From: Escherichia coli
Lineage (GTDB): Bacteria; Pseudomonadota; Gammaproteobacteria; Enterobacterales; Enterobacteriaceae
Reading direction: 5' to 3' (one strand)
DNA: 64,000 nucleotides
Assembly (NCBI RefSeq): GCF_036507355.1
Contig: NZ_AP027877.1
The translations under genes and the position numbers were made by a program. Positions 1-64,000 of this stretch are shown piece after piece. Within the stretch, counting starts at the first letter, position 1. Each line of letters opens with the position of its first letter. The notes under the pieces were generated by a model. It did not search any database, was not told where the DNA came from, and worked only from the letters and a program-made list of their open reading frames with translations.

Positions 1-75
1 GATACTCGCCGTGCGGTGATTGAACGTAGTATCGCGCAGGCGATGCAACATTTGTCGCCGCAGGAGAGTAAATAA
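1..75 (+). CDS. ccmH: 3' end of an upstream CDS, partial; by K-12 synteny probably the cytochrome c biogenesis gene ccmH
   Basis: Open frame reaches a TAA at 73-75; I recall ccmH as the K-12 neighbour of narP; only about 24 codons are visible. Confidence 0.4.
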   Translation, partial: DTRRAVIERSIAQAMQHLSPQESK

Positions 76-134
76 AAAGTGGCCCGATGGTGATTCCATC
101 AGGCCAGACTGATGACAAAGTGCGCTTAGTTTAT

Positions 135-232
135 GCCGGATGCGGCGTGAACGCCTTATCCGGCCTACACAATCGTGTGAATTCAATAAATTGATCGATC
201 CGCGTAGGCCTGATAAGCGTAGCGCATCAGGC
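135..232. repeat. REP/BIME palindromic units (gccggatgcggcgtgaacgccttatccggcctac and gtaggcctgataagcgtagcgcatcaggc)
   Basis: Canonical E. coli REP consensus in two inverted copies between ccmH and narP. Confidence 0.7.
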
Positions 233-285
233 AGTTTTGCGTTTGTCATAAATCTCAGCCCGATGATAAATCCATCGGGCTATTT

Positions 286-933
286 TTATTGTGCCCCGCG
301 TTGTTGCAGGAACAGAATGGTGGCTGCCACGCGTGAGCGGACATTGAGTTTGCGCAGCAGATTGCGAATATGTACTTTTACTGTCTGCTCGGAAATATTC
401 AACACCGAGGCAATCTGTTTATTTGACAGCCCCTGTGCCAGCTCGTGCAGAACATCCAGCTCGCGCTCCGTCAGCACGCTGAAGGGATCTTCTTCCGCGC
501 CAAACATTTCACGTTCATGTAAGTACTGATTGACGCGTTCGCTAAAGACTTTGCTGCCTTTCGCTCCGGCACGAATCGCTTCCAGCAACACTTCCGGGTC
601 GCTGTCTTTCAACAGATAACCGTCTGCGCCTGCGTCTATCAGCGCAAAGACATCGCTGGAGGCATCTGATACGGTCAGGATAATAATTTGCGCGGTAACG
701 CCATCCCTGCGCAAGGCATTGAGGGTATCCAGGCCACTCATACCTTTCATATTGAGATCCAGCAAGATCACGTCGATATCCAGTCTATTCGCCAGATCGA
801 TAGCACTCGCGCCGTCGCCCGCTTCGGCGACCACTTCAAAGCCAGGATCAAGCTCCAGTAACTGACGAACACCGCGTCGCATAAGTGGATGATCATCCAC
901 AATCATCACCTGAAAAGGCGTTGCTTCAGGCAT
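286..933 (-). CDS. narP: Nitrate/nitrite response regulator NarP (LuxR/FixJ family)
   Basis: The ORF translation contains the 215-aa NarP sequence from MPEATPFQVMIVDDHPLMRRG to FLQQRGAQ; start taken at the internal Met with a GGAG RBS; receiver domain plus HTH. Confidence 0.9.
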   Translation of the reverse strand: MPEATPFQVMIVDDHPLMRRGVRQLLELDPGFEVVAEAGDGASAIDLANRLDIDVILLDLNMKGMSGLDTLNALRRDGVTAQIIILTVSDASSDVFALIDAGADGYLLKDSDPEVLLEAIRAGAKGSKVFSERVNQYLHEREMFGAEEDPFSVLTERELDVLHELAQGLSNKQIASVLNISEQTVKVHIRNLLRKLNVRSRVAATILFLQQRGAQ

Positions 934-1503
934 AGTAGTCTCCTGAGGTTTTATTAGAATCATTATGTTTGAGCGTAGCGTTGGTAACGCTACCAGGCGC
1001 GTGAATGTTACCCCATTTTATGTATGGACATGTAGCGAAAACTACAACCTTGTCGTTCGCTTTGGCATCATTTTCATTATAAAGACGGAATTTTGCATCA
1101 GCTTCTCATCAAGAAAAACAACTAAAAAATCAATCACAATACTTGTGCATTTCTTTAAACAGTTTTTAAAAACTGACTCCGGGTATGGAGCTATGGGTAT
1201 TTTCTGTACCCAATGCTTTTAACTGCAATTAATTTCATAGGATGAAAGCTCAATGCATCAATCTGGTTCTGTTTCTCTTTGTCGTTCCGCAATATCTGTT
1301 CTGGTAGCTACAGCGTTATATTCACCCATAGCATTGGCATCAACAGTTGAGTATGGTGAGACAGTTGATGGTGTTGTCCTGGAAAAAGATATCCAGCTGG
1401 TTTATGGGACCGCCAATAATACGAAAATCAATCCTGGCGGAGAACAGCATATTAAAGAATTTGGTATAAGTAGTAATACTGAAATTAAGGTAATGACTCC
1501 AAC

Positions 1504-2007
1504 TTATTGATAGTGTTTTATGTTCAGATAATGCCCGATGACTTTGTCATGCAGCTCCACCGATTTTGAGAACGACAGCGACTTCCGTCCCAGCCGTGCC
1601 AGGTGCTGCCTCAGATTCAGGTTATGCCGCTCAATTCGCTGCGTATATCGCTTGCTGATTACGTGCAGCTTTCCCTTCAGGCGGGATTCATACAGCGGCC
1701 AGCCATCCGTCATCCATATCACCACGTCAAAGGGTGACAGCAGGCTCATAAGACGCCCCAGCGTCGCCATCGTGCGTTCACCGAATACGTGCGCAACAAC
1801 CGTCTTCCGGAGCCTGTCATACGCGTAAAACAGCCAGCGCTGGCGCGATTTAGCCCCGACATAGCCCCACTGTTCGTCCATTTCCGCGCAGACGATGACG
1901 TCACTGCCCGGCTGTATGCGCGAGGTTACCGACTGCGGCCTGAGTTTTTTAAGTGACGTAAAATCGTGTTGAGGCCAACGCCCATAATGCGGGCTGTTGC
2001 CCGGCAT
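1504..2007 (-). CDS. insB: IS1 InsB (expressed as the InsAB' transposase by a -1 frameshift)
   Basis: 167-aa [24 protein letters not shown]; overlaps insA in the -1 frame. Confidence 0.88.
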
Positions 2008-2201
2008 CCAACGCCATTCATGGCCATATCAATGATTTTCTGGTGCGTACCGGGTTGAGAAGCGGTGTAAGTGAACTGCAGTTGCCATGTTTTACGGCAG
2101 TGAGAGCAGAGATAGCGCTGATGTCCGGCGGTGCTTTTGCCGTTACGCACCACCCCGTCAGTAGCTGAACAGGAGGGACAGCTGATAGAAACAGAAGCCA
2201 C
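1926..2201 (-). CDS. insA: IS1 InsA (transposition inhibitor, N-terminal part of the InsAB' transposase)
   Basis: 91-aa [42 protein letters not shown], the zinc-finger InsA. Confidence 0.9.
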
Positions 2202-4632
2202 TGGAGCACCTCAAAAACACCATCATACACTAAATCAGTAAGTTGGCAGCATCACCGAAATTAACGGCGGGTATCAGTACATTGAAATGAATGGCACCGC
2301 AGAATACTCCGTATTAAATGATGGTTATCAAATTGTTCAAATGGGTGGCGCGGCAAACCAGACTACCCTCAATAATGGTGTGCTACAGGTTTATGGCGCA
2401 GCGAATGATCCCACGATTAAAGGCGGGCGCTTAATCGTTGAAAAAGATGGGATTACCGTCCTTGCCGCTATCGAAAAGGGAGGATTACTGGAGGTTAAAG
2501 AGGGGGGATTAGCGATTGCGGTAGATCAGAAAGCAGGCGGTGCTATTAAAGCAAGCACGCGGGTCATGGAGGTATTCGGAACAAACCGTCTCGGTCAGTT
2601 CGAAATCAAGAATGGTATTGCTAACAATATGCTGTTGGAAAACGGCGGAAGTTTGCGAGTTGAAGAAAATGACTTCGCTTATAATACTACTGTAGATAGT
2701 GGCGGCTTACTGGAGGTTATGGATGGCGGGACTGCAACTGGCGTTGATAAAAAAGCAGGCGGAAAATTAATTGTCTCAACGAATGCGCTGGAAGTGAGTG
2801 GTACAAACAGTAAAGGCCAATTTAGTATAAAAGATGGTGTGTCAAAAAATTATGAACTGGATGATGGTTCCGGGCTTATTGTTATGGAGGACACGCAGGT
2901 CATTGACACTATCCTCGATGAGCATGCCACTATGCAATCGCTGGGAAAGGATACTGGTACGAGAGTGCAGGCAAATGCGGTATATGATCTCGGTCGATCA
3001 GATCAGAATGGAAGTATAACGTATTCCTCTAAAGCCATCTCTGAAAATATGGTTATCAACAATGGCCGCGCTAATGTCTGGGCTGGCACAATGGTTAACG
3101 TTTCAGTCAGAGGGAATGATGGCATTCTTGAGGTCATGAAGCCGCAAATAAATTATGCACCCGCTATGTTGGTGGGTAAGGTCGTGGTTTCTGAGGGCGC
3201 TTCTTTAAGAACGCATGGTGTCGTGGATACCAGCAAAGCGGATGTTTCGCTCGAAAATAGCGCATGGACCATCATTGCCGATATCACTACGACGAACCAA
3301 AACACCCTCCTCAACTTAGCCAACCTTGCGATGTCTGACGCAAATGTGATTATGATGGATGAGCCAGTGACTCGTTCATCAGTGACGGCAAGTGCGGAAA
3401 ATTTCATTACGTTGACCACCAATACCCTGTCGGGAAACGGCAATTTTTATATGCGTGCCGATATGGCTAATCATCAGAGCGATCAGCTCAACGTCACCGG
3501 TCAGGCAACAGGTGATTTCAAAATATTCGTGACGGACACCGGTGCCAGCCCGGCAGCAGGAGATAGCCTTACACTGGTAACAACGGGCGGCAGTGATGCT
3601 GCATTTACGTTGGGCAATGCCGGAGGCGTTGTTGATATCGGTACGTATGAATATACCTTGCTGGATAATGGCAACCATAGCTGGAGTCTGGCAGAGAATC
3701 GCGCGCAAATTACCCCTTCAACCACTGATGTGCTGAATATGGCGGCCGCACAACCGCTGGTATTTGATGCAGAACTGGACACCGTGCGTGAGCGTCTTGG
3801 TAGCGTAAAAGGCGTTAGTTACGATACGGCGATGTGGAGTTCGGCAATTAACACCCGCAACAACGTGACCACTGATGCGGGAGCTGGTTTTGAGCAAACA
3901 TTGACGGGCCTGACGCTCGGTATCGATAGCCGTTTCTCCCGTGAAGAAAGCAGTACAATTCGCGGCTTGTTCTTTGGTTACTCTCATTCTGATATTGGTT
4001 TTGATCGCGGCGGAAAAGGTAATATCGATAGCTATACCCTGGGGGCTTATGCCGGTTGGGAGCATCAGAACGGTGCCTATGTTGATGGGGTGGTGAAAGT
4101 TGACCGTTTTGCCAACACCATCCATGGCAAGATGAGTAATGGGGCAACAGCGTTTGGCGATTACAATAGTAACGGCGCGGGTGCTCATGTTGAGAGCGGG
4201 TTCCGTTGGGTTGACGGATTGTGGAGTGTTAGACCCTATCTGGCCTTTACCGGCTTTACCACAGATGGTCAGGACTACACGTTATCAAACGGCATGCGCG
4301 CGGACGTGGGAAATACCCGGATATTACGCGCTGAAGCGGGAACGGCGGTAAGCTATCACATGGACCTGCAAAACGGTACGGCGCTGGAACCCTGGCTGAA
4401 AGCCGCCGTGCGTCAGGAATACGCCGATTCTAACCAGGTGAAAGTTAATGACGATGGCAAATTTAATAATGATGTGGCTGGAACCAGTGGCGTTTATCAG
4501 GCTGGGATAAGGTCATCGTTTACCCCGACGTTAAGCGGTCATTTGTCAGTCAGCTATGGCAATGGCGCAGGGGTAGAATCGCCGTGGAATACCCAGGCGG
4601 GTGTGGTCTGGACGTTCTGATAACAGACAATA

Positions 4633-4662
4633 AACAGGCCGTGATGTGTCGCGGTCTGTTTA
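4633..4662 (+). terminator. Hairpin downstream of yejO (aaacaggccgtgatgtgtcgcggtctgttt)
   Basis: GC-rich inverted repeat immediately after the yejO stop codon. Confidence 0.4.
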
Positions 4663-4682
4663 TCGAATTAAATGCAGATATA

Positions 4683-4716
4683 AAAAAACCAACCTTTACG
4701 GTTGGTTTTTTTGGGA
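4683..4716. terminator. Bidirectional rho-independent terminator (aaaaaaaccaacctttacggttggttttttt) between yejO and proL
   Basis: Stem-loop flanked by an A-run and a T-run. Confidence 0.6.
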
Positions 4717-4720
4717 TTTT

Positions 4721-4797
4721 TGGTCGGCACGAGAGGATTTGAACCTCCGACCCCCGACACCCCATGACGGTGCGCTACCAGGCTGCGCTACGTGCCG
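4721..4797 (-). tRNA. proL: tRNA-Pro (anticodon GGG)
   Basis: Reverse complement reads CGGCACGTAGCGCAGCCTGGTAGCGCACCGTCATGGGGTGTCGGGGGTCGGAGGTTCAAATCCTCTCGTGCCGACCA, a 77-nt cloverleaf with CCA end. Confidence 0.92.
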
Positions 4798-4871
4798 ACT
4801 CGTGGCTGTTAATACTACCGTTTTCCACACCGATTGCAAGTAAGATATTTCGCTAACTGATTTATAATTAA

Positions 4872-6632
4872 TCAGTTAGCGATAAAACGCTTCTCGTCTG
4901 TCAGTACTTGCAATAACAAACTTAACTGTGGTTTTTCATCTTTCACTCTTTCACCACGTAAGTTGTAAGTGCGGTATTTACCGTTATTGTTCAGCACCAG
5001 CGTCTTTTTCGGGGTGGTAATTGCCAGCGTATCGTTATCCGCTGCGGTAACCCAGTAATGACGGCGTTGAGCGTTGAACAAATCCTGACCTTGCGAATAT
5101 TCGCTGGCAGGTGTGCTGACATGTAGCAGGCGTTGCATCAGCGTCGTCATCAGATCGGTATGATCAGTCAGAGCATTAATACGCTGCGCCGGCGTGCCTG
5201 GCCAGTGAATCACTAATGGCACCTGCAGATGACCGTGGGACCAGTCAAAGGTTTCTTCCTCTTCGCTCAGTGGAATACCCCGACCGGCAGTGATAATCAC
5301 TACCGTATTGTCCAGTTTGCCAGAATCACGCAGTGCATTGAGCACGCGGTTGATCTGGTCATCGACATTGCCTGCCGCCCGGCTATATTTCCGTGCAAAT
5401 GCCTGCTGATTGCTGTCGTCAATGTTAGTACCATTGAAAGAAACCCACGAGAACCAGCGGTTATCTTCTTGTGCGTAGCGTCCCAGCCAGTTGATCCACT
5501 GCGTGGCGGTCTGCTCGTCGGATTGGGTGCGTACGCTCGGCATCGAGAAATCTGACAACAATGCCTGGCGATACAGCGGGCTGGTAAAGCCATCTGATGA
5601 GAATAACCCCAGCTGATAGCCTTGCTGATTAAGCGCAGTAATTAATGCCGCAGGCGTACGGGTCGACAGAATGCCGTCCATATAGCTCGGCGAGATGCCA
5701 TAGAACAGGCCAAAGATGCCGTTGTCTGTAGTGTTGCCGGAGCTCATATGGCGCGTGAACGAAATATTTTGCTCAGCAAAACCTGCCAGCGCAGGCATCT
5801 GCTTCTCGAAGCGTGAGTAGTTCAGGCCATCGACAGTAATCAACAAGACATTCTGCCCGGTGCCCATATCGCGATAGCGCAGTTCGCTTAACGGATACTG
5901 AACGGAAACGGCGTCTGGATTACCTTGCTCAATAAGACGGCGTTGATACTCCTGCGCATCAAGCAGGCCATGCTTCTCAAGAAAACGTCGCGCCGTCATC
6001 GGGTACGAAAGCGGCAGGTTAGCGCGCTGCATGGTGATCGGGCGATAGAAGTTGGCATCGGCCCAGATATACACCACATGCGAGGCGATAAAGGCGATAA
6101 ATAAGAATGCGGCAAGCGGGCGCGCGAAGCGCCGACGACGCGTCAGGCTGCGCAGCTTTTGCCAGCTCCACGTCGCAAACACCAGTTCAAGCAATAAAAT
6201 AACCGGCACGCTGATGAACATCAGCTGCCAGTCGCGCGCCATCTCATTTTCGTCTGGGTTGATAACCAGTTGCCAGACGATGGGATTAAGATGGAGATGG
6301 AAACGAGTAAAGACTTCGCTATCGATCAGTAATAGCGTCATTCCCGCCGTTGCCAGAATGACGGACAAAAACCTCATCAGCCTCTGGGAGCCGACGATAA
6401 AGGTCAGCGGGAAGAGGATCAGCAAGTAGGTGGCGAACACCAGGAAGCTGAAATGGCCGATAATGCTTACGTAGGAATAAATGCGACCAGCAAGCGTGGT
6501 CGGCCAGTCGGCGATAAACAGGTAACGGCTGCCAATGACGAGCGAAAGCAGAATATTGAACAGTGCAAACCAGTGCCCCCAACTGACCATCTGGGAGACT
6601 TTTTCACGGTAGCGCTGACGATGAGTTACCAT
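4872..6632 (-). CDS. yejM: Inner-membrane PbgA/LapC (YejM), sulfatase-like periplasmic domain; LPS/cardiolipin homeostasis
   Basis: 586-aa ORF with N-terminal TM helices and an alkaline-phosphatase-superfamily domain; K-12 synteny between proL and yejL. Confidence 0.9.
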   Translation of the reverse strand: MVTHRQRYREKVSQMVSWGHWFALFNILLSLVIGSRYLFIADWPTTLAGRIYSYVSIIGHFSFLVFATYLLILFPLTFIVGSQRLMRFLSVILATAGMTLLLIDSEVFTRFHLHLNPIVWQLVINPDENEMARDWQLMFISVPVILLLELVFATWSWQKLRSLTRRRRFARPLAAFLFIAFIASHVVYIWADANFYRPITMQRANLPLSYPMTARRFLEKHGLLDAQEYQRRLIEQGNPDAVSVQYPLSELRYRDMGTGQNVLLITVDGLNYSRFEKQMPALAGFAEQNISFTRHMSSGNTTDNGIFGLFYGISPSYMDGILSTRTPAALITALNQQGYQLGLFSSDGFTSPLYRQALLSDFSMPSVRTQSDEQTATQWINWLGRYAQEDNRWFSWVSFNGTNIDDSNQQAFARKYSRAAGNVDDQINRVLNALRDSGKLDNTVVIITAGRGIPLSEEEETFDWSHGHLQVPLVIHWPGTPAQRINALTDHTDLMTTLMQRLLHVSTPASEYSQGQDLFNAQRRHYWVTAADNDTLAITTPKKTLVLNNNGKYRTYNLRGERVKDEKPQLSLLLQVLTDEKRFIAN

Positions 6633-6651
6633 AACCTGTTATCTGTTTCCC

Positions 6652-6879
6652 TTAGTGCGCTTTGTCTTCGTTGATAGAGGACTGTAAGGCGCGGGCAAAA
6701 GAGTTGGCAATTGCCTGGCGTTGGGCCGGGGCAATGCTGGTGTTGATAAGGTTAGTGACCATGTTGCCTAACACCATCAGGGAAAGGTCGGTCGGAGCCT
6801 TATGTTTTTCCAGTACGTTGAGCAACTCTGCGAGCAATTGTTCAACCTGTTCATCACTGTAGCGGGAAATTTGTGGCAT
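6652..6879 (-). CDS. yejL: UPF0352 family small protein YejL
   Basis: 75-aa [29 protein letters not shown]; conserved position. Confidence 0.85.
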
Positions 6880-7060
6880 AAATCGAAATCAGTTAGTTGA
6901 TGAAAGGGCAACATATTACCGTAGCAACGGTTTTTTTTCTGCTTTTTTATGCGTTAAATCATTCTCGTTACGCCGCCTTCTGTAAAATGACCGCCATCTT
7001 TTATTGCGTCGCTTAACCGGCGGTGGTTGAATACCGCCCGGTCTTAAAGGAGAGTTTATC

Positions 7061-8068
7061 ATGAGTCTGGATATCAACCAGATTGCTCTGCACCAGCTTA
7101 TCAAGCGTGATGAGCAGAACCTTGAGCTGGTGTTGCGCGATTCATTGCTGGAACCGACAGAAACCGTCGTTGAGATGGTAGCAGAACTGCATCGGGTCTA
7201 TAGCGCCAAAAATAAAGCTTACGGCTTGTTTAGCGAAGAGAGTGAACTGGCGCAGACGCTGCGCTTACAGCGTCAGGGTGAAGAGGACTTTCTGGCATTT
7301 AGCCGCGCGGCAACCGGTCGCCTGCGTGACGAATTAGCGAAATATCCTTTTGCTGACGGTGGATTCGTGCTGTTTTGCCACTATCGCTATCTGGCGGTGG
7401 AGTATTTGCTGGTGGCAGTTCTGAGCAACCTGAGCAGTATGCGCGTTAACGAAAATCTCGACATCAACCCAACCCATTATCTTGATATCAATCATGCGGA
7501 TATTGTTGCGCGTATCGATTTAACCGAATGGGAAACCAATCCAGAGTCCACCCGCTATCTCACTTTCCTGAAAGGGAGAGTAGGGCGCAAAGTGGCGGAT
7601 TTCTTTATGGATTTCCTCGGGGCCAGCGAAGGGTTAAACGCGAAAGCGCAAAACCGTGGGCTGTTGCAAGCGGTTGATGATTTCACTGCCGAAGCACAAC
7701 TGGATAAAGCAGAGCGACAGAACGTGCGCCAGCAGGTTTATAGCTACTGTAATGAGCAGCTGCAGGCAGGCGAAGAGATCGAACTGGAGTCGCTGTCGAA
7801 AGAGCTGGCAGGCGTCAGCGAAGTGAGCTTCACGGAGTTTGCGGCTGAAAAAGGCTACGAACTGGAAGAGAGCTTCCCGGCAGACCGTAGCACACTGCGT
7901 CAGTTGACGAAGTTTGCCGGTAGCGGCGGTGGCTTGACTATTAACTTTGATGCGATGCTGTTAGGTGAACGCATCTTCTGGGATCCAGCAACCGATACCT
8001 TGACCATTAAAGGCACGCCGCCGAATTTGCGCGACCAATTGCAGCGCCGGACGTCTGGCGGCAATTAA
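7061..8068 (+). CDS. yejK: Nucleoid-associated protein NdpA/YejK
   Basis: 335-aa [22 protein letters not shown]; RBS aggagagtt upstream. Confidence 0.9.
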
Positions 8069-8087
8069 TCGGCTTTGTGTTCTGAAT

Positions 8088-8121
8088 GCCAGATGCGGCG
8101 TGAACGCCTTATCTGGCCTGC
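8088..8121. repeat. REP element (gccagatgcggcgtgaacgccttatctggcctgc)
   Basis: Matches the REP consensus. Confidence 0.7.
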
Positions 8122-8162
8122 AAAAAATAGCAATACCGTAATCAGGCATAATCTGCAGATAC

Positions 8163-8190
8163 AAAAAACCCCGCCGGAGCGGGGTTTTTT
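8163..8190. terminator. Bidirectional terminator aaaaaaccccgccggagcggggtttttt shared by yejK and rplY
   Basis: Perfect GC-rich stem flanked by an A6 run and a T6 run. Confidence 0.8.
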
Positions 8191-8206
8191 ACAACTTATT
8201 CAGCAA

Positions 8207-8599
<393 letters not shown>

Positions 8600-8615
8600 T
8601 CAATCAAAACTACCA

Positions 8616-10376
8616 TTAACCGCGTAATTCGTGCGCCCGACGAAAACGACCTTCGTAATCGAACACTTTTTCACGCACTTGCCAGTACTGACCTTTCATG
8701 CGGGCAACGACAAAATCCGGGTGTCGCAATAAGGCTTGCTGGGCGAGGATATCGGCGGCGGTGATCCAGCGCAGAGGGATGCCCGGTGTGCGCGTATGCG
8801 GGCGGATAAAAAGCTGCTCGAAGGCAGTTCGCTGGGCGGGCGTTTGCAGACGGAAACGCTCACTCACATCCGCGCCGTCTTCATCGTAATAGGTGATTTT
8901 CAACCATTCGCCTTTCTCGTCGTGCCCATGCTGCAAAGACATGCCGCTACAGCGTAATACCAGCGCGTCTTTCAGTCGTAGCGCCGCTTTTAACATATCG
9001 TCAGGATCAACCAGTACCGTGTCACATTCGCGGCAGCGGCGAGCGGCAATATCATTTTCTGCGTTACATTGCGGGCAATTTTTAAAACGGAAACGGAAGT
9101 CACACTGTTCGCGATGACCGTCGTCATCTTCAAACCATCCCTGACAGCGGCGACCAAAGTGTTCAATCAATGTCCCGTCGGCGGTCGTTTTCCCCCAAAA
9201 GGTGTTGGCAAAACCGCAGGCAGGGCAGAAAACCTGTACCGGAACGTTGTCACTTTTGCCTTTCGGTGTACCAACTTCCGGCGCGTAGAGATCGTGAGGA
9301 TTACCCGCATAATCAAGAATTAAGCAATCAGTCTTGCCAGGAGCGAGACGCAGACCGCGCCCGACAATTTGTTGGTAAAGACTCACTGATTCGGTAGGGC
9401 GCAGAATGGCGATAAGATCGACGTGCGGGGCGTCAAATCCGGTGGTCAGTACCGCGACGTTGACCAGATAGCGAAAACGCTGGGCTTTAAAATCTTCAAT
9501 TAACACATCGCGCTCAGCGCCGGGGGTGTCGCCAGTAATCAGTGCAGCATCTTCGGCGGGTAGTAATCCCACAATCTCTTTTGCGTGTTCAACGGTGGCG
9601 GCGAAAATCATCACCCCTTTGCGCGTTGCAGCAAACTCCATAATCTGGCTGATGATGTGCGGGGTAATACGTTGTTGTTTTTTTAGCTCGCGGTTGAGAT
9701 CGGCTTCGCTGAATAGCCCGTTACTCTGTGCCTGCAAGCGGCTGAAATCGTATTGCACTACTGGCATATCCAGTCGTTCTGGCGGCGTCAGATAGCCGTG
9801 TTTAATCATATAACGCAGCGGCAGTTCATAAATGCAGTCACGGAAAAGGGCTTTCTCATCGCCGCGTACCATGCCGTGATAATGGAACTGGTAGATCCAG
9901 CCTTTGCCCAGTCGAAAAGGCGTGGCAGTCAGCCCCAGCAGGCGTAAGTGGGGATTCACTTTTGTCAGGTGAGTGAGGATTTGCTGATACTGGCTCTCTT
10001 CATCGTCACCAATACGGTGGCATTCATCGACAATCAACAGCGAAAATTCACCCTGAAAGGCATCAAGATTACGGGCGACCGACTGCACGCTGCCAAATAC
10101 CACTTTACCGTGGCTCTCTTTGCGCTTTAGCCCGGCGGCAAAAATATCGGCTTCCAGCCCCAGCGCCTGATACTTTGCATGGTTTTGCGCCACCAGTTCT
10201 TTAACGTGTGCCAGCACCAGCACGCGACCACGAGCCAGCCGCGCAAGTTCCGCTATCACCAGGCTTTTACCTGCACCGGTGGGCAGCACGATAACGGCAG
10301 GGGTTTTATGACGACGAAAATGGTTGAGCGTGGCATCCACGGCTTCTTGCTGATATGGGCGGAGTGTAAAAATCAT
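8616..10376 (-). CDS. radD: Superfamily-2 DNA repair helicase RadD (YejH)
   Basis: 586-aa ORF with Walker A (LPTGAGKS), DECH box and a C-terminal zinc-finger Cys cluster. Confidence 0.9.
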
Positions 10377-10524
10377 GGTCTCGCGTAGGTAGATTATTCT
10401 GCTAATAGTATGCCACGGTTCTTTTTCCCTTGAGGGAAGTTATTAGACCGCTATACTGGGCAGACAACAGTTCAGATTTTCGGGTCAATGCCCGACCTCC
10501 GTTTTTACAGGCAAAATCACACAC

Positions 10525-11220
10525 ATGCGACTTGATAAATTTATCGCACAGCAACTCGGCGTTAGCCGTGCTATTGCCGGGCGTGAAATCCGCGGCAATC
10601 GTGTTACCGTCGATGGCGAAATCGTCCGTAATGCAGCGTTCAAACTGCTTCCTGAACATGATGTCGCTTACGATGGCAACCCGCTGGCGCAGCAACACGG
10701 TCCACGTTACTTCATGCTCAATAAGCCTCAGGGCTATGTTTGCTCCACGGACGACCCTGATCACCCAACGGTGCTCTATTTTCTTGATGAACCAGTGGCG
10801 TGGAAACTGCACGCAGCAGGGCGGCTGGATATCGATACCACCGGTCTGGTGCTAATGACTGATGATGGTCAGTGGTCGCACCGCATTACTTCTCCGCGCC
10901 ATCATTGCGAGAAGACCTATCTGGTGACGCTGGAATCACCCGTAGCTGACGATACGGCAGAGCAATTTGCTAAAGGCGTGCAGCTGCATAACGAAAAAGA
11001 TCTCACTAAGCCGGCGGTGCTGGAAGTGATTACCCCAACGCAGGTTCGTCTGACCATCAGCGAAGGGCGTTATCATCAGGTGAAACGCATGTTCGCCGCT
11101 GTGGGTAACCATGTGGTTGAGCTGCATCGTGAACGTATTGGCGGCATTACGCTGGATGCTGATTTAGCCCCCGGTGAATATCGTCCGTTAACTGAAGAAG
11201 AAATTGCCAGCGTCGTCTAA
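10525..11220 (+). CDS. rsuA: 16S rRNA pseudouridine(516) synthase RsuA
   Basis: 231-aa ORF with S4 domain then the RsuA/RluB catalytic motif [17 protein letters not shown]. Confidence 0.9.
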
Positions 11221-11247
11221 CTTTTCAATGACTTTCAGGAGCCCGTT

Positions 11248-12438
11248 GTGACCACCCGACAGCATTCATCGTTTGCTATTGTTTTTATCCTTGGCCTGCT
11301 GGCCATGTTGATGCCGCTGTCGATTGATATGTATCTGCCCGCGCTACCGGTAATTTCAGCGCAGTTTGGCGTACCGGCGGGCAGTACGCAGATGACCCTC
11401 AGTACTTATATTCTGGGCTTTGCGTTGGGGCAGTTAATCTACGGGCCGATGGCAGACAGCTTCGGGCGTAAGCCGGTGGTTCTTGGCGGTACGCTGGTGT
11501 TTGCCGCCGCCGCGGTGGCGTGTGCGTTGGCACAAACCATCGATCAGCTGATTGTGATGCGTTTCTTCCACGGGCTGGCGGCGGCTGCGGCCAGCGTGGT
11601 TATCAACGCTTTGATGCGTGATATCTACCCGAAAGAAGAGTTCTCGCGGATGATGTCGTTTGTCATGCTGGTGACAACCATTGCACCGCTGATGGCACCG
11701 ATAGTTGGCGGCTGGGTGCTGGTGTGGCTGAGCTGGCATTACATCTTCTGGATCCTCGCCGTGGCGGCGATTCTGGCTTCGGCAATGATCTTCTTTCTGA
11801 TCAAAGAAACCTTACCACCGGAGCGTCGCCAGCCTTTTCACATTCGTACCACTATTGGTAACTTTGCGGCGCTGTTCCGTCATAAGCGTGTCCTGAGTTA
11901 TATGCTGGCCAGTGGTTTCAGCTTTGCCGGGATGTTCTCGTTCTTAAGCGCCGGACCGTTTGTCTACATTGAAATTAACCACGTCGCGCCGGAAAACTTT
12001 GGTTATTACTTTGCACTAAACATTGTTTTCCTGTTCGTGATGACCATCTTTAATAGCCGCTTCGTCCGCCGTATTGGCGCGTTAAATATGTTCCGCTCGG
12101 GGTTGTGGATACAATTTATTATGGCAGCGTGGATGGTCATCAGTGCGCTGCTGGGGCTGGGATTTTGGTCGCTGGTGGTTGGCGTTGCGGCGTTTGTGGG
12201 CTGCGTGTCGATGGTGTCATCCAATGCGATGGCGGTCATTCTTGATGAGTTTCCCCATATGGCGGGAACGGCATCTTCGCTGGCAGGAACCTTCCGTTTT
12301 GGCATAGGGGCAATTGTTGGCGCATTGCTTTCTCTTGCGACCTTTAACTCTGCATGGCCGATGATTTGGTCAATTGCATTCTGCGCAACCAGCTCCATTC
12401 TCTTCTGTCTGTACGCCAGTCGGCCGAAAAAACGGTGA
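11248..12438 (+). CDS. bcr: MFS bicyclomycin/multidrug efflux protein Bcr (GTG start)
   Basis: 396-aa ORF with 12 TM segments and MFS signature; K-12 synteny. Confidence 0.9.
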
Positions 12439-12772
12439 TCTATTGCACAACGAGGAAGCTAAAAGGCTTCCTTTGTTGATGCATGTCAACCACAAATCTA
12501 TCATTCCCCCCCGATATATGTTTATTTTATGTAAAATCAATTTATGTAAAAAGTCACATCATTGTAGTTAAAAAGGTTGAGTTAGATCGCAGAAACGGGT
12601 ACATATAGCCCCGCAAACGTGACCACGCCCGCAGATATTACTTAAATCAGAGCCATAGAGGCCACGCAGGCGAGGCATCAATCTTTACGATCTGTATAAA
12701 GACGGATTGTTGATGATGTGTTAAAATTGATGTAAATAAATTGTGAAGTAAATGTGCTTCCGGGGAAAATAA

Positions 12773-13117
12773 GTGACTTCATTACAACTCTCAATCGTCC
12801 ATCGACTGCCGCAGAACTATCGCTGGTCTGCTGGTTTCGCAGGTTCGAAGGTTGAACCGATTCCGCAAAATGGACCGTGCGGTGACAACAGCCTGGTGGC
12901 GCTTAAATTGCTTAGCCCGGATGGTGATAATGCATGGTCGGTGATGTATAAACTAAGCCAGGCGTTAAGCGACATCGAAGTTCCATGTTCGGTGCTGGAG
13001 TGTGAAGGTGAGCCGTGCCTGTTTGTAAATCGCCAGGACGAGTTTGCTGCAACATGCCGATTGAAAAATTTTGGTGTGGCAATTGCCGAACCCTTTTCAA
13101 ACTACAATCCTTTTTAA
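12773..13117 (+). CDS. yejG: Uncharacterised protein YejG (GTG start)
   Basis: 114-aa [21 protein letters not shown]; preceded by an AT-rich 330-bp intergenic region. Confidence 0.8.
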
Positions 13118-13120
13118 GCG

Positions 13121-14710
13121 TCAGCTCAACGCCAGTAGCTGACGCGTATACTCCTGCTGCGGTGTGGCAAACACGCGCGCGCACGGTCCTTGTTCCACTA
13201 CTTCCCCTTGTCGCAGTACGATAACCTGATGACATAACGCGCGGACAACGTGCAAATCGTGGCTGATAAACAAATAGGCCAGTTGATGCTTTTGTTGCAA
13301 TGATTTCAATAGCGTCAATATTTGCGCCTGTACCGTTTTGTCGAGTGATGATGTCGGTTCATCAAGTATGATCAGCGAGGGCTTAAGAATTAATGCCCTG
13401 GCAATCGCAATACGTTGTCGCTGACCACCAGAGAACTCCGCCGGATAACGCTGGCGTGTTTCAGGATCTAATCCCACTTCATGCATCACGGCTATCACTT
13501 GTTGTTCGCGTTGTGCGGCAGAAAGCGTCGGCTGGTGAACCCGTAAGCCTTCCTCAATAATCTGCAAAACGTTGAGTCGTGGGTTGAGCGAGGAGTTTGG
13601 ATCCTGAAATACCACCTGAATGCGATGACGAATAGGTAACAGCTGGCGGCGATTTAAATTTTGCAGTGGCTGACCGTCAAAGACGATGCTGCCCTGAGAG
13701 TTAATCAGTCGCAGCAGCGCCAGTCCCGTCGTGCTTTTCCCGGAACCAGACTCGCCCACTAAACCCAGTGTTTCACCCGCTCGTAGCGTAAAACTGATGT
13801 TTTTCACCACCACATTATGATCCACAATGCGCTTCAAAATCCCTTTGCGAATGGGGAAGGCAACCTGAAGCTGTTCAACATCCAGCAACGTTGAGGCAGG
13901 TTCTGGCAACGGCACTGGATCGCCTGACGGTTCACTGTTGAGTAGCTTTTGTGTGTAAGGATGAGTGGGTGAGGCAAATAGCGTAGCGGCGTTATTTTGC
14001 TCGACACAGCGACCGTTTTGCATTACCGCCACGCGGTGGGCCAGTTTTCTGACAATGCTGAGGTTATGAGTAATAAACAGCATGCCCATATTCAGCTCGC
14101 CTTGCAGTTCGCGCAACAGCTGTAAAATCTGCGCCTGGACAGAGACGTCCAGTGCGGTGGTCGGTTCATCGGCAATTAATAATTCCGGTCGCGTTAACAG
14201 CGCCATCGCAATCATCACCCGCTGGCGTTCGCCGCCGGAGAGCTGATGCGGATAATCTGTCAGCCGTTTTGCCGCCTGGCGGATACCAACGCGATCAAGG
14301 CAGTTAAGAATTTCGCCACGAGCCGCTTCCCGACGCATCCCGCGGTGGAGTGAAAGCACTTCATAAAGCTGTTTTTCCAGGGTATGCAATGGATTTAACG
14401 ACACCATCGGCTCCTGAAAAATCATGGCGATCTTATTACCGCGTACACCGCGCAACGTTTGATCGCTGGCATGAAGCAGCGATTCGCCATGAAAACGAAT
14501 ATCGCCGGAGAGATATTCAACCGGCGGGGAAGGGAGCAGGCGTAAAATTGACAGCGCGGTAACGCTTTTGCCTGAACCTGACTCACCCACCAGCGCCAGC
14601 GTTTCGCCAGCCTCAATCTGTAGTGAAACATCATTGACTACTGTACGTACGGTTTGCTGATGGCGAAAACCCACCGATAAATCTTCAATCGCTAACAGAG
14701 TTTGCGTCAT
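13121..14710 (-). CDS. yejF: ABC transporter ATPase with duplicated ATP-binding domains (microcin C/peptide uptake) YejF
   Basis: Two Walker A motifs (GESGSGKS twice) and two LSGG signatures; start placed at [11 protein letters not shown]. Confidence 0.9.
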
Positions 14711-14711
14711 G

Positions 14712-15737
14712 CTACACCGCCTTATTAGGATCAAATGCGTCGCGGACGGCTTCACCAATAAAGATCAGCAAAGACAATAATATCGCCACCGACAAGAAGG
14801 CGGTGATCCCAAGCCACGGAGCCTGAAGGTTATTTTTCCCTTGTAACAGCAGTTCACCGAGTGACGGTGAACCGAGCGGCAGACCGAAGCCGAGGAAATC
14901 GAGTGAGGTCAGGGTGGTAATCGAACTACATAAAATAAACGGTAAAAAGGTGAGGGTCGCGACCATGGCATTTGGCAACATATGACGCAGGATGATACTG
15001 CGATCGCTGACGCCAAGCGCCTGCGCCGCACGAATGTAGTCGAAATTACGGGTACGTAAAAACTCCGCCCGCACCACGCCGACCAGGCTCATCCAGCCAA
15101 ACAAGACAGTAATTGCCAGCAGCCACCAGAAGTTAGGCTGTACGACGCTGGAAAGTAAAATAATCAAAAACAGCGTCGGCATCCCCGACCATACTTCAAT
15201 AAAGCGTTGCCCCCAGAGATCGACTTTACCGCCGTAATAGCCTTGTAGCGCCCCCGCCAGCACGCCCATCACGCTGGAACAGAGAGTCAGCATCAGGCCA
15301 AACAGAACCGAGATCCGCGTGCCATAGAGAATACGTGCCAGCACATCGCCGCCGTTGGCATCCGTTCCCAGCCAGTTTTGCCGGGAAGGTGGGGAAGGGA
15401 AGGGCTTATCGGTAGCAAAGTTGATACTGGTAGCACCAAAGCGAATCGGTGCCCACAGTACCCAGCCGTTATTTTCCAGCCGCTCTTTCAGCCACGGGTC
15501 CTGATAATCAGCCTTACTTGCCAACGGGCCGCCAAAATCGCTTTCGCTGTAGTTTTTCAACAACGGGAAATACCAACTGCCGTCATAACGCACCAGCAAC
15601 GGTTTATCGTTGGCGATAAGTTCAGAACATAAACTCAAACCAAACAAGACGAGGAAAATCCATAACGACCAGTAGCCGCGACGGTTATGACGAAAACGCG
15701 CCCAACGGGCCTGGTTGACGGGGCTGAGTCGCGACAT
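14712..15737 (-). CDS. yejE: ABC transporter permease YejE
   Basis: 341-aa polytopic ORF of the BPD-transporter permease type; 1-nt overlap with yejB. Confidence 0.9.
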   Translation of the reverse strand: MSRLSPVNQARWARFRHNRRGYWSLWIFLVLFGLSLCSELIANDKPLLVRYDGSWYFPLLKNYSESDFGGPLASKADYQDPWLKERLENNGWVLWAPIRFGATSINFATDKPFPSPPSRQNWLGTDANGGDVLARILYGTRISVLFGLMLTLCSSVMGVLAGALQGYYGGKVDLWGQRFIEVWSGMPTLFLIILLSSVVQPNFWWLLAITVLFGWMSLVGVVRAEFLRTRNFDYIRAAQALGVSDRSIILRHMLPNAMVATLTFLPFILCSSITTLTSLDFLGFGLPLGSPSLGELLLQGKNNLQAPWLGITAFLSVAILLSLLIFIGEAVRDAFDPNKAV

Positions 15738-16831
15738 TAACGTCCCTCAAAATCTATACGCGGATCGACCAGCGTATAGCTGATATCACTGACAATATTC
15801 AGCAGCAGGCCAATCAGGGTGAAAATATACAAGGTACCAAACATTACAGGATAATCGCGCGAGACGGTCGCTTCGTAGCCCAGTAAGCCAAGACCATTGA
15901 GTGAAAACATCACCTCAATCAGCAGCGAGCCGGTAAAAAACATGCTGATAAACGTCGCCGGAAAACCGGCAATCACCAGCAGCATGGCGTTGCGGAACAC
16001 ATGTTTCCAGAGAATATTTTTTTCACTTACCCCTTTCGCACGCGCAGTCACCACGTATTGCTTGCGCACTTCATCAAGGAATGAGTTTTTGGTCAGCATG
16101 GTCAGCGCCGCAAAGCCACCAATCACTGTCGCCAGCACCGGCAGCGTGATATGACACAGATAATCGGTGATTTTCTGATACCACGGCAGCGAATCAAAGT
16201 TAGCGGAAACCAGGCCGCGTAGAGGGAACAGGTCGAAATAGCTGCCGCCTGCGAAGAAGACAATCAGCAGGATGGCAAACAAAAAGGCCGGAATAGCGTA
16301 GCCGATGATGATAAATGCGCTACTCCAGACGTCAAAGCGGCTCCCATTATAAACAGCTTTGCGAATGCCTAACGGAATCGACACCAGATAGATAATCAGC
16401 GTGCTCCACAATCCGAGGATGATGGAAACCGGCAGACTGTCTTTAATCAGCGTCAGCACCGAGGCGCTGCGAAACAGGCTATCGCCAAAATCAAAGCGGA
16501 TATAGTCCCAGAGCATTTTGAAGTAACGTTCGTGGATCGGCTTATCGAAACCGTAGCGATGAGTGATCTCGGCGATCACTTCTGGATCTAATCCGCGTCC
16601 GCCACGGTAATTACTGTCGCTGATATTACCGACGCCCGTTTGCGCATGGCTGGCGCGAACGCCTTCACCGCCTGCGCCGGGTAATACTCCGGCATTACCA
16701 AACTCAATGGCGGCGATGGCCTGGTCGACCGGACCGCCAGGCGCAATTTGCACGATGAAAAAGTTGATAGTGATAATCGCCCATAACGTTGGGATCACCA
16801 GCAACAGACGGCGAATCAGATAAGCGCCCAT
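15737..16831 (-). CDS. yejB: ABC transporter permease YejB
   Basis: 364-aa ORF, DppB/OppB-like permease. Confidence 0.9.
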
Positions 16832-18652
16832 CTACTCTCCCTGTTGTCTGGCTGACGGCAGTTTGGCCGCTTTATTAACATCATACCACCAGGTATCGAT
16901 ACCCAGACTGTAAACAGGGCGCACAGCGGGTTGGGAGAATTTATCCCACCAGGCGAGACGGTCTTCCGCCATGTACCACATTGGCAGCATGTAATAATTC
17001 CACGTTAATACGCGATCCAGTGCTCGCCCTAACGGTAGTAATTTTTCTTTATTTCCCTGCGCGGCAATAATTTGGTTGATCAGCGAGTCGATAACCGGGC
17101 TTTGCACGCCGGGGGCATTATAAGTGGAATTGATATATTCCGATGACCAGGAAATCTGTAAATCGGAACTGGGCCACGGCATCGCCCGCCATAGGCGCGG
17201 CATCATGTCATAGTCGCGACTGCGCATGCGGTTGGTGATTTGCGAGTTATCCACCTTGTGAATGTCCATGTTGATACCCAGCCGTTGCAGGCTGTGCTGG
17301 AACGGCAATACCCACTGACTATTGCTGCTTGCGGGAAGCAATAATTCAAAGCTGAGCGGCTGACCCGTTGTGGCATTAACGCGTTGCTGACCCTTCAGCA
17401 CCCAGCCCGCTTCGTTGAGAAGTTTGTCGGCTTTTAACAGGTTGTCACGATCGTAGCCATCGCCTTTGGATACCGGCGGCTGGTAGATTTGTGTGAAGAC
17501 TTCTGGCGGTAGATCTTTTTTCATTGGTGCCAGAAGCACCAGCTCCGCGGCGTCGGGGTAATTTCTGGCCGCGTATTCGGTATTCTGAAAATAACTGTTC
17601 GTGCGACTCCAGGCATTGTAAAACAACGCCTTGTTCATCCATTCAAAGTCAAAGGCGAGAGTGATTGCTTCCCGCACCCGGCGATCGCTGAATACTGGAC
17701 GTTGGATATTAAACGCCAGCCAGCGCGTATCCTGGGCTGATTCGTTCTTTTGCTCATCTTTGATGATGTATTTTTTATCGAAATTTTTACCGGTATAACG
17801 CGTGGCCCAGTTTTTAGCGTCGTTTTCCATACGCAAATCAAAAGCACCTGCTTTAAACGCTTCAAAGGCGACATTATCATCGAGGTAATAATCGTAGCGA
17901 ATGGTGTCGAAATTCCAGCGTCCACGGTTTACCGGTAAGTTTGCTGCCCAGTAATCTTTCACGCGGGAATAGACAATATTTTGCCCCATTTTCCAGGACG
18001 TAATTCGGTACGGACCACTGGCAAGCGGAGGCGTGGCGAGTGGATCGCTAAGTTTGTGATCCTTCCAGTACTTTTCTGGAAATACCGGCAGCGAAAACAG
18101 ACTTAACATATCTTCTTTGCCGGGTTTAGCTAACTCAATGCGCACGGTTAACGGCGCAATGGCTTTGACGGTGGTGCCTTTGTAGACCAGACGAAATTGC
18201 GGCACGCCTTCGGTCATAAATTTTTGAAAAGTAAACTCTACATCGCGGGCAGTAATGGGCGAACCATCATGAAAACGGGCGCGCGGATTAATAGCGACCT
18301 CCACCCAGGAATAATCGTCAGCATAGCGTGCACTTTCAGCAATCAGCGGGTAATAACTGCCTGGTTCGTCATCGGAAGTCGTAAATAGCGTGTCGTACAG
18401 CTGCTCGGTGCGTGCGCCCGGGTTGCCGCGCAGTGCATAGCGGTTGAAATTATCGAAGGTGCCGAGGGCTGACAACGTTATCTGCCCACCTTTTGGCGCG
18501 GCGGGGTTCACATAATCAAAATGGTTGAAATTAAACGCGTACCGGGGTTCGCCCAGCACGGCAAAGGCATAGCTTTCCTTGATAGCCTGCGCCTGCGCAT
18601 CAAAGGTGAACAGAGCGATAAACAGCAGCAGTATGCGCACAATCATCTGCAA
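16832..18652 (-). CDS. yejA: Periplasmic oligopeptide/microcin C-binding protein YejA (SBP family 5)
   Basis: 606-aa ORF with signal peptide and OppA-like fold; first gene of yejABEF. Confidence 0.88.
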   Translation of the reverse strand: MQMIVRILLLFIALFTFDAQAQAIKESYAFAVLGEPRYAFNFNHFDYVNPAAPKGGQITLSALGTFDNFNRYALRGNPGARTEQLYDTLFTTSDDEPGSYYPLIAESARYADDYSWVEVAINPRARFHDGSPITARDVEFTFQKFMTEGVPQFRLVYKGTTVKAIAPLTVRIELAKPGKEDMLSLFSLPVFPEKYWKDHKLSDPLATPPLASGPYRITSWKMGQNIVYSRVKDYWAANLPVNRGRWNFDTIRYDYYLDDNVAFEAFKAGAFDLRMENDAKNWATRYTGKNFDKKYIIKDEQKNESAQDTRWLAFNIQRPVFSDRRVREAITLAFDFEWMNKALFYNAWSRTNSYFQNTEYAARNYPDAAELVLLAPMKKDLPPEVFTQIYQPPVSKGDGYDRDNLLKADKLLNEAGWVLKGQQRVNATTGQPLSFELLLPASSNSQWVLPFQHSLQRLGINMDIHKVDNSQITNRMRSRDYDMMPRLWRAMPWPSSDLQISWSSEYINSTYNAPGVQSPVIDSLINQIIAAQGNKEKLLPLGRALDRVLTWNYYMLPMWYMAEDRLAWWDKFSQPAVRPVYSLGIDTWWYDVNKAAKLPSARQQGE

Positions 18653-18727
18653 CGGATTTCCTTTTACTCATCATTAGCCGCAATCCGGCATGCTTTCACT
18701 ATGAATAATAAGGGACGTAAGCACACC

Positions 18728-20284
18728 TTACCACTGCGGCGTATACGGTTTCTTCAGCCAGCGGACAAAATCGTCCAGCGGTAACGGGCGACTAATCCAG
18801 TAGCCTTGCATGAAATTAACGCCGCGTTCGCTTAGCCATCGCGCCTGTTCCGGCGTTTCGACCCCTTCAGCAACCGTCAGCATATTGAGGCGTTTCGCCA
18901 GCGTCAGCACCGCGTCAAGTACGGGTGAAGTGATCGTTTCCGTACCGATGGCGTTGATAAATCCACGGTCAATTTTCAGATAATCGAGCGTAAAACGCTC
19001 AAGATAGATAAGCGCGCTGTGCCCGGTGCCGAAGTCATCAATAGCAATTTCTATGCCGACCGAGTGCAGCCAGGCGAAGAGTTGTGTGGCTTCTTGCTCT
19101 TTCAGCATATCGCGCTCGGTAATTTCCAGCACAATCTGGAAATGGTGTGCGGGCAGGGAAGTGAGCAGTTTCTGGATATCTGCTTTAAAGCTTTCGCTGT
19201 GCAGATGGTCCGGCGCAATGTTAATACCAAATTTGACGCCTACCGGCAGCACTTTTTCTAATTCTGCGGCATCGCGGGCAATTAACTCAAACAGGTGCTG
19301 AGTCAGCGGCACAATCATCTTTTGCGATTCGGCAAAGTTAATGAAGGCATCCGGGGGAATTTCTCCCGCGACAGGATGCCGCCAGCGTAGCAGTACTTCC
19401 AGGCCCGTTACTCGCAAAGCTTGTGTATCCACCACCGGTTGATACGCCACGTAAAATTGTTCGCGCTTGATGGCGGTCATGATTTCTCTGCCGGGGCGCA
19501 TACGTACGCTCATCAGGTAATAGCAGAGCAGGCCAACGACAGTTCCACTCATGCCGCCCAGTAAAAATGCGTACCACACATCGTTCCATGTCCAGTCATC
19601 TGCATAAAGCCGAACGGTCAGAGGAATGCCCGCAATTTTAGTTTCACGGACTGGCATGTCGGTTAATTCGTTAACGTTCATCAAACGTGAAGAAAAGGTA
19701 GATAGAGCAGTATTGCCAATAATGAGGGCGACGCCATCGTAATCTTCCTGCCGTGAACTATAAAAGAGTGAGGGCGTCAGGTTGAGATTCAGAGCGGCAA
19801 AGACGCCGCTGTTTTTCAGCAAAGGGTTGCGATACCAGATGACGATTGCGGGTTTGTTCGGCACCATCGGCGTGCCGGGTAAGATCGCCATATCGACATT
19901 TTTATTAATGTCGAGCGCCGGAATCAATTCATTGAGTGGAATGTCCATCTCACCGGTCGCAGATGAACAGAATGTTTTTTTATCTTTCACCAGCACAAAC
20001 GTACGGACATTCATGCTAAACGCCGCTCGGGCGGTCAGTTCGGGGTTAGCCTGCTGGCAGGTATCTAAGGTCAGCGGCTGAAGCCGGTCAGTAGTGGATT
20101 TCAGGTCGGCAAAATAGGTATCGAGATACTTTTGTACGTCGGTAATCAGTGTGTCGTATTTGACTTCGTGCTTATGCCAGGCCACCAAAAACTGAAGGCA
20201 GCTCACCAGTATCGCAATCATCACGCCTGCAACAATGCAGGTAAGCAGGAGCTTACGTCCAGAATTGGGAGCGCGTATGAACAT
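18728..20284 (-). CDS. rtn: Membrane-anchored EAL-domain protein Rtn (c-di-GMP phosphodiesterase-like)
   Basis: 518-aa ORF with an N-terminal TM segment, periplasmic region and C-terminal EAL domain (EVLLRW, motifs DDFGTG and EGVE). Confidence 0.88.
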   Translation of the reverse strand: MFIRAPNSGRKLLLTCIVAGVMIAILVSCLQFLVAWHKHEVKYDTLITDVQKYLDTYFADLKSTTDRLQPLTLDTCQQANPELTARAAFSMNVRTFVLVKDKKTFCSSATGEMDIPLNELIPALDINKNVDMAILPGTPMVPNKPAIVIWYRNPLLKNSGVFAALNLNLTPSLFYSSRQEDYDGVALIIGNTALSTFSSRLMNVNELTDMPVRETKIAGIPLTVRLYADDWTWNDVWYAFLLGGMSGTVVGLLCYYLMSVRMRPGREIMTAIKREQFYVAYQPVVDTQALRVTGLEVLLRWRHPVAGEIPPDAFINFAESQKMIVPLTQHLFELIARDAAELEKVLPVGVKFGINIAPDHLHSESFKADIQKLLTSLPAHHFQIVLEITERDMLKEQEATQLFAWLHSVGIEIAIDDFGTGHSALIYLERFTLDYLKIDRGFINAIGTETITSPVLDAVLTLAKRLNMLTVAEGVETPEQARWLSERGVNFMQGYWISRPLPLDDFVRWLKKPYTPQW

Positions 20285-20391
20285 GATTCCGTTAATTTCC
20301 TGAAATTACGACAACATTTAAAAGATAACAATGACCGGACTATAGCCTGGATCAAGACGCGGAAACATCATTTTCTCTGATGAATGAAAAC

Positions 20392-20419
20392 AAAAAAGCA
20401 CTGCCTAAGCAGTGCTTTT
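20392..20419 (-). terminator. Rho-independent terminator aaaaaagcactgcctaagcagtgctttt downstream of mepS
   Basis: Perfect stem with flanking A-run and T-run. Confidence 0.7.
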
Positions 20420-20464
20420 AGTTAACTCGTCAGGATAGCCAAGGGATTGCATCCAAACGGTTTA

Positions 20465-21031
20465 TTAGCTGCGGCTGAGAACCCGGCGTGCTTCGTTGTA
20501 ACGCTTCTTCCAGTACGGTTCATTCATGCTGGAAATAATAACACCACTGCTGGTGGAAGCATGGACAAACTGATTGTTGCCGATATAAATACCGACATGG
20601 CGTCCCGTTGAACCGGCACGGAACAGAACTAAATCACCCGTACGCAAATTACTGCGAGAAACAGATTTACCCATTTCCTGCTGTTCGTAAGTCGAACGCG
20701 GAAGTTCTAAGCCAAATTGCTCACGGAATGTACGCTGTACGAAACCAGAACAATCGATACCTTTTTTAGTGCTGCCGCCCAGACGATAACGTACGCCTTT
20801 CCAGTCAGCATACTGATCCATAATTCGCGATTTTACGTCGACATTACGAACCAGGTTTTCAAATTCATCCTGAGAAGCTTGCAGTGATGATGTTTCACTA
20901 CCCACTGCACGTGTCTCAGGATGCATATTCTTTGCGGTGTTATTTGCACTACATGCAGAAAGCAGAACCGCTACTGCAATCGCGGGAATCCCGCGCAAGA
21001 TATATCTCAAAATCGGTTGAGATTTGACCAT
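20465..21031 (-). CDS. mepS: Murein DD-endopeptidase MepS (Spr), NlpC/P60 lipoprotein
   Basis: 188-aa ORF with lipobox LSAC and the NlpC/P60 Cys-His catalytic core (DCSGFV). Confidence 0.92.
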
Positions 21032-21442
21032 GTTGTTTGTTTTCCCTTGAAGTCCTTAACGACAAATATCGTTATAAAAAAATGCCAAGCGACACGAGAC
21101 TAATTACCTGGGCATGTTGAAACAATTCCTTAAGGCCAAATCTGTGGACTAACGCACAAAATTATATGCTGTGAGGATAATCTACCGCCGAGGCAAAACG
21201 AGTTCGAGATTACCCGATTGGTGCGGTCTTGGCGAGCGGTTTTACATGATTTTTTATAAGAAAAAGTGATACAGAAAGTTAATAAGCGGGATTGGTCAAT
21301 TAAAGTACGATTGAGTGAAACGCATGCAATCCATTCATTTACTTAGAGAATGATTTTTGCTTTCGATGGATGAAAGCACGGTGCGCATCATCAGGATTAT
21401 CCTCACTATAAAAATAAACCTGATGATGTTAATTACTGTGAG

Positions 21443-22156
21443 TTATTTGTTTTGGAAATGTTTGTTTTTTCCCGGTAGTGATTTGTCAAAAAAGGTGATT
21501 AATCGATCACTTAATGGCGTCAGCAACACCCAGGGCAAACCGATCAATATCACGGTCATCGAACCGACAATGATGTCAGTAAACCAGTGTGCGCCAATCA
21601 TTACTCTGGGAAACGCAAAAACCACAAAAATAATAAGGGCGATAAGACCTGCAACTTTGCCGAAATAACGCCACATGAATGCCGAAAAAATAAGCAGCAT
21701 CATGCCGTGATCGCCGGGAAAGCTATCTCGTGAGGCATCTTTCGTGGGGACAGAGAGCAGTTCGCTGACGCGGTTAATATCGGTAAAAGTCAATGTTGGG
21801 CTGGCCCGTTTTACAGGAATTAATGCCTGACCCAGCTGGTTTAATACCACTGCAGTTAATAGCATGACCAGACCAATAATCACGATACGTCGTCTGCCTG
21901 GGGCGTTTTCTTTCAGCCAGAAACTCAGCATCAACATTCCCATCGCCAGCAGTGAACAACCGTCGAAAGCGCGATTGTTGGTCAATGCAACCAGCCACAA
22001 AAAGGCCTTACTTTCGACCAGTTTCTGATTAAAGAAATAAAAAATATCCGCATCAATCGGCAACCAGAATCCATGATTAACGGGAATATACCAGGAAAGA
22101 AACAGCGCGAGGCCGACAATATTCAACAACACTATTTGCGGCAAATTTTTAATCAT
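21443..22156 (-). CDS. lpxT: PAP2-family lipid A 1-diphosphate synthase / undecaprenyl-PP phosphatase LpxT (YeiU)
   Basis: 237-aa polytopic ORF with PAP2 motifs (PSGH, SRDSFPGDHG); start placed at MIKNLPQIV. Confidence 0.85.
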   Translation of the reverse strand: MIKNLPQIVLLNIVGLALFLSWYIPVNHGFWLPIDADIFYFFNQKLVESKAFLWLVALTNNRAFDGCSLLAMGMLMLSFWLKENAPGRRRIVIIGLVMLLTAVVLNQLGQALIPVKRASPTLTFTDINRVSELLSVPTKDASRDSFPGDHGMMLLIFSAFMWRYFGKVAGLIALIIFVVFAFPRVMIGAHWFTDIIVGSMTVILIGLPWVLLTPLSDRLITFFDKSLPGKNKHFQNK

Positions 22157-22194
22157 ATTTTCTCTAATTATCTTACTGAAAAACGCAGGCAACC

Positions 22195-23181
22195 TTACGC
22201 GGTTGTCGCTAAACGAAGCTTCAACAGCGCGCTCTGCAAGGCATTCCAGTCAGCTTCGCTGCTGGAAATCAGCTCAATACGGCTGTCCGGTGGCGCAACG
22301 TTTTGCGTTTCAATGTGCAGGTCATCGCCCTGACGGTTGATTCGCACCAGCCCTTCGGGAATACGCAGCACGCCTTTGACGCGTTCCACCGGTGCAAGTC
22401 GCGCCCATTCCAGAATGCCAATGGTGTCGAATACCGTATCAGCGTCGAATATCCAGCCGCAGGCCTGATATCCTTGCCCGCTGTTCAGACTGCGACGCCA
22501 GCGTTGATGCTCTGGCAGGCTTAACGCTGCTAACCCTTTTTTCACGACATGCTGATGAGAATGCGCGGCGCTGACGGGCAACTCGGCTAAATTGCGACGC
22601 GGCAAATCCAGAAGATGACCGTCAACTTTCCCATGCTCACTGTGAATTAATTGCCGATCGCCACCATTTTGCTGCCACCAGCGCTGTAGCGCTTGCTCGC
22701 TTTCAGGTGTCGCACGGTCGGATTTATTGGCGACAATGATGTCTGCGGCAGCCAGCTGGTCACGGAAGTTTTCATTGCTGGCGCTTTTTTCGTCCAGCAG
22801 CAGGCGTGGATCGAGAATGCACAAGGTGGCGCGCAGATCTATCCACGGTTCATAGACTGGTGCGGTTAACAGATCGAGGATCTGTTTCGGATGGCCCAGC
22901 CCAGTCGGCTCTATCAACAAGCGGTCTGGTTTTCCCTGACGCAGTAAGGTATTCAACCCTACCTGCATGGGTAAACCATTAACGCAGCACATGCAGCCGC
23001 CGGGGATCTCTTTCAGCAGTGCGCCGCTATCGGCGAGCAAAGCACCATCAATTCCGACTTCCCCAAATTCATTAACCAGTACCGCCCATTTTTCGTTGGG
23101 ATCTTTATGGGCTAACAGATGAAGAATCGACGTGGTTTTCCCGCTGCCGAGAAAACCGGTGATGAGGTTGGTCCTGGTCAC
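22195..23181 (-). CDS. yeiR: COG0523 zinc-binding GTPase YeiR
   Basis: 328-aa ORF with GFLGSGKTT P-loop and a CxCC metal-binding motif (GGCMCCVNG). Confidence 0.9.
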   Translation of the reverse strand: MTRTNLITGFLGSGKTTSILHLLAHKDPNEKWAVLVNEFGEVGIDGALLADSGALLKEIPGGCMCCVNGLPMQVGLNTLLRQGKPDRLLIEPTGLGHPKQILDLLTAPVYEPWIDLRATLCILDPRLLLDEKSASNENFRDQLAAADIIVANKSDRATPESEQALQRWWQQNGGDRQLIHSEHGKVDGHLLDLPRRNLAELPVSAAHSHQHVVKKGLAALSLPEHQRWRRSLNSGQGYQACGWIFDADTVFDTIGILEWARLAPVERVKGVLRIPEGLVRINRQGDDLHIETQNVAPPDSRIELISSSEADWNALQSALLKLRLATTA

Positions 23182-23298
23182 AACGGCTCCGCAATACTCT
23201 GGTAAGTTAACTGAGCGTTAATCCTGGCTAAAAACGGCAGAAAAGAGAAGGGGAGAGCGGACGAAGGCGAGCTTCATCCGCTTTAACCGCAGAAATCG

Positions 23299-24774
23299 TT
23301 AAATTTTGAGGGTGTTTAATAGCGCCTGATGCGCGCCGAATTGTACGATTTGTTGCCAGGCTTGTTCGATGGCCTGCACAAAATGCGGGTTATCTGGCAG
23401 ATCATCACCGAAAACTTCACGCAGGGAAAGCAGGGCGGTGACGCGTTGTTCACTGCTGCTGCCCGCAACAAGTTCGCGAATTTTATCGCTAAGCGGATCG
23501 CGAACATCAATGGCATTTCCGGCATCATCAACGCCGCTGACGTAACGCATCCAGCCAGCAACGCCTAATGCCAGCAACGACCAGTCCGTTTCACGCCCCA
23601 GATGTATGCGAATACCTGCCAGCATACGTTGCGGTAATTTCTGGCTGCCATCCATCGCGATTTGCCAGGTCTTATGTTTCAGCGACGGATTAGCAAAACG
23701 TGCAATTAACTTATCCGCATATTGTGTTAAATCGACATCTTTAATTTGCAGTGTCGGCGCTTGCTCATCCAGCATTAATGTTCTGGCGGCATGGCGAAAT
23801 GCGCGATCCTGCATGCAATCACTGATGTGGGCGAATCCTGAGAGGTAACCCAGATAAGCGAGAAAAGAGTGGCTGCCATTAAGCATCCGCAGTTTCATCT
23901 CTTCCCATGGCAGGACATCATTCACCATTTGTACACCTGCGACTTCCCAGGCAGGACGCCCAGCGACGAAGTTATCTTCAACCACCCACTGGATAAACGG
24001 TTCGCAGCTAATCGCGCAGGGATCATTTACCCCCAGATGCTGGCTGATTTCTGCCAGTGATTCGTCGGTTGCAGCCGGAACAATGCGGTCGACCATGGTT
24101 CCCGGAAAACTGACGTGTTCTTTTATCCACCCGGCGAGTTCTGGCGAACGTTTTTCTGCCATTCCCAGCACCGCGTTTTTCACCACATGGCCATTGTCGG
24201 GAATATTGTCGCAGGAGAGCACGGTAAACGGTGTAAGGCCGCGCTCACGGCGGCGTTTCAGTGCTTCGACTAGAATACCTGGCGCGGAGTGAGGTTCTTC
24301 AGGGTTTTGTAGATCGTGAATAATCCGCGGATTGCTGGTGTCGAGTGCACCGGTGGCCGGGTCAATACAATAGCCTTTTTCGGTAATCGTCAGGGAAACA
24401 ATTGCCACCTGTGGCTCGCAAAACTTCTCAATAATTGCCGCTAAGGAATCCAGTTTTGCATTCAGGCATTCGTGAACGGCACCGACAATTATCGCCTGAT
24501 TGCCGTCCGCCCCTTTCTCCAGCACGGTGTATAAATGGTTCTGTGCGCGGAGCTGGCTCATCAGTTGATCACCGCTGAACAAGCTGATTTCACAGATCCC
24601 CCAGTCACCGCCCTGGGCATTCAGCACACGATCGGTCAGTAACGCCTGATGTGCGCGGTGAAAGGCTCCAAAGCCAAAATGAACGATACGTGATTGCAAC
24701 TGCTGGCGATCGTAGCGTGGAGCGTGTACATGATGCGGGAGCGTAACGGAGGCGATTGTATTCATAGGAGTCAC
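23299..24774 (-). CDS. yeiQ: Mannitol-dehydrogenase-family oxidoreductase YeiQ
   Basis: 491-aa ORF with a Rossmann GFGAFHRAHQ N-terminus typical of mannonate/fructuronate reductases; exact start uncertain by a few codons. Confidence 0.85.
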   Translation of the reverse strand: MTPMNTIASVTLPHHVHAPRYDRQQLQSRIVHFGFGAFHRAHQALLTDRVLNAQGGDWGICEISLFSGDQLMSQLRAQNHLYTVLEKGADGNQAIIVGAVHECLNAKLDSLAAIIEKFCEPQVAIVSLTITEKGYCIDPATGALDTSNPRIIHDLQNPEEPHSAPGILVEALKRRRERGLTPFTVLSCDNIPDNGHVVKNAVLGMAEKRSPELAGWIKEHVSFPGTMVDRIVPAATDESLAEISQHLGVNDPCAISCEPFIQWVVEDNFVAGRPAWEVAGVQMVNDVLPWEEMKLRMLNGSHSFLAYLGYLSGFAHISDCMQDRAFRHAARTLMLDEQAPTLQIKDVDLTQYADKLIARFANPSLKHKTWQIAMDGSQKLPQRMLAGIRIHLGRETDWSLLALGVAGWMRYVSGVDDAGNAIDVRDPLSDKIRELVAGSSSEQRVTALLSLREVFGDDLPDNPHFVQAIEQAWQQIVQFGAHQALLNTLKI

Positions 24775-24987
24775 GTCTTAGTAACGATTAATTAACAATG
24801 ACAGTGTAAAGTTATATGACAGCAATTGAAATTGGTCTGGATTGTTAATGCGATGAAGTGTGAGGGCGATCAATCAACGAGTGAAAATTGCGGGCATAAG
24901 GTGTTCAGGAAGCGCAAAATAGAAGATTGGTATAATAAATTAAAAAAGGGACAGCCTGAGCTATCCCTTTTCTGCATGCGGCTGAAG

Positions 24988-25560
24988 TTAGTCAGCACGC
25001 CCCATATAACGGCGTTCTTCGATATGGATACGAATTTTTTCGCCCGGGCTTAAGTATTCTGGTACCTGAATCACCAGACCAGTGCTCAATGTCGCCGGTT
25101 TGTTACGGGCGCTGGCAGATGCCCCTTTGATGCCTGGTGCGGTTTCAACGATTTCCAGATCAACGGTCTGCGGCAGCTCAAGCGCCAGCAGTTGACCGTC
25201 CCAGGTCAGCACCTGCATGTCCGGCATGCCGCCTTCTGGCATAAACAGCAACTCTTCTTCAATCTGATCTTTGGTGAAGGTATACGGGGTATAGTCTTCT
25301 TTATCCATAAAGACATATTCGTTACCATCGACATAGGAGAAGTCAACGTAACGGCGGGTCAGCGTCACGGTGTCAACGATATCATCACCTTTGAAACGCT
25401 CTTCTACTTTCAGCCCGGTACGGACATCAGAAAAACGCATTTTGTACAGCGTAGCGGCACCGCGGGCAGTGGGCGACTGAATATCAATGTCCTTAACCAG
25501 CAGCAGTTTGCCGTTGTAATTCAGTACCATACCTTTTTTAATTTCGTTCGCTCTTGGCAT
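24988..25560 (-). CDS. efpL: Elongation factor P-like protein EfpL (YeiP)
   Basis: 190-aa [22 protein letters not shown] with KOW/EF-P domains; start placed at the internal Met of the 275-aa ORF. Confidence 0.9.
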
Positions 25561-25714
25561 CGAAAAATTCCTGTAGTCGAAAATGTCAAAAATATCGCGA
25601 CAAAGTACTCGCGACGGGCCTTTCGGGCAAGTGGTATTCGCACTTTTGCTGGTGCAAAAAAGGTGGTACTGTGCGCGCTCATCAATCCGGTGGTTAACCT
25701 TAAGAGAACAACGT

Positions 25715-25969
25715 ATGGAATGCCGTCCGGGTTGCGGGGCGTGTTGCACTGCCCCTTCAATTTCCAGCCCTATTCCCGGTATGCCAGATGGCAAGCCCGC
25801 CAATACGCCCTGCATTCAGCTTGATGAACAGCAACGCTGTAAAATTTTCACCTCGCCACTGCGGCCGAAAGTCTGTGCAGGCTTACAAGCCAGCGCTGAA
25901 ATGTGCGGTAACTCGCGTCAGCAGGCAATGACCTGGCTTATCGATCTGGAAATGCTGACCGCGCCTTAA
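25715..25969 (+). CDS. yeiW: UPF0153 Cys-rich small protein YeiW (C-x3-C-x2-CC putative Zn/Fe-binding motif)
   Basis: 84-aa [15 protein letters not shown] with 8 Cys; 3' end overlaps the setB stop by 4 bp on the opposite strand. Confidence 0.75.
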
Positions 25970-27147
25970 ACATCTTTAATCCGCAGTAAGCAAAACAGAG
26001 TGGCGATAATCATCACCATCGCAAACCAGAACACAGCGTGATAATTCCAGATCTCGGCGACGATGCCCGCTACAGATCCTGCGATGATCCAGCCCACGCG
26101 CGACGTGTTGGTATAGAGCGTGGTGGCTGAACCTGCCTGACCGGGCATCAAATCCTGAAAATAGAGCATCCCGATGCCGCCCAGAATGCCAATAAAAATA
26201 GCATTTAGCAGTTGCAAGCCCAACAGAATGGCAGGTGAATGCGCCATCAGCATTCCTGCGTAAAAACAGACGCCACCCACGGCAGCAACGCGCATTAAGA
26301 AACGCTTACCCAGACGTTTGGCAAAATATCCGGCAATCAACATGGTCGGGATTTCCAGCCCGGCGGCGGTCCCCATCATTACGCCTGCCAGTTTCTCGGG
26401 AAGATGCAGTTCGTTGATTATAAATAGCGGCATGTTGATGATGTACAGACTGTTCGAGCCCCACATCAATGTACAAATGACAAACAGCAGCAGCGTATCG
26501 CGACGGTTACGGCGCGGCGCTTCAAGCGTGCCGGTCGCCAGCGGAAGCTCTTTTTGCATCGACGGTAAAAACAGCCACACCATCACGCCGCAAACAATAA
26601 ATGCTACCGCTGCGCTCAGATACATTACCGTAAAGCTGAACCCCATCGCTAAGGCATAAGCCAGCGGTGGGCCAATGACCCATGCCAGTGAAACCTGAGC
26701 GCGTAAAAAAGAGCTGAACATCACCGCCTCACGTCCGGTTTTGTCGGCATGTTCACGGGCAAGGGCAAACATTTGCGGGTTAGCGGTCGAGCCAAAGCTG
26801 CTAAGAAAGACGCCAACGAATAGCAAAACAAAGTAGTTGCGATTCCAGGCAAAAAGGGTGCAGGCCAGCACGCCTAACAGGCAGCAAAAGACAATCAGCG
26901 ATTTGCGATCGCCGCGCTTATCAGAGCGCCCGGCGAGAAACTGACTCACCAGAATCCCAATGACAGCGCTGCCGGTAAAGAAGAATCCCACCATCGCCGG
27001 ACGGGCATGTACTTCATCGGTAAGAAAAATACTGAGTGTCGGGGTTTGCAGAGCGCCCGCAATACCGGTGAGAAAGGCAACGATTAAAAACGCCGTCGAG
27101 GTCAGGTCAAACGATTTCGCGCTGGAGACTGCGGGGGAGTTATGCAT
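25966..27147 (-). CDS. setB: MFS sugar efflux transporter SetB
   Basis: 393-aa ORF with 12 TM segments; divergent from fruB. Confidence 0.9.
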
Positions 27148-27415
27148 GCTGGTCGATCACTGGAAGAGGAAGACGCGGAGTTTACGCTGCTTGTCAGAAA
27201 ATAAACAGACAGCGAAATCAAAAGCGCCACGAATAATCAAAATGCCATTTCACTGTTGCTGATTGGCTGCTGACGCTGCTGAAATGAAATTGCTGATAAC
27301 GGATTTTCCCATCAGCAATTAGGAAAAATGACAAAAAATTGTGCAGCACATCAAACTTTTGCTCATAACTTTACGGCTTTCCTTGCGTGCTGAAACAGAA
27401 GTATTATGCTTTCTT

Positions 27416-27427
27416 GAAACGTTTCAG
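27416..27427. promoter_or_regulatory. Cra (FruR) operator tgaaacgtttca in the fruB promoter
   Basis: Perfect palindromic match to the Cra core TGAAWCSNTTTCA consensus, about 90 bp upstream of the fruB start. Confidence 0.75.
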
Positions 27428-27479
27428 CGCGATCTTGTCTTTAACCCTAAGCCAGGTTGGCGCTTTTTTTCTCATAGAA

Positions 27480-27500
27480 GCTGAATCGTTTCAATTCAGC
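27480..27500. promoter_or_regulatory. Second Cra operator gctgaatcgtttcaattcagc
   Basis: Palindrome GCTGAAtcgtTTCAattcagc overlapping the fruB 5' UTR, just before the RBS gagaggag. Confidence 0.7.
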
Positions 27501-27514
27501 AAGAGAGGAGAACT

Positions 27515-28645
27515 ATGTTCCAGTTATCCGTACAGGACATCCATCCGGGCGAAAAGGCCGGAGACAAAGAAGAGGCGATTCGCCAGGTCGCTGCGGCGCT
27601 GGTGCAGGCCGGTAATGTAGCAGAAGGCTACGTCAATGGCATGCTGGCGCGCGAACAGCAAACCTCAACGTTCCTCGGCAATGGTATTGCTATTCCACAC
27701 GGCACTACCGACACCCGCGATCAGGTGCTGAAAACCGGCGTTCAGGTATTTCAGTTCCCGGAAGGCGTCACCTGGGGTGACGGTCAGGTAGCGTACGTAG
27801 CGATCGGTATTGCTGCCAGCTCGGATGAGCATCTGGGCCTGCTACGCCAGCTGACCCACGTACTGAGCGATGATTCCGTTGCTGAACAACTGAAGTCAGC
27901 AACAACAGCAGAAGAACTTCGCGCATTGCTGATGGGCGAAAAGCAGAGTGAGCAGTTGAAGCTCGACAACGAAATGCTGACGCTGGATATCGTCGCCAGC
28001 GATCTGCTGACTCTTCAGGCGCTGAACGCTGCGCGTCTGAAAGAAGCGGGGGCAGTTGACGCCACTTTCGTCACCAAAGCCATCAATGAACAACCGCTGA
28101 ACCTCGGACAGGGCATCTGGCTGAGCGATAGCGCCGAAGGCAATCTGCGTAGCGCGATTGCGGTAAGCCGTGCGGCAAATGCTTTTGATGTGGACGGCGA
28201 AACGGCAGCCATGCTGGTGAGTGTGGCGATGAATGACGATCAGCCCATTGCGGTTCTTAAGCGTCTCGCTGATTTGTTGCTCGACAATAAAGCTGACCGC
28301 TTGCTGAAAGCGGATGCGGCAACGTTGCTGGCGCTGCTGACCAGCGATGATGCGCCGACCGACGACGTGTTAAGCGCGGAGTTTGTGGTGCGCAATGAAC
28401 ACGGCCTGCATGCTCGTCCAGGTACCATGCTGGTCAACACCATTAAACAATTTAACAGTGATATTACCGTGACAAACCTTGATGGCACCGGCAAACCGGC
28501 AAACGGACGTAGTCTGATGAAAGTTGTGGCACTTGGCGTTAAGAAAGGTCATCGCCTACGCTTTACCGCCCAGGGTGCAGATGCTGAACAGGCGCTGAAA
28601 GCAATCGGCGACGCTATCGCTGCTGGTCTTGGGGAGGGCGCATAA
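27515..28645 (+). CDS. fruB: Fructose PTS diphosphoryl transfer protein FPr (EIIA-Fru, M domain, HPr-like)
   Basis: 376-aa ORF with an EIIA(Fru) N-terminus and an HPr-like C-terminus ([11 protein letters not shown]). Confidence 0.92.
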
Positions 28646-29583
28646 TGAGCAGACGTGTTGCTACTATCACCCTTAATCCGGCTTATGACCTTGTTGGTTT
28701 CTGTCCGGAAATTGAACGCGGCGAAGTGAACCTGGTGAAAACCACCGGTCTGCATGCGGCGGGTAAAGGCATCAACGTGGCCAAAGTATTAAAAGACTTG
28801 GGAATTGATGTCACCGTTGGCGGCTTCCTCGGTAAAGACAATCAGGATGGTTTTCAGCAACTGTTCAGCGAGCTGGGCATTGCCAACCGTTTCCAGGTTG
28901 TACAGGGGCGCACCCGAATTAACGTTAAGCTGACGGAAAAAGACGGCGAAGTGACCGACTTCAACTTCTCGGGTTTTGAAGTCACCCCCGCCGACTGGGA
29001 ACGCTTTGTGACTGATTCTCTGAGCTGGCTCGGTCAGTTCGATATGGTCTGTGTCAGCGGAAGCTTACCGTCAGGCGTCAGCCCGGAAGCGTTCACCGAC
29101 TGGATGACTCGCCTGCGTAGTCAGTGTCCTTGCATTATCTTTGATAGTAGCCGTGAAGCGTTAGTAGCAGGTTTGAAAGCGGCACCGTGGCTGGTGAAAC
29201 CTAACCGCCGCGAGCTGGAAATCTGGGCAGGCCGTAAACTGCCTGAAATGAAAGATGTGATTGAAGCTGCGCATGCGCTGCGTGAACAAGGTATTGCGCA
29301 TGTCGTTATTTCACTGGGTGCCGAAGGCGCGCTTTGGGTTAATGCCTCCGGCGAATGGATCGCCAAACCACCGTCAGTCGATGTCGTAAGCACCGTTGGC
29401 GCAGGGGATTCTATGGTTGGTGGCCTGATTTATGGCTTGCTAATGCGTGAATCCAGTGAACACACACTGCGTCTGGCGACTGCTGTTGCAGCCCTGGCGG
29501 TAAGTCAAAGCAATGTGGGTATTACCGATCGTCCGCAGTTGGCCGCAATGATGGCGCGCGTCGACTTACAACCTTTTAACTGA
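28645..29583 (+). CDS. fruK: 1-phosphofructokinase (PfkB family)
   Basis: 312-aa ORF; the ATGA start overlaps the fruB stop; GAGD motif. Confidence 0.92.
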   Translation: MSRRVATITLNPAYDLVGFCPEIERGEVNLVKTTGLHAAGKGINVAKVLKDLGIDVTVGGFLGKDNQDGFQQLFSELGIANRFQVVQGRTRINVKLTEKDGEVTDFNFSGFEVTPADWERFVTDSLSWLGQFDMVCVSGSLPSGVSPEAFTDWMTRLRSQCPCIIFDSSREALVAGLKAAPWLVKPNRRELEIWAGRKLPEMKDVIEAAHALREQGIAHVVISLGAEGALWVNASGEWIAKPPSVDVVSTVGAGDSMVGGLIYGLLMRESSEHTLRLATAVAALAVSQSNVGITDRPQLAAMMARVDLQPFN

Positions 29584-29599
29584 CAGCAGGAGAGGCATA

Positions 29600-31291
29600 A
29601 TGAAAACGCTGCTGATTATTGACGCTAATCTCGGTCAGGCACGCGCCTATATGGCGAAGACCCTGCTGGGCGCGGCGGCGCGAAAAGCAAAACTGGAAAT
29701 CATCGACAATCCGAACGACGCAGAAATGGCGATTGTTCTCGGTGATTCCATCCCGAATGACAGCGCGCTGAACGGTAAAAATGTCTGGCTGGGCGATATT
29801 TCCCGGGCAGTTGCGCACCCTGAGCTGTTCCTGAGTGAAGCCAAAGGCCATGCGAAACCTTACACTGCGCCGGTCGCTGCGACAGCACCGGTTGCCGCCA
29901 GCGGTCCGAAACGCGTAGTTGCGGTGACTGCTTGCCCGACTGGCGTAGCACACACCTTTATGGCGGCTGAAGCCATTGAAACCGAAGCGAAAAAACGTGG
30001 CTGGTGGGTGAAAGTTGAAACCCGTGGTTCTGTTGGTGCGGGTAATGCAATCACCCCCGAAGAAGTAGCCGCAGCGGATCTGGTGATTGTGGCGGCAGAT
30101 ATCGAAGTGGATCTGGCGAAATTTGCTGGTAAACCGATGTATCGTACCTCTACCGGTCTGGCGCTGAAGAAAACCGCGCAGGAACTGGATAAAGCGGTTG
30201 CTGAAGCAACGCCGTATGAACCGGCGGGCAAAGCTCAAACGGCGACCTCTGAAGGTAAGAAAGAGAGTGCAGGCGCATACCGTCACTTGCTGACGGGCGT
30301 CTCTTACATGCTGCCGATGGTCGTTGCAGGTGGTCTGTGTATCGCGCTTTCTTTTGCTTTTGGTATCGAAGCGTTTAAAGAGCCGGGTACGTTGGCAGCG
30401 GCGCTGATGCAGATTGGTGGTGGTTCAGCCTTTGCGCTGATGGTGCCGGTACTGGCAGGTTACATTGCCTTCTCCATTGCCGATCGTCCGGGTCTCACGC
30501 CGGGTCTGATTGGCGGTATGCTGGCGGTCAGCACCGGTTCTGGCTTCATTGGCGGTATTATTGCGGGCTTCCTGGCTGGTTACATTGCGAAGTTAATCAG
30601 TACGCAACTGAAACTGCCACAGAGTATGGAGGCGCTGAAACCGATCCTGATCATTCCGCTAATTTCCAGTCTGGTGGTCGGTCTGGCGATGATCTACCTG
30701 ATCGGTAAACCGGTTGCTGGCATTCTCGAAGGGTTGACTCACTGGCTGCAGACCATGGGGACTGCGAATGCGGTTCTGCTGGGGGCGATCCTCGGTGGCA
30801 TGATGTGTACTGACATGGGCGGTCCGGTAAATAAAGCAGCGTACGCATTCGGTGTGGGTCTGCTGAGTACTCAAACCTATGGCCCGATGGCGGCGATTAT
30901 GGCGGCAGGTATGGTGCCACCGCTGGCAATGGGTCTGGCAACAATGGTGGCGCGTCGCAAATTCGACAAAGCGCAGCAGGAAGGTGGCAAAGCCGCTCTG
31001 GTTCTTGGTCTGTGCTTTATTTCGGAAGGTGCAATTCCGTTTGCTGCTCGTGATCCGATGCGTGTGCTGCCGTGCTGTATCGTGGGTGGGGCGCTGACTG
31101 GCGCAATCTCAATGGCGATTGGTGCGAAACTGATGGCACCGCACGGTGGTCTGTTTGTTCTGCTGATCCCTGGCGCTATTACGCCGGTACTGGGTTACCT
31201 GGTAGCAATTATTGCCGGTACGCTGGTGGCGGGTTTGGCCTATGCCTTCCTGAAACGTCCGGAAGTGGACGCAGTAGCGAAAGCCGCGTAA
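29600..31291 (+). CDS. fruA: PTS fructose-specific EIIB'BC
   Basis: 563-aa ORF with IIB domains (CPTGVAHT) and a polytopic IIC domain. Confidence 0.92.
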   Translation: MKTLLIIDANLGQARAYMAKTLLGAAARKAKLEIIDNPNDAEMAIVLGDSIPNDSALNGKNVWLGDISRAVAHPELFLSEAKGHAKPYTAPVAATAPVAASGPKRVVAVTACPTGVAHTFMAAEAIETEAKKRGWWVKVETRGSVGAGNAITPEEVAAADLVIVAADIEVDLAKFAGKPMYRTSTGLALKKTAQELDKAVAEATPYEPAGKAQTATSEGKKESAGAYRHLLTGVSYMLPMVVAGGLCIALSFAFGIEAFKEPGTLAAALMQIGGGSAFALMVPVLAGYIAFSIADRPGLTPGLIGGMLAVSTGSGFIGGIIAGFLAGYIAKLISTQLKLPQSMEALKPILIIPLISSLVVGLAMIYLIGKPVAGILEGLTHWLQTMGTANAVLLGAILGGMMCTDMGGPVNKAAYAFGVGLLSTQTYGPMAAIMAAGMVPPLAMGLATMVARRKFDKAQQEGGKAALVLGLCFISEGAIPFAARDPMRVLPCCIVGGALTGAISMAIGAKLMAPHGGLFVLLIPGAITPVLGYLVAIIAGTLVAGLAYAFLKRPEVDAVAKAA

Positions 31292-31615
31292 TAAAAGGTG
31301 TGTTACAGGGCAGAATTTTACTGCCCTGTATCATTGGATGAGCGCAAAGAGAATGACCGGTTTGTGAATGTAATTTTATGAATTTAAATGGTTTTATCTT
31401 TCAGTAGAAACCTGAAACGTTCATCAAACACTAAGGTTATTTCCTCAAGGGCAGATTCTTTTCTGCCCTTTTTTAGTGTTCATGTTCTGTGCATCCCGTC
31501 ACAAATTCCTCGCTTTTGTAATTCTGGCATTTAATCGCATTTTGTGAGCCTGCTCAAATCTGCCCGCTTTGCCTCTCTGGCGGCAATTTACTTTACGTAA
31601 AACATGCATACTATG

Positions 31616-31647
31616 AGCACATGTTTAAATATGAACACATGTTTAAA
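31616..31647. promoter_or_regulatory. Direct repeat gagcacatgtttaaa / gaacacatgtttaaa (17-bp period), a candidate operator upstream of psuK
   Basis: Two near-identical 15-mers, each containing the palindromes ACATGT and TTTAAA, 70-100 bp upstream of the psuK start. Confidence 0.35.
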
Positions 31648-31714
31648 CTGTCTTTGCAGTATCTATATTCTTGTGGATTGACAGGGTTGGTAATTTTTTA
31701 CCAGAGGACGTGCT

Positions 31715-32656
31715 ATGCGCGAAAAGGATTATGTCGTAATTATAGGCTCGGCGAATATTGATGTCGCCGGATATTCACATGAATCATTAAATTATGCGGA
31801 TTCAAATCCAGGTAAAATAAAATTTACGCCTGGTGGGGTAGGGCGCAATATTGCACAAAACCTGGCGTTGCTGGGTAATAAAGCCTGGCTACTGAGCGCC
31901 GTAGGCAGTGATTTTTATGGCCAATCGCTGCTAACGCAAACCAATCAATCTGGCGTTTATGTCGATAAATGCCTGATTGTGCCGGGAGAAAATACGTCGA
32001 GCTATTTATCATTACTCGATAATACCGGTGAAATGCTGGTTGCTATAAATGACATGAATATTAGCAACGCTATTACAGCTGAATATCTCGCACAGCACCG
32101 TGAATTTATTCAGAGGGCAAAGGTCATTGTCGCGGACTGTAATATCAGTGAAGAGGCACTGGCATGGATTCTGGATAATGCTGCCAACGTACCCGTATTT
32201 GTCGATCCGGTTTCAGCGTGGAAATGTGTCAAAGTGCGCGACCGTCTAAATCAGATCCACACTCTGAAGCCAAACCGCCTTGAAGCGGAAACACTGAGTG
32301 GGATTGCGCTGTCAGGGCGTGAAGATGTGGCAAAAGTTGCTGCCTGGTTCCATCAACATGGCCTGAACCGACTGGTATTGAGCATGGGCGGCGATGGCGT
32401 TTATTACAGCGATATCAGCGGTGAAAGTGGCTGGTCTGCGCCGATCAAAACCAATGTTATTAATGTTACCGGAGCGGGCGATGCCATGATGGCGGGACTT
32501 GCTTCGTGTTGGGTAGACGGAATGCCGTTTGCCGAATCTGTTCGTTTCGCACAGGGATGTTCGTCAATGGCGCTCTCCTGTGAATACACCAATAACCCCG
32601 ATTTATCGATTGCCAACGTTATATCGTTAGTGGAGAACGCAGAATGTCTGAATTAA
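31715..32656 (+). CDS. psuK: Pseudouridine kinase PsuK (YeiC), PfkB family
   Basis: 313-aa ORF with PfkB motifs (GGVGRN, TGAGDAM). Confidence 0.88.
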   Translation: MREKDYVVIIGSANIDVAGYSHESLNYADSNPGKIKFTPGGVGRNIAQNLALLGNKAWLLSAVGSDFYGQSLLTQTNQSGVYVDKCLIVPGENTSSYLSLLDNTGEMLVAINDMNISNAITAEYLAQHREFIQRAKVIVADCNISEEALAWILDNAANVPVFVDPVSAWKCVKVRDRLNQIHTLKPNRLEAETLSGIALSGREDVAKVAAWFHQHGLNRLVLSMGGDGVYYSDISGESGWSAPIKTNVINVTGAGDAMMAGLASCWVDGMPFAESVRFAQGCSSMALSCEYTNNPDLSIANVISLVENAECLN

Positions 32657-33582
32657 AAATTTCCCCTGAATTATTACAAATTTCCCCGGAAGTGCAGGAC
32701 GCTTTAAAAAACAAAAAACCGGTTGTGGCGCTGGAATCGACCATTATTTCTCACGGGATGCCGTTCCCACAAAATGCCCAGACCGCAATTGAAGTTGAAG
32801 AAACTATTCGTAAACAGGGCGCAGTACCTGCCACTATCGCCATTATTGGTGGCGTGATGAAAGTGGGTTTAAGCAAAGATGAAATTGAATTACTGGGTCG
32901 TGAAGGGCATAACGTGACCAAAGTTAGTCGTCGCGATTTACCTTTTGTTGTTGCCGCCGGAAAAAATGGCGCAACCACTGTGGCTTCAACGATGATTATT
33001 GCGGCGCTTGCCGGAATTAAAGTATTTGCCACCGGGGGAATTGGTGGTGTTCATCGCGGGGCGGAACATACCTTCGATATTTCTGCCGATTTGCAAGAAC
33101 TGGCAAATACTAATGTCACCGTTGTTTGTGCCGGGGCGAAATCTATTCTCGATTTAGGATTAACCACTGAGTATTTAGAAACCTTCGGTGTGCCGTTAAT
33201 TGGCTATCAGACTAAAGCGCTGCCTGCGTTTTTCTGCCGCACCAGCCCGTTTGACGTCAGCATTCGTCTCGACAGCGCCAGCGAAATTGCCCGTGCAATG
33301 GCGGTGAAATGGCAAAGCGGGCTGAACGGTGGCCTCGTGGTAGCGAACCCGATCCCGGAACAGTTTGCTATGCCGGAACACACTATCAATGCGGCGATCG
33401 ATCAGGCGGTAGCTGAAGCTGAAGCGCAGGGTGTTATTGGTAAAGAAAGTACGCCATTCCTGCTGGCGCGCGTTGCTGAGCTGACCGGCGGTGACAGCCT
33501 GAAATTCAACATCCAGCTGGTGTTCAACAACGCCATTCTGGCGAGCGAAATTGCCAAAGAATATCAGCGTCTCGCGGGTTAA
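32644..33582 (+). CDS. psuG: Pseudouridine-5'-phosphate glycosidase PsuG (YeiN)
   Basis: 312-aa ORF of the indigoidine-synthase-A-like family; 13-bp overlap with psuK. Confidence 0.88.
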   Translation: MSELKISPELLQISPEVQDALKNKKPVVALESTIISHGMPFPQNAQTAIEVEETIRKQGAVPATIAIIGGVMKVGLSKDEIELLGREGHNVTKVSRRDLPFVVAAGKNGATTVASTMIIAALAGIKVFATGGIGGVHRGAEHTFDISADLQELANTNVTVVCAGAKSILDLGLTTEYLETFGVPLIGYQTKALPAFFCRTSPFDVSIRLDSASEIARAMAVKWQSGLNGGLVVANPIPEQFAMPEHTINAAIDQAVAEAEAQGVIGKESTPFLLARVAELTGGDSLKFNIQLVFNNAILASEIAKEYQRLAG

Positions 33583-33675
33583 TTTCTGACGGGCAGAAAG
33601 CCGTCGCCCGTACTGATCATACATACCGAAACCTGGCGCTGACGCCGGGTTTACTGGCATGAAGGGAAAATCATT

Positions 33676-34926
33676 ATGGATATAATGAGAAGTGTTGTGG
33701 GGATGGTGGTGTTACTGGCAATAGCATTTCTGTTGTCGGTAAATAAAAAGAGCATCAGTTTGCGCACGGTTGGAGCCGCACTGCTGCTGCAAATCGCTAT
33801 TGGTGGCATCATGCTCTATTTTCCGCCGGGAAAATGGGCAGTAGAACAGGCGGCATTAGGCGTTCATAAAGTGATGTCTTACAGTGATGCCGGTAGCGCC
33901 TTCATTTTTGGTTCGCTGGTTGGGCCGAAAATGGATGTCCTCTTTGACGGTGCGGGTTTTATCTTCGCCTTTCGCGTACTTCCGGCGATTATCTTCGTCA
34001 CTGCGCTCATTAGTCTGCTGTACTACATTGGCGTGATGGGGCTGCTGATTCGCATCCTTGGCAGCATTTTCCAGAAAGCCCTCAACATCAGCAAAATCGA
34101 ATCTTTTGTCGCAGTCACCACTATTTTCCTCGGGCAAAATGAGATCCCGGCGATCGTTAAACCGTTTATCGATCGCATGAATCGAAACGAGTTGTTTACC
34201 GCAATTTGTAGCGGGATGGCGTCCATTGCTGGTTCGATGATGATTGGTTATGCCGGAATGGGCGTACCAATTGACTACCTGTTAGCGGCATCGCTGATGG
34301 CGATCCCCGGCGGTATTTTGTTTGCACGAATTCTTAGTCCAGCAACCGAGCTTTCGCAGGTCACGTTTGAAAATCTGTCGTTCAGCGAAACGCCGCCAAA
34401 AAGCTTTATCGAAGCAGCGGCGAGCGGTGCGATGACCGGGCTGAAAATCGCCGCCGGTGTGGCGACGGTGGTCATGGCGTTTGTCGCAATTATTGCGCTG
34501 ATTAATGGCATTATTGGCGGAATTGGCGGCTGGTTTGGTTTTGCCAATGCCTCTCTGGAAAGTATTTTTGGCTATGTGCTGGCACCGCTGGCGTGGATCA
34601 TGGGTGTGGACTGGAGTGATGCCAACCTTGCGGGTAGCCTGATTGGGCAGAAACTGGCGATTAACGAATTCGTCGCTTACCTGAGTTTCTCCCCATACCT
34701 GCAAACGGGCGGCACGCTGGAAGTGAAAACCATTGCGATTATCTCCTTTGCGCTTTGTGGTTTTGCTAACTTTGGTTCTATCGGTGTTGTCGTTGGGGCA
34801 TTTTCGGCTATTTCGCCAAAACGTGCTCCGGAAATCGCCCAGCTTGGTTTACGGGCGCTGGCAGCAGCAACGCTTTCCAACCTGATGAGCGCGACCATTG
34901 CCGGGTTCTTTATTGGTTTAGCTTGA
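33676..34926 (+). CDS. psuT: NupC-family nucleoside transporter PsuT (YeiM)
   Basis: 416-aa polytopic ORF; paralogue of nupX at about 80% identity. Confidence 0.88.
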   Translation: MDIMRSVVGMVVLLAIAFLLSVNKKSISLRTVGAALLLQIAIGGIMLYFPPGKWAVEQAALGVHKVMSYSDAGSAFIFGSLVGPKMDVLFDGAGFIFAFRVLPAIIFVTALISLLYYIGVMGLLIRILGSIFQKALNISKIESFVAVTTIFLGQNEIPAIVKPFIDRMNRNELFTAICSGMASIAGSMMIGYAGMGVPIDYLLAASLMAIPGGILFARILSPATELSQVTFENLSFSETPPKSFIEAAASGAMTGLKIAAGVATVVMAFVAIIALINGIIGGIGGWFGFANASLESIFGYVLAPLAWIMGVDWSDANLAGSLIGQKLAINEFVAYLSFSPYLQTGGTLEVKTIAIISFALCGFANFGSIGVVVGAFSAISPKRAPEIAQLGLRALAAATLSNLMSATIAGFFIGLA

Positions 34927-34993
34927 GTTTCATTGCCGGATGTACTCGCTTATTAAGCGTTGCATCCGGCAATCGCGCTATTGCAAATAATTT

Positions 34994-35653
34994 TTACTGC
35001 ATCATCCCGGAGAATTTATTCTCCGGGTCCATCTCCAGCGCCAGTCCTGACAACTGCTTTCTGTTTTTAATGAGATATCCTTTCTTGCTTTTAATTAATA
35101 AACCGTCGTGAATGAATTGCGCGAGAACATATAAAAGATGTCGATAAGAAACGCCTAAATACTCTGCCGCTTGCGTATGCTTTTCGTGATAAAGATCACC
35201 TTCTTGTGAGAGTAATATAAATGCTGCCAGGCGATTCACTAACGGAAATGATTGATTCTGAGTTAAAGAAACAATATTACGATAATTTTTATGACTTAAG
35301 GTGACGCAAAGTTTTCGTAAAAATAGGGTGTCGTTTAATAACAGCGGACGGTAATGTTTCATAGGGAGCGCAAGGCACCAACACTCTTCAATCGCCTGTA
35401 CTGCACGTGGTTCATGGTCTTTATCGATTAACTCAATCTCGCCAATAAAACAGGGGGCGGCAAAGAAATCGATCAGCGACACGCAACCATTAGCTAGCGT
35501 GGCGTAAAGCCTGGCGCGGCCTCGCGTCAGGTAAAACAGCCAGGACGGCTGTTGCCCTTCCTGCACAATGTAGTCACGCGCTAAAAAATGAAACAGCCGC
35601 GTATCGGCTGAAACATCCGTTAAAAAGCAATCCTTAAACGCGGATTCACTCAT
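34994..35653 (-). CDS. yeiL: CRP/FNR-family transcriptional regulator YeiL
   Basis: 219-aa ORF with a cNMP-binding-like fold and C-terminal HTH ([16 protein letters not shown]); start placed at [10 protein letters not shown]. Confidence 0.85.
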
Positions 35654-35705
35654 CAATTGCTGCTTAAGATCATTATTGTGGATTTCTTTCACGATGTTTA
35701 TCCGC

Positions 35706-35721
35706 TATGAGATTTCTCATA
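35706..35721. promoter_or_regulatory. Perfect 16-bp palindrome tatgagatttctcata in the divergent yeiL/rihB promoter region
   Basis: Perfect dyad about 55 bp upstream of the yeiL start; a candidate site for a CRP/FNR-type dimer. Confidence 0.35.
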
Positions 35722-35821
35722 TTTAGCATACGTACGCTGTTGTTAAGATTCAATCATCGGCCCGGTCGAATTTTCTTTGCTGTAGAAAAAATAACGCAAC
35801 TGGAAACAGAGGAAATAAACA

Positions 35822-36763
35822 ATGGAAAAGAGAAAAATTATTCTGGATTGTGATCCGGGTCATGATGATGCTATTGCAATGATGATGGCAGCGAAACATC
35901 CGGCAATAGATTTATTAGGCATCACTATTGTAGCGGGTAATCAGACGCTTGATAAAACATTAATTAATGGCCTGAATGTTTGCCAGAAACTGGAGATTAA
36001 TGTTCCGGTTTATGCGGGGATGCCGCAACCCATTATGCGTCAACAAATCGTTGCCGATAATATTCACGGTGAAACCGGACTGGATGGCCCGGTATTCGAG
36101 CCGCTGACCCGCCAGGCAGAAAGTACCCACGCGGTGAAATACATCATTGATACCCTGATGGCAAGCGATGGCGATATCACTCTGGTGCCGGTTGGTCCGT
36201 TGTCAAATATCGCGGTGGCAATGCGTATGCAATCCGCAATCCTGCCCAAAATCCGTGAAATTGTGCTAATGGGCGGCGCTTACGGTACAGGCAACTTCAC
36301 GCCATCTGCCGAGTTCAACATCTTTGCTGACCCGGAAGCCGCACGCGTGGTGTTCACCTCCGGCGTTCCATTAGTGATGATGGGCCTCGATCTTACCAAC
36401 CAGACCGTTTGCACCCCGGACGTAATTGTTCGGATGGAAAGGGCAGGCGGCCCTGCCGGAGAGCTATTCAGCGACATCATGAACTTCACTCTCAAAACGC
36501 AGTTCGAAAACTACGGCCTGGCTGGCGGCCCGGTGCACGACGCCACCTGCATCGGTTATCTGATTAACCCTGATGGCATTAAAACCCAGGAGATGTACGT
36601 CGAAGTGGACGTCAACAGTGGCCCTTGCTATGGGCGTACCGTCTGCGACGAGCTGGGCGTTCTTGGCAAGCCCGCTAATACCAAAGTCGGCATCACTATT
36701 GATACCGACTGGTTCTGGGGCTTAGTCGAAGAGTGCGTGCGCGGCTACATCAAAACCCATTAA
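35822..36763 (+). CDS. rihB: Pyrimidine-specific ribonucleoside hydrolase RihB (YeiK)
   Basis: 313-aa ORF with the inosine-uridine nucleoside hydrolase DxDxxxDD motif ([11 protein letters not shown]). Confidence 0.9.
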
Positions 36764-36973
36764 GTGTTGATAACAAGCCGGGTCAGTATCGCAAAATGCA
36801 GGCCCGGCTATTTCTGAGGGGCAGAAAGCCGTCGCCCAATATGACATGAAGAGATAATAACTATGGATGTCATGAGAAGTGTTCTGGGAATGGTGGTATT
36901 GCTGACGATTGCGTTTTTGGTGATGCTGCCAACTTACTGATTTAGTGTATGATGGTGTTTTTGAGGTGCTCCA

Positions 36974-37249
36974 GTGGCTTCTGTTTCTATCAGCTGTCCC
37001 TCCTGTTCAGCTACTGACGGGGTGGTGCGTAACGGCAAAAGCACCGCCGGACATCAGCGCTATCTCTGCTCTCACTGCCGTAAAACATGGCAACTGCAGT
37101 TCACTTACACCGCTTCTCAACCCGGTACGCACCAGAAAATCATTGATATGGCCATGAATGGCGTTGGATGCCGGGCAACAGCCCGCATTATGGGCGTTGG
37201 CCTCAACACGATTTTACGTCACTTAAAAAACTCAGGCCGCAGTCGGTAA
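36974..37249 (+). CDS. insA: IS1 InsA
   Basis: Identical 91-aa translation. Confidence 0.9.
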
Positions 37250-37671
37250 CCTCGCGCATACAGCCGGGCAGTGACGTCATCGTCTGCGCGGAAATGGACG
37301 AACAGTGGGGCTATGTCGGGGCTAAATCGCGCCAGCGCTGGCTGTTTTACGCGTATGACAGGCTCCGGAAGACGGTTGTTGCGCACGTATTCGGTGAACG
37401 CACGATGGCGACGCTGGGGCGTCTTATGAGCCTGCTGTCACCCTTTGACGTGGTGATATGGATGACGGATGGCTGGCCGCTGTATGAATCCCGCCTGAAG
37501 GGAAAGCTGCACGTAATCAGCAAGCGATATACGCAGCGAATTGAGCGGCATAACCTGAATCTGAGGCAGCACCTGGCACGGCTGGGACGGAAGTCGCTGT
37601 CGTTCTCAAAATCGGTGGAGCTGCATGACAAAGTCATCGGGCATTATCTGAACATAAAACACTATCAATAA
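37168..37671 (+). CDS. insB: IS1 InsB
   Basis: Identical 167-aa translation. Confidence 0.88.
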
Positions 37672-38945
37672 GTTGGAGTCATTACCTGCGTTTTTACTGT
37701 CAGTAAACAAGAAGAAGATCAGCCTGCGTACCGTTGGCGCGGCGTTAGTGTTACAGGTTGTGATTGGCGGGATTATGCTTTGGTTACCGCCAGGGCGTTG
37801 GGTCGCTGAAAAAGTCGCTTTTGGCGTGCATAAAGTGATGGCGTACAGCGATGCAGGTAGCGCATTTATCTTCGGTTCGCTGGTCGGGCCGAAAATGGAC
37901 ACGCTGTTTGATGGCGCAGGATTTATCTTTGGTTTCAGGGTGTTACCGGCAATTATCTTCGTCACCGCGCTGGTGAGTATTCTCTATTACATCGGTGTGA
38001 TGGGGATCTTAATTCGCATTCTCGGCGGTATATTCCAGAAAGCATTAAATATCAGCAAGATCGAGTCATTCGTCGCGGTCACTACCATTTTCCTCGGGCA
38101 AAACGAAATTCCGGCGATCGTCAAACCCTTTATCGATCGTCTGAATCGCAATGAATTATTTACAGCGATTTGTAGTGGCATGGCCTCGATTGCTGGTTCG
38201 ACAATGATTGGTTACGCCGCACTGGGCGTGCCTGTGGAATATTTGCTGGCGGCATCGTTAATGGCGATCCCAGGCGGGATCTTGTTTGCCCGCCTGCTAA
38301 GCCCGGCTATGGAATCTTCGCAGGTTTCTTTTAATAACCTCTCTTTCACCGAAACACCGCCAAAAAGCATTATTGAAGCTGCCGCGACAGAGGCAATGAC
38401 CGGGCTGAAAATCGCCGCAGGTGTGGCGACAGTAGTGATGGCATTTGTCGCCATCATTGCGTTAATTAACGGTATTATCGGCGGCGTTGGCGGCTGGTTT
38501 GGTTTTGAACATGCCTCGCTGGAATCCATTTTAGGTTACCTGCTGGCCCCACTGGCGTGGGTGATGGGTGTTGACTGGAGTGATGCGAATCTTGCCGGGA
38601 GTTTGATTGGTCAGAAACTGGCAATAAATGAATTTGTCGCTTATCTCAATTTCTCACCCTATCTGCAAACGGCTGACAAGCTGGATGCTAAAACCGTGGC
38701 GATTATTTCCTTCGCGTTGTGCGGTTTCGCTAACTTTGGTTCTATCGGGGTGGTGGTGGGGGCGTTTTCTGCGGTTGCGCCACACCGTGCGCCGGAAATC
38801 GCCCAACTTGGTTTACGCGCGCTGGCGGCGGCGACACTTTCTAATCTGATGAGTGCCACCATTGCCGGGTTCTTTATTGGTTTAGCGTAGTGTGCGATTT
38901 ATGAGCCGGATAATATGCGGTCAAGCGTCGAATCCGGCAACATTG

Positions 38946-40034
38946 TTACACCATTGGCATTAATGAAAGCGCGTTATCGGCAGACAAGGTAGGGTTATTT
39001 AAGCTGCCGCTGGCGCGTGAAATTGCCGCGCAGGCCATCGCAAAACGGGCGCTGTCACGGAAATTGTTTCCTTCCAGAAAGCTATATACCAGGCCCGCCA
39101 TAAAACCATCGTCAGCACCAAAACTGTCTACTGTCGTATGCGCTGGTGCGGTCAGCAAAAATTGTTCTCCATCCTTTTCGCTGCAATAAACTGACTCATC
39201 GGGCAAATAAACAAACAGTTGCTGAACACCTTGCTGATGCAACGCATTCACTGCAGCATTACGGTCAGCATCGCTGGTGATCGCCTGTCCCCATAAAATT
39301 TCCAGCTCCGGTAAAGTGGGTTTCAGGGTGTGAATATGCGCCAGCCAGTGTTTGATTTTGCCCGCTTTGAATTCTGAAACGGTATCGACAAACACCGGGA
39401 TCTCATCAGCGAGGGTAAAGACCCATTCCAGCGCCTCGGCTGTCAGGTTGCAATCAGCCAGTACCACGCCCGCATGACGAAGTAAATCGCGCGACCCGTT
39501 CAGTAGTTGCGGTGTCAACTGTTCCAGCAGATGGGTATCGTTAATCGCCAGCACGGTTTGATCGTCTCGATTGGCAATTGCCAGATACGTCGATGTGCTT
39601 TGACCATGCAAACGAACGCAGCCGGAGACATTCACGCCGGCACGGCGCGTTTCTTCCAGGAGCATTTCGCCATAAAAGTCATCGCCAATCACTGAAAGCA
39701 AATGGACGTCGCGGCCTAACAGCGCCAGATTGTGGGCGATATTGCGTCCAACGCCGCCTGCCGAGCAATGAATTGTACCGGGATGAGAAGCCGATTGCGG
39801 GTAACGGATATCCGCCATCCCGCGAATATCCATATTGATTGTCCCCACCACTACGCAGTATTCCTGCTCGGTGAGAATGTAACCTTTGCCTTTAATCCGG
39901 CCTTTGCGCATTAAATCCATAATATGCGCCGCAACGCGCGAACGGCTGATTTGCAGCATGTCCGCAATTTCGTTCTGCTGAATCAGCGGGTTACGCCGTA
40001 AAATTGCAAGGATCTCCTTTTCCCGGTTATTCAT
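38946..40034 (-). CDS. yeiI: Fusion protein YeiI: N-terminal winged-HTH domain plus PfkB-family carbohydrate/nucleoside kinase domain
   Basis: 362-aa ORF: N-terminus MNNREKEILAILRRNPLIQQNEIADMLQISRSRVAAHIMDL (HTH), then PfkB motifs similar to PsuK (GGVGRN, GADDGFMAG). Confidence 0.85.
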   Translation of the reverse strand: MNNREKEILAILRRNPLIQQNEIADMLQISRSRVAAHIMDLMRKGRIKGKGYILTEQEYCVVVGTINMDIRGMADIRYPQSASHPGTIHCSAGGVGRNIAHNLALLGRDVHLLSVIGDDFYGEMLLEETRRAGVNVSGCVRLHGQSTSTYLAIANRDDQTVLAINDTHLLEQLTPQLLNGSRDLLRHAGVVLADCNLTAEALEWVFTLADEIPVFVDTVSEFKAGKIKHWLAHIHTLKPTLPELEILWGQAITSDADRNAAVNALHQQGVQQLFVYLPDESVYCSEKDGEQFLLTAPAHTTVDSFGADDGFMAGLVYSFLEGNNFRDSARFAMACAAISRASGSLNNPTLSADNALSLMPMV

Positions 40035-40036
40035 CT

Positions 40037-40894
40037 TCAGGCTACCGCTTTTTCAGTTTGTTGCGCTTTCAGCCAGGCGATCTCTTCTGCCCAGATATCC
40101 GGGTTGATGGTTTCGAGGATCAGCGGAATGCCGTCGAAACGGTCGTCCTGCATGATCCAGCGGAACGCATCATGACCGATATTGCCTTCACCGAGGCTAT
40201 GATGGCGGTCAACGCGGCTGCCAAAGGTGCTTTTCGCATCGTTAAGGTGCATCCCGCGCAGATACTTAAAGCCGACAATACGGGCAAAATCAGCGAACGT
40301 TTTCTCGCATTCGGCTGGAGTACGCAAATCATACCCGGCAGCGAAAGCATGGCAGGTATCAATGCAGACGCCGACACGGGATTTATCTTCCACGCCGTCG
40401 ATAATCGCCGCGAGATGTTCGAATTTAAACCCTAAGTTACTGCCCTGACCGGCGGTGTTTTCAATCACCGCGGTCACACCTTGAGTTTTATCCAGCGCAA
40501 TGTTGATGGATTCGGCAATACGCGCAAGGCAATCCTCTTCTGAAATCTGCATCAGATGGCTGCCAGGGTGGAAGTTGAGCAAAGAAAGCCCCAGCTGTTC
40601 GCAACGCTGCATTTCATCTATAAAGGCATCGCGCGATTTTTCCAGAGCTTCAGTGACCGGATGTCCGAGGTTAATCAGATAGCTGTCGTGGGGAAGAATT
40701 TGCGCCGATGTGTAGTGATATTTTTCACAGGCGGCTTTGAATTCATCGATGGTTTGCGTCGTGAGCGGTGCGGCACGCCACTGACGTTGGTTTTTGGTGA
40801 ACAAGGCAAACGCGGTTGCGTCGATTTCGGCGGCGCGAATTGCGGCATTTGCCAGACCGCCAGCAGCACTAACGTGCGCTCCAATGTATTTCAT
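40037..40894 (-). CDS. nfo: Endonuclease IV (AP endonuclease)
   Basis: 285-aa [24 protein letters not shown]; TIM-barrel Nfo family. Confidence 0.92.
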
Positions 40895-40967
40895 GCGAGG
40901 ACTCCTGTTAAACCCGCTGGAGGAAAACGGTAATGATAGCGGGTTAACAGGAGCAAGATGTAGTGGT

Positions 40968-42017
40968 TTATGCGATGACGCTTTGAATCACATAGTTAAT
41001 CGCACCACCACCAACAATCAGCCAGGCAAACAGTACCAGTGCCATCAGCAGAGGTTTCGCCCCGGCTTTTTTCAGCGCGCTGACGTGAGTGGTCAGACCC
41101 AGCGCCGCCATCGCCATTGCCAGCAGGAAGGTATCCAGCGTTACCAGCATGTTCACCACGCTCTGCGGTAACAGGTGGAACGAGTTAAAGATGGCAACTA
41201 CGATGAACAAGATGGCAAACCACGGAATAGTGATTTTGCTTTTCTCGCCGCTGTTCGCCCCAGACAGCTGTTTAACACGCGCCGCCAGCAGGATGAGGAA
41301 CGGAGCCAGCATCATCACGCGCAGCATTTTGGAAATAACTGCTGCGTTTTCCGCATCCGGGCTGATGGCATGACCTGCCGCCACCACCTGCGCCACTTCG
41401 TGCACAGTAGAACCAATGTAGATACCGAAAGTTTCCGGACTAAACCATTGAGACATCAGCGGATATATCGCCGGGTAGAGGAAAATCGCGACGGTCCCGA
41501 AGATAACAACGGTTGCAACAGCCACGGTTACTTTACTGGCTTCCGCTTTCACTACCGGCTCAGTCGCCAGTACCGCGGCAGCACCACAAATACTGCTACC
41601 GGCACCGATCAACCAGCTGGTGTGCTTATCCAGACCAAACACTTTCTGCCCCAGGAAGCAAGCCAGCAGGAAGGTACTGGACAGCGTCAGCACGTCAATG
41701 ATGATCCCACTGATACCGACATCGGCAATTTGCGAGAACGTCAGACGGAAGCCATAAAGAATGATACCCAGACGTAATAAATATTGCTTGGCAAACAGCA
41801 CACCACCGTCACAGCTTTTCCAGATGTGCGGATAGATGGTGTTGCCTAAAACCATCCCCAACAAGATTGCGAGGGTGAGGGCACTAAACCCGGCACCCGC
41901 AACCGCGGGAATGGAACCACCCCACAGGGCGACCCCGGTGATAACTGCACTCAGGGCTAACCCCGGAATAAAATGCCACAGTGTACGATGTTGTTTCTGT
42001 AAGGTGATATTCGTCAT
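40968..42017 (-). CDS. yeiH: UPF0324 inner membrane protein YeiH
   Basis: 349-aa polytopic ORF; divergent from yeiE. Confidence 0.85.
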
Positions 42018-42115
42018 AACCCTCTCCTTTAACCGGGCATAAGGTTACGACTAACTGGTTTAAAAATAAAATTGATTATATATTTATAATTAATCTTTAT
42101 AAGTGGTAAGCGACT

Positions 42116-42997
42116 ATGCACATCACCCTCCGGCAGTTGGAAGTTTTTGCAGAAGTATTGAAAAGTGGATCAACCACCCAGGCGTCGGTGATGCTGGCGT
42201 TGTCGCAATCAGCAGTGAGCGCAGCCTTGACCGACCTGGAAGGGCAACTTGGCGTGCAACTGTTTGATCGCGTGGGGAAAAGACTGGTTGTTAATGAACA
42301 CGGGCGGCTGCTCTATCCGCGTGCGTTGGCATTGCTTGAACAGGCGGTTGAAATCGAACAACTGTTTCGCGAAGACAACGGCGCGATTCGTATCTATGCC
42401 AGTAGTACCATCGGTAACTACATTCTGCCTGCAGTTATCGCCCGTTATCGCCATGATTATCCGCAGTTGCCGATTGAACTTAGCGTTGGGAACAGCCAGG
42501 ACGTGATGCAAGCGGTGCTGGATTTCCGCGTTGATATTGGCTTTATTGAAGGACCGTGCCACAGCACTGAAATCATTTCTGAACCGTGGCTGGAAGACGA
42601 GCTGGTGGTTTTCGCCGCGCCGACTTCGCCGTTGGCCCGTGGTCCGGTCACCTTAGAACAGCTGGCCGCTGCGCCGTGGATCCTGCGTGAACGCGGCTCC
42701 GGCACGCGGGAGATTGTCGATTATCTGTTGCTGTCACATTTACCGAAGTTTGAGATGGCGATGGAATTAGGTAACTCCGAGGCAATCAAACATGCGGTGC
42801 GTCATGGGTTGGGAATTAGTTGCCTGTCGCGACGGGTGATTGAAGACCAATTGCAGGCAGGCACATTAAGTGAAGTTGCGGTCCCTCTGCCGCGCCTGAT
42901 GCGTACGTTGTGGCGTATACATCATCGGCAAAAACACCTTTCCAACGCGCTACGGCGCTTTCTGGACTATTGCGATCCCGCGAATGTACCGTGTTAA
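42116..42997 (+). CDS. yeiE: LysR-family transcriptional regulator YeiE
   Basis: 293-aa ORF with N-terminal [27 protein letters not shown] and a LysR substrate-binding domain. Confidence 0.88.
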
Positions 42998-43201
42998 GTT
43001 GCTGTACAAGAACATGCTGGTGCTGTGTCGATTTCGTGACGCAGCGCCCTCAGCATGCATTCGCCAGAAAAGAGATTGGCTGCTTTACTTATAATCCCTG
43101 GGCGATCATGAAGGTGTCTTATAACCGTGTATTTCTGCCGGAAGGATTGCCAATCGTCTGCTACAATCGCGCCTCATTTTTTAGATGGATAGCATTTTTG
43201 T

Positions 43202-44671
43202 ATGGTTTCCGAAACTAAAACCACAGAAGCGCCGGGCTTACGCCGTGAATTAAAGGCGCGTCACCTGACGATGATTGCCATTGGCGGTTCCATCGGTACA
43301 GGTCTTTTTGTTGCCTCTGGCGCAACGATTTCTCAGGCAGGTCCGGGCGGGGCATTGCTCTCGTATATGCTGATTGGCCTGATGGTTTACTTCCTGATGA
43401 CCAGTCTCGGTGAACTGGCTGCATATATGCCGGTTTCCGGTTCGTTTGCCACTTACGGTCAGAACTATGTTGAAGAGGGCTTTGGCTTCGCGCTGGGCTG
43501 GAACTACTGGTACAACTGGGCGGTGACTATTGCCGTTGACCTGGTTGCAGCTCAGCTGGTCATGAGCTGGTGGTTCCCGGATACACCGGGCTGGATCTGG
43601 AGTGCGTTGTTCCTCGGCGTTATCTTCCTGCTGAACTACATCTCTGTTCGCGGCTTTGGTGAAGCGGAATACTGGTTCTCACTGATCAAAGTCACGACAG
43701 TTATTGTCTTTATCATCGTTGGCGTGCTGATGATTATCGGTATCTTCAAAGGCGCGCAGCCTGCGGGCTGGAGCAACTGGACAATCGGCGAAGCGCCGTT
43801 TGCTGGTGGTTTTGCGGCGATGATCGGCGTAGCTATGATTGTCGGCTTCTCTTTCCAGGGAACCGAGCTGATCGGTATTGCTGCAGGCGAGTCCGAAGAT
43901 CCGGCGAAAAACATTCCACGCGCGGTACGTCAGGTGTTCTGGCGAATCCTGTTGTTCTATGTGTTCGCGATCCTGATTATCAGCCTGATTATTCCGTACA
44001 CCGATCCGAGCCTGCTGCGTAACGATGTTAAAGACATCAGCGTTAGTCCGTTCACCCTGGTGTTCCAGCACGCGGGTCTGCTCTCTGCGGCGGCGGTGAT
44101 GAACGCAGTTATTCTGACGGCGGTGCTGTCAGCGGGTAACTCCGGTATGTATGCGTCTACTCGTATGCTGTATACCCTGGCGTGTGACGGTAAAGCGCCG
44201 CGCATTTTCGCTAAACTGTCGCGTGGTGGCGTGCCGCGTAATGCGCTGTATGCGACGACGGTGATTGCCGGTCTGTGCTTCCTGACCTCCATGTTTGGCA
44301 ACCAGACGGTATACCTGTGGCTGCTGAACACCTCCGGGATGACCGGTTTTATCGCCTGGCTGGGGATTGCCATTAGCCACTATCGCTTCCGTCGCGGTTA
44401 CGTATTGCAGGGACACGACATTAACGATCTGCCGTACCGTTCAGGTTTCTTCCCACTGGGTCCGATCTTCGCATTCATTCTGTGTCTGATTATCACTTTG
44501 GGCCAGAACTACGAAGCATTCCTGAAAGATACCATTGACTGGGGCGGCGTAGCGGCAACGTATATTGGTATCCCGCTGTTCCTGATTATTTGGTTCGGCT
44601 ACAAGCTGATTAAAGGAACCCACTTCGTACGCTACAGCGAAATGAAGTTCCCGCAGAACGATAAGAAATAA
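43202..44671 (+). CDS. lysP: Lysine-specific permease LysP (APC family)
   Basis: 489-aa ORF MVSETKTTEAPGLRRELKARHLTMIAIGGSIGTGLF with the amino-acid permease signature. Confidence 0.92.
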   Translation: MVSETKTTEAPGLRRELKARHLTMIAIGGSIGTGLFVASGATISQAGPGGALLSYMLIGLMVYFLMTSLGELAAYMPVSGSFATYGQNYVEEGFGFALGWNYWYNWAVTIAVDLVAAQLVMSWWFPDTPGWIWSALFLGVIFLLNYISVRGFGEAEYWFSLIKVTTVIVFIIVGVLMIIGIFKGAQPAGWSNWTIGEAPFAGGFAAMIGVAMIVGFSFQGTELIGIAAGESEDPAKNIPRAVRQVFWRILLFYVFAILIISLIIPYTDPSLLRNDVKDISVSPFTLVFQHAGLLSAAAVMNAVILTAVLSAGNSGMYASTRMLYTLACDGKAPRIFAKLSRGGVPRNALYATTVIAGLCFLTSMFGNQTVYLWLLNTSGMTGFIAWLGIAISHYRFRRGYVLQGHDINDLPYRSGFFPLGPIFAFILCLIITLGQNYEAFLKDTIDWGGVAATYIGIPLFLIIWFGYKLIKGTHFVRYSEMKFPQNDKK

Positions 44672-44690
44672 GTTTCTCCCTTCCTTGCTA

Positions 44691-44712
44691 AGCCCTCTCA
44701 ACCGAGAGGGCT
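44691..44712 (+). terminator. lysP terminator hairpin agccctctcaaccgagagggct followed by a T-rich tract
   Basis: Perfect 8-bp stem. Confidence 0.6.
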
Positions 44713-44765
44713 TATTCAATTCCATTTCCCTGACAAATCATGTGGATATAAAATTTAACATTTGG

Positions 44766-44795
44766 ATTGATAATTGTTATCGTTTGCATTATCGT
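44766..44795. promoter_or_regulatory. Fur box in the cirA promoter (gattgataattgttatcgtttgcattatcg)
   Basis: Overlapping GATAAT/ATTATC hexamers matching the Fur consensus GATAATGATAATCATTATC. Confidence 0.65.
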
Positions 44796-44962
44796 TACGC
44801 CGCAATCAAAAAAGGCTGACAAATCAGAGGCTGGTCCGGTTTTCTGGGATGATCACCTGCATACAAATAAGTCCACCGCGATGCTGCCGTACGCAAGGGG
44901 ACGTGAAGAAGATGTGAGCGATAACCCATTTTATTTTCGTAGTTACCTCATGGAGATATGGA

Positions 44963-46954
44963 ATGTTTAGGTTGAACCCTTTCGTACGGGTCGGGCTGTG
45001 TTTGTCCGCTATTTCTTGTGCATGGCCTGTGTTAGCGGTCGATGATGATGGCGAAACGATGGTTGTCACTGCATCTTCCGTTGAACAAAACCTTAAAGAT
45101 GCACCCGCCAGTATCAGCGTCATTACCCAGGAAGACCTGCAGCGAAAACCGGTACAGAATCTGAAGGATGTCCTCAAAGAAGTGCCTGGCGTACAACTGA
45201 CGAACGAAGGGGATAACCGTAAGGGCGTTAGTATTCGTGGTCTTGACAGCAGCTACACCCTGATTCTCGTCGACGGTAAACGCGTTAACTCCCGCAATGC
45301 CGTCTTCCGCCACAATGATTTCGATCTGAACTGGATCCCGGTCGATTCCATCGAACGTATTGAAGTGGTCCGTGGCCCGATGTCGTCGCTGTACGGTTCC
45401 GATGCGCTCGGCGGTGTAGTGAATATCATCACCAAAAAAATCGGTCAGAAATGGTCGGGTACCGTTACCGTCGATACCACCATTCAGGAACATCGCGATC
45501 GCGGTGATACCTATAACGGTCAGTTCTTTACCAGTGGACCATTAATTGATGGTGTGCTGGGAATGAAAGCTTACGGCAGCCTGGCAAAACGTGAAAAGGA
45601 TGACCCGCAAAACTCAACGACCACCGATACCGGAGAAACGCCGCGTATTGAAGGATTCTCCAGCCGCGACGGCAATATCGAATTTGCCTGGACACCGAAT
45701 CAAAATCACGATTTTACTGCCGGATACGGTTTCGACCGTCAGGATCGTGATTCCGACTCGTTGGACAAAAACCGCCTGGAACGCCAGAACTACTCCGTCA
45801 GCCATAATGGGCGTTGGGATTACGGCACCAGCGAACTGAAATACTACGGTGAGAAAGTCGAGAACAAAAACCCTGGCAACAGCAGCCCGATAACTTCCGA
45901 AAGCAATACGGTCGACGGCAAATACACCTTGCCGCTGACGGCGATTAATCAGTTTCTCACGGTTGGCGGTGAATGGCGTCACGACAAACTTAGCGATGCG
46001 GTGAACCTGACCGGGGGAACCAGCTCCAAAACGTCTGCCAGCCAGTACGCGCTGTTTGTGGAAGATGAATGGCGGATCTTCGAGCCGCTGGCGCTGACGA
46101 CCGGCGTACGTATGGACGATCATGAAACCTACGGTGAACACTGGAGTCCGCGTGCCTACCTGGTTTATAACGCCACCGACACCGTAACGGTGAAAGGGGG
46201 CTGGGCGACGGCATTTAAAGCACCTTCTCTGTTGCAACTTAGCCCTGACTGGACGAGCAATTCCTGCCGTGGCGCATGTAAGATTGTGGGTAGCCCGGAT
46301 CTGAAACCAGAAACCAGCGAAAGTTGGGAGCTGGGGCTGTACTACATGGGTGAAGAAGGCTGGCTGGAAGGGGTTGAATCCAGCGTTACCGTTTTCCGTA
46401 ACGATGTGAAAGATCGCATCAGCATCAGCCGTACGTCTGACGTCAATGCTGCACCGGGCTACCAAAACTTTGTCGGTTTTGAGACGGGCGCTAACGGACG
46501 GCGCATACCGGTATTTAGCTACTACAACGTTAACAAAGCTCGTATTCAGGGCGTGGAAACCGAACTGAAAATTCCGTTCAACGATGAATGGAAACTGTCA
46601 CTCAACTACACCTACAACGATGGTCGTGATGTCAGCAACGGCGAAAACAAACCGCTATCCGATCTGCCGTTCCATACCGCTAACGGTACGCTGGACTGGA
46701 AACCGCTGGCGCTGGAAGACTGGTCATTCTATGTTTCTGGTCACTATACCGGGCAGAAACGAGCCGACAGCGCGACGGCTAAAACACCGGGCGGTTATAC
46801 CATCTGGAATACCGGCGCGGCCTGGCAGGTGACTAAAGACGTCAAACTGCGCGCAGGCGTGCTGAACCTTGGCGACAAGGATCTCAGTCGTGACGACTAC
46901 AGCTATAACGAAGACGGACGTCGTTACTTTATGGCAGTGGATTATCGCTTCTGA
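44963..46954 (+). CDS. cirA: TonB-dependent catecholate siderophore / colicin I receptor CirA
   Basis: 663-aa ORF with signal peptide, TonB box (ETMVVTA) and a C-terminal beta-barrel ending in F. Confidence 0.92.
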
Positions 46955-46985
46955 TGAGAAGATGCCCGGCGAACCGGGCGGACTT

Positions 46986-47855
<870 letters not shown>

Positions 47856-48079
47856 TCATCATACCGTTTATTCAATGTGCTGTGAGTAACTTTCACTTCC
47901 GTATTTGCATAACGATGTTTTAACATCTGCTGATGAAAGGCAGCGGCAATTACAATAATTATCGCTGTGAATACTGGATTATGTGCGCCGCCTCACGCAC
48001 AATAATCAGGCTGTAAATCAGCTTAATAACTTTGCCCCCACGCAGGGCGGAGGCGTCACACCTGCAGGAGAAATCATAA

Positions 48080-48748
48080 ATGCCATCACTCAGTAAAGAA
48101 GCGGCCCTGGTTCATGAAGCGTTAGTTGCGCGAGGACTGGAAACACCGCTGCGCCCGCCCGTGCATGAAATGGATAACGAAACGCGCAAAAGCCTTATTG
48201 CTGGTCATATGACCGAAATCATGCAGCTGCTGAATCTCGACCTGGCTGATGACAGTTTGATGGAAACGCCGCATCGCATCGCTAAAATGTATGTCGATGA
48301 AATTTTCTCCGGTCTGGATTACGCCAACTTCCCGAAAATCACCCTCATTGAAAACAAAATGAAGGTCGATGAAATGGTCACCGTGCGCGATATCACTCTG
48401 ACCAGTACCTGTGAACACCATTTTGTTACCATCGATGGCAAAGCGACGGTGGCTTATATCCCGAAAGATTCGGTGATCGGTCTGTCAAAAATTAACCGTA
48501 TCGTGCAGTTCTTTGCCCAGCGTCCGCAGGTGCAGGAACGTCTGACGCAGCAAATTCTTATTGCGCTACAAACGCTGCTGGGCACCAATAACGTGGCTGT
48601 CTCGATCGACGCGGTGCATTACTGCGTGAAGGCGCGTGGCATCCGCGATGCAACCAGTGCCACGACAACGACCTCTCTTGGTGGATTGTTCAAATCCAGT
48701 CAGAATACGCGCCACGAGTTTCTGCGCGCTGTGCGTCATCACAACTGA
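48080..48748 (+). CDS. folE: GTP cyclohydrolase I
   Basis: 222-aa [18 protein letters not shown] with the CEHH zinc-binding motif. Confidence 0.92.
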
Positions 48749-48764
48749 TTAAAAGGCAGGAACC

Positions 48765-49922
48765 ATGGAGCGCAACGTCACGCTCGATTTTGTTCGCGGC
48801 GTCGCCATTCTGGGGATCCTGCTATTAAACATCAGCGCCTTTGGGCTACCAAAGGCGGCTTATCTTAATCCCGCCTGGTACGGCGCTATTACGCCGCAGG
48901 ATGCATGGACCTGGGCATTTCTCGATCTCATCGGCCAGGTGAAATTCCTCACGCTTTTTGCGCTGCTGTTTGGTGCTGGCCTGCAAATGTTGCTGCCCCG
49001 TGGCAGACGCTGGATCCAGTCGCGGTTAACGCTGTTAGTCTTGCTGGGCTTTATTCACGGTTTATTGTTCTGGGACGGCGATATTCTGCTGGCTTACGGG
49101 CTGGTGGGCTTAATCTGCTGGCGGCTGGTGCGCGATGCGCCATCGGTAAAAAGCCTGTTTAATACCGGCGTCATGCTTTATCTGGTGGGGCTTGGCGTTT
49201 TGCTGTTATTGGGGTTGATTTCCGACAGCCAGACCAGCCGCGCCTGGACGCCGGATGCATCGGCTATTTTGTATGAAAAATACTGGAAGCTTCACGGCGG
49301 CGTTGAAGCGATCAGTAATCGTGCCGATGGTGTTGGCAACAGTTTACTGGCACTGGGCGCACAGTATGGCTGGCAACTGGCTGGGATGATGCTCATTGGT
49401 GCCGCATTGATGCGCAGTGGCTGGCTGAAAGGGCAGTTCAGCTTACGTCACTATCGTCGTACTGGTTTTGTGCTGGTGGCGATTGGGGTGATCATTAACC
49501 TTCCTGCCATCGCCCTGCAATGGCGGCTGGACTGGGCATATCGCTGGTGCGCCTTCTTACTTCAGATGCCGCGGGAACTGAGTGCGCCGTTTCAGACGAT
49601 TGGCTATGCGTCGCTGTTTTATGGCTTCTGGCCGCAATTGAGCCGCTTTAAGCTGGTGCTTGCGATCGCCTGCGTCGGACGGATGGCGCTGACCAACTAT
49701 CTATTGCAAACGCTGATTTGTACCACGCTTTTTTACCACCTCGGTTTGTTTATGCATTTTGACCGCCTGGAGCTGCTGGCGTTTGTTATTCCGGTATGGC
49801 TGGCGAATATCCTCTTCTCTGTTATCTGGCTGCGTTACTTCCGCCAGGGGCCGGTGGAATGGCTCTGGCGTCAGTTAACTTTGCGTGCTGCCGGACCGGC
49901 AATATCTAAAACATCAAGATAA
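48765..49922 (+). CDS. yeiB: DUF418-family inner membrane protein YeiB
   Basis: 385-aa polytopic ORF immediately after folE. Confidence 0.85.
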   Translation: MERNVTLDFVRGVAILGILLLNISAFGLPKAAYLNPAWYGAITPQDAWTWAFLDLIGQVKFLTLFALLFGAGLQMLLPRGRRWIQSRLTLLVLLGFIHGLLFWDGDILLAYGLVGLICWRLVRDAPSVKSLFNTGVMLYLVGLGVLLLLGLISDSQTSRAWTPDASAILYEKYWKLHGGVEAISNRADGVGNSLLALGAQYGWQLAGMMLIGAALMRSGWLKGQFSLRHYRRTGFVLVAIGVIINLPAIALQWRLDWAYRWCAFLLQMPRELSAPFQTIGYASLFYGFWPQLSRFKLVLAIACVGRMALTNYLLQTLICTTLFYHLGLFMHFDRLELLAFVIPVWLANILFSVIWLRYFRQGPVEWLWRQLTLRAAGPAISKTSR

Positions 49923-49952
49923 CGATCTGGATCACATTCGTTAACAAAACGG

Positions 49953-49968
49953 CTGTAACCGTTTCCAT
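49953..49968. promoter_or_regulatory. GalR/GalS-type operator ctgtaaccgtttccat upstream of galS
   Basis: Match to the gal operator consensus GTGNAANCGNTTNCAC, about 90 bp upstream of galS. Confidence 0.5.
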
Positions 49969-50063
49969 TGCTGTGACTCGATTCACGAAGTCCTGTATTC
50001 AGTGCTGACAAAATAGCCGCCAGCAAGCAGTCATTTACTGCAATCTCATAACAGGTAGTGAAT

Positions 50064-51104
50064 ATGATCACCATTCGTGATGTAGCGCGTCAGGCTGGCG
50101 TCTCTGTGGCAACGGTTTCCCGGGTGCTCAATAACAGCACGCTGGTCAGTGCCGATACGCGTGAAGCAGTAATGAAAGCCGTGAGTGAGCTGGATTATCG
50201 GCCAAACGCCAATGCCCAGGCGCTGGCAACTCAGGTTAGCGACACCATTGGCGTGGTGGTGATGGACGTTTCTGATGCGTTTTTCGGCGCGCTGGTAAAA
50301 GCGGTGGATCTGGTCGCTCAGCAGCATCAGAAATACGTGCTAATCGGCAATAGCTATCATGAAGCGGAAAAAGAGCGTCACGCCATTGAGGTGTTAATTC
50401 GCCAGCGTTGTAATGCGTTGATTGTTCACTCAAAAGCATTGAGTGACGATGAACTGGCGCAATTTATGGATAACATTCCCGGTATGGTGTTAATCAACCG
50501 CGTTGTGCCGGGGTACGCCCATCGTTGCGTTTGCCTGGATAATCTCAGCGGTGCCCGAATGGCGACGCGCATGTTGCTGAATAACGGTCATCAACGTATT
50601 GGTTATCTTTCTTCCAGCCACGGCATTGAAGATGACGCCATGCGTAAAGCAGGCTGGATGAGTGCGTTGAAAGAGCAGGATATTATTCCGCCGGAAAGCT
50701 GGATTGGCACTGGTACGCCGGACATGCCGGGCGGTGAGGCGGCGATGGTTGAACTGCTGGGGCGCAATCTACAACTTACCGCTGTATTTGCTTATAACGA
50801 CAATATGGCTGCTGGCGCACTGACAGCATTAAAAGATAATGGCATTGCGATTCCGTTACATCTCTCAATCATCGGTTTCGATGATATTCCCATCGCCCGT
50901 TACACCGACCCGCAATTAACGACCGTGCGTTATCCCATTGCTTCAATGGCGAAATTAGCCACCGAACTGGCCTTGCAGGGGGCAGCAGGCAATATTGATC
51001 CTCGTGCCAGCCACTGTTTTATGCCGACGTTAGTGCGTCGCCATTCTGTCGCAACACGCCAGAATGCGGCGGCGATCACTAACTCAACAAATCAGGCGAT
51101 GTAA
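50064..51104 (+). CDS. galS: Galactose isorepressor / mgl repressor GalS (LacI family)
   Basis: N-terminal [27 protein letters not shown] and a LacI-type sugar-binding domain. Confidence 0.9.
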
Positions 51105-51384
51105 CCGCTTTCAATCTGTGAGTGATTTCACAGTATCTTAACAATGTGATAGCTATGATTGCACCGTTTTAACGTTGTAACCCGTATGTAACAGTGAATA
51201 ATCACTTTCACCGAGGTAATAGCGTCATAACAACAATTAAAGCCGTTTTCTGGAGCGTTACCGGGCATGGAAGAACGAATTTTTAAAAAGTGAGCTTCGG
51301 CGTTCAGTAACACTTCATTAACTCTACTGCCCCGCCGAGCATTTATCTCAAGCACTACCCTGCATAAGAAAAACCGGAGATACC

Positions 51385-52383
51385 ATGAATAAGAAGGTGT
51401 TAACCCTGTCTGCTGTGATGGCCAGCATGTTATTCGGTGCCGCTGCACACGCTGCTGATACTCGCATTGGTGTAACAATCTATAAGTACGACGATAACTT
51501 TATGTCTGTAGTGCGCAAGGCAATTGAGCAAGATGCGAAAGCCGCGCCAGATGTTCAGCTGCTGATGAATGATTCTCAGAATGACCAGTCCAAGCAGAAC
51601 GATCAGATCGACGTATTGCTGGCGAAAGGGGTGAAGGCACTGGCAATCAACCTGGTTGACCCGGCAGCTGCGGGTACGGTGATTGAGAAAGCGCGTGGGC
51701 AAAACGTGCCAGTGGTTTTCTTCAACAAAGAACCGTCTCGTAAGGCGCTGGATAGCTACGACAAAGCCTACTACGTTGGCACTGACTCCAAAGAGTCCGG
51801 CATTATTCAAGGCGATTTGATTGCTAAACACTGGGCGGCGAATCAGGGTTGGGATCTGAATAAAGACGGTCAGATTCAATTCGTACTGCTGAAAGGTGAA
51901 CCGGGCCATCCGGATGCAGAAGCACGTACCACTTACGTGATTAAAGAGCTGAACGACAAAGGCATTAAAACTGAACAGTTACAGTTAGATACCGCTATGT
52001 GGGATACCGCTCAGGCGAAAGATAAGATGGACGCCTGGCTGTCTGGCCCGAACGCCAACAAAATCGAAGTGGTTATCGCCAACAACGATGCGATGGCAAT
52101 GGGCGCGGTTGAAGCGCTGAAAGCACACAACAAGTCCAGCATTCCGGTGTTTGGCGTCGATGCGCTGCCAGAAGCGCTGGCGCTGGTGAAATCCGGTGCA
52201 CTGGCGGGCACCGTACTGAACGATGCTAACAACCAGGCGAAAGCGACCTTTGATCTGGCGAAAAACCTGGCCGATGGCAAAGGTGCGGCTGATGGCACCA
52301 ACTGGAAAATCGACAACAAAGTGGTCCGCGTACCTTATGTTGGCGTAGATAAAGACAACCTGGCTGAATTCAGCAAGAAATAA
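51385..52383 (+). CDS. mglB: Periplasmic D-galactose/D-glucose-binding protein
   Basis: 332-aa ORF with signal peptide [23 protein letters not shown]. Confidence 0.92.
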
Positions 52384-52443
52384 GACTGATTGGGCGCAGT
52401 CTATTACTGCGCCCTTATTGTATGGCCAACAAGGTAAAATTAT

Positions 52444-53964
52444 ATGGTCAGCTCAACGACTCCGTCTTCCGGGGAATACTTGTTGGAAATGAGCGGTATC
52501 AACAAGTCTTTTCCTGGTGTTAAGGCACTGGATAACGTTAATTTAAAAGTCCGGTCACATTCTATCCATGCATTAATGGGGGAAAACGGTGCAGGAAAAT
52601 CAACATTATTAAAATGCCTGTTTGGTATTTATCAAAAAGACTCCGGCACCATTTTATTCCAGGGTAAAGAGATCGATTTCCATTCTGCAAAAGAAGCCCT
52701 GGAAAATGGTATTTCGATGGTACACCAGGAGTTAAACCTGGTATTACAACGTTCGGTGATGGATAACATGTGGCTGGGGCGATATCCCACCAAAGGCATG
52801 TTTGTCGATCAGGACAAAATGTACCGCGAAACCAAAGCGATTTTTGATGAACTGGATATTGATATCGATCCGCGTGCGCGCGTCGGCACATTATCTGTTT
52901 CGCAAATGCAGATGATCGAAATCGCCAAAGCGTTTTCCTATAACGCGAAAATTGTGATTATGGATGAACCGACTTCTTCGTTAACCGAAAAAGAGGTCAA
53001 TCATCTGTTCACTATTATTCGTAAATTAAAAGAGCGCGGCTGCGGTATTGTTTATATCTCGCATAAAATGGAAGAAATCTTCCAGTTATGTGATGAAGTT
53101 ACCGTATTGCGCGACGGTCAGTGGATCGCCACCGAACCGCTGGCAGGGCTGACGATGGACAAGATTATCGCCATGATGGTTGGGCGTTCTCTTAACCAGC
53201 GTTTTCCTGACAAAGAAAACAAGCCGGGCGAAGTCATCCTCGAGGTGCGTAACCTGACGTCACTGCGCCAGCCGTCGATTCGCGATGTCTCGTTTGATCT
53301 GCATAAAGGGGAGATCCTCGGTATTGCCGGTCTGGTGGGGGCGAAACGTACCGATATTGTTGAGACGTTATTTGGTATTCGCGAGAAATCGGCTGGCACC
53401 ATTACGTTGCACGGCAAAAAGATCAATAACCATAATGCCAATGAAGCCATAAACCACGGATTTGCACTGGTAACTGAGGAGCGCCGCTCAACGGGAATTT
53501 ATGCCTATCTGGATATTGGTTTTAACTCGTTAATTTCCAATATTCGCAACTACAAAAATAAAGTTGGTTTACTGGATAACTCGCGGATGAAAAGCGATAC
53601 CCAGTGGGTGATTGATTCGATGCGGGTAAAAACACCGGGGCATCGGGCGCAAATTGGTTCGCTCTCAGGTGGTAATCAGCAAAAGGTGATTATTGGGCGC
53701 TGGCTACTAACGCAACCGGAAATATTAATGCTCGATGAACCGACGCGCGGTATTGATGTCGGGGCGAAGTTTGAGATCTATCAGTTAATTGCCGAACTGG
53801 CGAAGAAAGGCAAAGGGATTATTATTATCTCCTCTGAAATGCCTGAGTTGTTAGGGATAACAGACCGTATTCTGGTCATGAGCAATGGTCTCGTTTCCGG
53901 AATTGTCGACACAAAAACAACAACGCAAAACGAAATTCTGCGTCTTGCGTCTTTGCACCTTTAA
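52444..53964 (+). CDS. mglA: Galactose/methyl-galactoside ABC transporter ATPase (duplicated NBD)
   Basis: 506-aa ORF with two Walker A motifs (GENGAGKST, ...) and LSGG signatures. Confidence 0.92.
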
Positions 53965-53979
53965 GATTAGGGGCTTCCC

Positions 53980-54990
53980 ATGAGTGCGTTAAATAAGAAA
54001 AGTTTTCTTACTTACCTGAAAGAGGGCGGTATTTACGTCGTTCTTTTAGTTTTGCTGGCGATTATTATTTTCCAGGACCCAACATTTTTAAGTCTGTTGA
54101 ACTTAAGTAATATTCTCACCCAGTCATCGGTGCGTATTATTATCGCGCTCGGCGTGGCAGGGTTAATTGTCACCCAGGGGACCGACCTTTCTGCAGGTCG
54201 CCAGGTGGGGCTGGCGGCAGTAGTAGCGGCGACGTTATTGCAGTCCATGGATAACGCCAACAAAGTGTTCCCGGAAATGGCGACGATGCCGATTGCGCTG
54301 GTTATTCTGATTGTCTGTGCCATTGGTGCGGTGATCGGTTTGATCAACGGTCTGATTATCGCTTATCTCAACGTTACGCCGTTCATTACCACGCTCGGCA
54401 CGATGATCATCGTCTATGGCATCAACTCGCTCTATTACGACTTTGTCGGGGCGTCGCCAATTTCTGGTTTTGACAGTGGCTTCTCTACCTTTGCTCAGGG
54501 CTTTGTCGCGCTGGGGAGTTTCCGTCTCTCTTACATCACCTTCTACGCGTTGATTGCGGTGGCGTTCGTCTGGGTGTTGTGGAACAAAACCCGCTTCGGT
54601 AAGAACATTTTTGCCATTGGCGGTAACCCGGAAGCGGCAAAAGTATCTGGTGTCAACGTCGGCCTGAACCTGCTGATGATCTACGCGTTGTCTGGTGTGT
54701 TCTATGCCTTCGGCGGGATGTTAGAAGCCGGACGTATCGGCTCTGCCACCAACAACCTCGGCTTTATGTATGAACTGGATGCTATCGCGGCGTGCGTGGT
54801 AGGCGGTGTATCGTTCAGCGGCGGTGTGGGGACGGTGATTGGCGTGGTGACCGGGGTAATTATTTTTACCGTCATCAACTATGGCCTGACGTACATCGGC
54901 GTAAACCCATACTGGCAGTACATCATCAAAGGGGCGATTATTATCTTCGCCGTGGCACTGGATTCACTGAAGTACGCGCGTAAGAAGTGA
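53980..54990 (+). CDS. mglC: Galactose ABC transporter permease
   Basis: 336-aa polytopic ORF. Confidence 0.92.
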   Translation: MSALNKKSFLTYLKEGGIYVVLLVLLAIIIFQDPTFLSLLNLSNILTQSSVRIIIALGVAGLIVTQGTDLSAGRQVGLAAVVAATLLQSMDNANKVFPEMATMPIALVILIVCAIGAVIGLINGLIIAYLNVTPFITTLGTMIIVYGINSLYYDFVGASPISGFDSGFSTFAQGFVALGSFRLSYITFYALIAVAFVWVLWNKTRFGKNIFAIGGNPEAAKVSGVNVGLNLLMIYALSGVFYAFGGMLEAGRIGSATNNLGFMYELDAIAACVVGGVSFSGGVGTVIGVVTGVIIFTVINYGLTYIGVNPYWQYIIKGAIIIFAVALDSLKYARKK

Positions 54991-55039
54991 TATGATTGTG
55001 GTCCGCATTCGGTCATAAACGCACATAACATCATGATCT

Positions 55040-55230
55040 GTGTGGTTTTGTAGGCCGGATAAGGCGTTCACGCCGCATCCGGCGACAGGAGCCAAATGCC
55101 GGATGCAACGCTGGCGCGTTTTATCCGGCCTACAATGAGCTCAACATACTGATTTGTATGGTTTTGTAGGCCGAATAAGGCGTTCAAGCCGCATCCGGCG
55201 ACAGGAACCAAATGCCGGATGCGTCTCTGG
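55040..55230. repeat. Tandemly duplicated BIME/REP cluster (two units of about 110 bp)
   Basis: Near-identical direct copies gtaggccg[g/a]ataaggcgttca[c/a]gccgcatccggcgacagga[g/a]ccaaatgccggatgc. Confidence 0.75.
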
Positions 55231-55232
55231 TT

Positions 55233-56468
55233 TTACAACGTTACCGGGTGTTCTTTCTCGCCTTTCTTAAACTTCACTTCCCCGAGCTCAATACAACCCA
55301 CCGGGCAGACGTGACCACAAAGCAGGCAACCAACACATTTCTCGGTATTACAATACGGTGTACGGGTTTTCTCGCTCCATTCCATCGCCTGGTGACCGCC
55401 GTCGTAACAGGAAATATAACAGCGTCCACAGCCAACACATTTATCAAGATTGATACGGGGATAGACAATATAACTGCGGTCTAAATCTTCCGCCGGGACA
55501 ATATTGTTATTCGCCAGACCTACCATCTCCTGCAACGAATCAAATCCCTGATCGGCGAGATAATGCGACAACCCGCTCGCCATATCTTCCACTATCCGAT
55601 AGCCGTACTGCATAATGCCGGTGGTGACCTGTAACGTTGCTGCGCCGAGCAATAAAAACTCCGCCGCATCCTCCCAGGTTTCAATGCCGCCGATACCGCT
55701 GATTGGGAAATCGCGCAGTTCTGGATGGGTGCGCATTTGCTGAATGAAGCGCAGGGCGATCGGTTTTACCGCTTTACCGGAATATCCGGAAATACTCGAT
55801 TTTCCGTTAACGATCGGCATACCGATTTTCTGATTAAGATCGATATTGGTGATGGATTTAACGGTGTTAATCGCCGCAATGCCATCTGCGCCGCCGCGCT
55901 TCGCCGCCAGCGCCACTTCGCACATATCACCGATATTCGGCGTCATCTTCGCCAGCATTGGCAGCGTGGAACCCCGTTTCACTGCCCGACAATATTTTTC
56001 TACTAGCTCCGGGCTTTGCCCGACATCGCTACCCATCGCATGAGAAGTCATTTGCGGACAGGAGAAGTTACACTCGATCATATCCGCGCCAGCTTCTTGC
56101 ACCAGGCGCGCCAGCTCCTCCCATTGCTGCTCATTTTCCCCCATGATCGAAGCGATCAATACTTTGTCCGGGTAATCTTCCTTCAGCCGACGCAGGGCGG
56201 CCAGATTCTCTTCCAACGGATGTTCAGCAATCTGCTCCATATTTTTGAAGCCGATAAAACCGGTATCTTCTTTCACCAGATGATCAAAACGCGGCGAGAC
56301 TTCGTTGGCGATAAAAAAGCCGATCGTTTTAAACACCACACCGCCCCAACCTGTGTCGTAGGCTTTGGCACACATCTCATAGCAGTTGCCTACCGGCGAA
56401 GAAGAGAGGCAGAATGGGTTGGGAAACTTCACGCCGCAAAAAGTAATCGAAAGATCTTTCGTTAACAT
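55233..56468 (-). CDS. preA: NAD-dependent dihydropyrimidine dehydrogenase subunit PreA (DHOD-like TIM barrel plus C-terminal 4Fe-4S ferredoxin domain)
   Basis: [19 protein letters not shown] start and a C-terminal CxxCxxCxxxCP ferredoxin motif. Confidence 0.88.
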
Positions 56469-57700
56469 GAGCAAGCTCCCTCTAAATAGTAATGAATCGC
56501 CTCGGCGGCTTCTTTCCCGGTTTTCACGGCATAGACCACGGTTTTGTCACCCTCAACAATATCGCCAGCAGCAAAGACTTGCGGATCGCGGGTCTGATAA
56601 TTTTGTGTTTTGATGGTGTTACGCTGCGGCTCTAACTCCGCAAAGGCATCCAGTCTGGCATGCTGACCGACGGCGAGAATAATTTTATCTGCCACCATCG
56701 TCAGTTCGCCCGATAACCGTACATGCTTAAACGTGACTTTATTGCCTTCCACGGCTACTGGCGTGAATCCATCGATGATCGAAACGCCCAGCTCCCGGGC
56801 GCTGGCAAACTCTTTTTCGCTTGCCGGAAACTCATCTAACTCTTCACGCGCTACGCAAGTTACCGCCTGACAGCCGAGAACTTTCAGCGTGCTGGCTACG
56901 TCCATCGCGACATCACCGCCGCCGATAATTAATGCGCTTTGTGGAATGCTGATATCGCCTTGCACCTGTCGTGCACGTTGCAGGAAGTCCACGGCAATCT
57001 CAACGTCGCTATGCTCAAACAGCGGTAGCCCGGAACCGCTTGATAACCCCACGGTGACCAGTACCGCGCGGTTTTCCGCTTTCAGTTGCTCCAGGGTTAG
57101 TGTTTTACCGACTTCGTTGTTGCACTTAATGGTCACGCCCATTTTTTCAATACGGGCGATCTCTGCATCCAGTACTGATTGCGGTAACCGGAATTGCGGA
57201 ATGCCGTTACGCAACCAGCCACCGGGTTGTGCTTCTTTCTCATAGATCGTGACGTCATAACCCTGGTTTGTCAGTGTCACACTGGCCTGCAATCCGGCAG
57301 GACCTGCGCCAATAATCGCGACTTTGCCGAGCGTTTTAGTACCGGGCTGATAAATTTCCATCCCGGTTTGTTGTTCAAAATCAGTAACAAAACGCTGTAA
57401 GCGGCCGATATCAATGGGAGCATCAACACCGGCACGGGTACAACCGCTTTGGCATAATTTCTCCGTCGGGCACACTCTGGCACAAACGGCACCGAGGGCA
57501 TTATTTTCGCGAATTGTCTCGGCAGCGCCTTTAAAATTACGAAAGTAGATTGAGCGAATAAATTTCCCCGGATCGGTCTGTGCCGGGCAAGCCTGACTAC
57601 AGGGAGCGTCGTGACATAATAAACAGCGAGAGGCTTCTTTAATCGCCAGTAACGGCGTAAAAGCCGGAGTGAGTTCATCCAGATAATTTTGTTGCGGCAT
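56462..57700 (-). CDS. preT: Dihydropyrimidine dehydrogenase subunit PreT (FAD/NAD oxidoreductase, GltD-like)
   Basis: Start placed at [14 protein letters not shown]; Cys cluster plus GAGPAG dinucleotide-binding motif; 7-bp overlap with preA. Confidence 0.85.
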
Positions 57701-58017
57701 GTGATCTTCCTTAATGCTATGAGTAATTAAGGCGAACGCTAATATACTCGTCATACTTCAAGTTGCATGTGCTGCGTCTGCGTTCGCTCACCCCAGTCAC
57801 TTACTTATGTAAGCTCCTGGGGACTCACTCACTTGTCGCCTTCCTGCAACTCGAATTATTTAGAGTATAAATATTGCGTGCTGATATTAAGGCTATGCGC
57901 GTGGGGAAATTTAAACTGTGAAAGGATTCACAAATAGCTGCGGTTCAGAATGTTATATCCGCAGCTTATTGAGTGAAGTAATAATTATTCTCAATAATTA
58001 ACAGAAAAGAGAAAATA

Positions 58018-60013
<1,996 letters not shown>

Positions 60014-60142
60014 GGCGTTGCCTCATAATCATGTAATGGGATAACAGTTTACGAACCCGTTATGGCTTTATATGTGATCTGAATCTCATTAATTATGCAA
60101 CGCGTGAAACTTACATCAAAAATGCGCGACGCATCGCAAATT

Positions 60143-61269
<1,127 letters not shown>

Positions 61270-61363
61270 TTAATTCGTAAAACGTGCTACCGATCACATT
61301 AAGAATTCTCAGCATAGTTGAATTTTAGGGAGGTAACCTCGGGCGAGCGCCCCGTTCAGCACA

Positions 61364-62272
61364 CTAATTCTGCTGTAAAAAGTGCAGAAACTGACTTAAA
61401 GCATAAGAAGGCGTTTCGTTATTGCGCCAGAACACACCGACGCTACCTTTCTGTTCTATCTTTGGCAGGTTGAGTATCACCAGTTGTCCCTGGCTGGCAT
61501 AACGTTGCGCCAGGCGTAATGACAAAATAGAGATCATATCGCTGCTTTGTAACAGGTTGGTACTGACGTTCATCGACGCCGACTCAATCGTGTTTTCTGG
61601 CAGCATTACGCCGTGGTCTACCAGCGCATTATCAATACTAATGCGAATGGGGGTACCCGTCGGCCAGACGATCCAGCGCCAGTTGGCAAGATCATTCCAG
61701 CTGAGGGTGGCGTATTTCGCCAGTGGGTGCTCAGGGCGGGCGACAAAGCATACTGGCTCGGTGTACAGCACCTGATAATTCAGTGGCAGCTGCAATGCGC
61801 GACCGCCAATTCGCCCAACGACCACATCGACAGAACCTGCCAATAGATCTTGCAGCAATGGGGTCATCACCTTCTCTTCGATATTCAGGTGTAGAGTTGG
61901 CATCTTCGTAAGCAAATGCAAAATCGCCTGGGATACGCAGTCAGTGGCGACGGGAGAACAGCCAATTTTCAGACTGCCGACCAGTCCACCTTGTTTAAAA
62001 CGGGCCAGTTCATGTTGCGATCGCTCCATGTCATTGATTAACCGTTGGGCATGTTGCAATAACAATTTGCCGCCTTCAGTCGGACGTAATCCTTTGCTGT
62101 GCCGCTCAAAAAGTGTGATTCCAATCTCATCTTCGAGTTGTGACAACCATTTCGAAAGCGCAGGTTGGGTGATATTCATCATTCGTGCGACATGGGTTAG
62201 ATTGCCCTGTTCACCCAGCGCCACCAGCATTTCAAGGTGATGTAGTTTTAATTTTTGCGCCCAGTTCGCCAT
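61364..62272 (-). CDS. LysR-family transcriptional regulator (MhbR-like), divergent from the transporter; not recalled at this position in K-12
   Basis: N-terminal HTH LKLHHLEMLVALGEQGNLTHVARMMNITQPALSKWLSQLE; start placed at MANWAQ with a ggagg RBS 9 nt upstream. Confidence 0.7.
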   Translation of the reverse strand: MANWAQKLKLHHLEMLVALGEQGNLTHVARMMNITQPALSKWLSQLEDEIGITLFERHSKGLRPTEGGKLLLQHAQRLINDMERSQHELARFKQGGLVGSLKIGCSPVATDCVSQAILHLLTKMPTLHLNIEEKVMTPLLQDLLAGSVDVVVGRIGGRALQLPLNYQVLYTEPVCFVARPEHPLAKYATLSWNDLANWRWIVWPTGTPIRISIDNALVDHGVMLPENTIESASMNVSTNLLQSSDMISILSLRLAQRYASQGQLVILNLPKIEQKGSVGVFWRNNETPSYALSQFLHFLQQN

Positions 62273-62398
62273 TTGCCATAACCTCCAGGTTATCTCTCTG
62301 CCCGAAATGCCATTGTACATCTCATCTCTTTAATCACAATATCGCAACATATACAAAACAAAAGAAACATCTACCTTACCTGCACTGAGGCATTTACT

Positions 62399-63757
62399 AT
62401 GACTCAACGACGTGATTTACAAGCACTTATCGATGCTGCTCCGGTCGGCAAGATGCAGTGGCGCGTTATCATCTGCTGTTTTCTGGTGGTAATGCTCGAT
62501 GGTTTTGACACCGCGGCTATCGGATTTATCGCCCCTGATATTCGCACTCACTGGCAACTCACCGCAGGCGATCTCGCCCCGCTTTTTGGCGCGGGTCTGC
62601 TAGGATTAACCGCAGGCGCACTGCTTTGTGGCCCGTTGTCCGATCGCTTTGGTCGCAAGCGGGTGATTGAGCTGTGCGTCTTTTTGTTTGGCGCGTTAAG
62701 CCTCGCCTCGGCTTTCTCACCGGATCTGCAAACGCTGGTCTTCCTGCGCTTTCTCACCGGCCTGGGTCTGGGCGGCGCGATGCCGAACACCATCACCATG
62801 ACCTCGGAGTATCTGCCTGCCCGCCGCCGCGGCGCGCTGGTGACGCTGATGTTTTGCGGCTTTACGCTGGGTTCGGCGTTTGGCGGGATTGTCAGTGCGC
62901 AGCTGGTGCCGGTGATTGGCTGGCACGGCATTCTGGTGTTGGGGGGCGTGTTACCGCTGATGCTGTTTGTCGCACTGCTGGTAGTTCTGCCGGAATCGCC
63001 ACGCTGGCAGGTGCGCCGCCAGCTACCGCAGGCGGTGATTGCGAAAACCGTCAGCGCCATCACCCGCGAGCGTTATGTCGATACCCACTTTTATCTCATT
63101 GAATCAGCCTCCGTTACAAAAGGCAGCATTCGTCAACTGTTTATGGGACGTCAGTTACCCATCACGTTGATGCTGTGGGTAGTGTTCTTTATGAGCCTGC
63201 TGATTATTTACCTGCTCTCAAGCTGGATGCCGACGCTACTGAACCATCGCGGCATCGACCTGCAACACGCGTCCTGGGTCACCGCCGCGTTCCAGATTGG
63301 TGGTACGTTAGGCGCGCTGGCGCTGGGTGTGCTGATGGATAAGTTCAATCCTTTCCGCGTGCTGGCGCTGAGCTATGCCATAGGCGCTATATGCATCGTG
63401 ATGATTGGCTTAAGCCAGGATGGATTATGGTTGATGGCGCTGGCGATTTTCGGCACTGGCATTGGCATTAGCGGATCGCAGGTGGGGCTGAATGCGCTGA
63501 CCGCAACACTTTATCCAACACAAAGTCGCGCCACGGGCGTGAGCTGGTCAAATGCTATCGGCCGCTGCGGCGCGATTGTTGGTTCGCTGTCTGGCGGCGT
63601 GATGATGGCGATGAATTTCTCTTTCGACACCCTGTTTTTCATTATCGCTGTGCCTGCGGCGATCAGTGCGGTGATGTTAACCCTGCTGATTACCGTGGTT
63701 CGCCAGTCGACCTCTGTCCCTGACTCACTGCCTCGCGCAGGCGTTGTGAACGAATAA
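62399..63757 (+). CDS. MFS aromatic-acid:H+ symporter family transporter (3-hydroxybenzoate/gentisate transporter MhbT-like)
   Basis: 452-aa ORF with 12 TM segments and an MFS motif, resembling PcaK/BenK/MhbT; not recalled at this position in K-12. Confidence 0.65.
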
Positions 63758-63768
63758 GGAGCATCCCA

Positions 63769-64000
63769 ATGACTGATAACAATCAAAATAGCCGCGAGCA
63801 ATTTTATCAGCATATTTCCGGGCAAAACCTGACCCCGCTGTGGGAGTCACTGCACCATCTGGTGCCGAAAACGCCCAACGCTAACTGTGCGCCAGCGTAC
63901 TGGAATTATCAGGAGATCCGCCCGCTGCTACTGGAGAGCGGCGGCCTGATTGGTGCGAAAGAGGCCGTGCGCCGCGTGCTGGTGCTGGAAAACCCGGCGC
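63769..64000 (+). CDS. Putative gentisate 1,2-dioxygenase-like cupin; 5' part, continues beyond the window
   Basis: [31 protein letters not shown] begins 12 bp after the transporter stop; order and N-terminus resemble Klebsiella mhbD. Confidence 0.45.

Follow-up and report, generated by a model that had tools for sequence, protein, structure and literature searches.

A conserved stem-loop in the leaders of the nucleoside transporter genes psuT and nupX of Enterobacterales is a candidate RNA element

Hairpins that act as operators on mRNA and are recognised by a protein include the MS2/R17 coat-protein operator, lambda boxB and the SECIS-like element of the selAB 5′ UTR, which is bound by SelB. 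Hairpins that act as stabilisers, either between cistrons or at a 5′ end, include REP between malE and malF and the ompA 5′ stem-loop. The hairpin described here, termed H1, occurs twice in a stretch of Escherichia coli DNA of 64,000 nucleotides (the window), once upstream of psuT and once upstream of nupX, and its form resembles that of both groups. Judged from its sequence, H1 looks like a small, undescribed, conserved cis-acting mRNA stem-loop. The first-pass annotation knew of no described regulatory element at this position, and we likewise found none: an Rfam 15 cmscan of positions 31000-40000 at E-values up to 10 returned seven weak hits, none overlapping H1, and literature searches by gene names, old y-names and sequence retrieved no description of it.

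Like the MS2/R17, boxB and selAB hairpins, H1 combines a short, GC-rich, compensated stem with a loop of fixed length in which a few bases are invariant and the others are free to vary, and it is located in an untranslated leader close to the cistron that would be regulated. Unlike them, its loop (A-G-N3-G-Y-N-G-U-C) matches none of theirs, it lies off the ribosome-binding site, and no candidate gene for an RNA-binding protein is consistently found near the H1 loci. It also differs from the SECIS/SelB site in having no in-frame UGA at a fixed distance, the stop codons, TAA or TGA, lying either 6-10 nt or more than 20 nt away; a SECIS identity was rejected because GGUC or CGUC is not apical in the supported H1 fold and the inner helix is unsupported. 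With the malE-malF REP and ompA stabilisers H1 shares a GC-rich intercistronic stem-loop, placed between enzyme and transporter genes that probably need different expression levels. Unlike REP, it has two copies per genome, is much shorter, travels with the downstream gene and has a sequence-constrained loop; a REP/BIME-type repeat would require many copies and was rejected on the E. coli counts given below. A GC-rich stem in a spacer, with the terminator-like neighbours H0 and H2, is also a feature of Rho-independent terminators and attenuators, an identity that we dropped because no U-tract follows H1 in any lineage and the terminator scan was negative. Finally, H1 is an inverted repeat adjoining genes for HTH proteins (yeiL and yeiI), as are palindromic operators of CRP/FNR-type and other dimeric HTH regulators, but unlike those its interior is asymmetric and its arms compensate between sites in one genome.

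Both operons concerned, psuKGT and rihB-nupX, serve nucleoside scavenging in E. coli and are poorly characterised. NupX shows weak uridine and cytidine transport, and for PsuT the substrate has been deduced from the operon to which the gene belongs (PMC11241209). In long-term stationary-phase evolution, mutations repeatedly hit nupX and the promoter region of psuK (PMC7858067). E. coli K-12 still has conserved, unannotated leader motifs of apparent structure, here before two poorly understood genes. H1, which extends from Escherichia to Pantoea and Rouxiella, provides a directly mutable handle on how each transporter is set off from the enzyme genes that share its operon.

Based on open reading frames, Pfam domains and the K-12 annotation, the gene order in the window is fruK, fruA, psuK, psuG, psuT, yeiL (minus strand), rihB, nupX, yeiI (minus strand) and nfo (minus strand); the coordinates of the features discussed are listed in Table 1. 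The psuK and psuG reading frames overlap, and the enzyme-to-transporter spacers measure 93 nt (psuG-psuT) and 99 nt (rihB-nupX). A promoter scan with a crude sigma-70 consensus and a terminator scan found no site at H1 in either copy. We infer an operon context for both copies from the same-strand genes, the psuK/psuG overlap, the two spacer lengths and this absence of a promoter-like site. A published data set of E. coli 3′ ends contains no 3′ end at the element, which is assumed to reflect that both operons are little expressed in standard culture.

Table 1. Coordinates of genes, repeats and predicted hairpins at the psuT and nupX loci of the window
Feature	Position	Strand	Remarks
psuG (pseudouridine-5′-phosphate glycosidase)	32644..33582	+	ORF; Pfam Indigoidine_A, E = 7e-132; K-12 annotation; 5′ of copy 1
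28-nt string, copy 1	33582..33609	+	psuG-psuT intercistronic region; exact pattern match
TTTCTG-N5-CAGAAA inverted repeat	33583..33599	+	overlaps 5′ arm and loop of H1; in both E. coli copies
H1 (predicted), psuT leader	33589..33611	+	CGGGC 33590-33594 / GCCCG 33606-33610; outer A-U 33589/33611; 11-nt loop AGAAAGCCGTC 33595-33605
H2 (predicted), AAACCTGGCG-CTGA-CGCCGGGTTT	33629..33652	+	between H1 and psuT ribosome-binding site; terminator-like, short U run
psuT (CNT-family nucleoside transporter)	33676..34926	+	ORF; Pfam Nucleos_tra2_N, Gate, Nucleos_tra2_C; 3′ of copy 1
rihB (pyrimidine nucleoside hydrolase)	35822..36763	+	ORF; Pfam IU_nuc_hydro, E = 1e-96; 5′ of copy 2
H0 (predicted fold), AGCCGGGTC...GGCCCGGCT	36776..36809	+	directly 5′ of copy 2; followed by ATTTCT
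28-nt string, copy 2	36810..36837	+	rihB-nupX intercistronic region; exact pattern match
H1 (predicted), nupX leader	36818..36838	+	GGGC 36819-36822 / GCCC 36834-36837; loop 36823-36833; 36818/36838 is G.A here, U-A in K-12
nupX, IS1-interrupted	36863..38890	+	open to 416 aa after removal of IS1 and one duplicate
IS1 in nupX, 768 bp	36919-37686		9-bp target duplication 36910-36918 and 37687-37695

The starting observation, that the same string of 28 nt stands upstream of both transporter genes, was confirmed. A pattern search of the 64 kb with ATTTCTGA[C/G]GGGCAGAAAGCCGTCGCCC gave exactly two matches, both on the plus strand, with none expected by chance (none in 100 shuffles). The positions first given for the two sites were 1-2 nt off, and the two repeats reported within the string, TTTCTG-N5-CAGAAA and GGGC...GCCC, are both present. 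The final A of the psuG stop codon (TAA, 33580-33582) is also the first base of copy 1, whose end is 66 nt from the psuT ATG (33676), while copy 2 starts 47 nt 3′ of the rihB stop codon (which ends at 36763) and its end is 25 nt from the nupX ATG (36863). Two such places per genome were found in 5424 of the 5426 complete E. coli genomes (median two, maximum three), which rules out that the 28-mer is a dispersed repeat.

The psuT and nupX coding sequences, estimated earlier at about 80% identity, are 78.3% identical when IS1 is removed, with 89%, 94% and 51.6% identity at codon positions 1, 2 and 3, respectively. Only 15 of 1224 coding windows of 28 nt (1.2%) reach 27/28 between the two genes, and the binomial estimate for 27/28 at a neutral site, taken at third-position identity, is roughly 3e-7. 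The identity of the 28-mer between the paralogs is greater than anything that neutral sites would keep. The view that the flanking intergenic DNA is otherwise unrelated had to be corrected: the leader alignment shows homology over the last ~25 nt before each ATG, and the leaders are homologous up to the ATG, with the psuT leader having an extra block of ~41 nt that holds a second hairpin. The single base that differs between the copies is the 5′ base of the closing base pair of H1. In K-12 this pair is C...G in the psuT copy versus U...A in the nupX copy, a compensated change; in the nupX copy of this window, beside the IS1-disrupted nupX, a G at the closing position leaves a G.A mismatch.

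Loci for comparison were gathered without requiring H1, by a protein-anchored scan with one genome per species, by a metagenome scan that used the first 26 coding nucleotides as its anchor, and from homologue-encoding contigs of Buttiauxella, Klebsiella michiganensis, Enterobacter, Pantoea, Rouxiella and Salmonella. H1 is present in all 146 psuT/nupX-like instances from the first two scans (35 distinct variants), in register and with no indel in stem or loop, and it is also found in the contigs fetched later from Buttiauxella, Enterobacter, Salmonella, Pantoea and Rouxiella. The sole H1-less case among those later contigs is Candidatus Pantoea formicae, which has kept yeiL-rihB-nupX and lost H1, so that H1 is dispensable in at least one lineage. 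H1 was not found upstream of a Pseudomonas homologue with 72% identity or of any of the NupC-type homologues at ~50% identity. A covariance model (R1) recovered just the two copies in the 64-kb window, with weak hits at 31440-31478 that correspond to an ordinary terminator-like hairpin 3′ of fruA, and among 80 NupC-family loci it matched only the 7 psuT/nupX loci; the idea of a dispersed repeat or regulon was rejected on this ground. H1 is confined to the leaders of psuT/nupX-type CNT transporters of Enterobacterales, in the families Enterobacteriaceae, Erwiniaceae and Yersiniaceae.

The stem of H1 comprises 5-7 bp of the form (C/U)GGGC...GCCC(G/A), often with one or two extra outer pairs, and the predicted energy of the isolated hairpin is -11.1 kcal/mol for the psuT leader and -7.3 kcal/mol for the nupX leader. 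The loop, with the consensus A-G-N-N-N-G-Y-N-G-U-C, is 11 nt long in all 40 variants. Loop position 6 is G in all but one case, positions 9-10 are G-U, and A-G is usual at positions 1-2; in the nupX copy of E. hormaechei three usually conserved loop bases are changed. An alignment of 29 sequences, with a single representative of each lineage, has no variation in two G of the stem, in the loop G-U (G23 and T24) or in the first G-C of the 3′ arm, and G20 is conserved at 90% or more. Across 18 diverse loci, the mean pairwise identity of the 21-nt H1 core is 77%, against 34-37% for the 20-nt flanks (ungapped) and 55% for third codon positions. These comparisons show H1 to behave as a cis-element under selection that is common to both paralogous transporter leaders, and they support the earlier proposal of a shared cis-site, which had been based on conservation above the coding level.

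The likeness of the two E. coli copies extends beyond this core. They agree at eight flank positions and about four loop positions that are free to change from genus to genus, and in other genomes the two copies differ. The 27/28 identity is best read as constraint on about half of the positions plus sharing that is specific to Escherichia, the latter probably from a short gene-conversion tract, and owing to this sharing the high identity of the paralogs overstates the constrained part. A co-evolution of the loops between paralogs in one genome is contradicted by the Klebsiella contig OKIW01000002.1 and by E. hormaechei, which have two clearly different copies each. The same shared positions are what one would expect if the element had no function and its identity were simply left over from duplication or from a recent short gene conversion in E. 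coli. We consider this barely credible, given that the stem, the loop length and the loop G-U have been kept across Enterobacteriaceae, Erwiniaceae and Yersiniaceae despite diverged flanks and synonymous sites; this conservation contradicts such a reading for the H1 core, and it could apply only to the Escherichia-specific extra identity. In the protein tree the psuT-type and nupX-type transporters form separate clades and the Pantoea-type lies outside both. H1 occurs in all these clades, which makes the element older than the duplication seen in E. coli.

Support for a helix between the GGGC and GCCC arms comes from the alignment. For the H1 pairs, 93.1% of the cells are paired, compared with 31-55% in controls in which the 3′ partner was slid, and none of 500 shuffles, which ignore phylogeny, reaches the observed H1 pairing or covariation score. 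RNAalifold predicts the same H1 helix. Three of the six H1 pairs change on both sides (10-30: CG16, UA8, UG3 and GU1; 11-29: GC27 and AU2; 9-31: AU12, GC5 and GU2), the GGGC/GCCC core barely varying, so that the covariation comes from the outer three pairs, with independent events numbering perhaps five or six. By lineage, the closing pair is C-G in psuT-type leaders and U-A in most nupX-type leaders, K-12 included, with C-G in the nupX-type leaders of Klebsiella-type and Entomohabitans, U.G in an E. coli psuT subclade, a Salmonella-related contig and Buttiauxella, and G.U in Dryocola. At the next pair, Leclercia and the psuT copy of E. hormaechei have A-U in place of G-C, and the outer pair alternates among A-U, G-C and G.U. 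Wobbles that are G.U on the sense strand account for seven cells in the five core pairs, and there is one antisense-only wobble (C.A, in locus L143), a bias in the H1 stem that is suggestive rather than decisive. The changes seen in the alignment show a stem that appears to be kept by compensatory and wobble changes on the sense strand. Of the two forms that the first-pass annotation had offered for a shared site, an operator or an RNA leader structure, the latter, placed on the GGGC/GCCC stem, is the one favoured by these comparative data.

The other repeat fared differently. When the leaders were aligned across Enterobacterales and checked for covariation, as had been recommended for Enterobacteriaceae, H1 proved conserved with compensatory changes and the TTTCTG/CAGAAA dyad did not. 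Its pairing reaches 55.7% of cells across genera versus 34-44% in slid controls and is essentially confined to Escherichia rows; some E. coli nupX variants break it, which argues against selection for that helix. An H-type pseudoknot on the TTTCTG/CAGAAA helix was rejected for the same lack of conserved pairing (55.7%). An inner loop helix (16-18 with 22-24) suggested by the E. hormaechei copy is not supported, as 147 of 500 shuffles reach the observed value.

The alignment also bears on the possibility of an operator on DNA, in which a dimeric regulator (YeiL, YeiI or another) would bind double-stranded DNA and either control an internal promoter or block elongation. The GGGC-N11-GCCC inverted repeat is conserved, the centres of its half-sites are about one and a half helical turns apart, genes of two HTH regulators are close by, and a shared regulator would make sense for two operons that both serve nucleoside scavenging. 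Nevertheless we regard this as improbable. The TTTCTG/CAGAAA dyad is not conserved beyond Escherichia, conservation of the 11 nt between the GGGC and GCCC arms is asymmetric, and, save in one cell, only sense-strand wobbles are tolerated. The arms change by compensation and differ between the copies in one genome (C-G versus U-A in K-12; ACAGGC/GCCTGT versus GACGGGC/GCCCGTC in E. hormaechei), which one protein reading both copies would not require. Such patterns are those expected for a sense-strand RNA hairpin and not for a dimeric operator, especially as one genome can hold two copies with different arms. In addition, the crude consensus scan found no promoter-like site near either copy, and the copies lie within the putative operons, 25-66 nt ahead of the start codon. 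H1 is also unlike TTGAT-N4-ATCAA, the form of site bound by members of the CRP/FNR family.

YeiL has a cNMP-binding domain and a Crp-type HTH domain, and YeiI has a winged HTH and a PfkB kinase domain (Pfam), and both had been named as candidates for the common regulator. In a survey of adjacency, yeiL adjoins rihB, in divergent orientation, at all rihB-nupX loci with sequence available 5′ of rihB. Near psuT-type loci it occurs only in clusters that also contain a rihB-nupX module (E. hormaechei and this window), and several psuT-type loci are without it. The yeiI gene is convergent with the transporter gene that it follows, which is psuT at 6 psuT-type loci and nupX in Entomohabitans (L015) and this window, and it was not found within 2.5-3 kb of 9 other nupX-type loci. 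Neither gene tracks H1 across both locus types, and with this distribution neither is a natural common reader of H1; the survey leaves room for YeiL or YeiI acting on H1 from elsewhere in the genome.

In all loci H1 is found between an enzyme gene (psuG or rihB) and a same-strand transporter gene. The order in psuT-type loci is psuG stop, 6-10 nt, H1, a C/A-rich linker, H2, ribosome-binding site and ATG, and in nupX-type loci it is rihB stop, the unrelated hairpin H0, H1, sometimes H2, and ATG. In a Klebsiella-like contig (L149) with a large insertion, where the spacer from rihB to the transporter gene is 333 nt, H1 still adjoins the transporter gene. H1 thus keeps its place on the 5′ side of the transporter gene irrespective of the sequence further upstream. 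On its own 5′ side it is flanked by A/U-rich, unstructured sequence, and its 3′ flank is GTACT, AATAT, GCGAA or ATACC and is T-rich in no lineage.

The neighbouring hairpins have histories of their own. All psuT-type leaders, and the nupX-type leaders of Klebsiella, have kept H2 (AAAACCUGGCG...CGCCGGGUUU), with compensatory changes; H2 is missing from the E. coli nupX leader and failed the U-tract criterion of the terminator scan. The place of H0 is taken by non-homologous hairpins in other nupX-type loci, and from its predicted fold H0 probably serves rihB as a weak terminator or as a 3′ stabiliser. No alternative pairing of the antiterminator type between H1 and H2 is conserved, the only alternative found being downstream, between H2 and H3, and H1 persists in lineages where H2 and the linker are lost. 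With no conserved H1/H2 pairing and with H1 outlasting H2, H1 appears to be a module separate from H2.

Two further readings depend on this surrounding sequence. In the first, H1 or its 3′ half would be an elongation signal, either a pause hairpin or an ops-like element that recruits a factor to read through H2 or H0. The psuT-type H1 lies ~20 nt 5′ of the terminator-like H2, the bases at -10, -1 and +1, as read from the alignment, fit the G-Y-G pause consensus, and the RfaH ops consensus, GGCGGTAGnnTG, is matched at 8/12, the invariant G-T included, by AGCGGTCGCCCG in most genera. The ops match falls to 7/12 in E. coli, which is about chance after comparison of a dozen motifs at many offsets, and an ops element was rejected by eye with mismatches at A7 and T11. 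An elongation signal would moreover leave the covarying 5′ arm unexplained, H1 is kept in leaders without H2, and to our knowledge the psuT and nupX operons are not RfaH targets; we give this reading a very small chance. The second is that H1, alone or with the linker and H2, is a minimal ligand-sensing RNA that binds a nucleoside or related metabolite in a preQ1-I-like manner. It would fit a leader of ~90 nt with two hairpins and a conserved C/A-rich linker (ATATCAGACATACCAAAACC), and the Escherichia 5′ flank could form an H-type pseudoknot, UUUCU with AGAAA around CGGGC/GCCCG. However, the UUUCU/AGAAA pairing is not conserved, H2 and the linker are lost in several lineages that retain H1, no Rfam family matches at E-values up to 10, and a hairpin of 21-25 nt is by itself too small for known aptamers. 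We hold such a sensor to be highly unlikely.

Of the explanations at the RNA level, the main rival to recognition of the loop is a passive stem-loop without a specific partner, acting as 5′ protection of a processed transporter mRNA, as a barrier to 3′-exonucleases for the enzyme mRNA or as a shield against Rho loading. Intercistronic hairpins confer segmental mRNA stability in other operons, e.g., malEFG. H1 is likewise intercistronic, between enzyme and transporter, in every locus; its stem is GC-rich, with predicted core energies of -4.9 to -8.4 kcal/mol across lineages, its 5′ flank is A/U-rich and unstructured, and its neighbours H0 and H2 plausibly do such jobs. A passive role accounts for the position and the stem, but not for the loop: a barrier needs no fixed loop, and that of H1 is 11 nt in 40 variants with an invariant G-U and a nearly invariant G. 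In addition, H0 already stands directly after rihB, so that H1 is not needed as the 3′ end of rihB mRNA, and a stem of 5-6 bp would be a weak exonuclease block. We judge a passive stabiliser possible, on the doubtful side; if H1 were one, it would be an ordinary finding.

The conservation of the loop is asymmetric, with the conserved bases interspersed. An asymmetric loop of fixed length is a pattern typical of loops read by a partner, and it is unneeded for a passive barrier. The explanation that we put forward, as a tentative one with a real prospect of being right, is that H1 acts in the leader as a hairpin of the sense-strand RNA and, through recognition of its loop, adjusts how strongly the distal transporter cistron is expressed. 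In this model, the H1 stem-loop would form in the untranslated spacer of both transcripts (psuKG-psuT and rihB-nupX), a factor acting in trans, most probably a protein, would read the loop on the folded stem, and this recognition would set the amount of transporter through the stability or processing of the distal mRNA or through its translation. The model supposes that the spacer is transcribed within the operon, that the loop has a partner and that the effect is post-transcriptional. A protein that did read the loop would be a new post-transcriptional regulator. A more far-reaching version, which we consider unlikely as it stands, is that H1 is the operator of an undescribed sequence-specific RNA-binding regulator, or a minimal sensing RNA, that would place the uptake of pseudouridine and pyrimidine nucleosides under post-transcriptional control throughout Enterobacterales; were this true, two poorly understood operons of K-12 would have a dedicated RNA-level control circuit.

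Several other identities were considered for H1 and set aside. By eye, a sigma-54 promoter has the wrong spacing, a PyrR binding loop is seen only in an E. coli variant, and a resemblance to tRNA D-, T- and anticodon arms was dropped. The GGA motif of a CsrA site is absent from H1, a small upstream ORF is not conserved, and -10-like promoter hexamers 5′ of H1 have no -35 element and inconsistent spacing. In a separate search, a degenerate 14-base GC-rich pattern matched viral contigs, and these were taken to be chance matches.

A riboswitch-scan paper that names yeiL and nupX flags other coordinates. Its first site, converted from older K-12 coordinates, is in the fruA-psuK spacer, and its second lies ~1.9 kb from nupX, near yeiE. 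The psuK promoter region of the window contains a direct repeat (ACATGTTTAAA, twice), which looks like a better operator candidate for the psuK operon than H1.

The two copies of the 28-nt string that overlaps H1, the conserved hairpin with an 11-nt loop in the psuT and nupX leaders, have in common in E. coli the very flank and loop bases that vary among genera. In contrast, the paired copies inside a single Klebsiella or Enterobacter genome differ from each other (L149 and L151, on one contig, and L325). At the level of sequence comparison, the pattern is suggestive of gene conversion between the psuT and nupX paralogs of E. coli, over a short tract that stops before the coding sequence. The initial codons of the two transporter genes are themselves near-identical in DNA across genera, and the start ATG GAT ATA ATG AGA AGT retains the rare codons AUA (codon 3, with GUC as an alternative in nupX) and AGA (codon 5). 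The same near-identical start with its rare codons was found in loci collected by protein similarity only.

The psuT leader contains a second hairpin, H2, which is conserved and displays compensatory changes across genera, and which many nupX-type leaders have lost. The 3' arm of H2 has the downstream CCUGGC as an alternative pairing partner, and the hairpin may act as a weak attenuator. Across several families, the C/A-rich linker separating H1 from H2 is kept in leaders of the psuT type and the nupX type alike. Because it is poor in G and without structure, it could serve as a Rho-loading, sRNA-target or translational-enhancer segment.

Features of the psuK-psuT and nupX regions (window positions)
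Feature	Position	Location or remark
Post-fruA hairpins with GGGCAGA...TCTGCCC, terminator-like	31305-31330; 31448-31478	downstream of fruA
Direct repeat ACATGTTTAAA, two copies	31619-31629; 31637-31647	fruA-psuK intergenic region
28-nt string, two copies	33582-33609; 36810-36837	psuG-psuT and rihB-nupX spacers
C/A-rich linker, type ATATCAGACATACCAAAACC	33612-33630	between H1 and H2; also orthologous leaders, e.g., L333, L149, L179
H2 hairpin, AAACCTGGCG-CTGA-CGCCGGGTTT	33629-33652	between H1 and psuT ribosome-binding site
Initial transporter codons	33676-33696; 36863-36883	psuT; nupX
IS1, 768 bp	36919-37686	within nupX, after codon 19
9-bp target duplication TGCGTTTTT	36910-36918; 37687-37695	flanks IS1

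Comparison of gene neighbourhoods (loci L322, L324, L325, L327 and L329-L333) revealed that yeiL, divergently oriented, travels with rihB and nupX as a three-gene module through varied genomic surroundings (Pantoea, Rouxiella, Salmonella and Buttiauxella). The HTH-kinase gene yeiI lies downstream of psuT and convergent to it in Klebsiella, Enterobacter, Kluyvera and Leclercia, and the gene order in E. hormaechei is yeiL-rihB-nupX-psuK-psuG-psuT. The ant-associated Candidatus Pantoea formicae retains yeiL-rihB-nupX, but H1 is missing from its 130-nt leader (L330, 2371-2500), where a different long hairpin takes its place, and this is the sole loss of H1 seen among the loci examined.

The ACATGTTTAAA direct repeat lies ~70-95 nt upstream of the psuK ATG and is a plausible candidate operator for the psuKGT promoter, perhaps with YeiI as its regulator. 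The psuK promoter region was mutated recurrently during long-term stationary-phase evolution (PMC7858067). The covariance model of H1 matched the two post-fruA hairpins weakly, on both strands, but these were rejected as H1 copies, being ordinary terminator-type palindromes.

The position of the IS1 insertion makes nupX a pseudogene in this strain. In the H1 adjoining the split gene, the closing pair is a mismatched G.A, versus U-A in K-12.

Follow-up and report, generated by a model that had tools for sequence, protein, structure and literature searches.

In the enzyme-repressor fusions NadR and BirA and in the ROK family, an enzyme or enzyme-like domain is the ligand sensor of a helix-turn-helix (HTH) repressor. 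The repressor paralogues of the ROK family, such as Mlc and NagC, have lost kinase activity, and its sugar kinase paralogues are devoid of HTH. The split proposed below for the Escherichia coli proteins YeiI and PsuK would be the same, even if the folds and the ligands differ. In archaea, RbkR is also a fusion of a small-molecule kinase with a winged helix, regulates genes of its substrate's pathway, and came to light through comparative genomics of operators (PMC5397151). However, its kinase domain has the unrelated fold of a CTP-dependent riboflavin kinase, its activity is kept, and no split into enzyme and sensor paralogues has been described.

E. coli PsuK (PUKI, YeiC; PDB 7vtd, 7vkp, 7vva) shares with YeiI the PfkB fold, 38-39% identity, the ribose ligands, the Ser/Asn/Lys contacts, and the gene neighbourhood. 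YeiI differs from it by an extra winged HTH (wHTH) of 55 aa and by a position outside the psuG operon. In EcPUKI, the pseudouridine base is contacted by a Ser/Thr from a loop of the partner subunit, plus an Asn and a Lys (Ser30, Asn143, Lys170), and Asp256 is the proposed catalytic base. Asn187, in the motif KPN187RLE190, is a proposed Mg2+ ligand (PMC9247573). Closure of the PsuK dimer via Ser30, induced by pseudouridine, was shown experimentally (PMC9061257).

The two-domain architecture of YeiI is found in HTH-fused pseudouridine kinases of Serratia, Yersinia, Photorhabdus, Shewanella, Vibrio, Firmicutes, and others, many of whose promoters carry palindromes of the type seen at psuK. These proteins have canonical kinase motifs, whereas YeiI is a separate paralogue, with a changed ATP site, beside a PsuK devoid of HTH. 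They are annotated either “PfkB family carbohydrate kinase” or “winged helix-turn-helix transcriptional regulator,” and a literature search for HTH-fused pseudouridine kinases or for a psuKGT regulator found no study. YeiI itself is among the K-12 genes left without an assigned function; it is listed among hypothetical transcription factors and remained “uncharacterised” in 2025. The “YeiI” named in a LeuO paper seems to be a mistake: YeiI does not belong to the LTTRs, and the protein meant was probably the LysR-type YeiE.

The window analysed here is a 64-kb stretch of E. coli DNA in which yeiI is an uninterrupted ORF on the minus strand, an orientation that the preliminary description had not given (Table 1). 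The fusion of an HTH with a PfkB kinase, already recognized in the preliminary description, is real: Pfam detects HTH_24 and PfkB, and the equivalog NCBIfam NF007416 (“sugar kinase”) covers residues 1-362 with 812 bits (cutoff 561). The gene is present in 5422 of 5426 complete E. coli genomes. In the AlphaFold2 model (pLDDT 90.9), three helices and a beta-hairpin wing precede the kinase domain; the peptide EILAILRRNPLIQQNEIADMLQISRSRVAAHIMDL corresponds to residues 7-41. The paralogy with PsuK also holds, with 39% identity over 307 aa (E 2e-76) to the PsuK of the window, whose gene lies on the plus strand and ends 6.3 kb from yeiI, including an IS1 of 0.77 kb.

Table 1. Features of the yeiI and psuKGT loci; positions are those of the window.
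Feature	Position	Strand	Basis
psuK promoter, CRP-like site TGTGAGCCTGCTCAAA, centre ~-70.5 from inferred transcription start	31543..31558	+	conservation, candidate
psuK promoter, -35 hexamer TTTACT	31587..31592	+	conservation
psuK promoter, -10 hexamer TACTAT, 16-bp spacer; transcription start ~31621 inferred	31609..31614	+	TAnnAT block; placed from -35
Predicted operator 1, GAGCA-CA-TGTTT, overlaps inferred transcription start	31615..31626	+	conservation
Predicted operator 2, GAACA-CA-TGTTT, start 18 bp past operator 1 start	31633..31644	+	PWM
psuK (31715-32656), psuG (32644-33582), psuT (33676-34926); predicted target operon, PsuK without HTH	31715..34926	+	ORFs, annotation
yeiI CDS, wHTH-PfkB fusion, 362 aa	38946..40034	-	ORF list and translation, yeiI annotation in E. 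coli genomes
PfkB (ribokinase-like) domain, aa 58-348, nearest pseudouridine kinase	38991..39863	-	Pfam PF00294, Foldseek
FGADD, aa 305-309; TGAGD altered, Gly to Asp ahead of catalytic Asp309	39108..39122	-	alignment and census
YLPDES, aa 276-281; aligns with PsuK small ATP-binding loop SMGGDG	39192..39209	-	alignment-based assignment
KPTLPE, aa 238-243; NxxE Mg/phosphate motif reads TxxE	39306..39323	-	alignment with PsuK KPN187RLE190
Winged-helix DNA-binding domain, aa 1-55; recognition helix ~aa 31-43, RSRVAAHIMDLMR	39870..40034	-	Pfam HTH_24 and AF2
nfo (endonuclease IV), stop 2 bp ahead of yeiI ATG	40037..40894	-	ORFs, annotation

The N-terminal domain matches HTH_24 (Lrp/AsnC-MarR-like) over residues 1-48 (E 1.2e-10, 41.2 bits vs. 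a gathering cutoff of 21.9). The model shows helices at 3-14, 20-27, and 31-43 followed by a hairpin at 47-54, that is, three helices and a wing. Compared alone with the PDB (phmmer), the domain gives only generic, non-significant HTH matches and no close solved homologue. It is the best-conserved part of YeiI: across genera, identity is 85-91% in the HTH vs. 64-80% in the kinase domain. A comparison of the two E. coli yeiI alleles gives a dN/dS of 0.05 in the HTH and 0.11 in the kinase domain, the latter value indicating that the kinase domain is under purifying selection. With HTH-PsuK from Serratia and Yersinia, identity amounts to 69-73% in the HTH and 48-50% in the kinase domain; over the HTH-fused pseudouridine kinases of other bacteria, HTH identity ranges from 53 to 73%. 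The recognition-helix residues of YeiI are common to HTH-PsuK, and conservation among 77 YeiI and HTH-PsuK proteins reaches 90% or more at R31, S32, V34, A35, H37, and I38.

The kinase domain had been described as complete. This is true of the fold: the match to PF00294 is strong (E 4.1e-68, 230.4 bits vs. a gathering cutoff of 25.8), and the AF2 model superposes on PsuK and ribokinases, with 7vtd and 7vkp as best Foldseek matches (TM 0.95 relative to target, rmsd 1.8 Å). However, three motifs of the ATP/Mg site are non-canonical, and the score against the PsuK equivalog NCBIfam NF007355 (254.2 bits) is below its cutoff of 540. On the nucleoside side, alignment indicates that the ligands N67, D69, S83, N98, Y150, N165, N196, K223, and D309 are kept. 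Among them, Ser83, Asn196, and Lys223 correspond to the hallmark contacts Ser30, Asn143, and Lys170 of PsuK, which are invariant or nearly so across the family. This retention, together with that of the ribose ligands, argues against the unidentified, possibly modified, nucleoside that the preliminary description had assigned to YeiI. Near the base pocket, Met114 of PsuK is replaced by Thr167 and, in the lid loop, Asp29 by Ala82.

The ATP/Mg half of the site is remodelled. At the Asn position of NxxE, YeiI-clade proteins have Thr, apart from one with Ala, and all 65 fused proteins of the locus set outside the clade have Asn; the Glu is kept across the clade, except for an Asp in the member bearing Ala. 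The small ATP-binding loop (defined in PMC9247573 and PMC7797080) reads xxGxxG in PsuK and in 59 of 66 rows outside the YeiI clade; both glycines are gone in YeiI, and the 16 rows of the clade all read [YC]L[PEKD]D[EDH][SA]. In GAGD, the catalytic Asp is present and the preceding Gly is an Asp throughout the clade (GADE in Affinibrenneria). All 16 rows of the clade have additional acidic residues at the phosphate site. Since this remodelling affects every protein of the clade, YeiI probably phosphorylates poorly or not at all; it would then probably sense pseudouridine without consuming it. For the same reason, the coupling of phosphorylation to regulation that had been suggested is doubtful in YeiI itself.

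Some HTH-PfkB proteins lack the catalytic Asp, and are a precedent within the family. One of them, P0271, is encoded upstream of a nucleoside-hydrolase operon, with two sites matching the operator PWM described below, 20 bp apart, in the intergenic region. Non-canonical catalytic motifs are not significantly enriched among HTH-fused cluster representatives (25/112 vs. 2/27, Fisher p = 0.10). Several of the proteins with such motifs resemble frameshifted or chimeric proteins. The change of Asn to Thr in NxxE was rejected as a lone argument for a dead kinase, because P0235, which carries KPTLDE, is the psuG-linked kinase of its own operon.

An HTH is present in 112 of the 139 closest representatives of clusters at 50% identity. 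A set of 65 fused loci outside the YeiI clade was assembled from Morganella, Serratia, Yersinia, Photorhabdus, Xenorhabdus, Gilliamella, Pasteurellaceae, and Neisseriales, as well as from Shewanella, Vibrio, Aeromonas, Rhodoferax, and Firmicutes. In 61 of them, the fused gene is directly upstream of psuG on the same strand, and the four exceptions are second copies in Xenorhabdus. Hence, the fused gene encodes the pseudouridine kinase of that genome and, with its canonical motifs, the protein is presumably both enzyme and regulator. The exact sequence AAACANNTGTTT occurs within 400 bp upstream of 31 of the 65 fused genes, in at least six families. More generally, AAACA-N2-TGTTT palindromes are found at many proteobacterial HTH-psuK promoters, often as two copies 18-20 bp apart just past the -10 hexamer. 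In Serratia, Yersinia, and Photorhabdus, these promoters comprise a CRP-like site, CTTTACT, a -10 hexamer, and two sites 18 bp apart. The spacing differs in Aeromonas, and some apparent palindromes of Gilliamella and Pasteurellaceae overlap the ribosome-binding site.

PsuK of Enterobacteriaceae has no HTH, yet two palindromes 18 bp apart are kept just past the -10 hexamer of its promoter. In 15 aligned psuK promoters (Enterobacteriaceae and one Brenneria), the CRP-like block, TGTGA-N6-TCAnA, the -35 and -10 hexamers, and the palindromes are conserved amid otherwise diverged DNA. The -35 hexamer TTTACT is also common to the HTH-psuK promoters of Serratia, Yersinia, Photorhabdus, and Morganella. 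Operator 1 is conserved as GAACA-yr-TGTTy and is a weaker match in E. coli and Enterobacter; its half-sites are those of the AAACA-N2-TGTTT palindromes that precede HTH-psuK in other families. With a PWM trained on sites from other families only, operator 2 is the best match of the whole window (score 13.3), and its equivalent at the psuK promoter is the top match in 12 of 17 related loci; in Klebsiella, the psuK promoter scores 21.4, at the equivalent of operator 2, and 14.5. A stricter pattern, CAAACWNNWGTTTG with up to two mismatches, gave matches at chance level only and none at psuK, so that the core RAACANNTGTTY and the PWM were required to detect the psuK sites. PWM matches inside coding regions of the window (15995, 39206, 42356) were treated as due to chance. 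Three non-fused psuK-psuG operons that lack a yeiI neighbour, as inspected up to 6 kb from psuK, are free of such sites over 330 bp upstream. An operator-like site is also absent upstream of yeiI in Brenneria and Affinibrenneria, and autoregulation of yeiI is therefore not supported. Finally, an Rfam search of positions 30000-43000 at E ≤ 1 gave a single hit, below threshold (E 0.15) and without relation to the psuT/nupX leaders, which therefore contain no known RNA element.

The tandem palindromes at the psuK transcription start are thus predicted operators that co-occur with the HTH across families. Enterobacteriaceae, Brenneria, and Affinibrenneria have a duplicated pair in which psuK lost the HTH and yeiI kept it. 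In an NJ tree, the YeiI subtree is mirrored by that of PsuK. On the contrary side, alleles of the two genes show no strict linkage within E. coli. The predicted operators persist in exactly the genomes whose PsuK lost its own HTH; in these loci, YeiI is the sole bearer of an HTH of that type. The earlier idea of a sensor-regulator gains from these comparisons between genomes, which make a ligand-sensing transcription regulator the best reading of YeiI, a DNA-binding domain fused to a ligand-binding enzyme domain as in repressors of the BirA, NadR, RbkR, and ROK types. More precisely, we give about even chances to the view that YeiI is a trans-acting, pseudouridine-responsive repressor of psuK-psuG-psuT in Enterobacteriaceae. 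YeiI would be a paralogue of pseudouridine kinase that kept the winged helix of an ancestor kinase once able to regulate itself. Its dimers would bind the two palindromes overlapping the psuK transcription start and block transcription from the weak, CRP-assisted promoter. Pseudouridine would enter the conserved pocket (Ser83', Asn196, Lys223, Asn67, Asp69, Asn98, Tyr150, Asn165) and trigger a Ser-mediated closure of the dimer as in E. coli PsuK, so that the HTH domains would move and the DNA would be released. Only 7 bp separate the half-site centres, a distance uncommon among wHTH dimers. 

The gene layout bears on two other readings. In continuity with the preliminary description, YeiI could be an active kinase-regulator of a second salvage module, rihB-nupX-yeiI, that would control rihB and nupX and act on some possibly modified nucleoside. 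In the window and in K-12, yeiI adjoins nupX and rihB; the changes at Met114 and Asp29 could shift specificity, and the catalytically dead P0271 adjoins a nucleoside hydrolase gene. However, yeiI is convergent with nupX, on the strand opposite to rihB-nupX, and it is always convergent to psuT-psuG-psuK, including in genomes without rihB/nupX or without nfo. In most genera, yeiI and psuT have no rihB or nupX between them. In Enterobacter, Kluyvera, Klebsiella, Phytobacter, one of two Leclercia, and most Citrobacter, the two genes are direct neighbours, in the order nfo> yeiI> <psuT <psuG <psuK. An insertion restricted to some genera, the rihB-yeiL-nupX block moves as a separate unit and is always accompanied by YeiL, its adjacent regulator; the other Leclercia genome (L014) has this block on the opposite side of psuKGT. 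Moreover, nupX is missing in E. ruysiae and in a major haplotype of E. coli, and in the window it is interrupted by IS1. The window has no comparable PWM match upstream of rihB or nupX, the predicted operators being at the psuK promoter. Brenneria and Affinibrenneria show yeiI> <psuT <psuG <psuK without nfo, rihB, or nupX. With the three pseudouridine-specific contacts also retained, the pairing with rihB-nupX is very unlikely. A partnership with nfo, next to which yeiI lies, in a response to oxidative stress or DNA damage, for instance through sensing or phosphorylation of damaged nucleosides, would make the closeness to psuKGT historical. In 12 of the 14 YeiI-clade loci, only 0-2 bp separate the nfo stop from the yeiI start, so that co-transcription is likely, and yeiI of Enterobacteriaceae is probably transcribed together with nfo. 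Genomic SELEX located RpoD peaks at yeiH>nfo and nfo>yeiI (PMC3946193), and a scan for consensus promoters and terminators around yeiI-nfo gave matches at the level of shuffled sequences, hence uninformative. The yeiI> <psuT <psuG <psuK arrangement is found in three genomic contexts, whether or not nfo or rihB/nupX is present. Against a partnership with nfo, the yeiI of Brenneria sp. and Affinibrenneria adjoins psuTGK in the absence of nfo; the pocket is that of a pseudouridine kinase in its residues, and the fused relatives, in the loci examined, are psuG-linked and never nfo-linked. We consider this the least probable of the readings.

A less improbable alternative, though still an unlikely one, is that YeiI is an active kinase isozyme for pseudouridine, or a close C-nucleoside, with a vestigial or autoregulatory HTH, another factor binding the psuK palindromes. 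Indeed, the catalytic residues Asp309, Glu243, and Asp217 are retained with the whole nucleoside pocket, the kinase domain is under purifying selection, the TxxE variant belongs to the operon's kinase in P0235, and a machine-learning annotation predicts EC 2.7.1.83. However, psuK mutants are described as unable to use pseudouridine (Preumont 2008, as cited in PMC12506659), so that YeiI is no substitute for PsuK. The loss of GxxG and the added acidic residues throughout the clade, the HTH as the most conserved part of YeiI, and the persistence of operators exactly where PsuK lost its HTH also disfavour an isozyme. Another transcription factor could nevertheless bind the psuK palindromes. The repressor reading must also be confronted with experimental evolution. 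One adaptive A>C SNP in the psuK promoter, at 2257444, recurred in mouse-gut and long-term stationary-phase populations; by our own coordinate conversion, taking NC_000913.2, it falls at position 31589 of the window and changes the -35 hexamer to TTGACT. With a simple repressor, derepression would be easier to reach through yeiI knock-outs, except if inducer is there from the start or the weak -35 hexamer sets the limit; no yeiI loss-of-function mutations are mentioned in the main text and the examined supplements of these evolution studies.

Beyond E. coli, wHTH-PfkB proteins may form a large family of nucleoside-responsive repressors in which the first enzyme of the pathway is its own sensor. 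In Enterobacteriaceae, this function would have been split between PsuK, a pure enzyme, and YeiI, a non-catalytic pseudokinase sensor, possibly pairing with PsuK via the beta-clasp dimer interface that the two have in common. We advance this extension only tentatively, and find it rather doubtful as a whole. 

For YeiI, the comparisons provide a testable hypothesis with a target operon, two operators of 12 bp, an inducer, and a likely loss of catalysis. If it is true, a function would be assigned to an E. coli y-gene controlling a locus under recurrent selection in the gut. [quoted passage not shown] Such a regulator is also relevant to the pseudouridine-overproducing strains for mRNA manufacture, in which psuK and psuG are manipulated. 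The YeiI/PsuK split, if it is true, would be a clean natural example of subfunctionalisation between enzyme and repressor. Finally, the data suggest that most bacterial pseudouridine kinases are bifunctional enzyme-regulators, a point absent from the structural papers on PsuK/PUKI.

The 362-residue product of yeiI, a gene found in 5422 of 5426 complete E. coli genomes, had been described from the sequence as a winged-helix DNA-binding domain joined to a PfkB kinase domain paralogous to PsuK, the HTH-less pseudouridine kinase of the window. Both points are borne out. Pfam recognizes HTH_24, a winged-helix domain, at residues 1-48 (E 1.2e-10), followed by PfkB at residues 58-348 (E 4e-68). A confident AlphaFold2 model built from 77 homologues (pLDDT 90.9) is made up of three helices and a wing, a short linker, and the kinase domain. 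YeiI is 39% identical to PsuK (31715-32656), and its kinase domain superposes on the crystal structures of E. coli PsuK/PUKI with a TM score of 0.95 relative to the target and an rmsd of 1.8 Å; the HTH is absent from all the solved structures matched to the model. YeiI is a member of the PfkB fold family and matches the NCBIfam YeiI equivalog (812 bits), but falls under the cutoff of the pseudouridine-kinase equivalog (254 vs. 540 bits). In the literature, it is still "uncharacterised" and appears among hypothetical transcription factors, and our literature search found no study of HTH-PfkB regulators.

Among the 139 nearest cluster representatives at 50% identity, 112 have the HTH. Eighty genomic loci were fetched and the window genes were mapped onto each. 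Of the 65 fused loci outside the YeiI clade (YeiI of Enterobacteriaceae, Brenneria, and Affinibrenneria), 61 have the fused gene directly ahead of psuG and in the same orientation, often with psuT next. Such fusions occur in Morganella, Serratia, Yersinia, Photorhabdus, Xenorhabdus, Gilliamella, and Pasteurellaceae, and also in Aquitalea, Vogesella, Shewanella, Vibrio, Aeromonas, Rhodoferax, and several Firmicutes. Hence, from its position immediately upstream of psuG, the fusion is the pseudouridine kinase of those genomes. The other four loci are second copies in Xenorhabdus. This second paralogue (L041, L042, L044, L045), 355 residues long and away from psuG, is preceded at about 280 bp by a perfect CAAACA-NN-TGTTTG.

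The Enterobacteriaceae order, seen in Citrobacter, Enterobacter, Kluyvera, Klebsiella, Leclercia, Phytobacter, Yokenella, and Entomohabitans, is yeiH> nfo> yeiI> <psuT <psuG <psuK, and PsuK has no HTH. Brenneria sp. and Affinibrenneria have yeiI> <psuT <psuG <psuK as well, in a context that is unrelated and lacks nfo. The genes rihB, yeiL, and nupX, the last encoding a psuT-like transporter, always co-occur as a block (window 34994-38890; L002, L011, L014, L015). In some genera only, this block separates yeiI from psuT; in one Leclercia genome (L014), it lies across psuKGT on the far side; and nupX is missing from E. ruysiae and from a major E. coli haplotype. Thus, gene order across genera designates psuKGT, not rihB-nupX, as the conserved partner of yeiI. 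The preliminary description had placed yeiI in a salvage module with rihB-nupX; this module, to which yeiI is convergent and opposite in orientation, is not supported and was scored lower. YeiL is likely the regulator of the block, and nupX, with about 80% DNA identity to psuT, resembles a psuT duplicate. In this genome, IS1 breaks nupX inside codon 19, which makes it a pseudogene. The nupX-IS1 junction was not matched contiguously in any complete E. coli genome of the collection, the nearest matches being assembled from three pieces. The convergent stops of nupX and yeiI are separated by a 55-bp spacer with an inverted repeat, GCCGGAT-N20-ATCCGGC (38905-38938), which could be a terminator acting in both directions or else a REP-like element.

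Features of the yeiI-psuKGT region, with positions in the window
Feature	Position	Strand	Remark
fruBKA		plus	first in gene order
CRP-like site	31543-31558		psuK promoter
-35 TTTACT	31587-31592		psuK promoter
-10 TACTAT	31609-31614		psuK promoter
Predicted operator 1 GAGCACATGTTT	31615-31626		psuK promoter
Predicted operator 2 GAACACATGTTT	31633-31644		psuK promoter
psuK, psuG, psuT	31715-34926	plus	after fruBKA
yeiL		minus	after psuT
rihB		plus	after yeiL
nupX, split by IS1	ATG 36863, stop 38890	plus	after rihB
IS1 target duplication TGCGTTTTT	36910-36918 and 37687-37695		
IS1, 768 bp	36919-37686		insA 36974-37249, insB 37168-37671
yeiI, uninterrupted ORF	38946-40034	minus	from translation
yeiI, nfo, yeiH		minus	convergent with nupX

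The fused genes are repeatedly preceded by an inverted repeat, AAACA-N2-TGTTT, often in the longer form CAAACA-NN-TGTTTG. Exact matches lie within 400 bp upstream in 31 of the 65 fused loci outside the YeiI clade, in at least six families, and Shewanella has two copies 19 bp apart. In Serratia, Yersinia, and Photorhabdus, the promoter reads CRP-like site, CTTTACT, -10, AAACgtaTGTTT, and then, 18 bp beyond and directly before the ATG, AAACAagTGTCC. Morganella shares CTTTACT and the downstream-site layout, and Firmicutes promoters have two related sites past the -10. A further palindrome of the same type, additional to the proximal sites where these are present, is found about 275-290 bp upstream of HTH-psuK in Morganella, Photorhabdus, and Xenorhabdus (L016, L020, L033, L034). 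Such a distal site suggests either DNA looping or a second promoter. Alignment of 15 psuK promoters (Enterobacteriaceae and one Brenneria) shows conservation of TGTGA-N6-TCAnA, TTTACTTT, the -10, and two GAACA-yr-TGTTy palindromes whose starts are 18 bp apart, the remaining DNA having diverged. With a weight matrix trained solely on sites of other families, the maximum over the entire 64-kb window is operator 2. In 12 of 17 related loci, the best match of the locus is located in the psuK promoter. Klebsiella scores are 21.4 and 14.5. Three non-fused psuK-psuG operons without a nearby yeiI have no operator-type site within 330 bp upstream. A match inside the yeiI coding sequence (39206-39223, AATAAACAAACAGTTGCT, score 10.7) was taken as chance.

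The contacts published for PsuK (PMC9061257, PMC9247573) were transferred to YeiI by pairwise alignment and then checked. In YeiI, the ribose-binding residues (Asn67, Asp69, and Asn98) are preserved, as are the base contacts Tyr150, Asn165, Asn196, and Lys223 and partner-loop Ser83, whose PsuK counterpart reads N1 of pseudouridine (PMC9061257, PMC9247573). Catalytic Asp309 is also kept, with Asp217 and Glu243. On the ATP/Mg side, all YeiI-clade members differ from all fused kinases outside the clade: NxxE has become TxxE (KPTLPE), TGAGD has become FGADD, and the small ATP loop SMGGDG reads [YC]L[PEKD]D[EDH][SA], both glycines being gone. Near the base, Met114 is replaced by Thr and Asp29 by Ala or Ser. 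YeiI fails two PfkB signature motifs and a third is altered. Several other HTH-fused clusters have lost the catalytic Asp itself (GAAS, GTSG, GAGT, GVGT, GASS; representatives P0241, P0271, P0284, P0300, P0306, P0347) and look like pure pseudokinase regulators. One Asp-less fusion (L089, 180-1292) lies upstream of an operon whose products are an unknown protein, a PRAI-like protein, an Fe-alcohol dehydrogenase, and a nucleoside hydrolase; the spacer (1377-1414) holds two operator-matrix matches 20 bp apart.

The HTH is the slowest-evolving part of YeiI, with 85-91% identity among genera vs. 64-80% for the kinase domain; against Serratia/Yersinia HTH-PsuK, the values are 69-73% and 48-50%. When the two E. 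coli alleles are compared, dN/dS comes to 0.05 in the HTH and 0.11 in the kinase domain. The recognition-helix residues are common to the whole family. In a neighbor-joining tree without bootstraps, YeiI is the long-branch sister of the HTH-PsuK of Enterobacterales, Pasteurellaceae, and Gilliamella together with Enterobacteriaceae PsuK, and the branching of the YeiI subtree mirrors that of the PsuK subtree. In E. coli itself, yeiI, psuK, psuG, and psuT exist as two deeply diverged haplotypes (window 31715-34926 and 38946-40034 vs. L082 10001-16404), with dS of 0.96, 1.44, 0.61, and 0.50, respectively, vs. 0.077 for the adjoining nfo. The other yeiI allele (80-90% nucleotide identity), present in about 2,000 of 5,426 complete genomes, is equally distant from the K-12 type (~84% amino acid identity) and from Citrobacter or Kluyvera YeiI; its origin may lie in ancient polymorphism or in introgression. 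Megablast does not detect psuK in 1,209 of the 5,426 genomes, so that yeiI and psuK are not strictly linked.

On the simplest account, an HTH-psuK gene would have been duplicated before Enterobacteriaceae diverged. The operon copy would have lost the HTH and retained the enzymatic role; the yeiI copy would have retained the HTH and the pseudouridine pocket, its phosphoryl-transfer site drifting to a new conserved state, and the operators would have remained at the psuK transcription start. Given predicted operators at this start and YeiI as the sole local protein with a matching HTH, we propose, from sequence comparison, that YeiI is a repressor of psuKGT and that pseudouridine releases it. 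Release would proceed via ligand-induced dimer closure, as described for PsuK (PMC9061257). Of the sensor-regulator role suggested initially, the regulator part is likely, and the coupling of phosphorylation to regulation is doubtful.

Other readings were scored lower. YeiI could be an active isozyme with a vestigial HTH; indeed, in one operon the psuG-linked kinase is a TxxE protein whose GAGD is intact, so that the Asn change alone is no proof of inactivity. A role linked to nfo, whose stop is 2 bp from the yeiI start, is countered by Brenneria sp. and Affinibrenneria, where yeiI adjoins psuTGK without nfo. The palindromes could also be bound by another factor. Against repression by YeiI count the half-site spacing, unusual for a wHTH dimer, the weakness of operator 1 in some genera, and the fact that evolution experiments strike the -35 and not yeiI by knock-out.

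We take position 2257444 of these experiments to correspond to NC_000913.3 after addition of 1978 bp, as presumed from MG1655 version differences; by this conversion of our own, the change falls at 31589, the third T of the -35, and makes TTTACT into TTGACT. Experimental-evolution papers report this single A>C, in the psuK/fruA spacer, as recurrent, both across many mice and during long-term stationary phase. One of them places it in the psuK promoter and ties spacer changes to altered psuK expression. These papers give independent support to the position of the psuK promoter; yeiI mutations were not found in the supplements searched.

BirA and NadR are enzyme-derived one-component repressors to which YeiI may be likened, and the kinase/repressor split of the ROK family recalls PsuK/YeiI. 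RbkR, a kinase with a wHTH (PMC5397151), is likewise an enzyme-derived one-component repressor of the kind proposed here. The proposal gives an E. coli y-gene a concrete, testable function, points to a probable large family of enzyme-repressors, and would tie YeiI to a locus that repeatedly comes under selection in the gut.

Follow-up and report, generated by a model that had tools for sequence, protein, structure and literature searches.

The window analysed here, a 64,000-nucleotide stretch of Escherichia coli DNA, very probably ends in the E. coli mhb cluster, a well-known set of six genes for the catabolism of two aromatic acids of plant origin, 3-hydroxybenzoate (3HB) and gentisate, and an old resident of the interval between yohJ and dusC that K-12 has most likely lost. 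In the map of open reading frames (ORFs) for positions 61364–64000, yohJ is followed by a LysR gene, an aromatic-acid/H+ symporter gene and a truncated gentisate 1,2-dioxygenase (GDO) gene (Table 1), and the coordinates that a sequence-only reading had given for these three ORFs were all reproduced. The third ORF does start at ATG 63769 and is truncated at the window end as had been described, but the gap that separates it from the preceding stop codon (TAA, 63755–63757) is 11 nt rather than the 12 proposed. The same reading had set this arrangement against K-12, in which dusC was held to come next after yohJ, and that order was indeed seen in the K-12-derived strain CJ236, with a spacer of 238 nt.

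Table 1. Features at the end of the 64,000-nt window, with the evidence for each.
Feature	Position	Strand	Evidence
yohJ-side spacer common to K-12	61234..61305		K-12 spacer positions 1–72 100% identical to carrier genome
Spacer 3′ of the regulator gene, 58 nt, missing from K-12	61306..61363		Alignment to K-12 and carrier
mhbR-like LysR-type regulator, 302 aa, PcaQ-like	61364..62272	-	Pfam, NCBIfam, orthology, PGAP
Candidate MhbR operator, palindrome ATAACCTCCAGGTTAT, ATAACC-N4-GGTTAT	62278..62293		Cross-genus conservation and published PcaQ motif
Putative PmhbR, sigma-70-like TTGTGA-16-TACAAT	62312..62339	-	Consensus match only, plus conserved alignment columns
mhbT-like aromatic-acid/H+ symporter (MFS), 452 aa	62399..63757	+	MFS_1, AAHS motifs, orthology, PGAP
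gtdA/mhbD gentisate 1,2-dioxygenase, 5′ part, 77 of 342 codons	63769..64000	+	TIGR02272; cut by the window end

Of the cluster, the window itself covers no more than the regulator and transporter genes and 77 codons of the dioxygenase; the remainder is deduced from genomes that share this visible segment. One of these, ECNB21-M121, is 100% identical over 61270–64000 and 98.8–99.7% identical elsewhere in a gapped alignment against the window, an indel being present, so that it is not the strain of the window. Downstream, its dioxygenase gene is completed and is followed by genes for an FAH protein of the fumarylpyruvate-hydrolase type (mhbH), a maleylpyruvate isomerase that depends on glutathione (mhbI, maiA) and a 3-hydroxybenzoate 6-monooxygenase (mhbM), beyond which lies dusC; together with mhbT and mhbD (gtdA) these would make up one operon. 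Both in this annotated region and in a tblastn synteny analysis of 82 loci, a divergent regulator accompanies genes in the order transporter, GDO, hydrolase, isomerase and monooxygenase, which is the mhbR/mhbTDHIM type. The suggestion that an mhb-like locus runs past the window is thereby borne out by the full Klebsiella gene order in a genome with an identical segment, including all three enzymes that had been proposed for a search beyond 64000 (fumarylpyruvate hydrolase, maleylpyruvate isomerase and 3HB 6-hydroxylase).

The whole cluster occurs in 611 of 5,426 complete E. coli genomes (about 11%) and the visible part in 612. Listed O157:H7 and O55:H7 genomes are among the carriers, so the suggestion of a strain-specific cluster does not hold, and the cluster is rather a metabolic marker dividing that fraction of E. 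coli from K-12. Across genera, the tblastn synteny analysis placed the regulator and TDHIM genes between cdd-yohK-yohJ and dusC in about 40 species, which belong to at least nine genera, with the cluster at this native site in Escherichia, Citrobacter, Salmonella, Klebsiella, Kluyvera, Raoultella, Pluralibacter, Pseudocitrobacter and Shimwellia; native-site carriers include E. albertii, E. ruysiae and Salmonella diarizonae. Between species, the protein and per-gene nucleotide identities of the cluster track those of the flanking core genes. Within E. coli, cluster alleles have 92–97% nucleotide identity, compared with 98–99% for the flanks. In the carriers inspected, every one of the six ORFs was intact and of full length. 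Other copies were observed away from the native site. In O145 and O103 strains one is next to efa1/lifA, with IS elements around it, and others are on E. coli plasmids carrying sta1 and on a wider plasmid set. A decayed remnant of the cluster is present in NCTC9100.

Two alleles were found at yohJ-dusC among the E. coli genomes, the mhb cluster in about 9% and, in about 91% including K-12, a filler of 108 nt. Non-carriers match only the first 36–39 nt of 61270–64000, which places the left junction at 61305|61306. K-12 keeps the left spacer and nearly the whole of the 61-nt mhbM-dusC spacer around the filler, and it retains the intrinsic terminator GAGGCGCTAACATAGCGCCTC with its T-run, a terminator conserved after mhbM in other genera. 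The filler is single-copy and present in 4,920 of the 5,426 genomes, always with an identical junction, and comparison with the cluster and with the spacers found in other genera gave no match to it. Because the terminator and part of both spacers are kept in K-12, and because the cluster occupies the same yohJ-dusC site in many genera of Enterobacteriaceae, the K-12 state is most likely a derived one in which the cluster was lost by deletion; the filler would be what the deletion of the six genes left behind. A 14-nt exact repeat, TACCGATCACATTA, found beside the left junction and inside mhbM, was considered and rejected, as it is near chance level and at no deletion end point.

An alternative explanation, already raised by the sequence-only reading when it spoke of an island, is that the cluster was acquired horizontally and gained at yohJ-dusC by this strain or its lineage. 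We think this unlikely. It would account for the patchy occurrence in E. coli, for cluster alleles that are 3–8% diverged within the species compared with 1–2% for the flanks, and for the demonstrable mobility of the genes elsewhere, i.e. in the efa1/lifA IS region of O145/O103 and on the sta1 plasmids, but it would not account for the same site and orientation in so many species, for cluster divergence equal to flank divergence among them, or for a K-12 that still holds the operon terminator and remnants of both spacers. Nor does the native site look like that of an island: no tRNA, integrase, IS element, flanking direct repeat or target duplication was seen there, no shift in composition was found in the cluster, the GC content of which is not distinctive, and at least nine genera have the cluster at this very site. 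Since allele divergence is above that of the flanks and the genes have moved into IS-rich islands and plasmids, some native-site copies could have been re-imported by recombination rather than passed on by unbroken inheritance, and homologous recombination between E. coli lineages is possible and fits an ancestral locus too. The better description is that of an ancestral enterobacterial locus, long established between yohJ and dusC in Enterobacteriaceae and deleted from most E. coli, and not that of an island which this strain acquired.

The 77 visible dioxygenase residues matched TIGR02272 (E=1e-30, 106.9 bits, model positions 2–71), and the full-length protein from ECNB21-M121 scored 597.6 bits on the same model, for which the cut-off is 442.1. 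No Pfam match was obtained for the 77-aa fragment because the cupin domain begins at residue 92; the full-length dioxygenase has a Cupin_2 domain at residues 92–159, so the lack of cupin domains that was to have disproved the original proposal is not what was found. The full dioxygenase is identical at 342 of 342 residues to the E. coli O157:H7 enzyme in PDB entry 2D40. Its N-terminal cupin contains His104, His106 and His145, all encoded past window position 64000, and these are presumably the metal ligands. The AGGAG Shine-Dalgarno sequence of the gene (63757–63761) overlaps the mhbT stop codon. Among the remaining enzymes of ECNB21-M121, the isomerase scored 309.2 bits on the MaiA equivalog (cut-off 171.05) and the monooxygenase 756.4 bits on the 3HB 6-monooxygenase equivalog (cut-off 459), while the hydrolase has an FAA_hydrolase domain and its nearest solved relatives are labelled putative fumarylpyruvate hydrolase. 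The solved relative closest to the monooxygenase has PDB entries titled “probable salicylate monooxygenase”, the 4BJY series, which we take to be Rhodococcus jostii 3HB6H. By orthology with the Klebsiella M5a1 system and with the solved O157:H7 dioxygenase, catabolism would begin with import of 3HB and a proton by MhbT, after which MhbM, an FAD/NADH 3-hydroxybenzoate 6-monooxygenase, would form gentisate, the Fe(II) bicupin dioxygenase would open the ring to give maleylpyruvate, the glutathione-dependent zeta-class isomerase would convert this to fumarylpyruvate, and the FAH-family hydrolase would yield fumarate and pyruvate.

The transporter ORF matched MFS_1 in Pfam (E=6e-56), and its top NCBIfam matches were PcaK and the AAHS subfamily. 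With 380.1 bits on the AAHS model TIGR00895 it narrowly missed the cut-off of 418.55, and its 427.6 bits on the PcaK equivalog, compared with a cut-off of 770, indicate that it is not PcaK. Of the two motifs defined as DGXD in TM1 and GXXXD(R/K)XGR(R/K) in loop 2–3 (PMC5566891), the first is present as DGFD at residue 34 and the second at residues 78–87. The protein is named “3-hydroxybenzoate transporter MhbT” or an AAHS-family transporter by PGAP, and its identity of 86–88% to the Klebsiella orthologues suggests that it would take up 3HB. Asp82, Val311 and Asp314, residues whose mutation reportedly abolished uptake by MhbT, are all present.

The LysR ORF encodes an N-terminal HTH_1 domain and a LysR_substrate domain (Pfam). 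Its best NCBIfam match was PcaQ (TIGR02424), but the score of 187.6 bits is far under the cut-off of 303.8, and on this comparison the regulator is a PcaQ-like paralogue and not PcaQ. With the transporter just under the AAHS cut-off and the regulator well under that of PcaQ, both substrate and effector are assigned by orthology alone. K. oxytoca has an orthologue at this position that shares 84% identity with the regulator. PGAP calls it a LysR family regulator (WP_000024633.1) of 302 aa; a longer start, which would extend the ORF to 62320 and the protein to 318 aa, was rejected on this account and because other genera do not conserve its ATG. The likely operator of the regulator can be read straight from cross-genus conservation. 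Each half-site of ATAACC-N4-GGTTAT is identical in 19–20 of 23 aligned genera and other spacer positions are far more variable; single-base half-site variants occur in Shimwellia, Serratia bockelmannii, Trabulsiella, Enterobacillus and Leminorella. The box lies in the divergent promoter region, where it overlaps the Shine-Dalgarno region and 5′ leader of the regulator gene, and judged by its sequence it equals the PcaQ box in the form quoted in PMC3557286, a site that in S. meliloti is centred at -65.5 (PMC5002191). A consensus scan gave the putative PmhbR hexamers, both of which align to columns conserved across genera. Scanning the mhbR-mhbT spacer in this way gave no plus-strand sigma-70 match for mhbT, and a missing match of this kind is common at activator-dependent promoters. 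Klebsiella MhbR is a LysR-type activator of mhbTDHI (PMC3572157). The PcaQ-like regulator would probably bind the box and, once bound and supplied with an inducer, could activate the mhbT operon and repress its own gene; candidates for the inducer are 3HB, gentisate or maleylpyruvate.

It could also be that the genes are cryptic or decaying in E. coli, give no useful phenotype and are heading for a loss like that in K-12. This is quite improbable in our judgement. About 89% of complete E. coli genomes are without the cluster and about 91% have the filler allele, divergence within the species is raised, a remnant has decayed in NCTC9100, and no evidence for growth of E. coli carriers on 3HB was found in the searchable literature; against this, the six ORFs are intact in the carriers inspected and the operator and promoter elements are conserved. 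The O157:H7 dioxygenase has been biochemically characterised and is active in vitro according to the citation in PMC4585797 of Adams et al. 2006 (Mol Microbiol 61:1469), which is the work behind 2D40, and GtdA protein has been detected in O157 under rumen conditions (PMC9135228). Klebsiella genes, moreover, give E. coli K-12 growth on 3HB (Robson et al. 1996, as cited in PMC3572157). Growth of the window strain is a prediction, as are transport specificity and regulation; gene identities and order, synteny, distribution and the junctions are what the comparisons show. That the cluster instead degrades salicylate or another hydroxybenzoate is highly improbable. In favor of this, “salicylate hydroxylase” is the name that the monooxygenase bears in older annotations and in metabolic models, EHEC models pair that activity with gentisate 1,2-dioxygenase (PMC3229490), and the PDB titles mentioned above point the same way. 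Yet the protein that so exceeds the 3HB 6-monooxygenase cut-off reached only 138 bits on the model for salicylate 1-monooxygenase (cut-off 446), shares 91% identity with the Klebsiella MhbM orthologue, and as a salicylate 1-monooxygenase would produce catechol, not gentisate.

More speculatively, and with the odds in our view well against it, yohJ-dusC may be an old presence/absence polymorphism kept by selection, with 3HB and gentisate catabolism as a fitness or colonisation factor for ruminant or plant niches that travels with virulence determinants. Both compounds arise when microbes break down plant phenolics from the diet. The divergence of the mhb alleles at this site, several times that of their flanks, would fit such a factor, and so would an independent capture of the six genes by IS elements, in O145/O103-type STEC into the pathogenicity-island mosaic around efa1/lifA and in other E. 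coli onto plasmids with the enterotoxin gene sta1. If carriers do grow on 3HB or gentisate, this could matter modestly for the use of niches in herbivore guts and on produce. The cluster itself is ordinary and already known: it is routinely annotated by PGAP, a crystal structure exists for the O157:H7 dioxygenase, and the orthologous Klebsiella system has been characterised genetically and biochemically.

Several known systems bear comparison. PcaQ of Sinorhizobium and Agrobacterium represents the best-scoring curated family for the regulator and has an identical palindromic box; it serves protocatechuate genes, however, and since the regulator here belongs to a gentisate operon its effector must differ from that of PcaQ. 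The nagIKL genes of Ralstonia sp. U2, gtdR-gtdA of Cupriavidus necator H16 and the gen genes of Corynebacterium glutamicum have equal ring-cleavage chemistry by GDO, isomerase and hydrolase, and the MaiA of the cluster is clearly homologous to NagL, a maleylpyruvate isomerase (2JL4, 2V6K). C. necator also has a LysR regulator, an AAHS transporter and a 3HB 6-monooxygenase (PMC11603403), with maleylpyruvate as the inducer. Gene order and regulators differ in these other gentisate clusters, with an IclR-type GenR in Corynebacterium and a MarR-type regulator in Burkholderia xenovorans (PMC3572157), and GDO identity is down to 55–66% outside Enterobacterales. The 2D40 enzyme shares the bicupin fold and shows no difference at the protein level, the window covering the first 23% of the gene. 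The mhbR/mhbTDHIM system of Klebsiella “pneumoniae” M5a1 (Jones & Cooper 1990; Robson et al. 1996; Lin et al. 2010; Xu et al. 2012, as cited in PMC3572157 and PMC11603403) has the same six genes in equal order and orientation, and its MhbD, MhbH, MhbI and MhbM proteins of 345, 232, 214 and 397 aa (PMC3572157) compare with 342, 233, 214 and 397 aa here. With the type strains of K. oxytoca and K. michiganensis as proxies for M5a1, the cluster proteins are 84–92% identical in amino acid sequence to their orthologues, and the flanks, cdd-yohK-yohJ and dusC, are equal. The allele of the window and of O157 differs from Klebsiella in an extra insert of about 98 nt in the mhbM-dusC spacer, while the yohJ-dusC position and the operator box are the same in both.

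The simplest history for the mhb cluster (mhbR and mhbT-mhbD(gtdA)-mhbH-mhbI(maiA)-mhbM, for catabolism of 3-hydroxybenzoate, 3HB, and gentisate) is that of an ancestral enterobacterial locus, with a single deletion allele now predominant in E. coli and the mhb allele retained in about 9%, in a complete-genome set that over-samples O157:H7. Decisive on the island question was a one-genome-per-species scan, in which the cluster lay between cdd-yohK-yohJ and dusC, in the same orientation, in E. albertii and E. ruysiae, and at the same site and orientation in many Citrobacter, Salmonella diarizonae, Klebsiella oxytoca/michiganensis/grimontii, Kluyvera, Raoultella, Pluralibacter, Pseudocitrobacter and Shimwellia. 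Gene by gene, nucleotide identity in the cluster paralleled that in its flanks across species, at 87-94% for cluster genes and 88-98% for flanking genes in E. ruysiae, 79-86% and 74-84% in Citrobacter youngae, and 73-83% and 77-80% in K. oxytoca. An alternative explanation, raised as a possibility by a sequence-only reading, was a catabolic island specific to this strain. Strain specificity does not accord with 611 complete genomes having the cluster, and acquisition at this site is made unlikely by the shared position in many genera, divergence like that of the flanks, and the lack of mobile-element marks, there being no tRNA, integrase, IS or boundary repeat at the native site. Base composition of the cluster was unremarkable.

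Comparison of carrier and K-12 spacers showed clean cluster junctions. The K-12 yohJ-dusC spacer is 238 nt, of which the first 72 nt are common to the carrier and the last 40 nt match the post-mhbM spacer (58 nt when alleles lacking the repeat insert are compared), and 108 nt of unrelated filler occupy the place where carriers have ~6.2 kb. This filler (2537-2644 of the K-12-type region L002) occurs as a single copy in 4,920 of 5,426 complete E. coli genomes, with an identical junction throughout. Within it lies a perfect 11-bp hairpin, AGAGGGATTGC...GCAATCCCTCT; no match to the filler was detected in either the cluster or other genera's spacers. An intrinsic terminator after mhbM (GAGGCGCTAACATAGCGCCTC and a T-run) is conserved in all the carrier genera named above and kept by K-12, where no gene reads into it. 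Loss in K-12 is favoured because this terminator was retained and the filler is single-copy with one constant junction. A 14-nt sequence, TACCGATCACATTA, is repeated exactly and in direct orientation, once immediately to the left of the cluster junction and once within the 3HB 6-monooxygenase gene (12019-12032, equal to window 61288-61301, and 17124-17137 in L001, the ECNB21-M121 region); by chance, ~0.08 matches of this kind would be expected over 6.3 kb, and the repeat coincides with none of the deletion end points seen. The mhbM-dusC spacer, 159 nt long in the window/O157-type allele, measures 61 nt in E. ruysiae and NCTC9699. The additional ~98 nt, beyond the window (L001 18106-18224), include GGTCCCCTCGCCCCTTCGGGAGAGGGTTAGGGTGAGGG, which resembles an intergenic repeat of the boxC type; different insertions occupy this spot in K. 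oxytoca and S. diarizonae.

Within E. coli, native-site cluster alleles differed by 3-8% of nucleotides (L087 and L086, two other E. coli loci, vs L001), compared with ~1-2% in adjacent core genes (NCTC9699). Such high divergence points to ancient allele classes or to introgression here, so that inter-lineage recombination or long-persisting allele classes have probably also played a part. The window itself differs from the otherwise near-identical ECNB21-M121 by a ~120-nt insertion at 57747-57866, in the preT-yeiS spacer, containing CGCTCACCCCAGTCACTTACTTATGTAAGCTCCTGGGGA, the core sequence of ERIC/IRU intergenic repeats. Upstream of it flanking identity drops to 98.8%, and with the insertion this indicates that the window strain is not ECNB21-M121.

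Copies were also found away from the native site. The chromosome of E. coli O145 RM9154-C1 has a second-site six-gene copy (L083 7053-13064, ~97% nucleotide identity) in an IS-rich mosaic adjoining a truncated efa1/lifA lymphostatin gene, flanked by IS3, IS66 and ISEc60 remnants at one end and by prophage-like hypothetical genes at the other. Judged by span, the copies found in O103:H2, O145:NM and other strains match the same stretch of the query, 4-6121. In E. coli NCTC9100 the 3HB 6-monooxygenase gene is reduced to its last 186 nt, cut by IS30 (L085 5001-5186), and the hypothetical genes after it are those of the O145 island, which makes it a decayed form of the cluster version carried there. 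Twelve E. coli plasmids of 47-242 kb and one Escherichia sp. plasmid carry the cluster at 93-95.5% identity, and 12 of 21 matching plasmid records are predicted conjugative (PLSDB). The copy on pN96-1 (L084 6928-12953) is bordered by remnants of IS91, IS3 and IS256 as well as by sta1 heat-stable enterotoxin genes, and its regulator gene, 927 nt, has an altered 3′ end. More distant plasmid copies occur on Salmonella enterica megaplasmids (80.6%) and a K. aerogenes plasmid.

Features of the mhb cluster within the window
Feature	Coordinates	Strand	Details
LysR-type regulator	61364..62272	minus	302 aa; HTH_1 and LysR_substrate domains; downstream of yohJ start (61233)
Candidate operator palindrome	62278..62293		ATAACCTCCAGGTTAT; near-invariant, each half-site identical in 19-20 of 23 genera
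Putative sigma-70-like promoter	62339..62312	facing regulator gene	TTGTGA-16-TACAAT; both hexamers in conserved columns
MFS transporter	62399..63757	plus	452 aa; top curated matches PcaK (4-hydroxybenzoate transporter) and aromatic acid/H+ symporter (AAHS) subfamily
Gentisate 1,2-dioxygenase (GDO) gene, 5′ part	63769 to window end	plus	77 residues visible; open at window edge

The regulator, transporter and dioxygenase-like frame noticed from sequence were all present in the final 2.7 kb of the window, with a transporter-dioxygenase gap of 11 nt rather than 12. The genes alongside, sanA, cdd, yohK and yohJ, show that the replicon is E. coli. The regulator start has GGAGG 7 nt upstream and is the one picked by PGAP; this strain also allows a longer frame from an ATG at 62320, but other genera do not keep that ATG and the longer protein would have an unusually late HTH. 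The transporter has the AAHS hallmarks DGXD (as DGFD, at 34) and GXXXD(R/K)XGR(R/K) (at position 78). Its score is slightly short of the curated AAHS threshold. The regulator scored well under the PcaQ cut-off, though PcaQ was its best family match, so that the specific roles of both rest on orthology and not on family thresholds. The GDO Shine-Dalgarno overlaps the transporter stop codon, and the visible residues align to positions 2-71 of TIGR02272, the GDO equivalog (E=1e-30).

Window 61270-64000 is 100% identical to ECNB21-M121, in which the remainder of gtdA is followed by genes for an FAH-family hydrolase, MaiA and 3HB 6-monooxygenase, then by dusC; the predicted fumarylpyruvate hydrolase, maleylpyruvate isomerase and 3HB-6-hydroxylase genes thus appear, judging by sequence, to lie downstream. 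Scores exceeded equivalog cut-offs for full-length GDO (597.6 vs 442.1), MaiA (309.2 vs 171.05) and the monooxygenase (756.4 vs 459), and the hydrolase has an FAA_hydrolase domain, with a putative fumarylpyruvate hydrolase among its nearest solved relatives. Full-length GDO has the anticipated cupin domain (Cupin_2, residues 92-159) and is identical at 342/342 residues to PDB 2D40, the E. coli O157:H7 enzyme, characterised by Adams et al. 2006 (as cited in PMC4585797). As 611 of 612 complete genomes with the window-visible part have the whole cluster, it is safe to infer it in the window strain.

When the regulator-transporter spacer was aligned from 23 genera, most positions other than the palindrome varied. 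The palindrome lies 6 nt upstream of the regulator start codon and is the same as the published PcaQ box, ATAACC-N4-GGTTAT (PMC3557286), which in S. meliloti has its centre at -65.5 relative to the promoter it targets (PMC5002191). Given the promoter position, the box would sit in the regulator's own leader. The regulator would there repress itself and activate the divergent operon, a classic LysR arrangement, and its effector could be 3-hydroxybenzoate, gentisate or maleylpyruvate, the last being the effector in the Cupriavidus GtdR system (PMC11603403).

The observation made from sequence is confirmed and its interpretation supported, with strain specificity and acquisition as an island at this site both corrected, but the feature is already known. 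PGAP labels (mhbT, gtdA, maiA, 3-hydroxybenzoate 6-monooxygenase) are in place, metabolic models of EHEC treat gentisate 1,2-dioxygenase and what is called 'salicylate hydroxylase' as reactions specific to EHEC relative to K-12 (PMC3229490), and GtdA was detected in O157 proteomes under rumen conditions (PMC9135228); no growth test of E. coli carriers on 3-hydroxybenzoate was found in the searchable literature. Only the deletion-allele history and IS-mediated spread of the cluster into virulence-associated islands and plasmids are mildly novel. Use of the pathway by Salmonella typhimurium and Klebsiella has long been known (PMC3572157). In the characterised mhbR/mhbTDHIM system of Klebsiella M5a1, MhbR is a LysR-type activator, MhbT the 3-hydroxybenzoate transporter, MhbD the dioxygenase, MhbH fumarylpyruvate hydrolase, MhbI a glutathione-dependent isomerase and MhbM the 6-hydroxylase (PMC3572157; PMC4148202). 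The likeness to that system noted from sequence holds, since K. oxytoca and K. michiganensis genomes, standing proxy for M5a1, have orthologues of all six E. coli proteins at 84-92% identity and in the same gene order.
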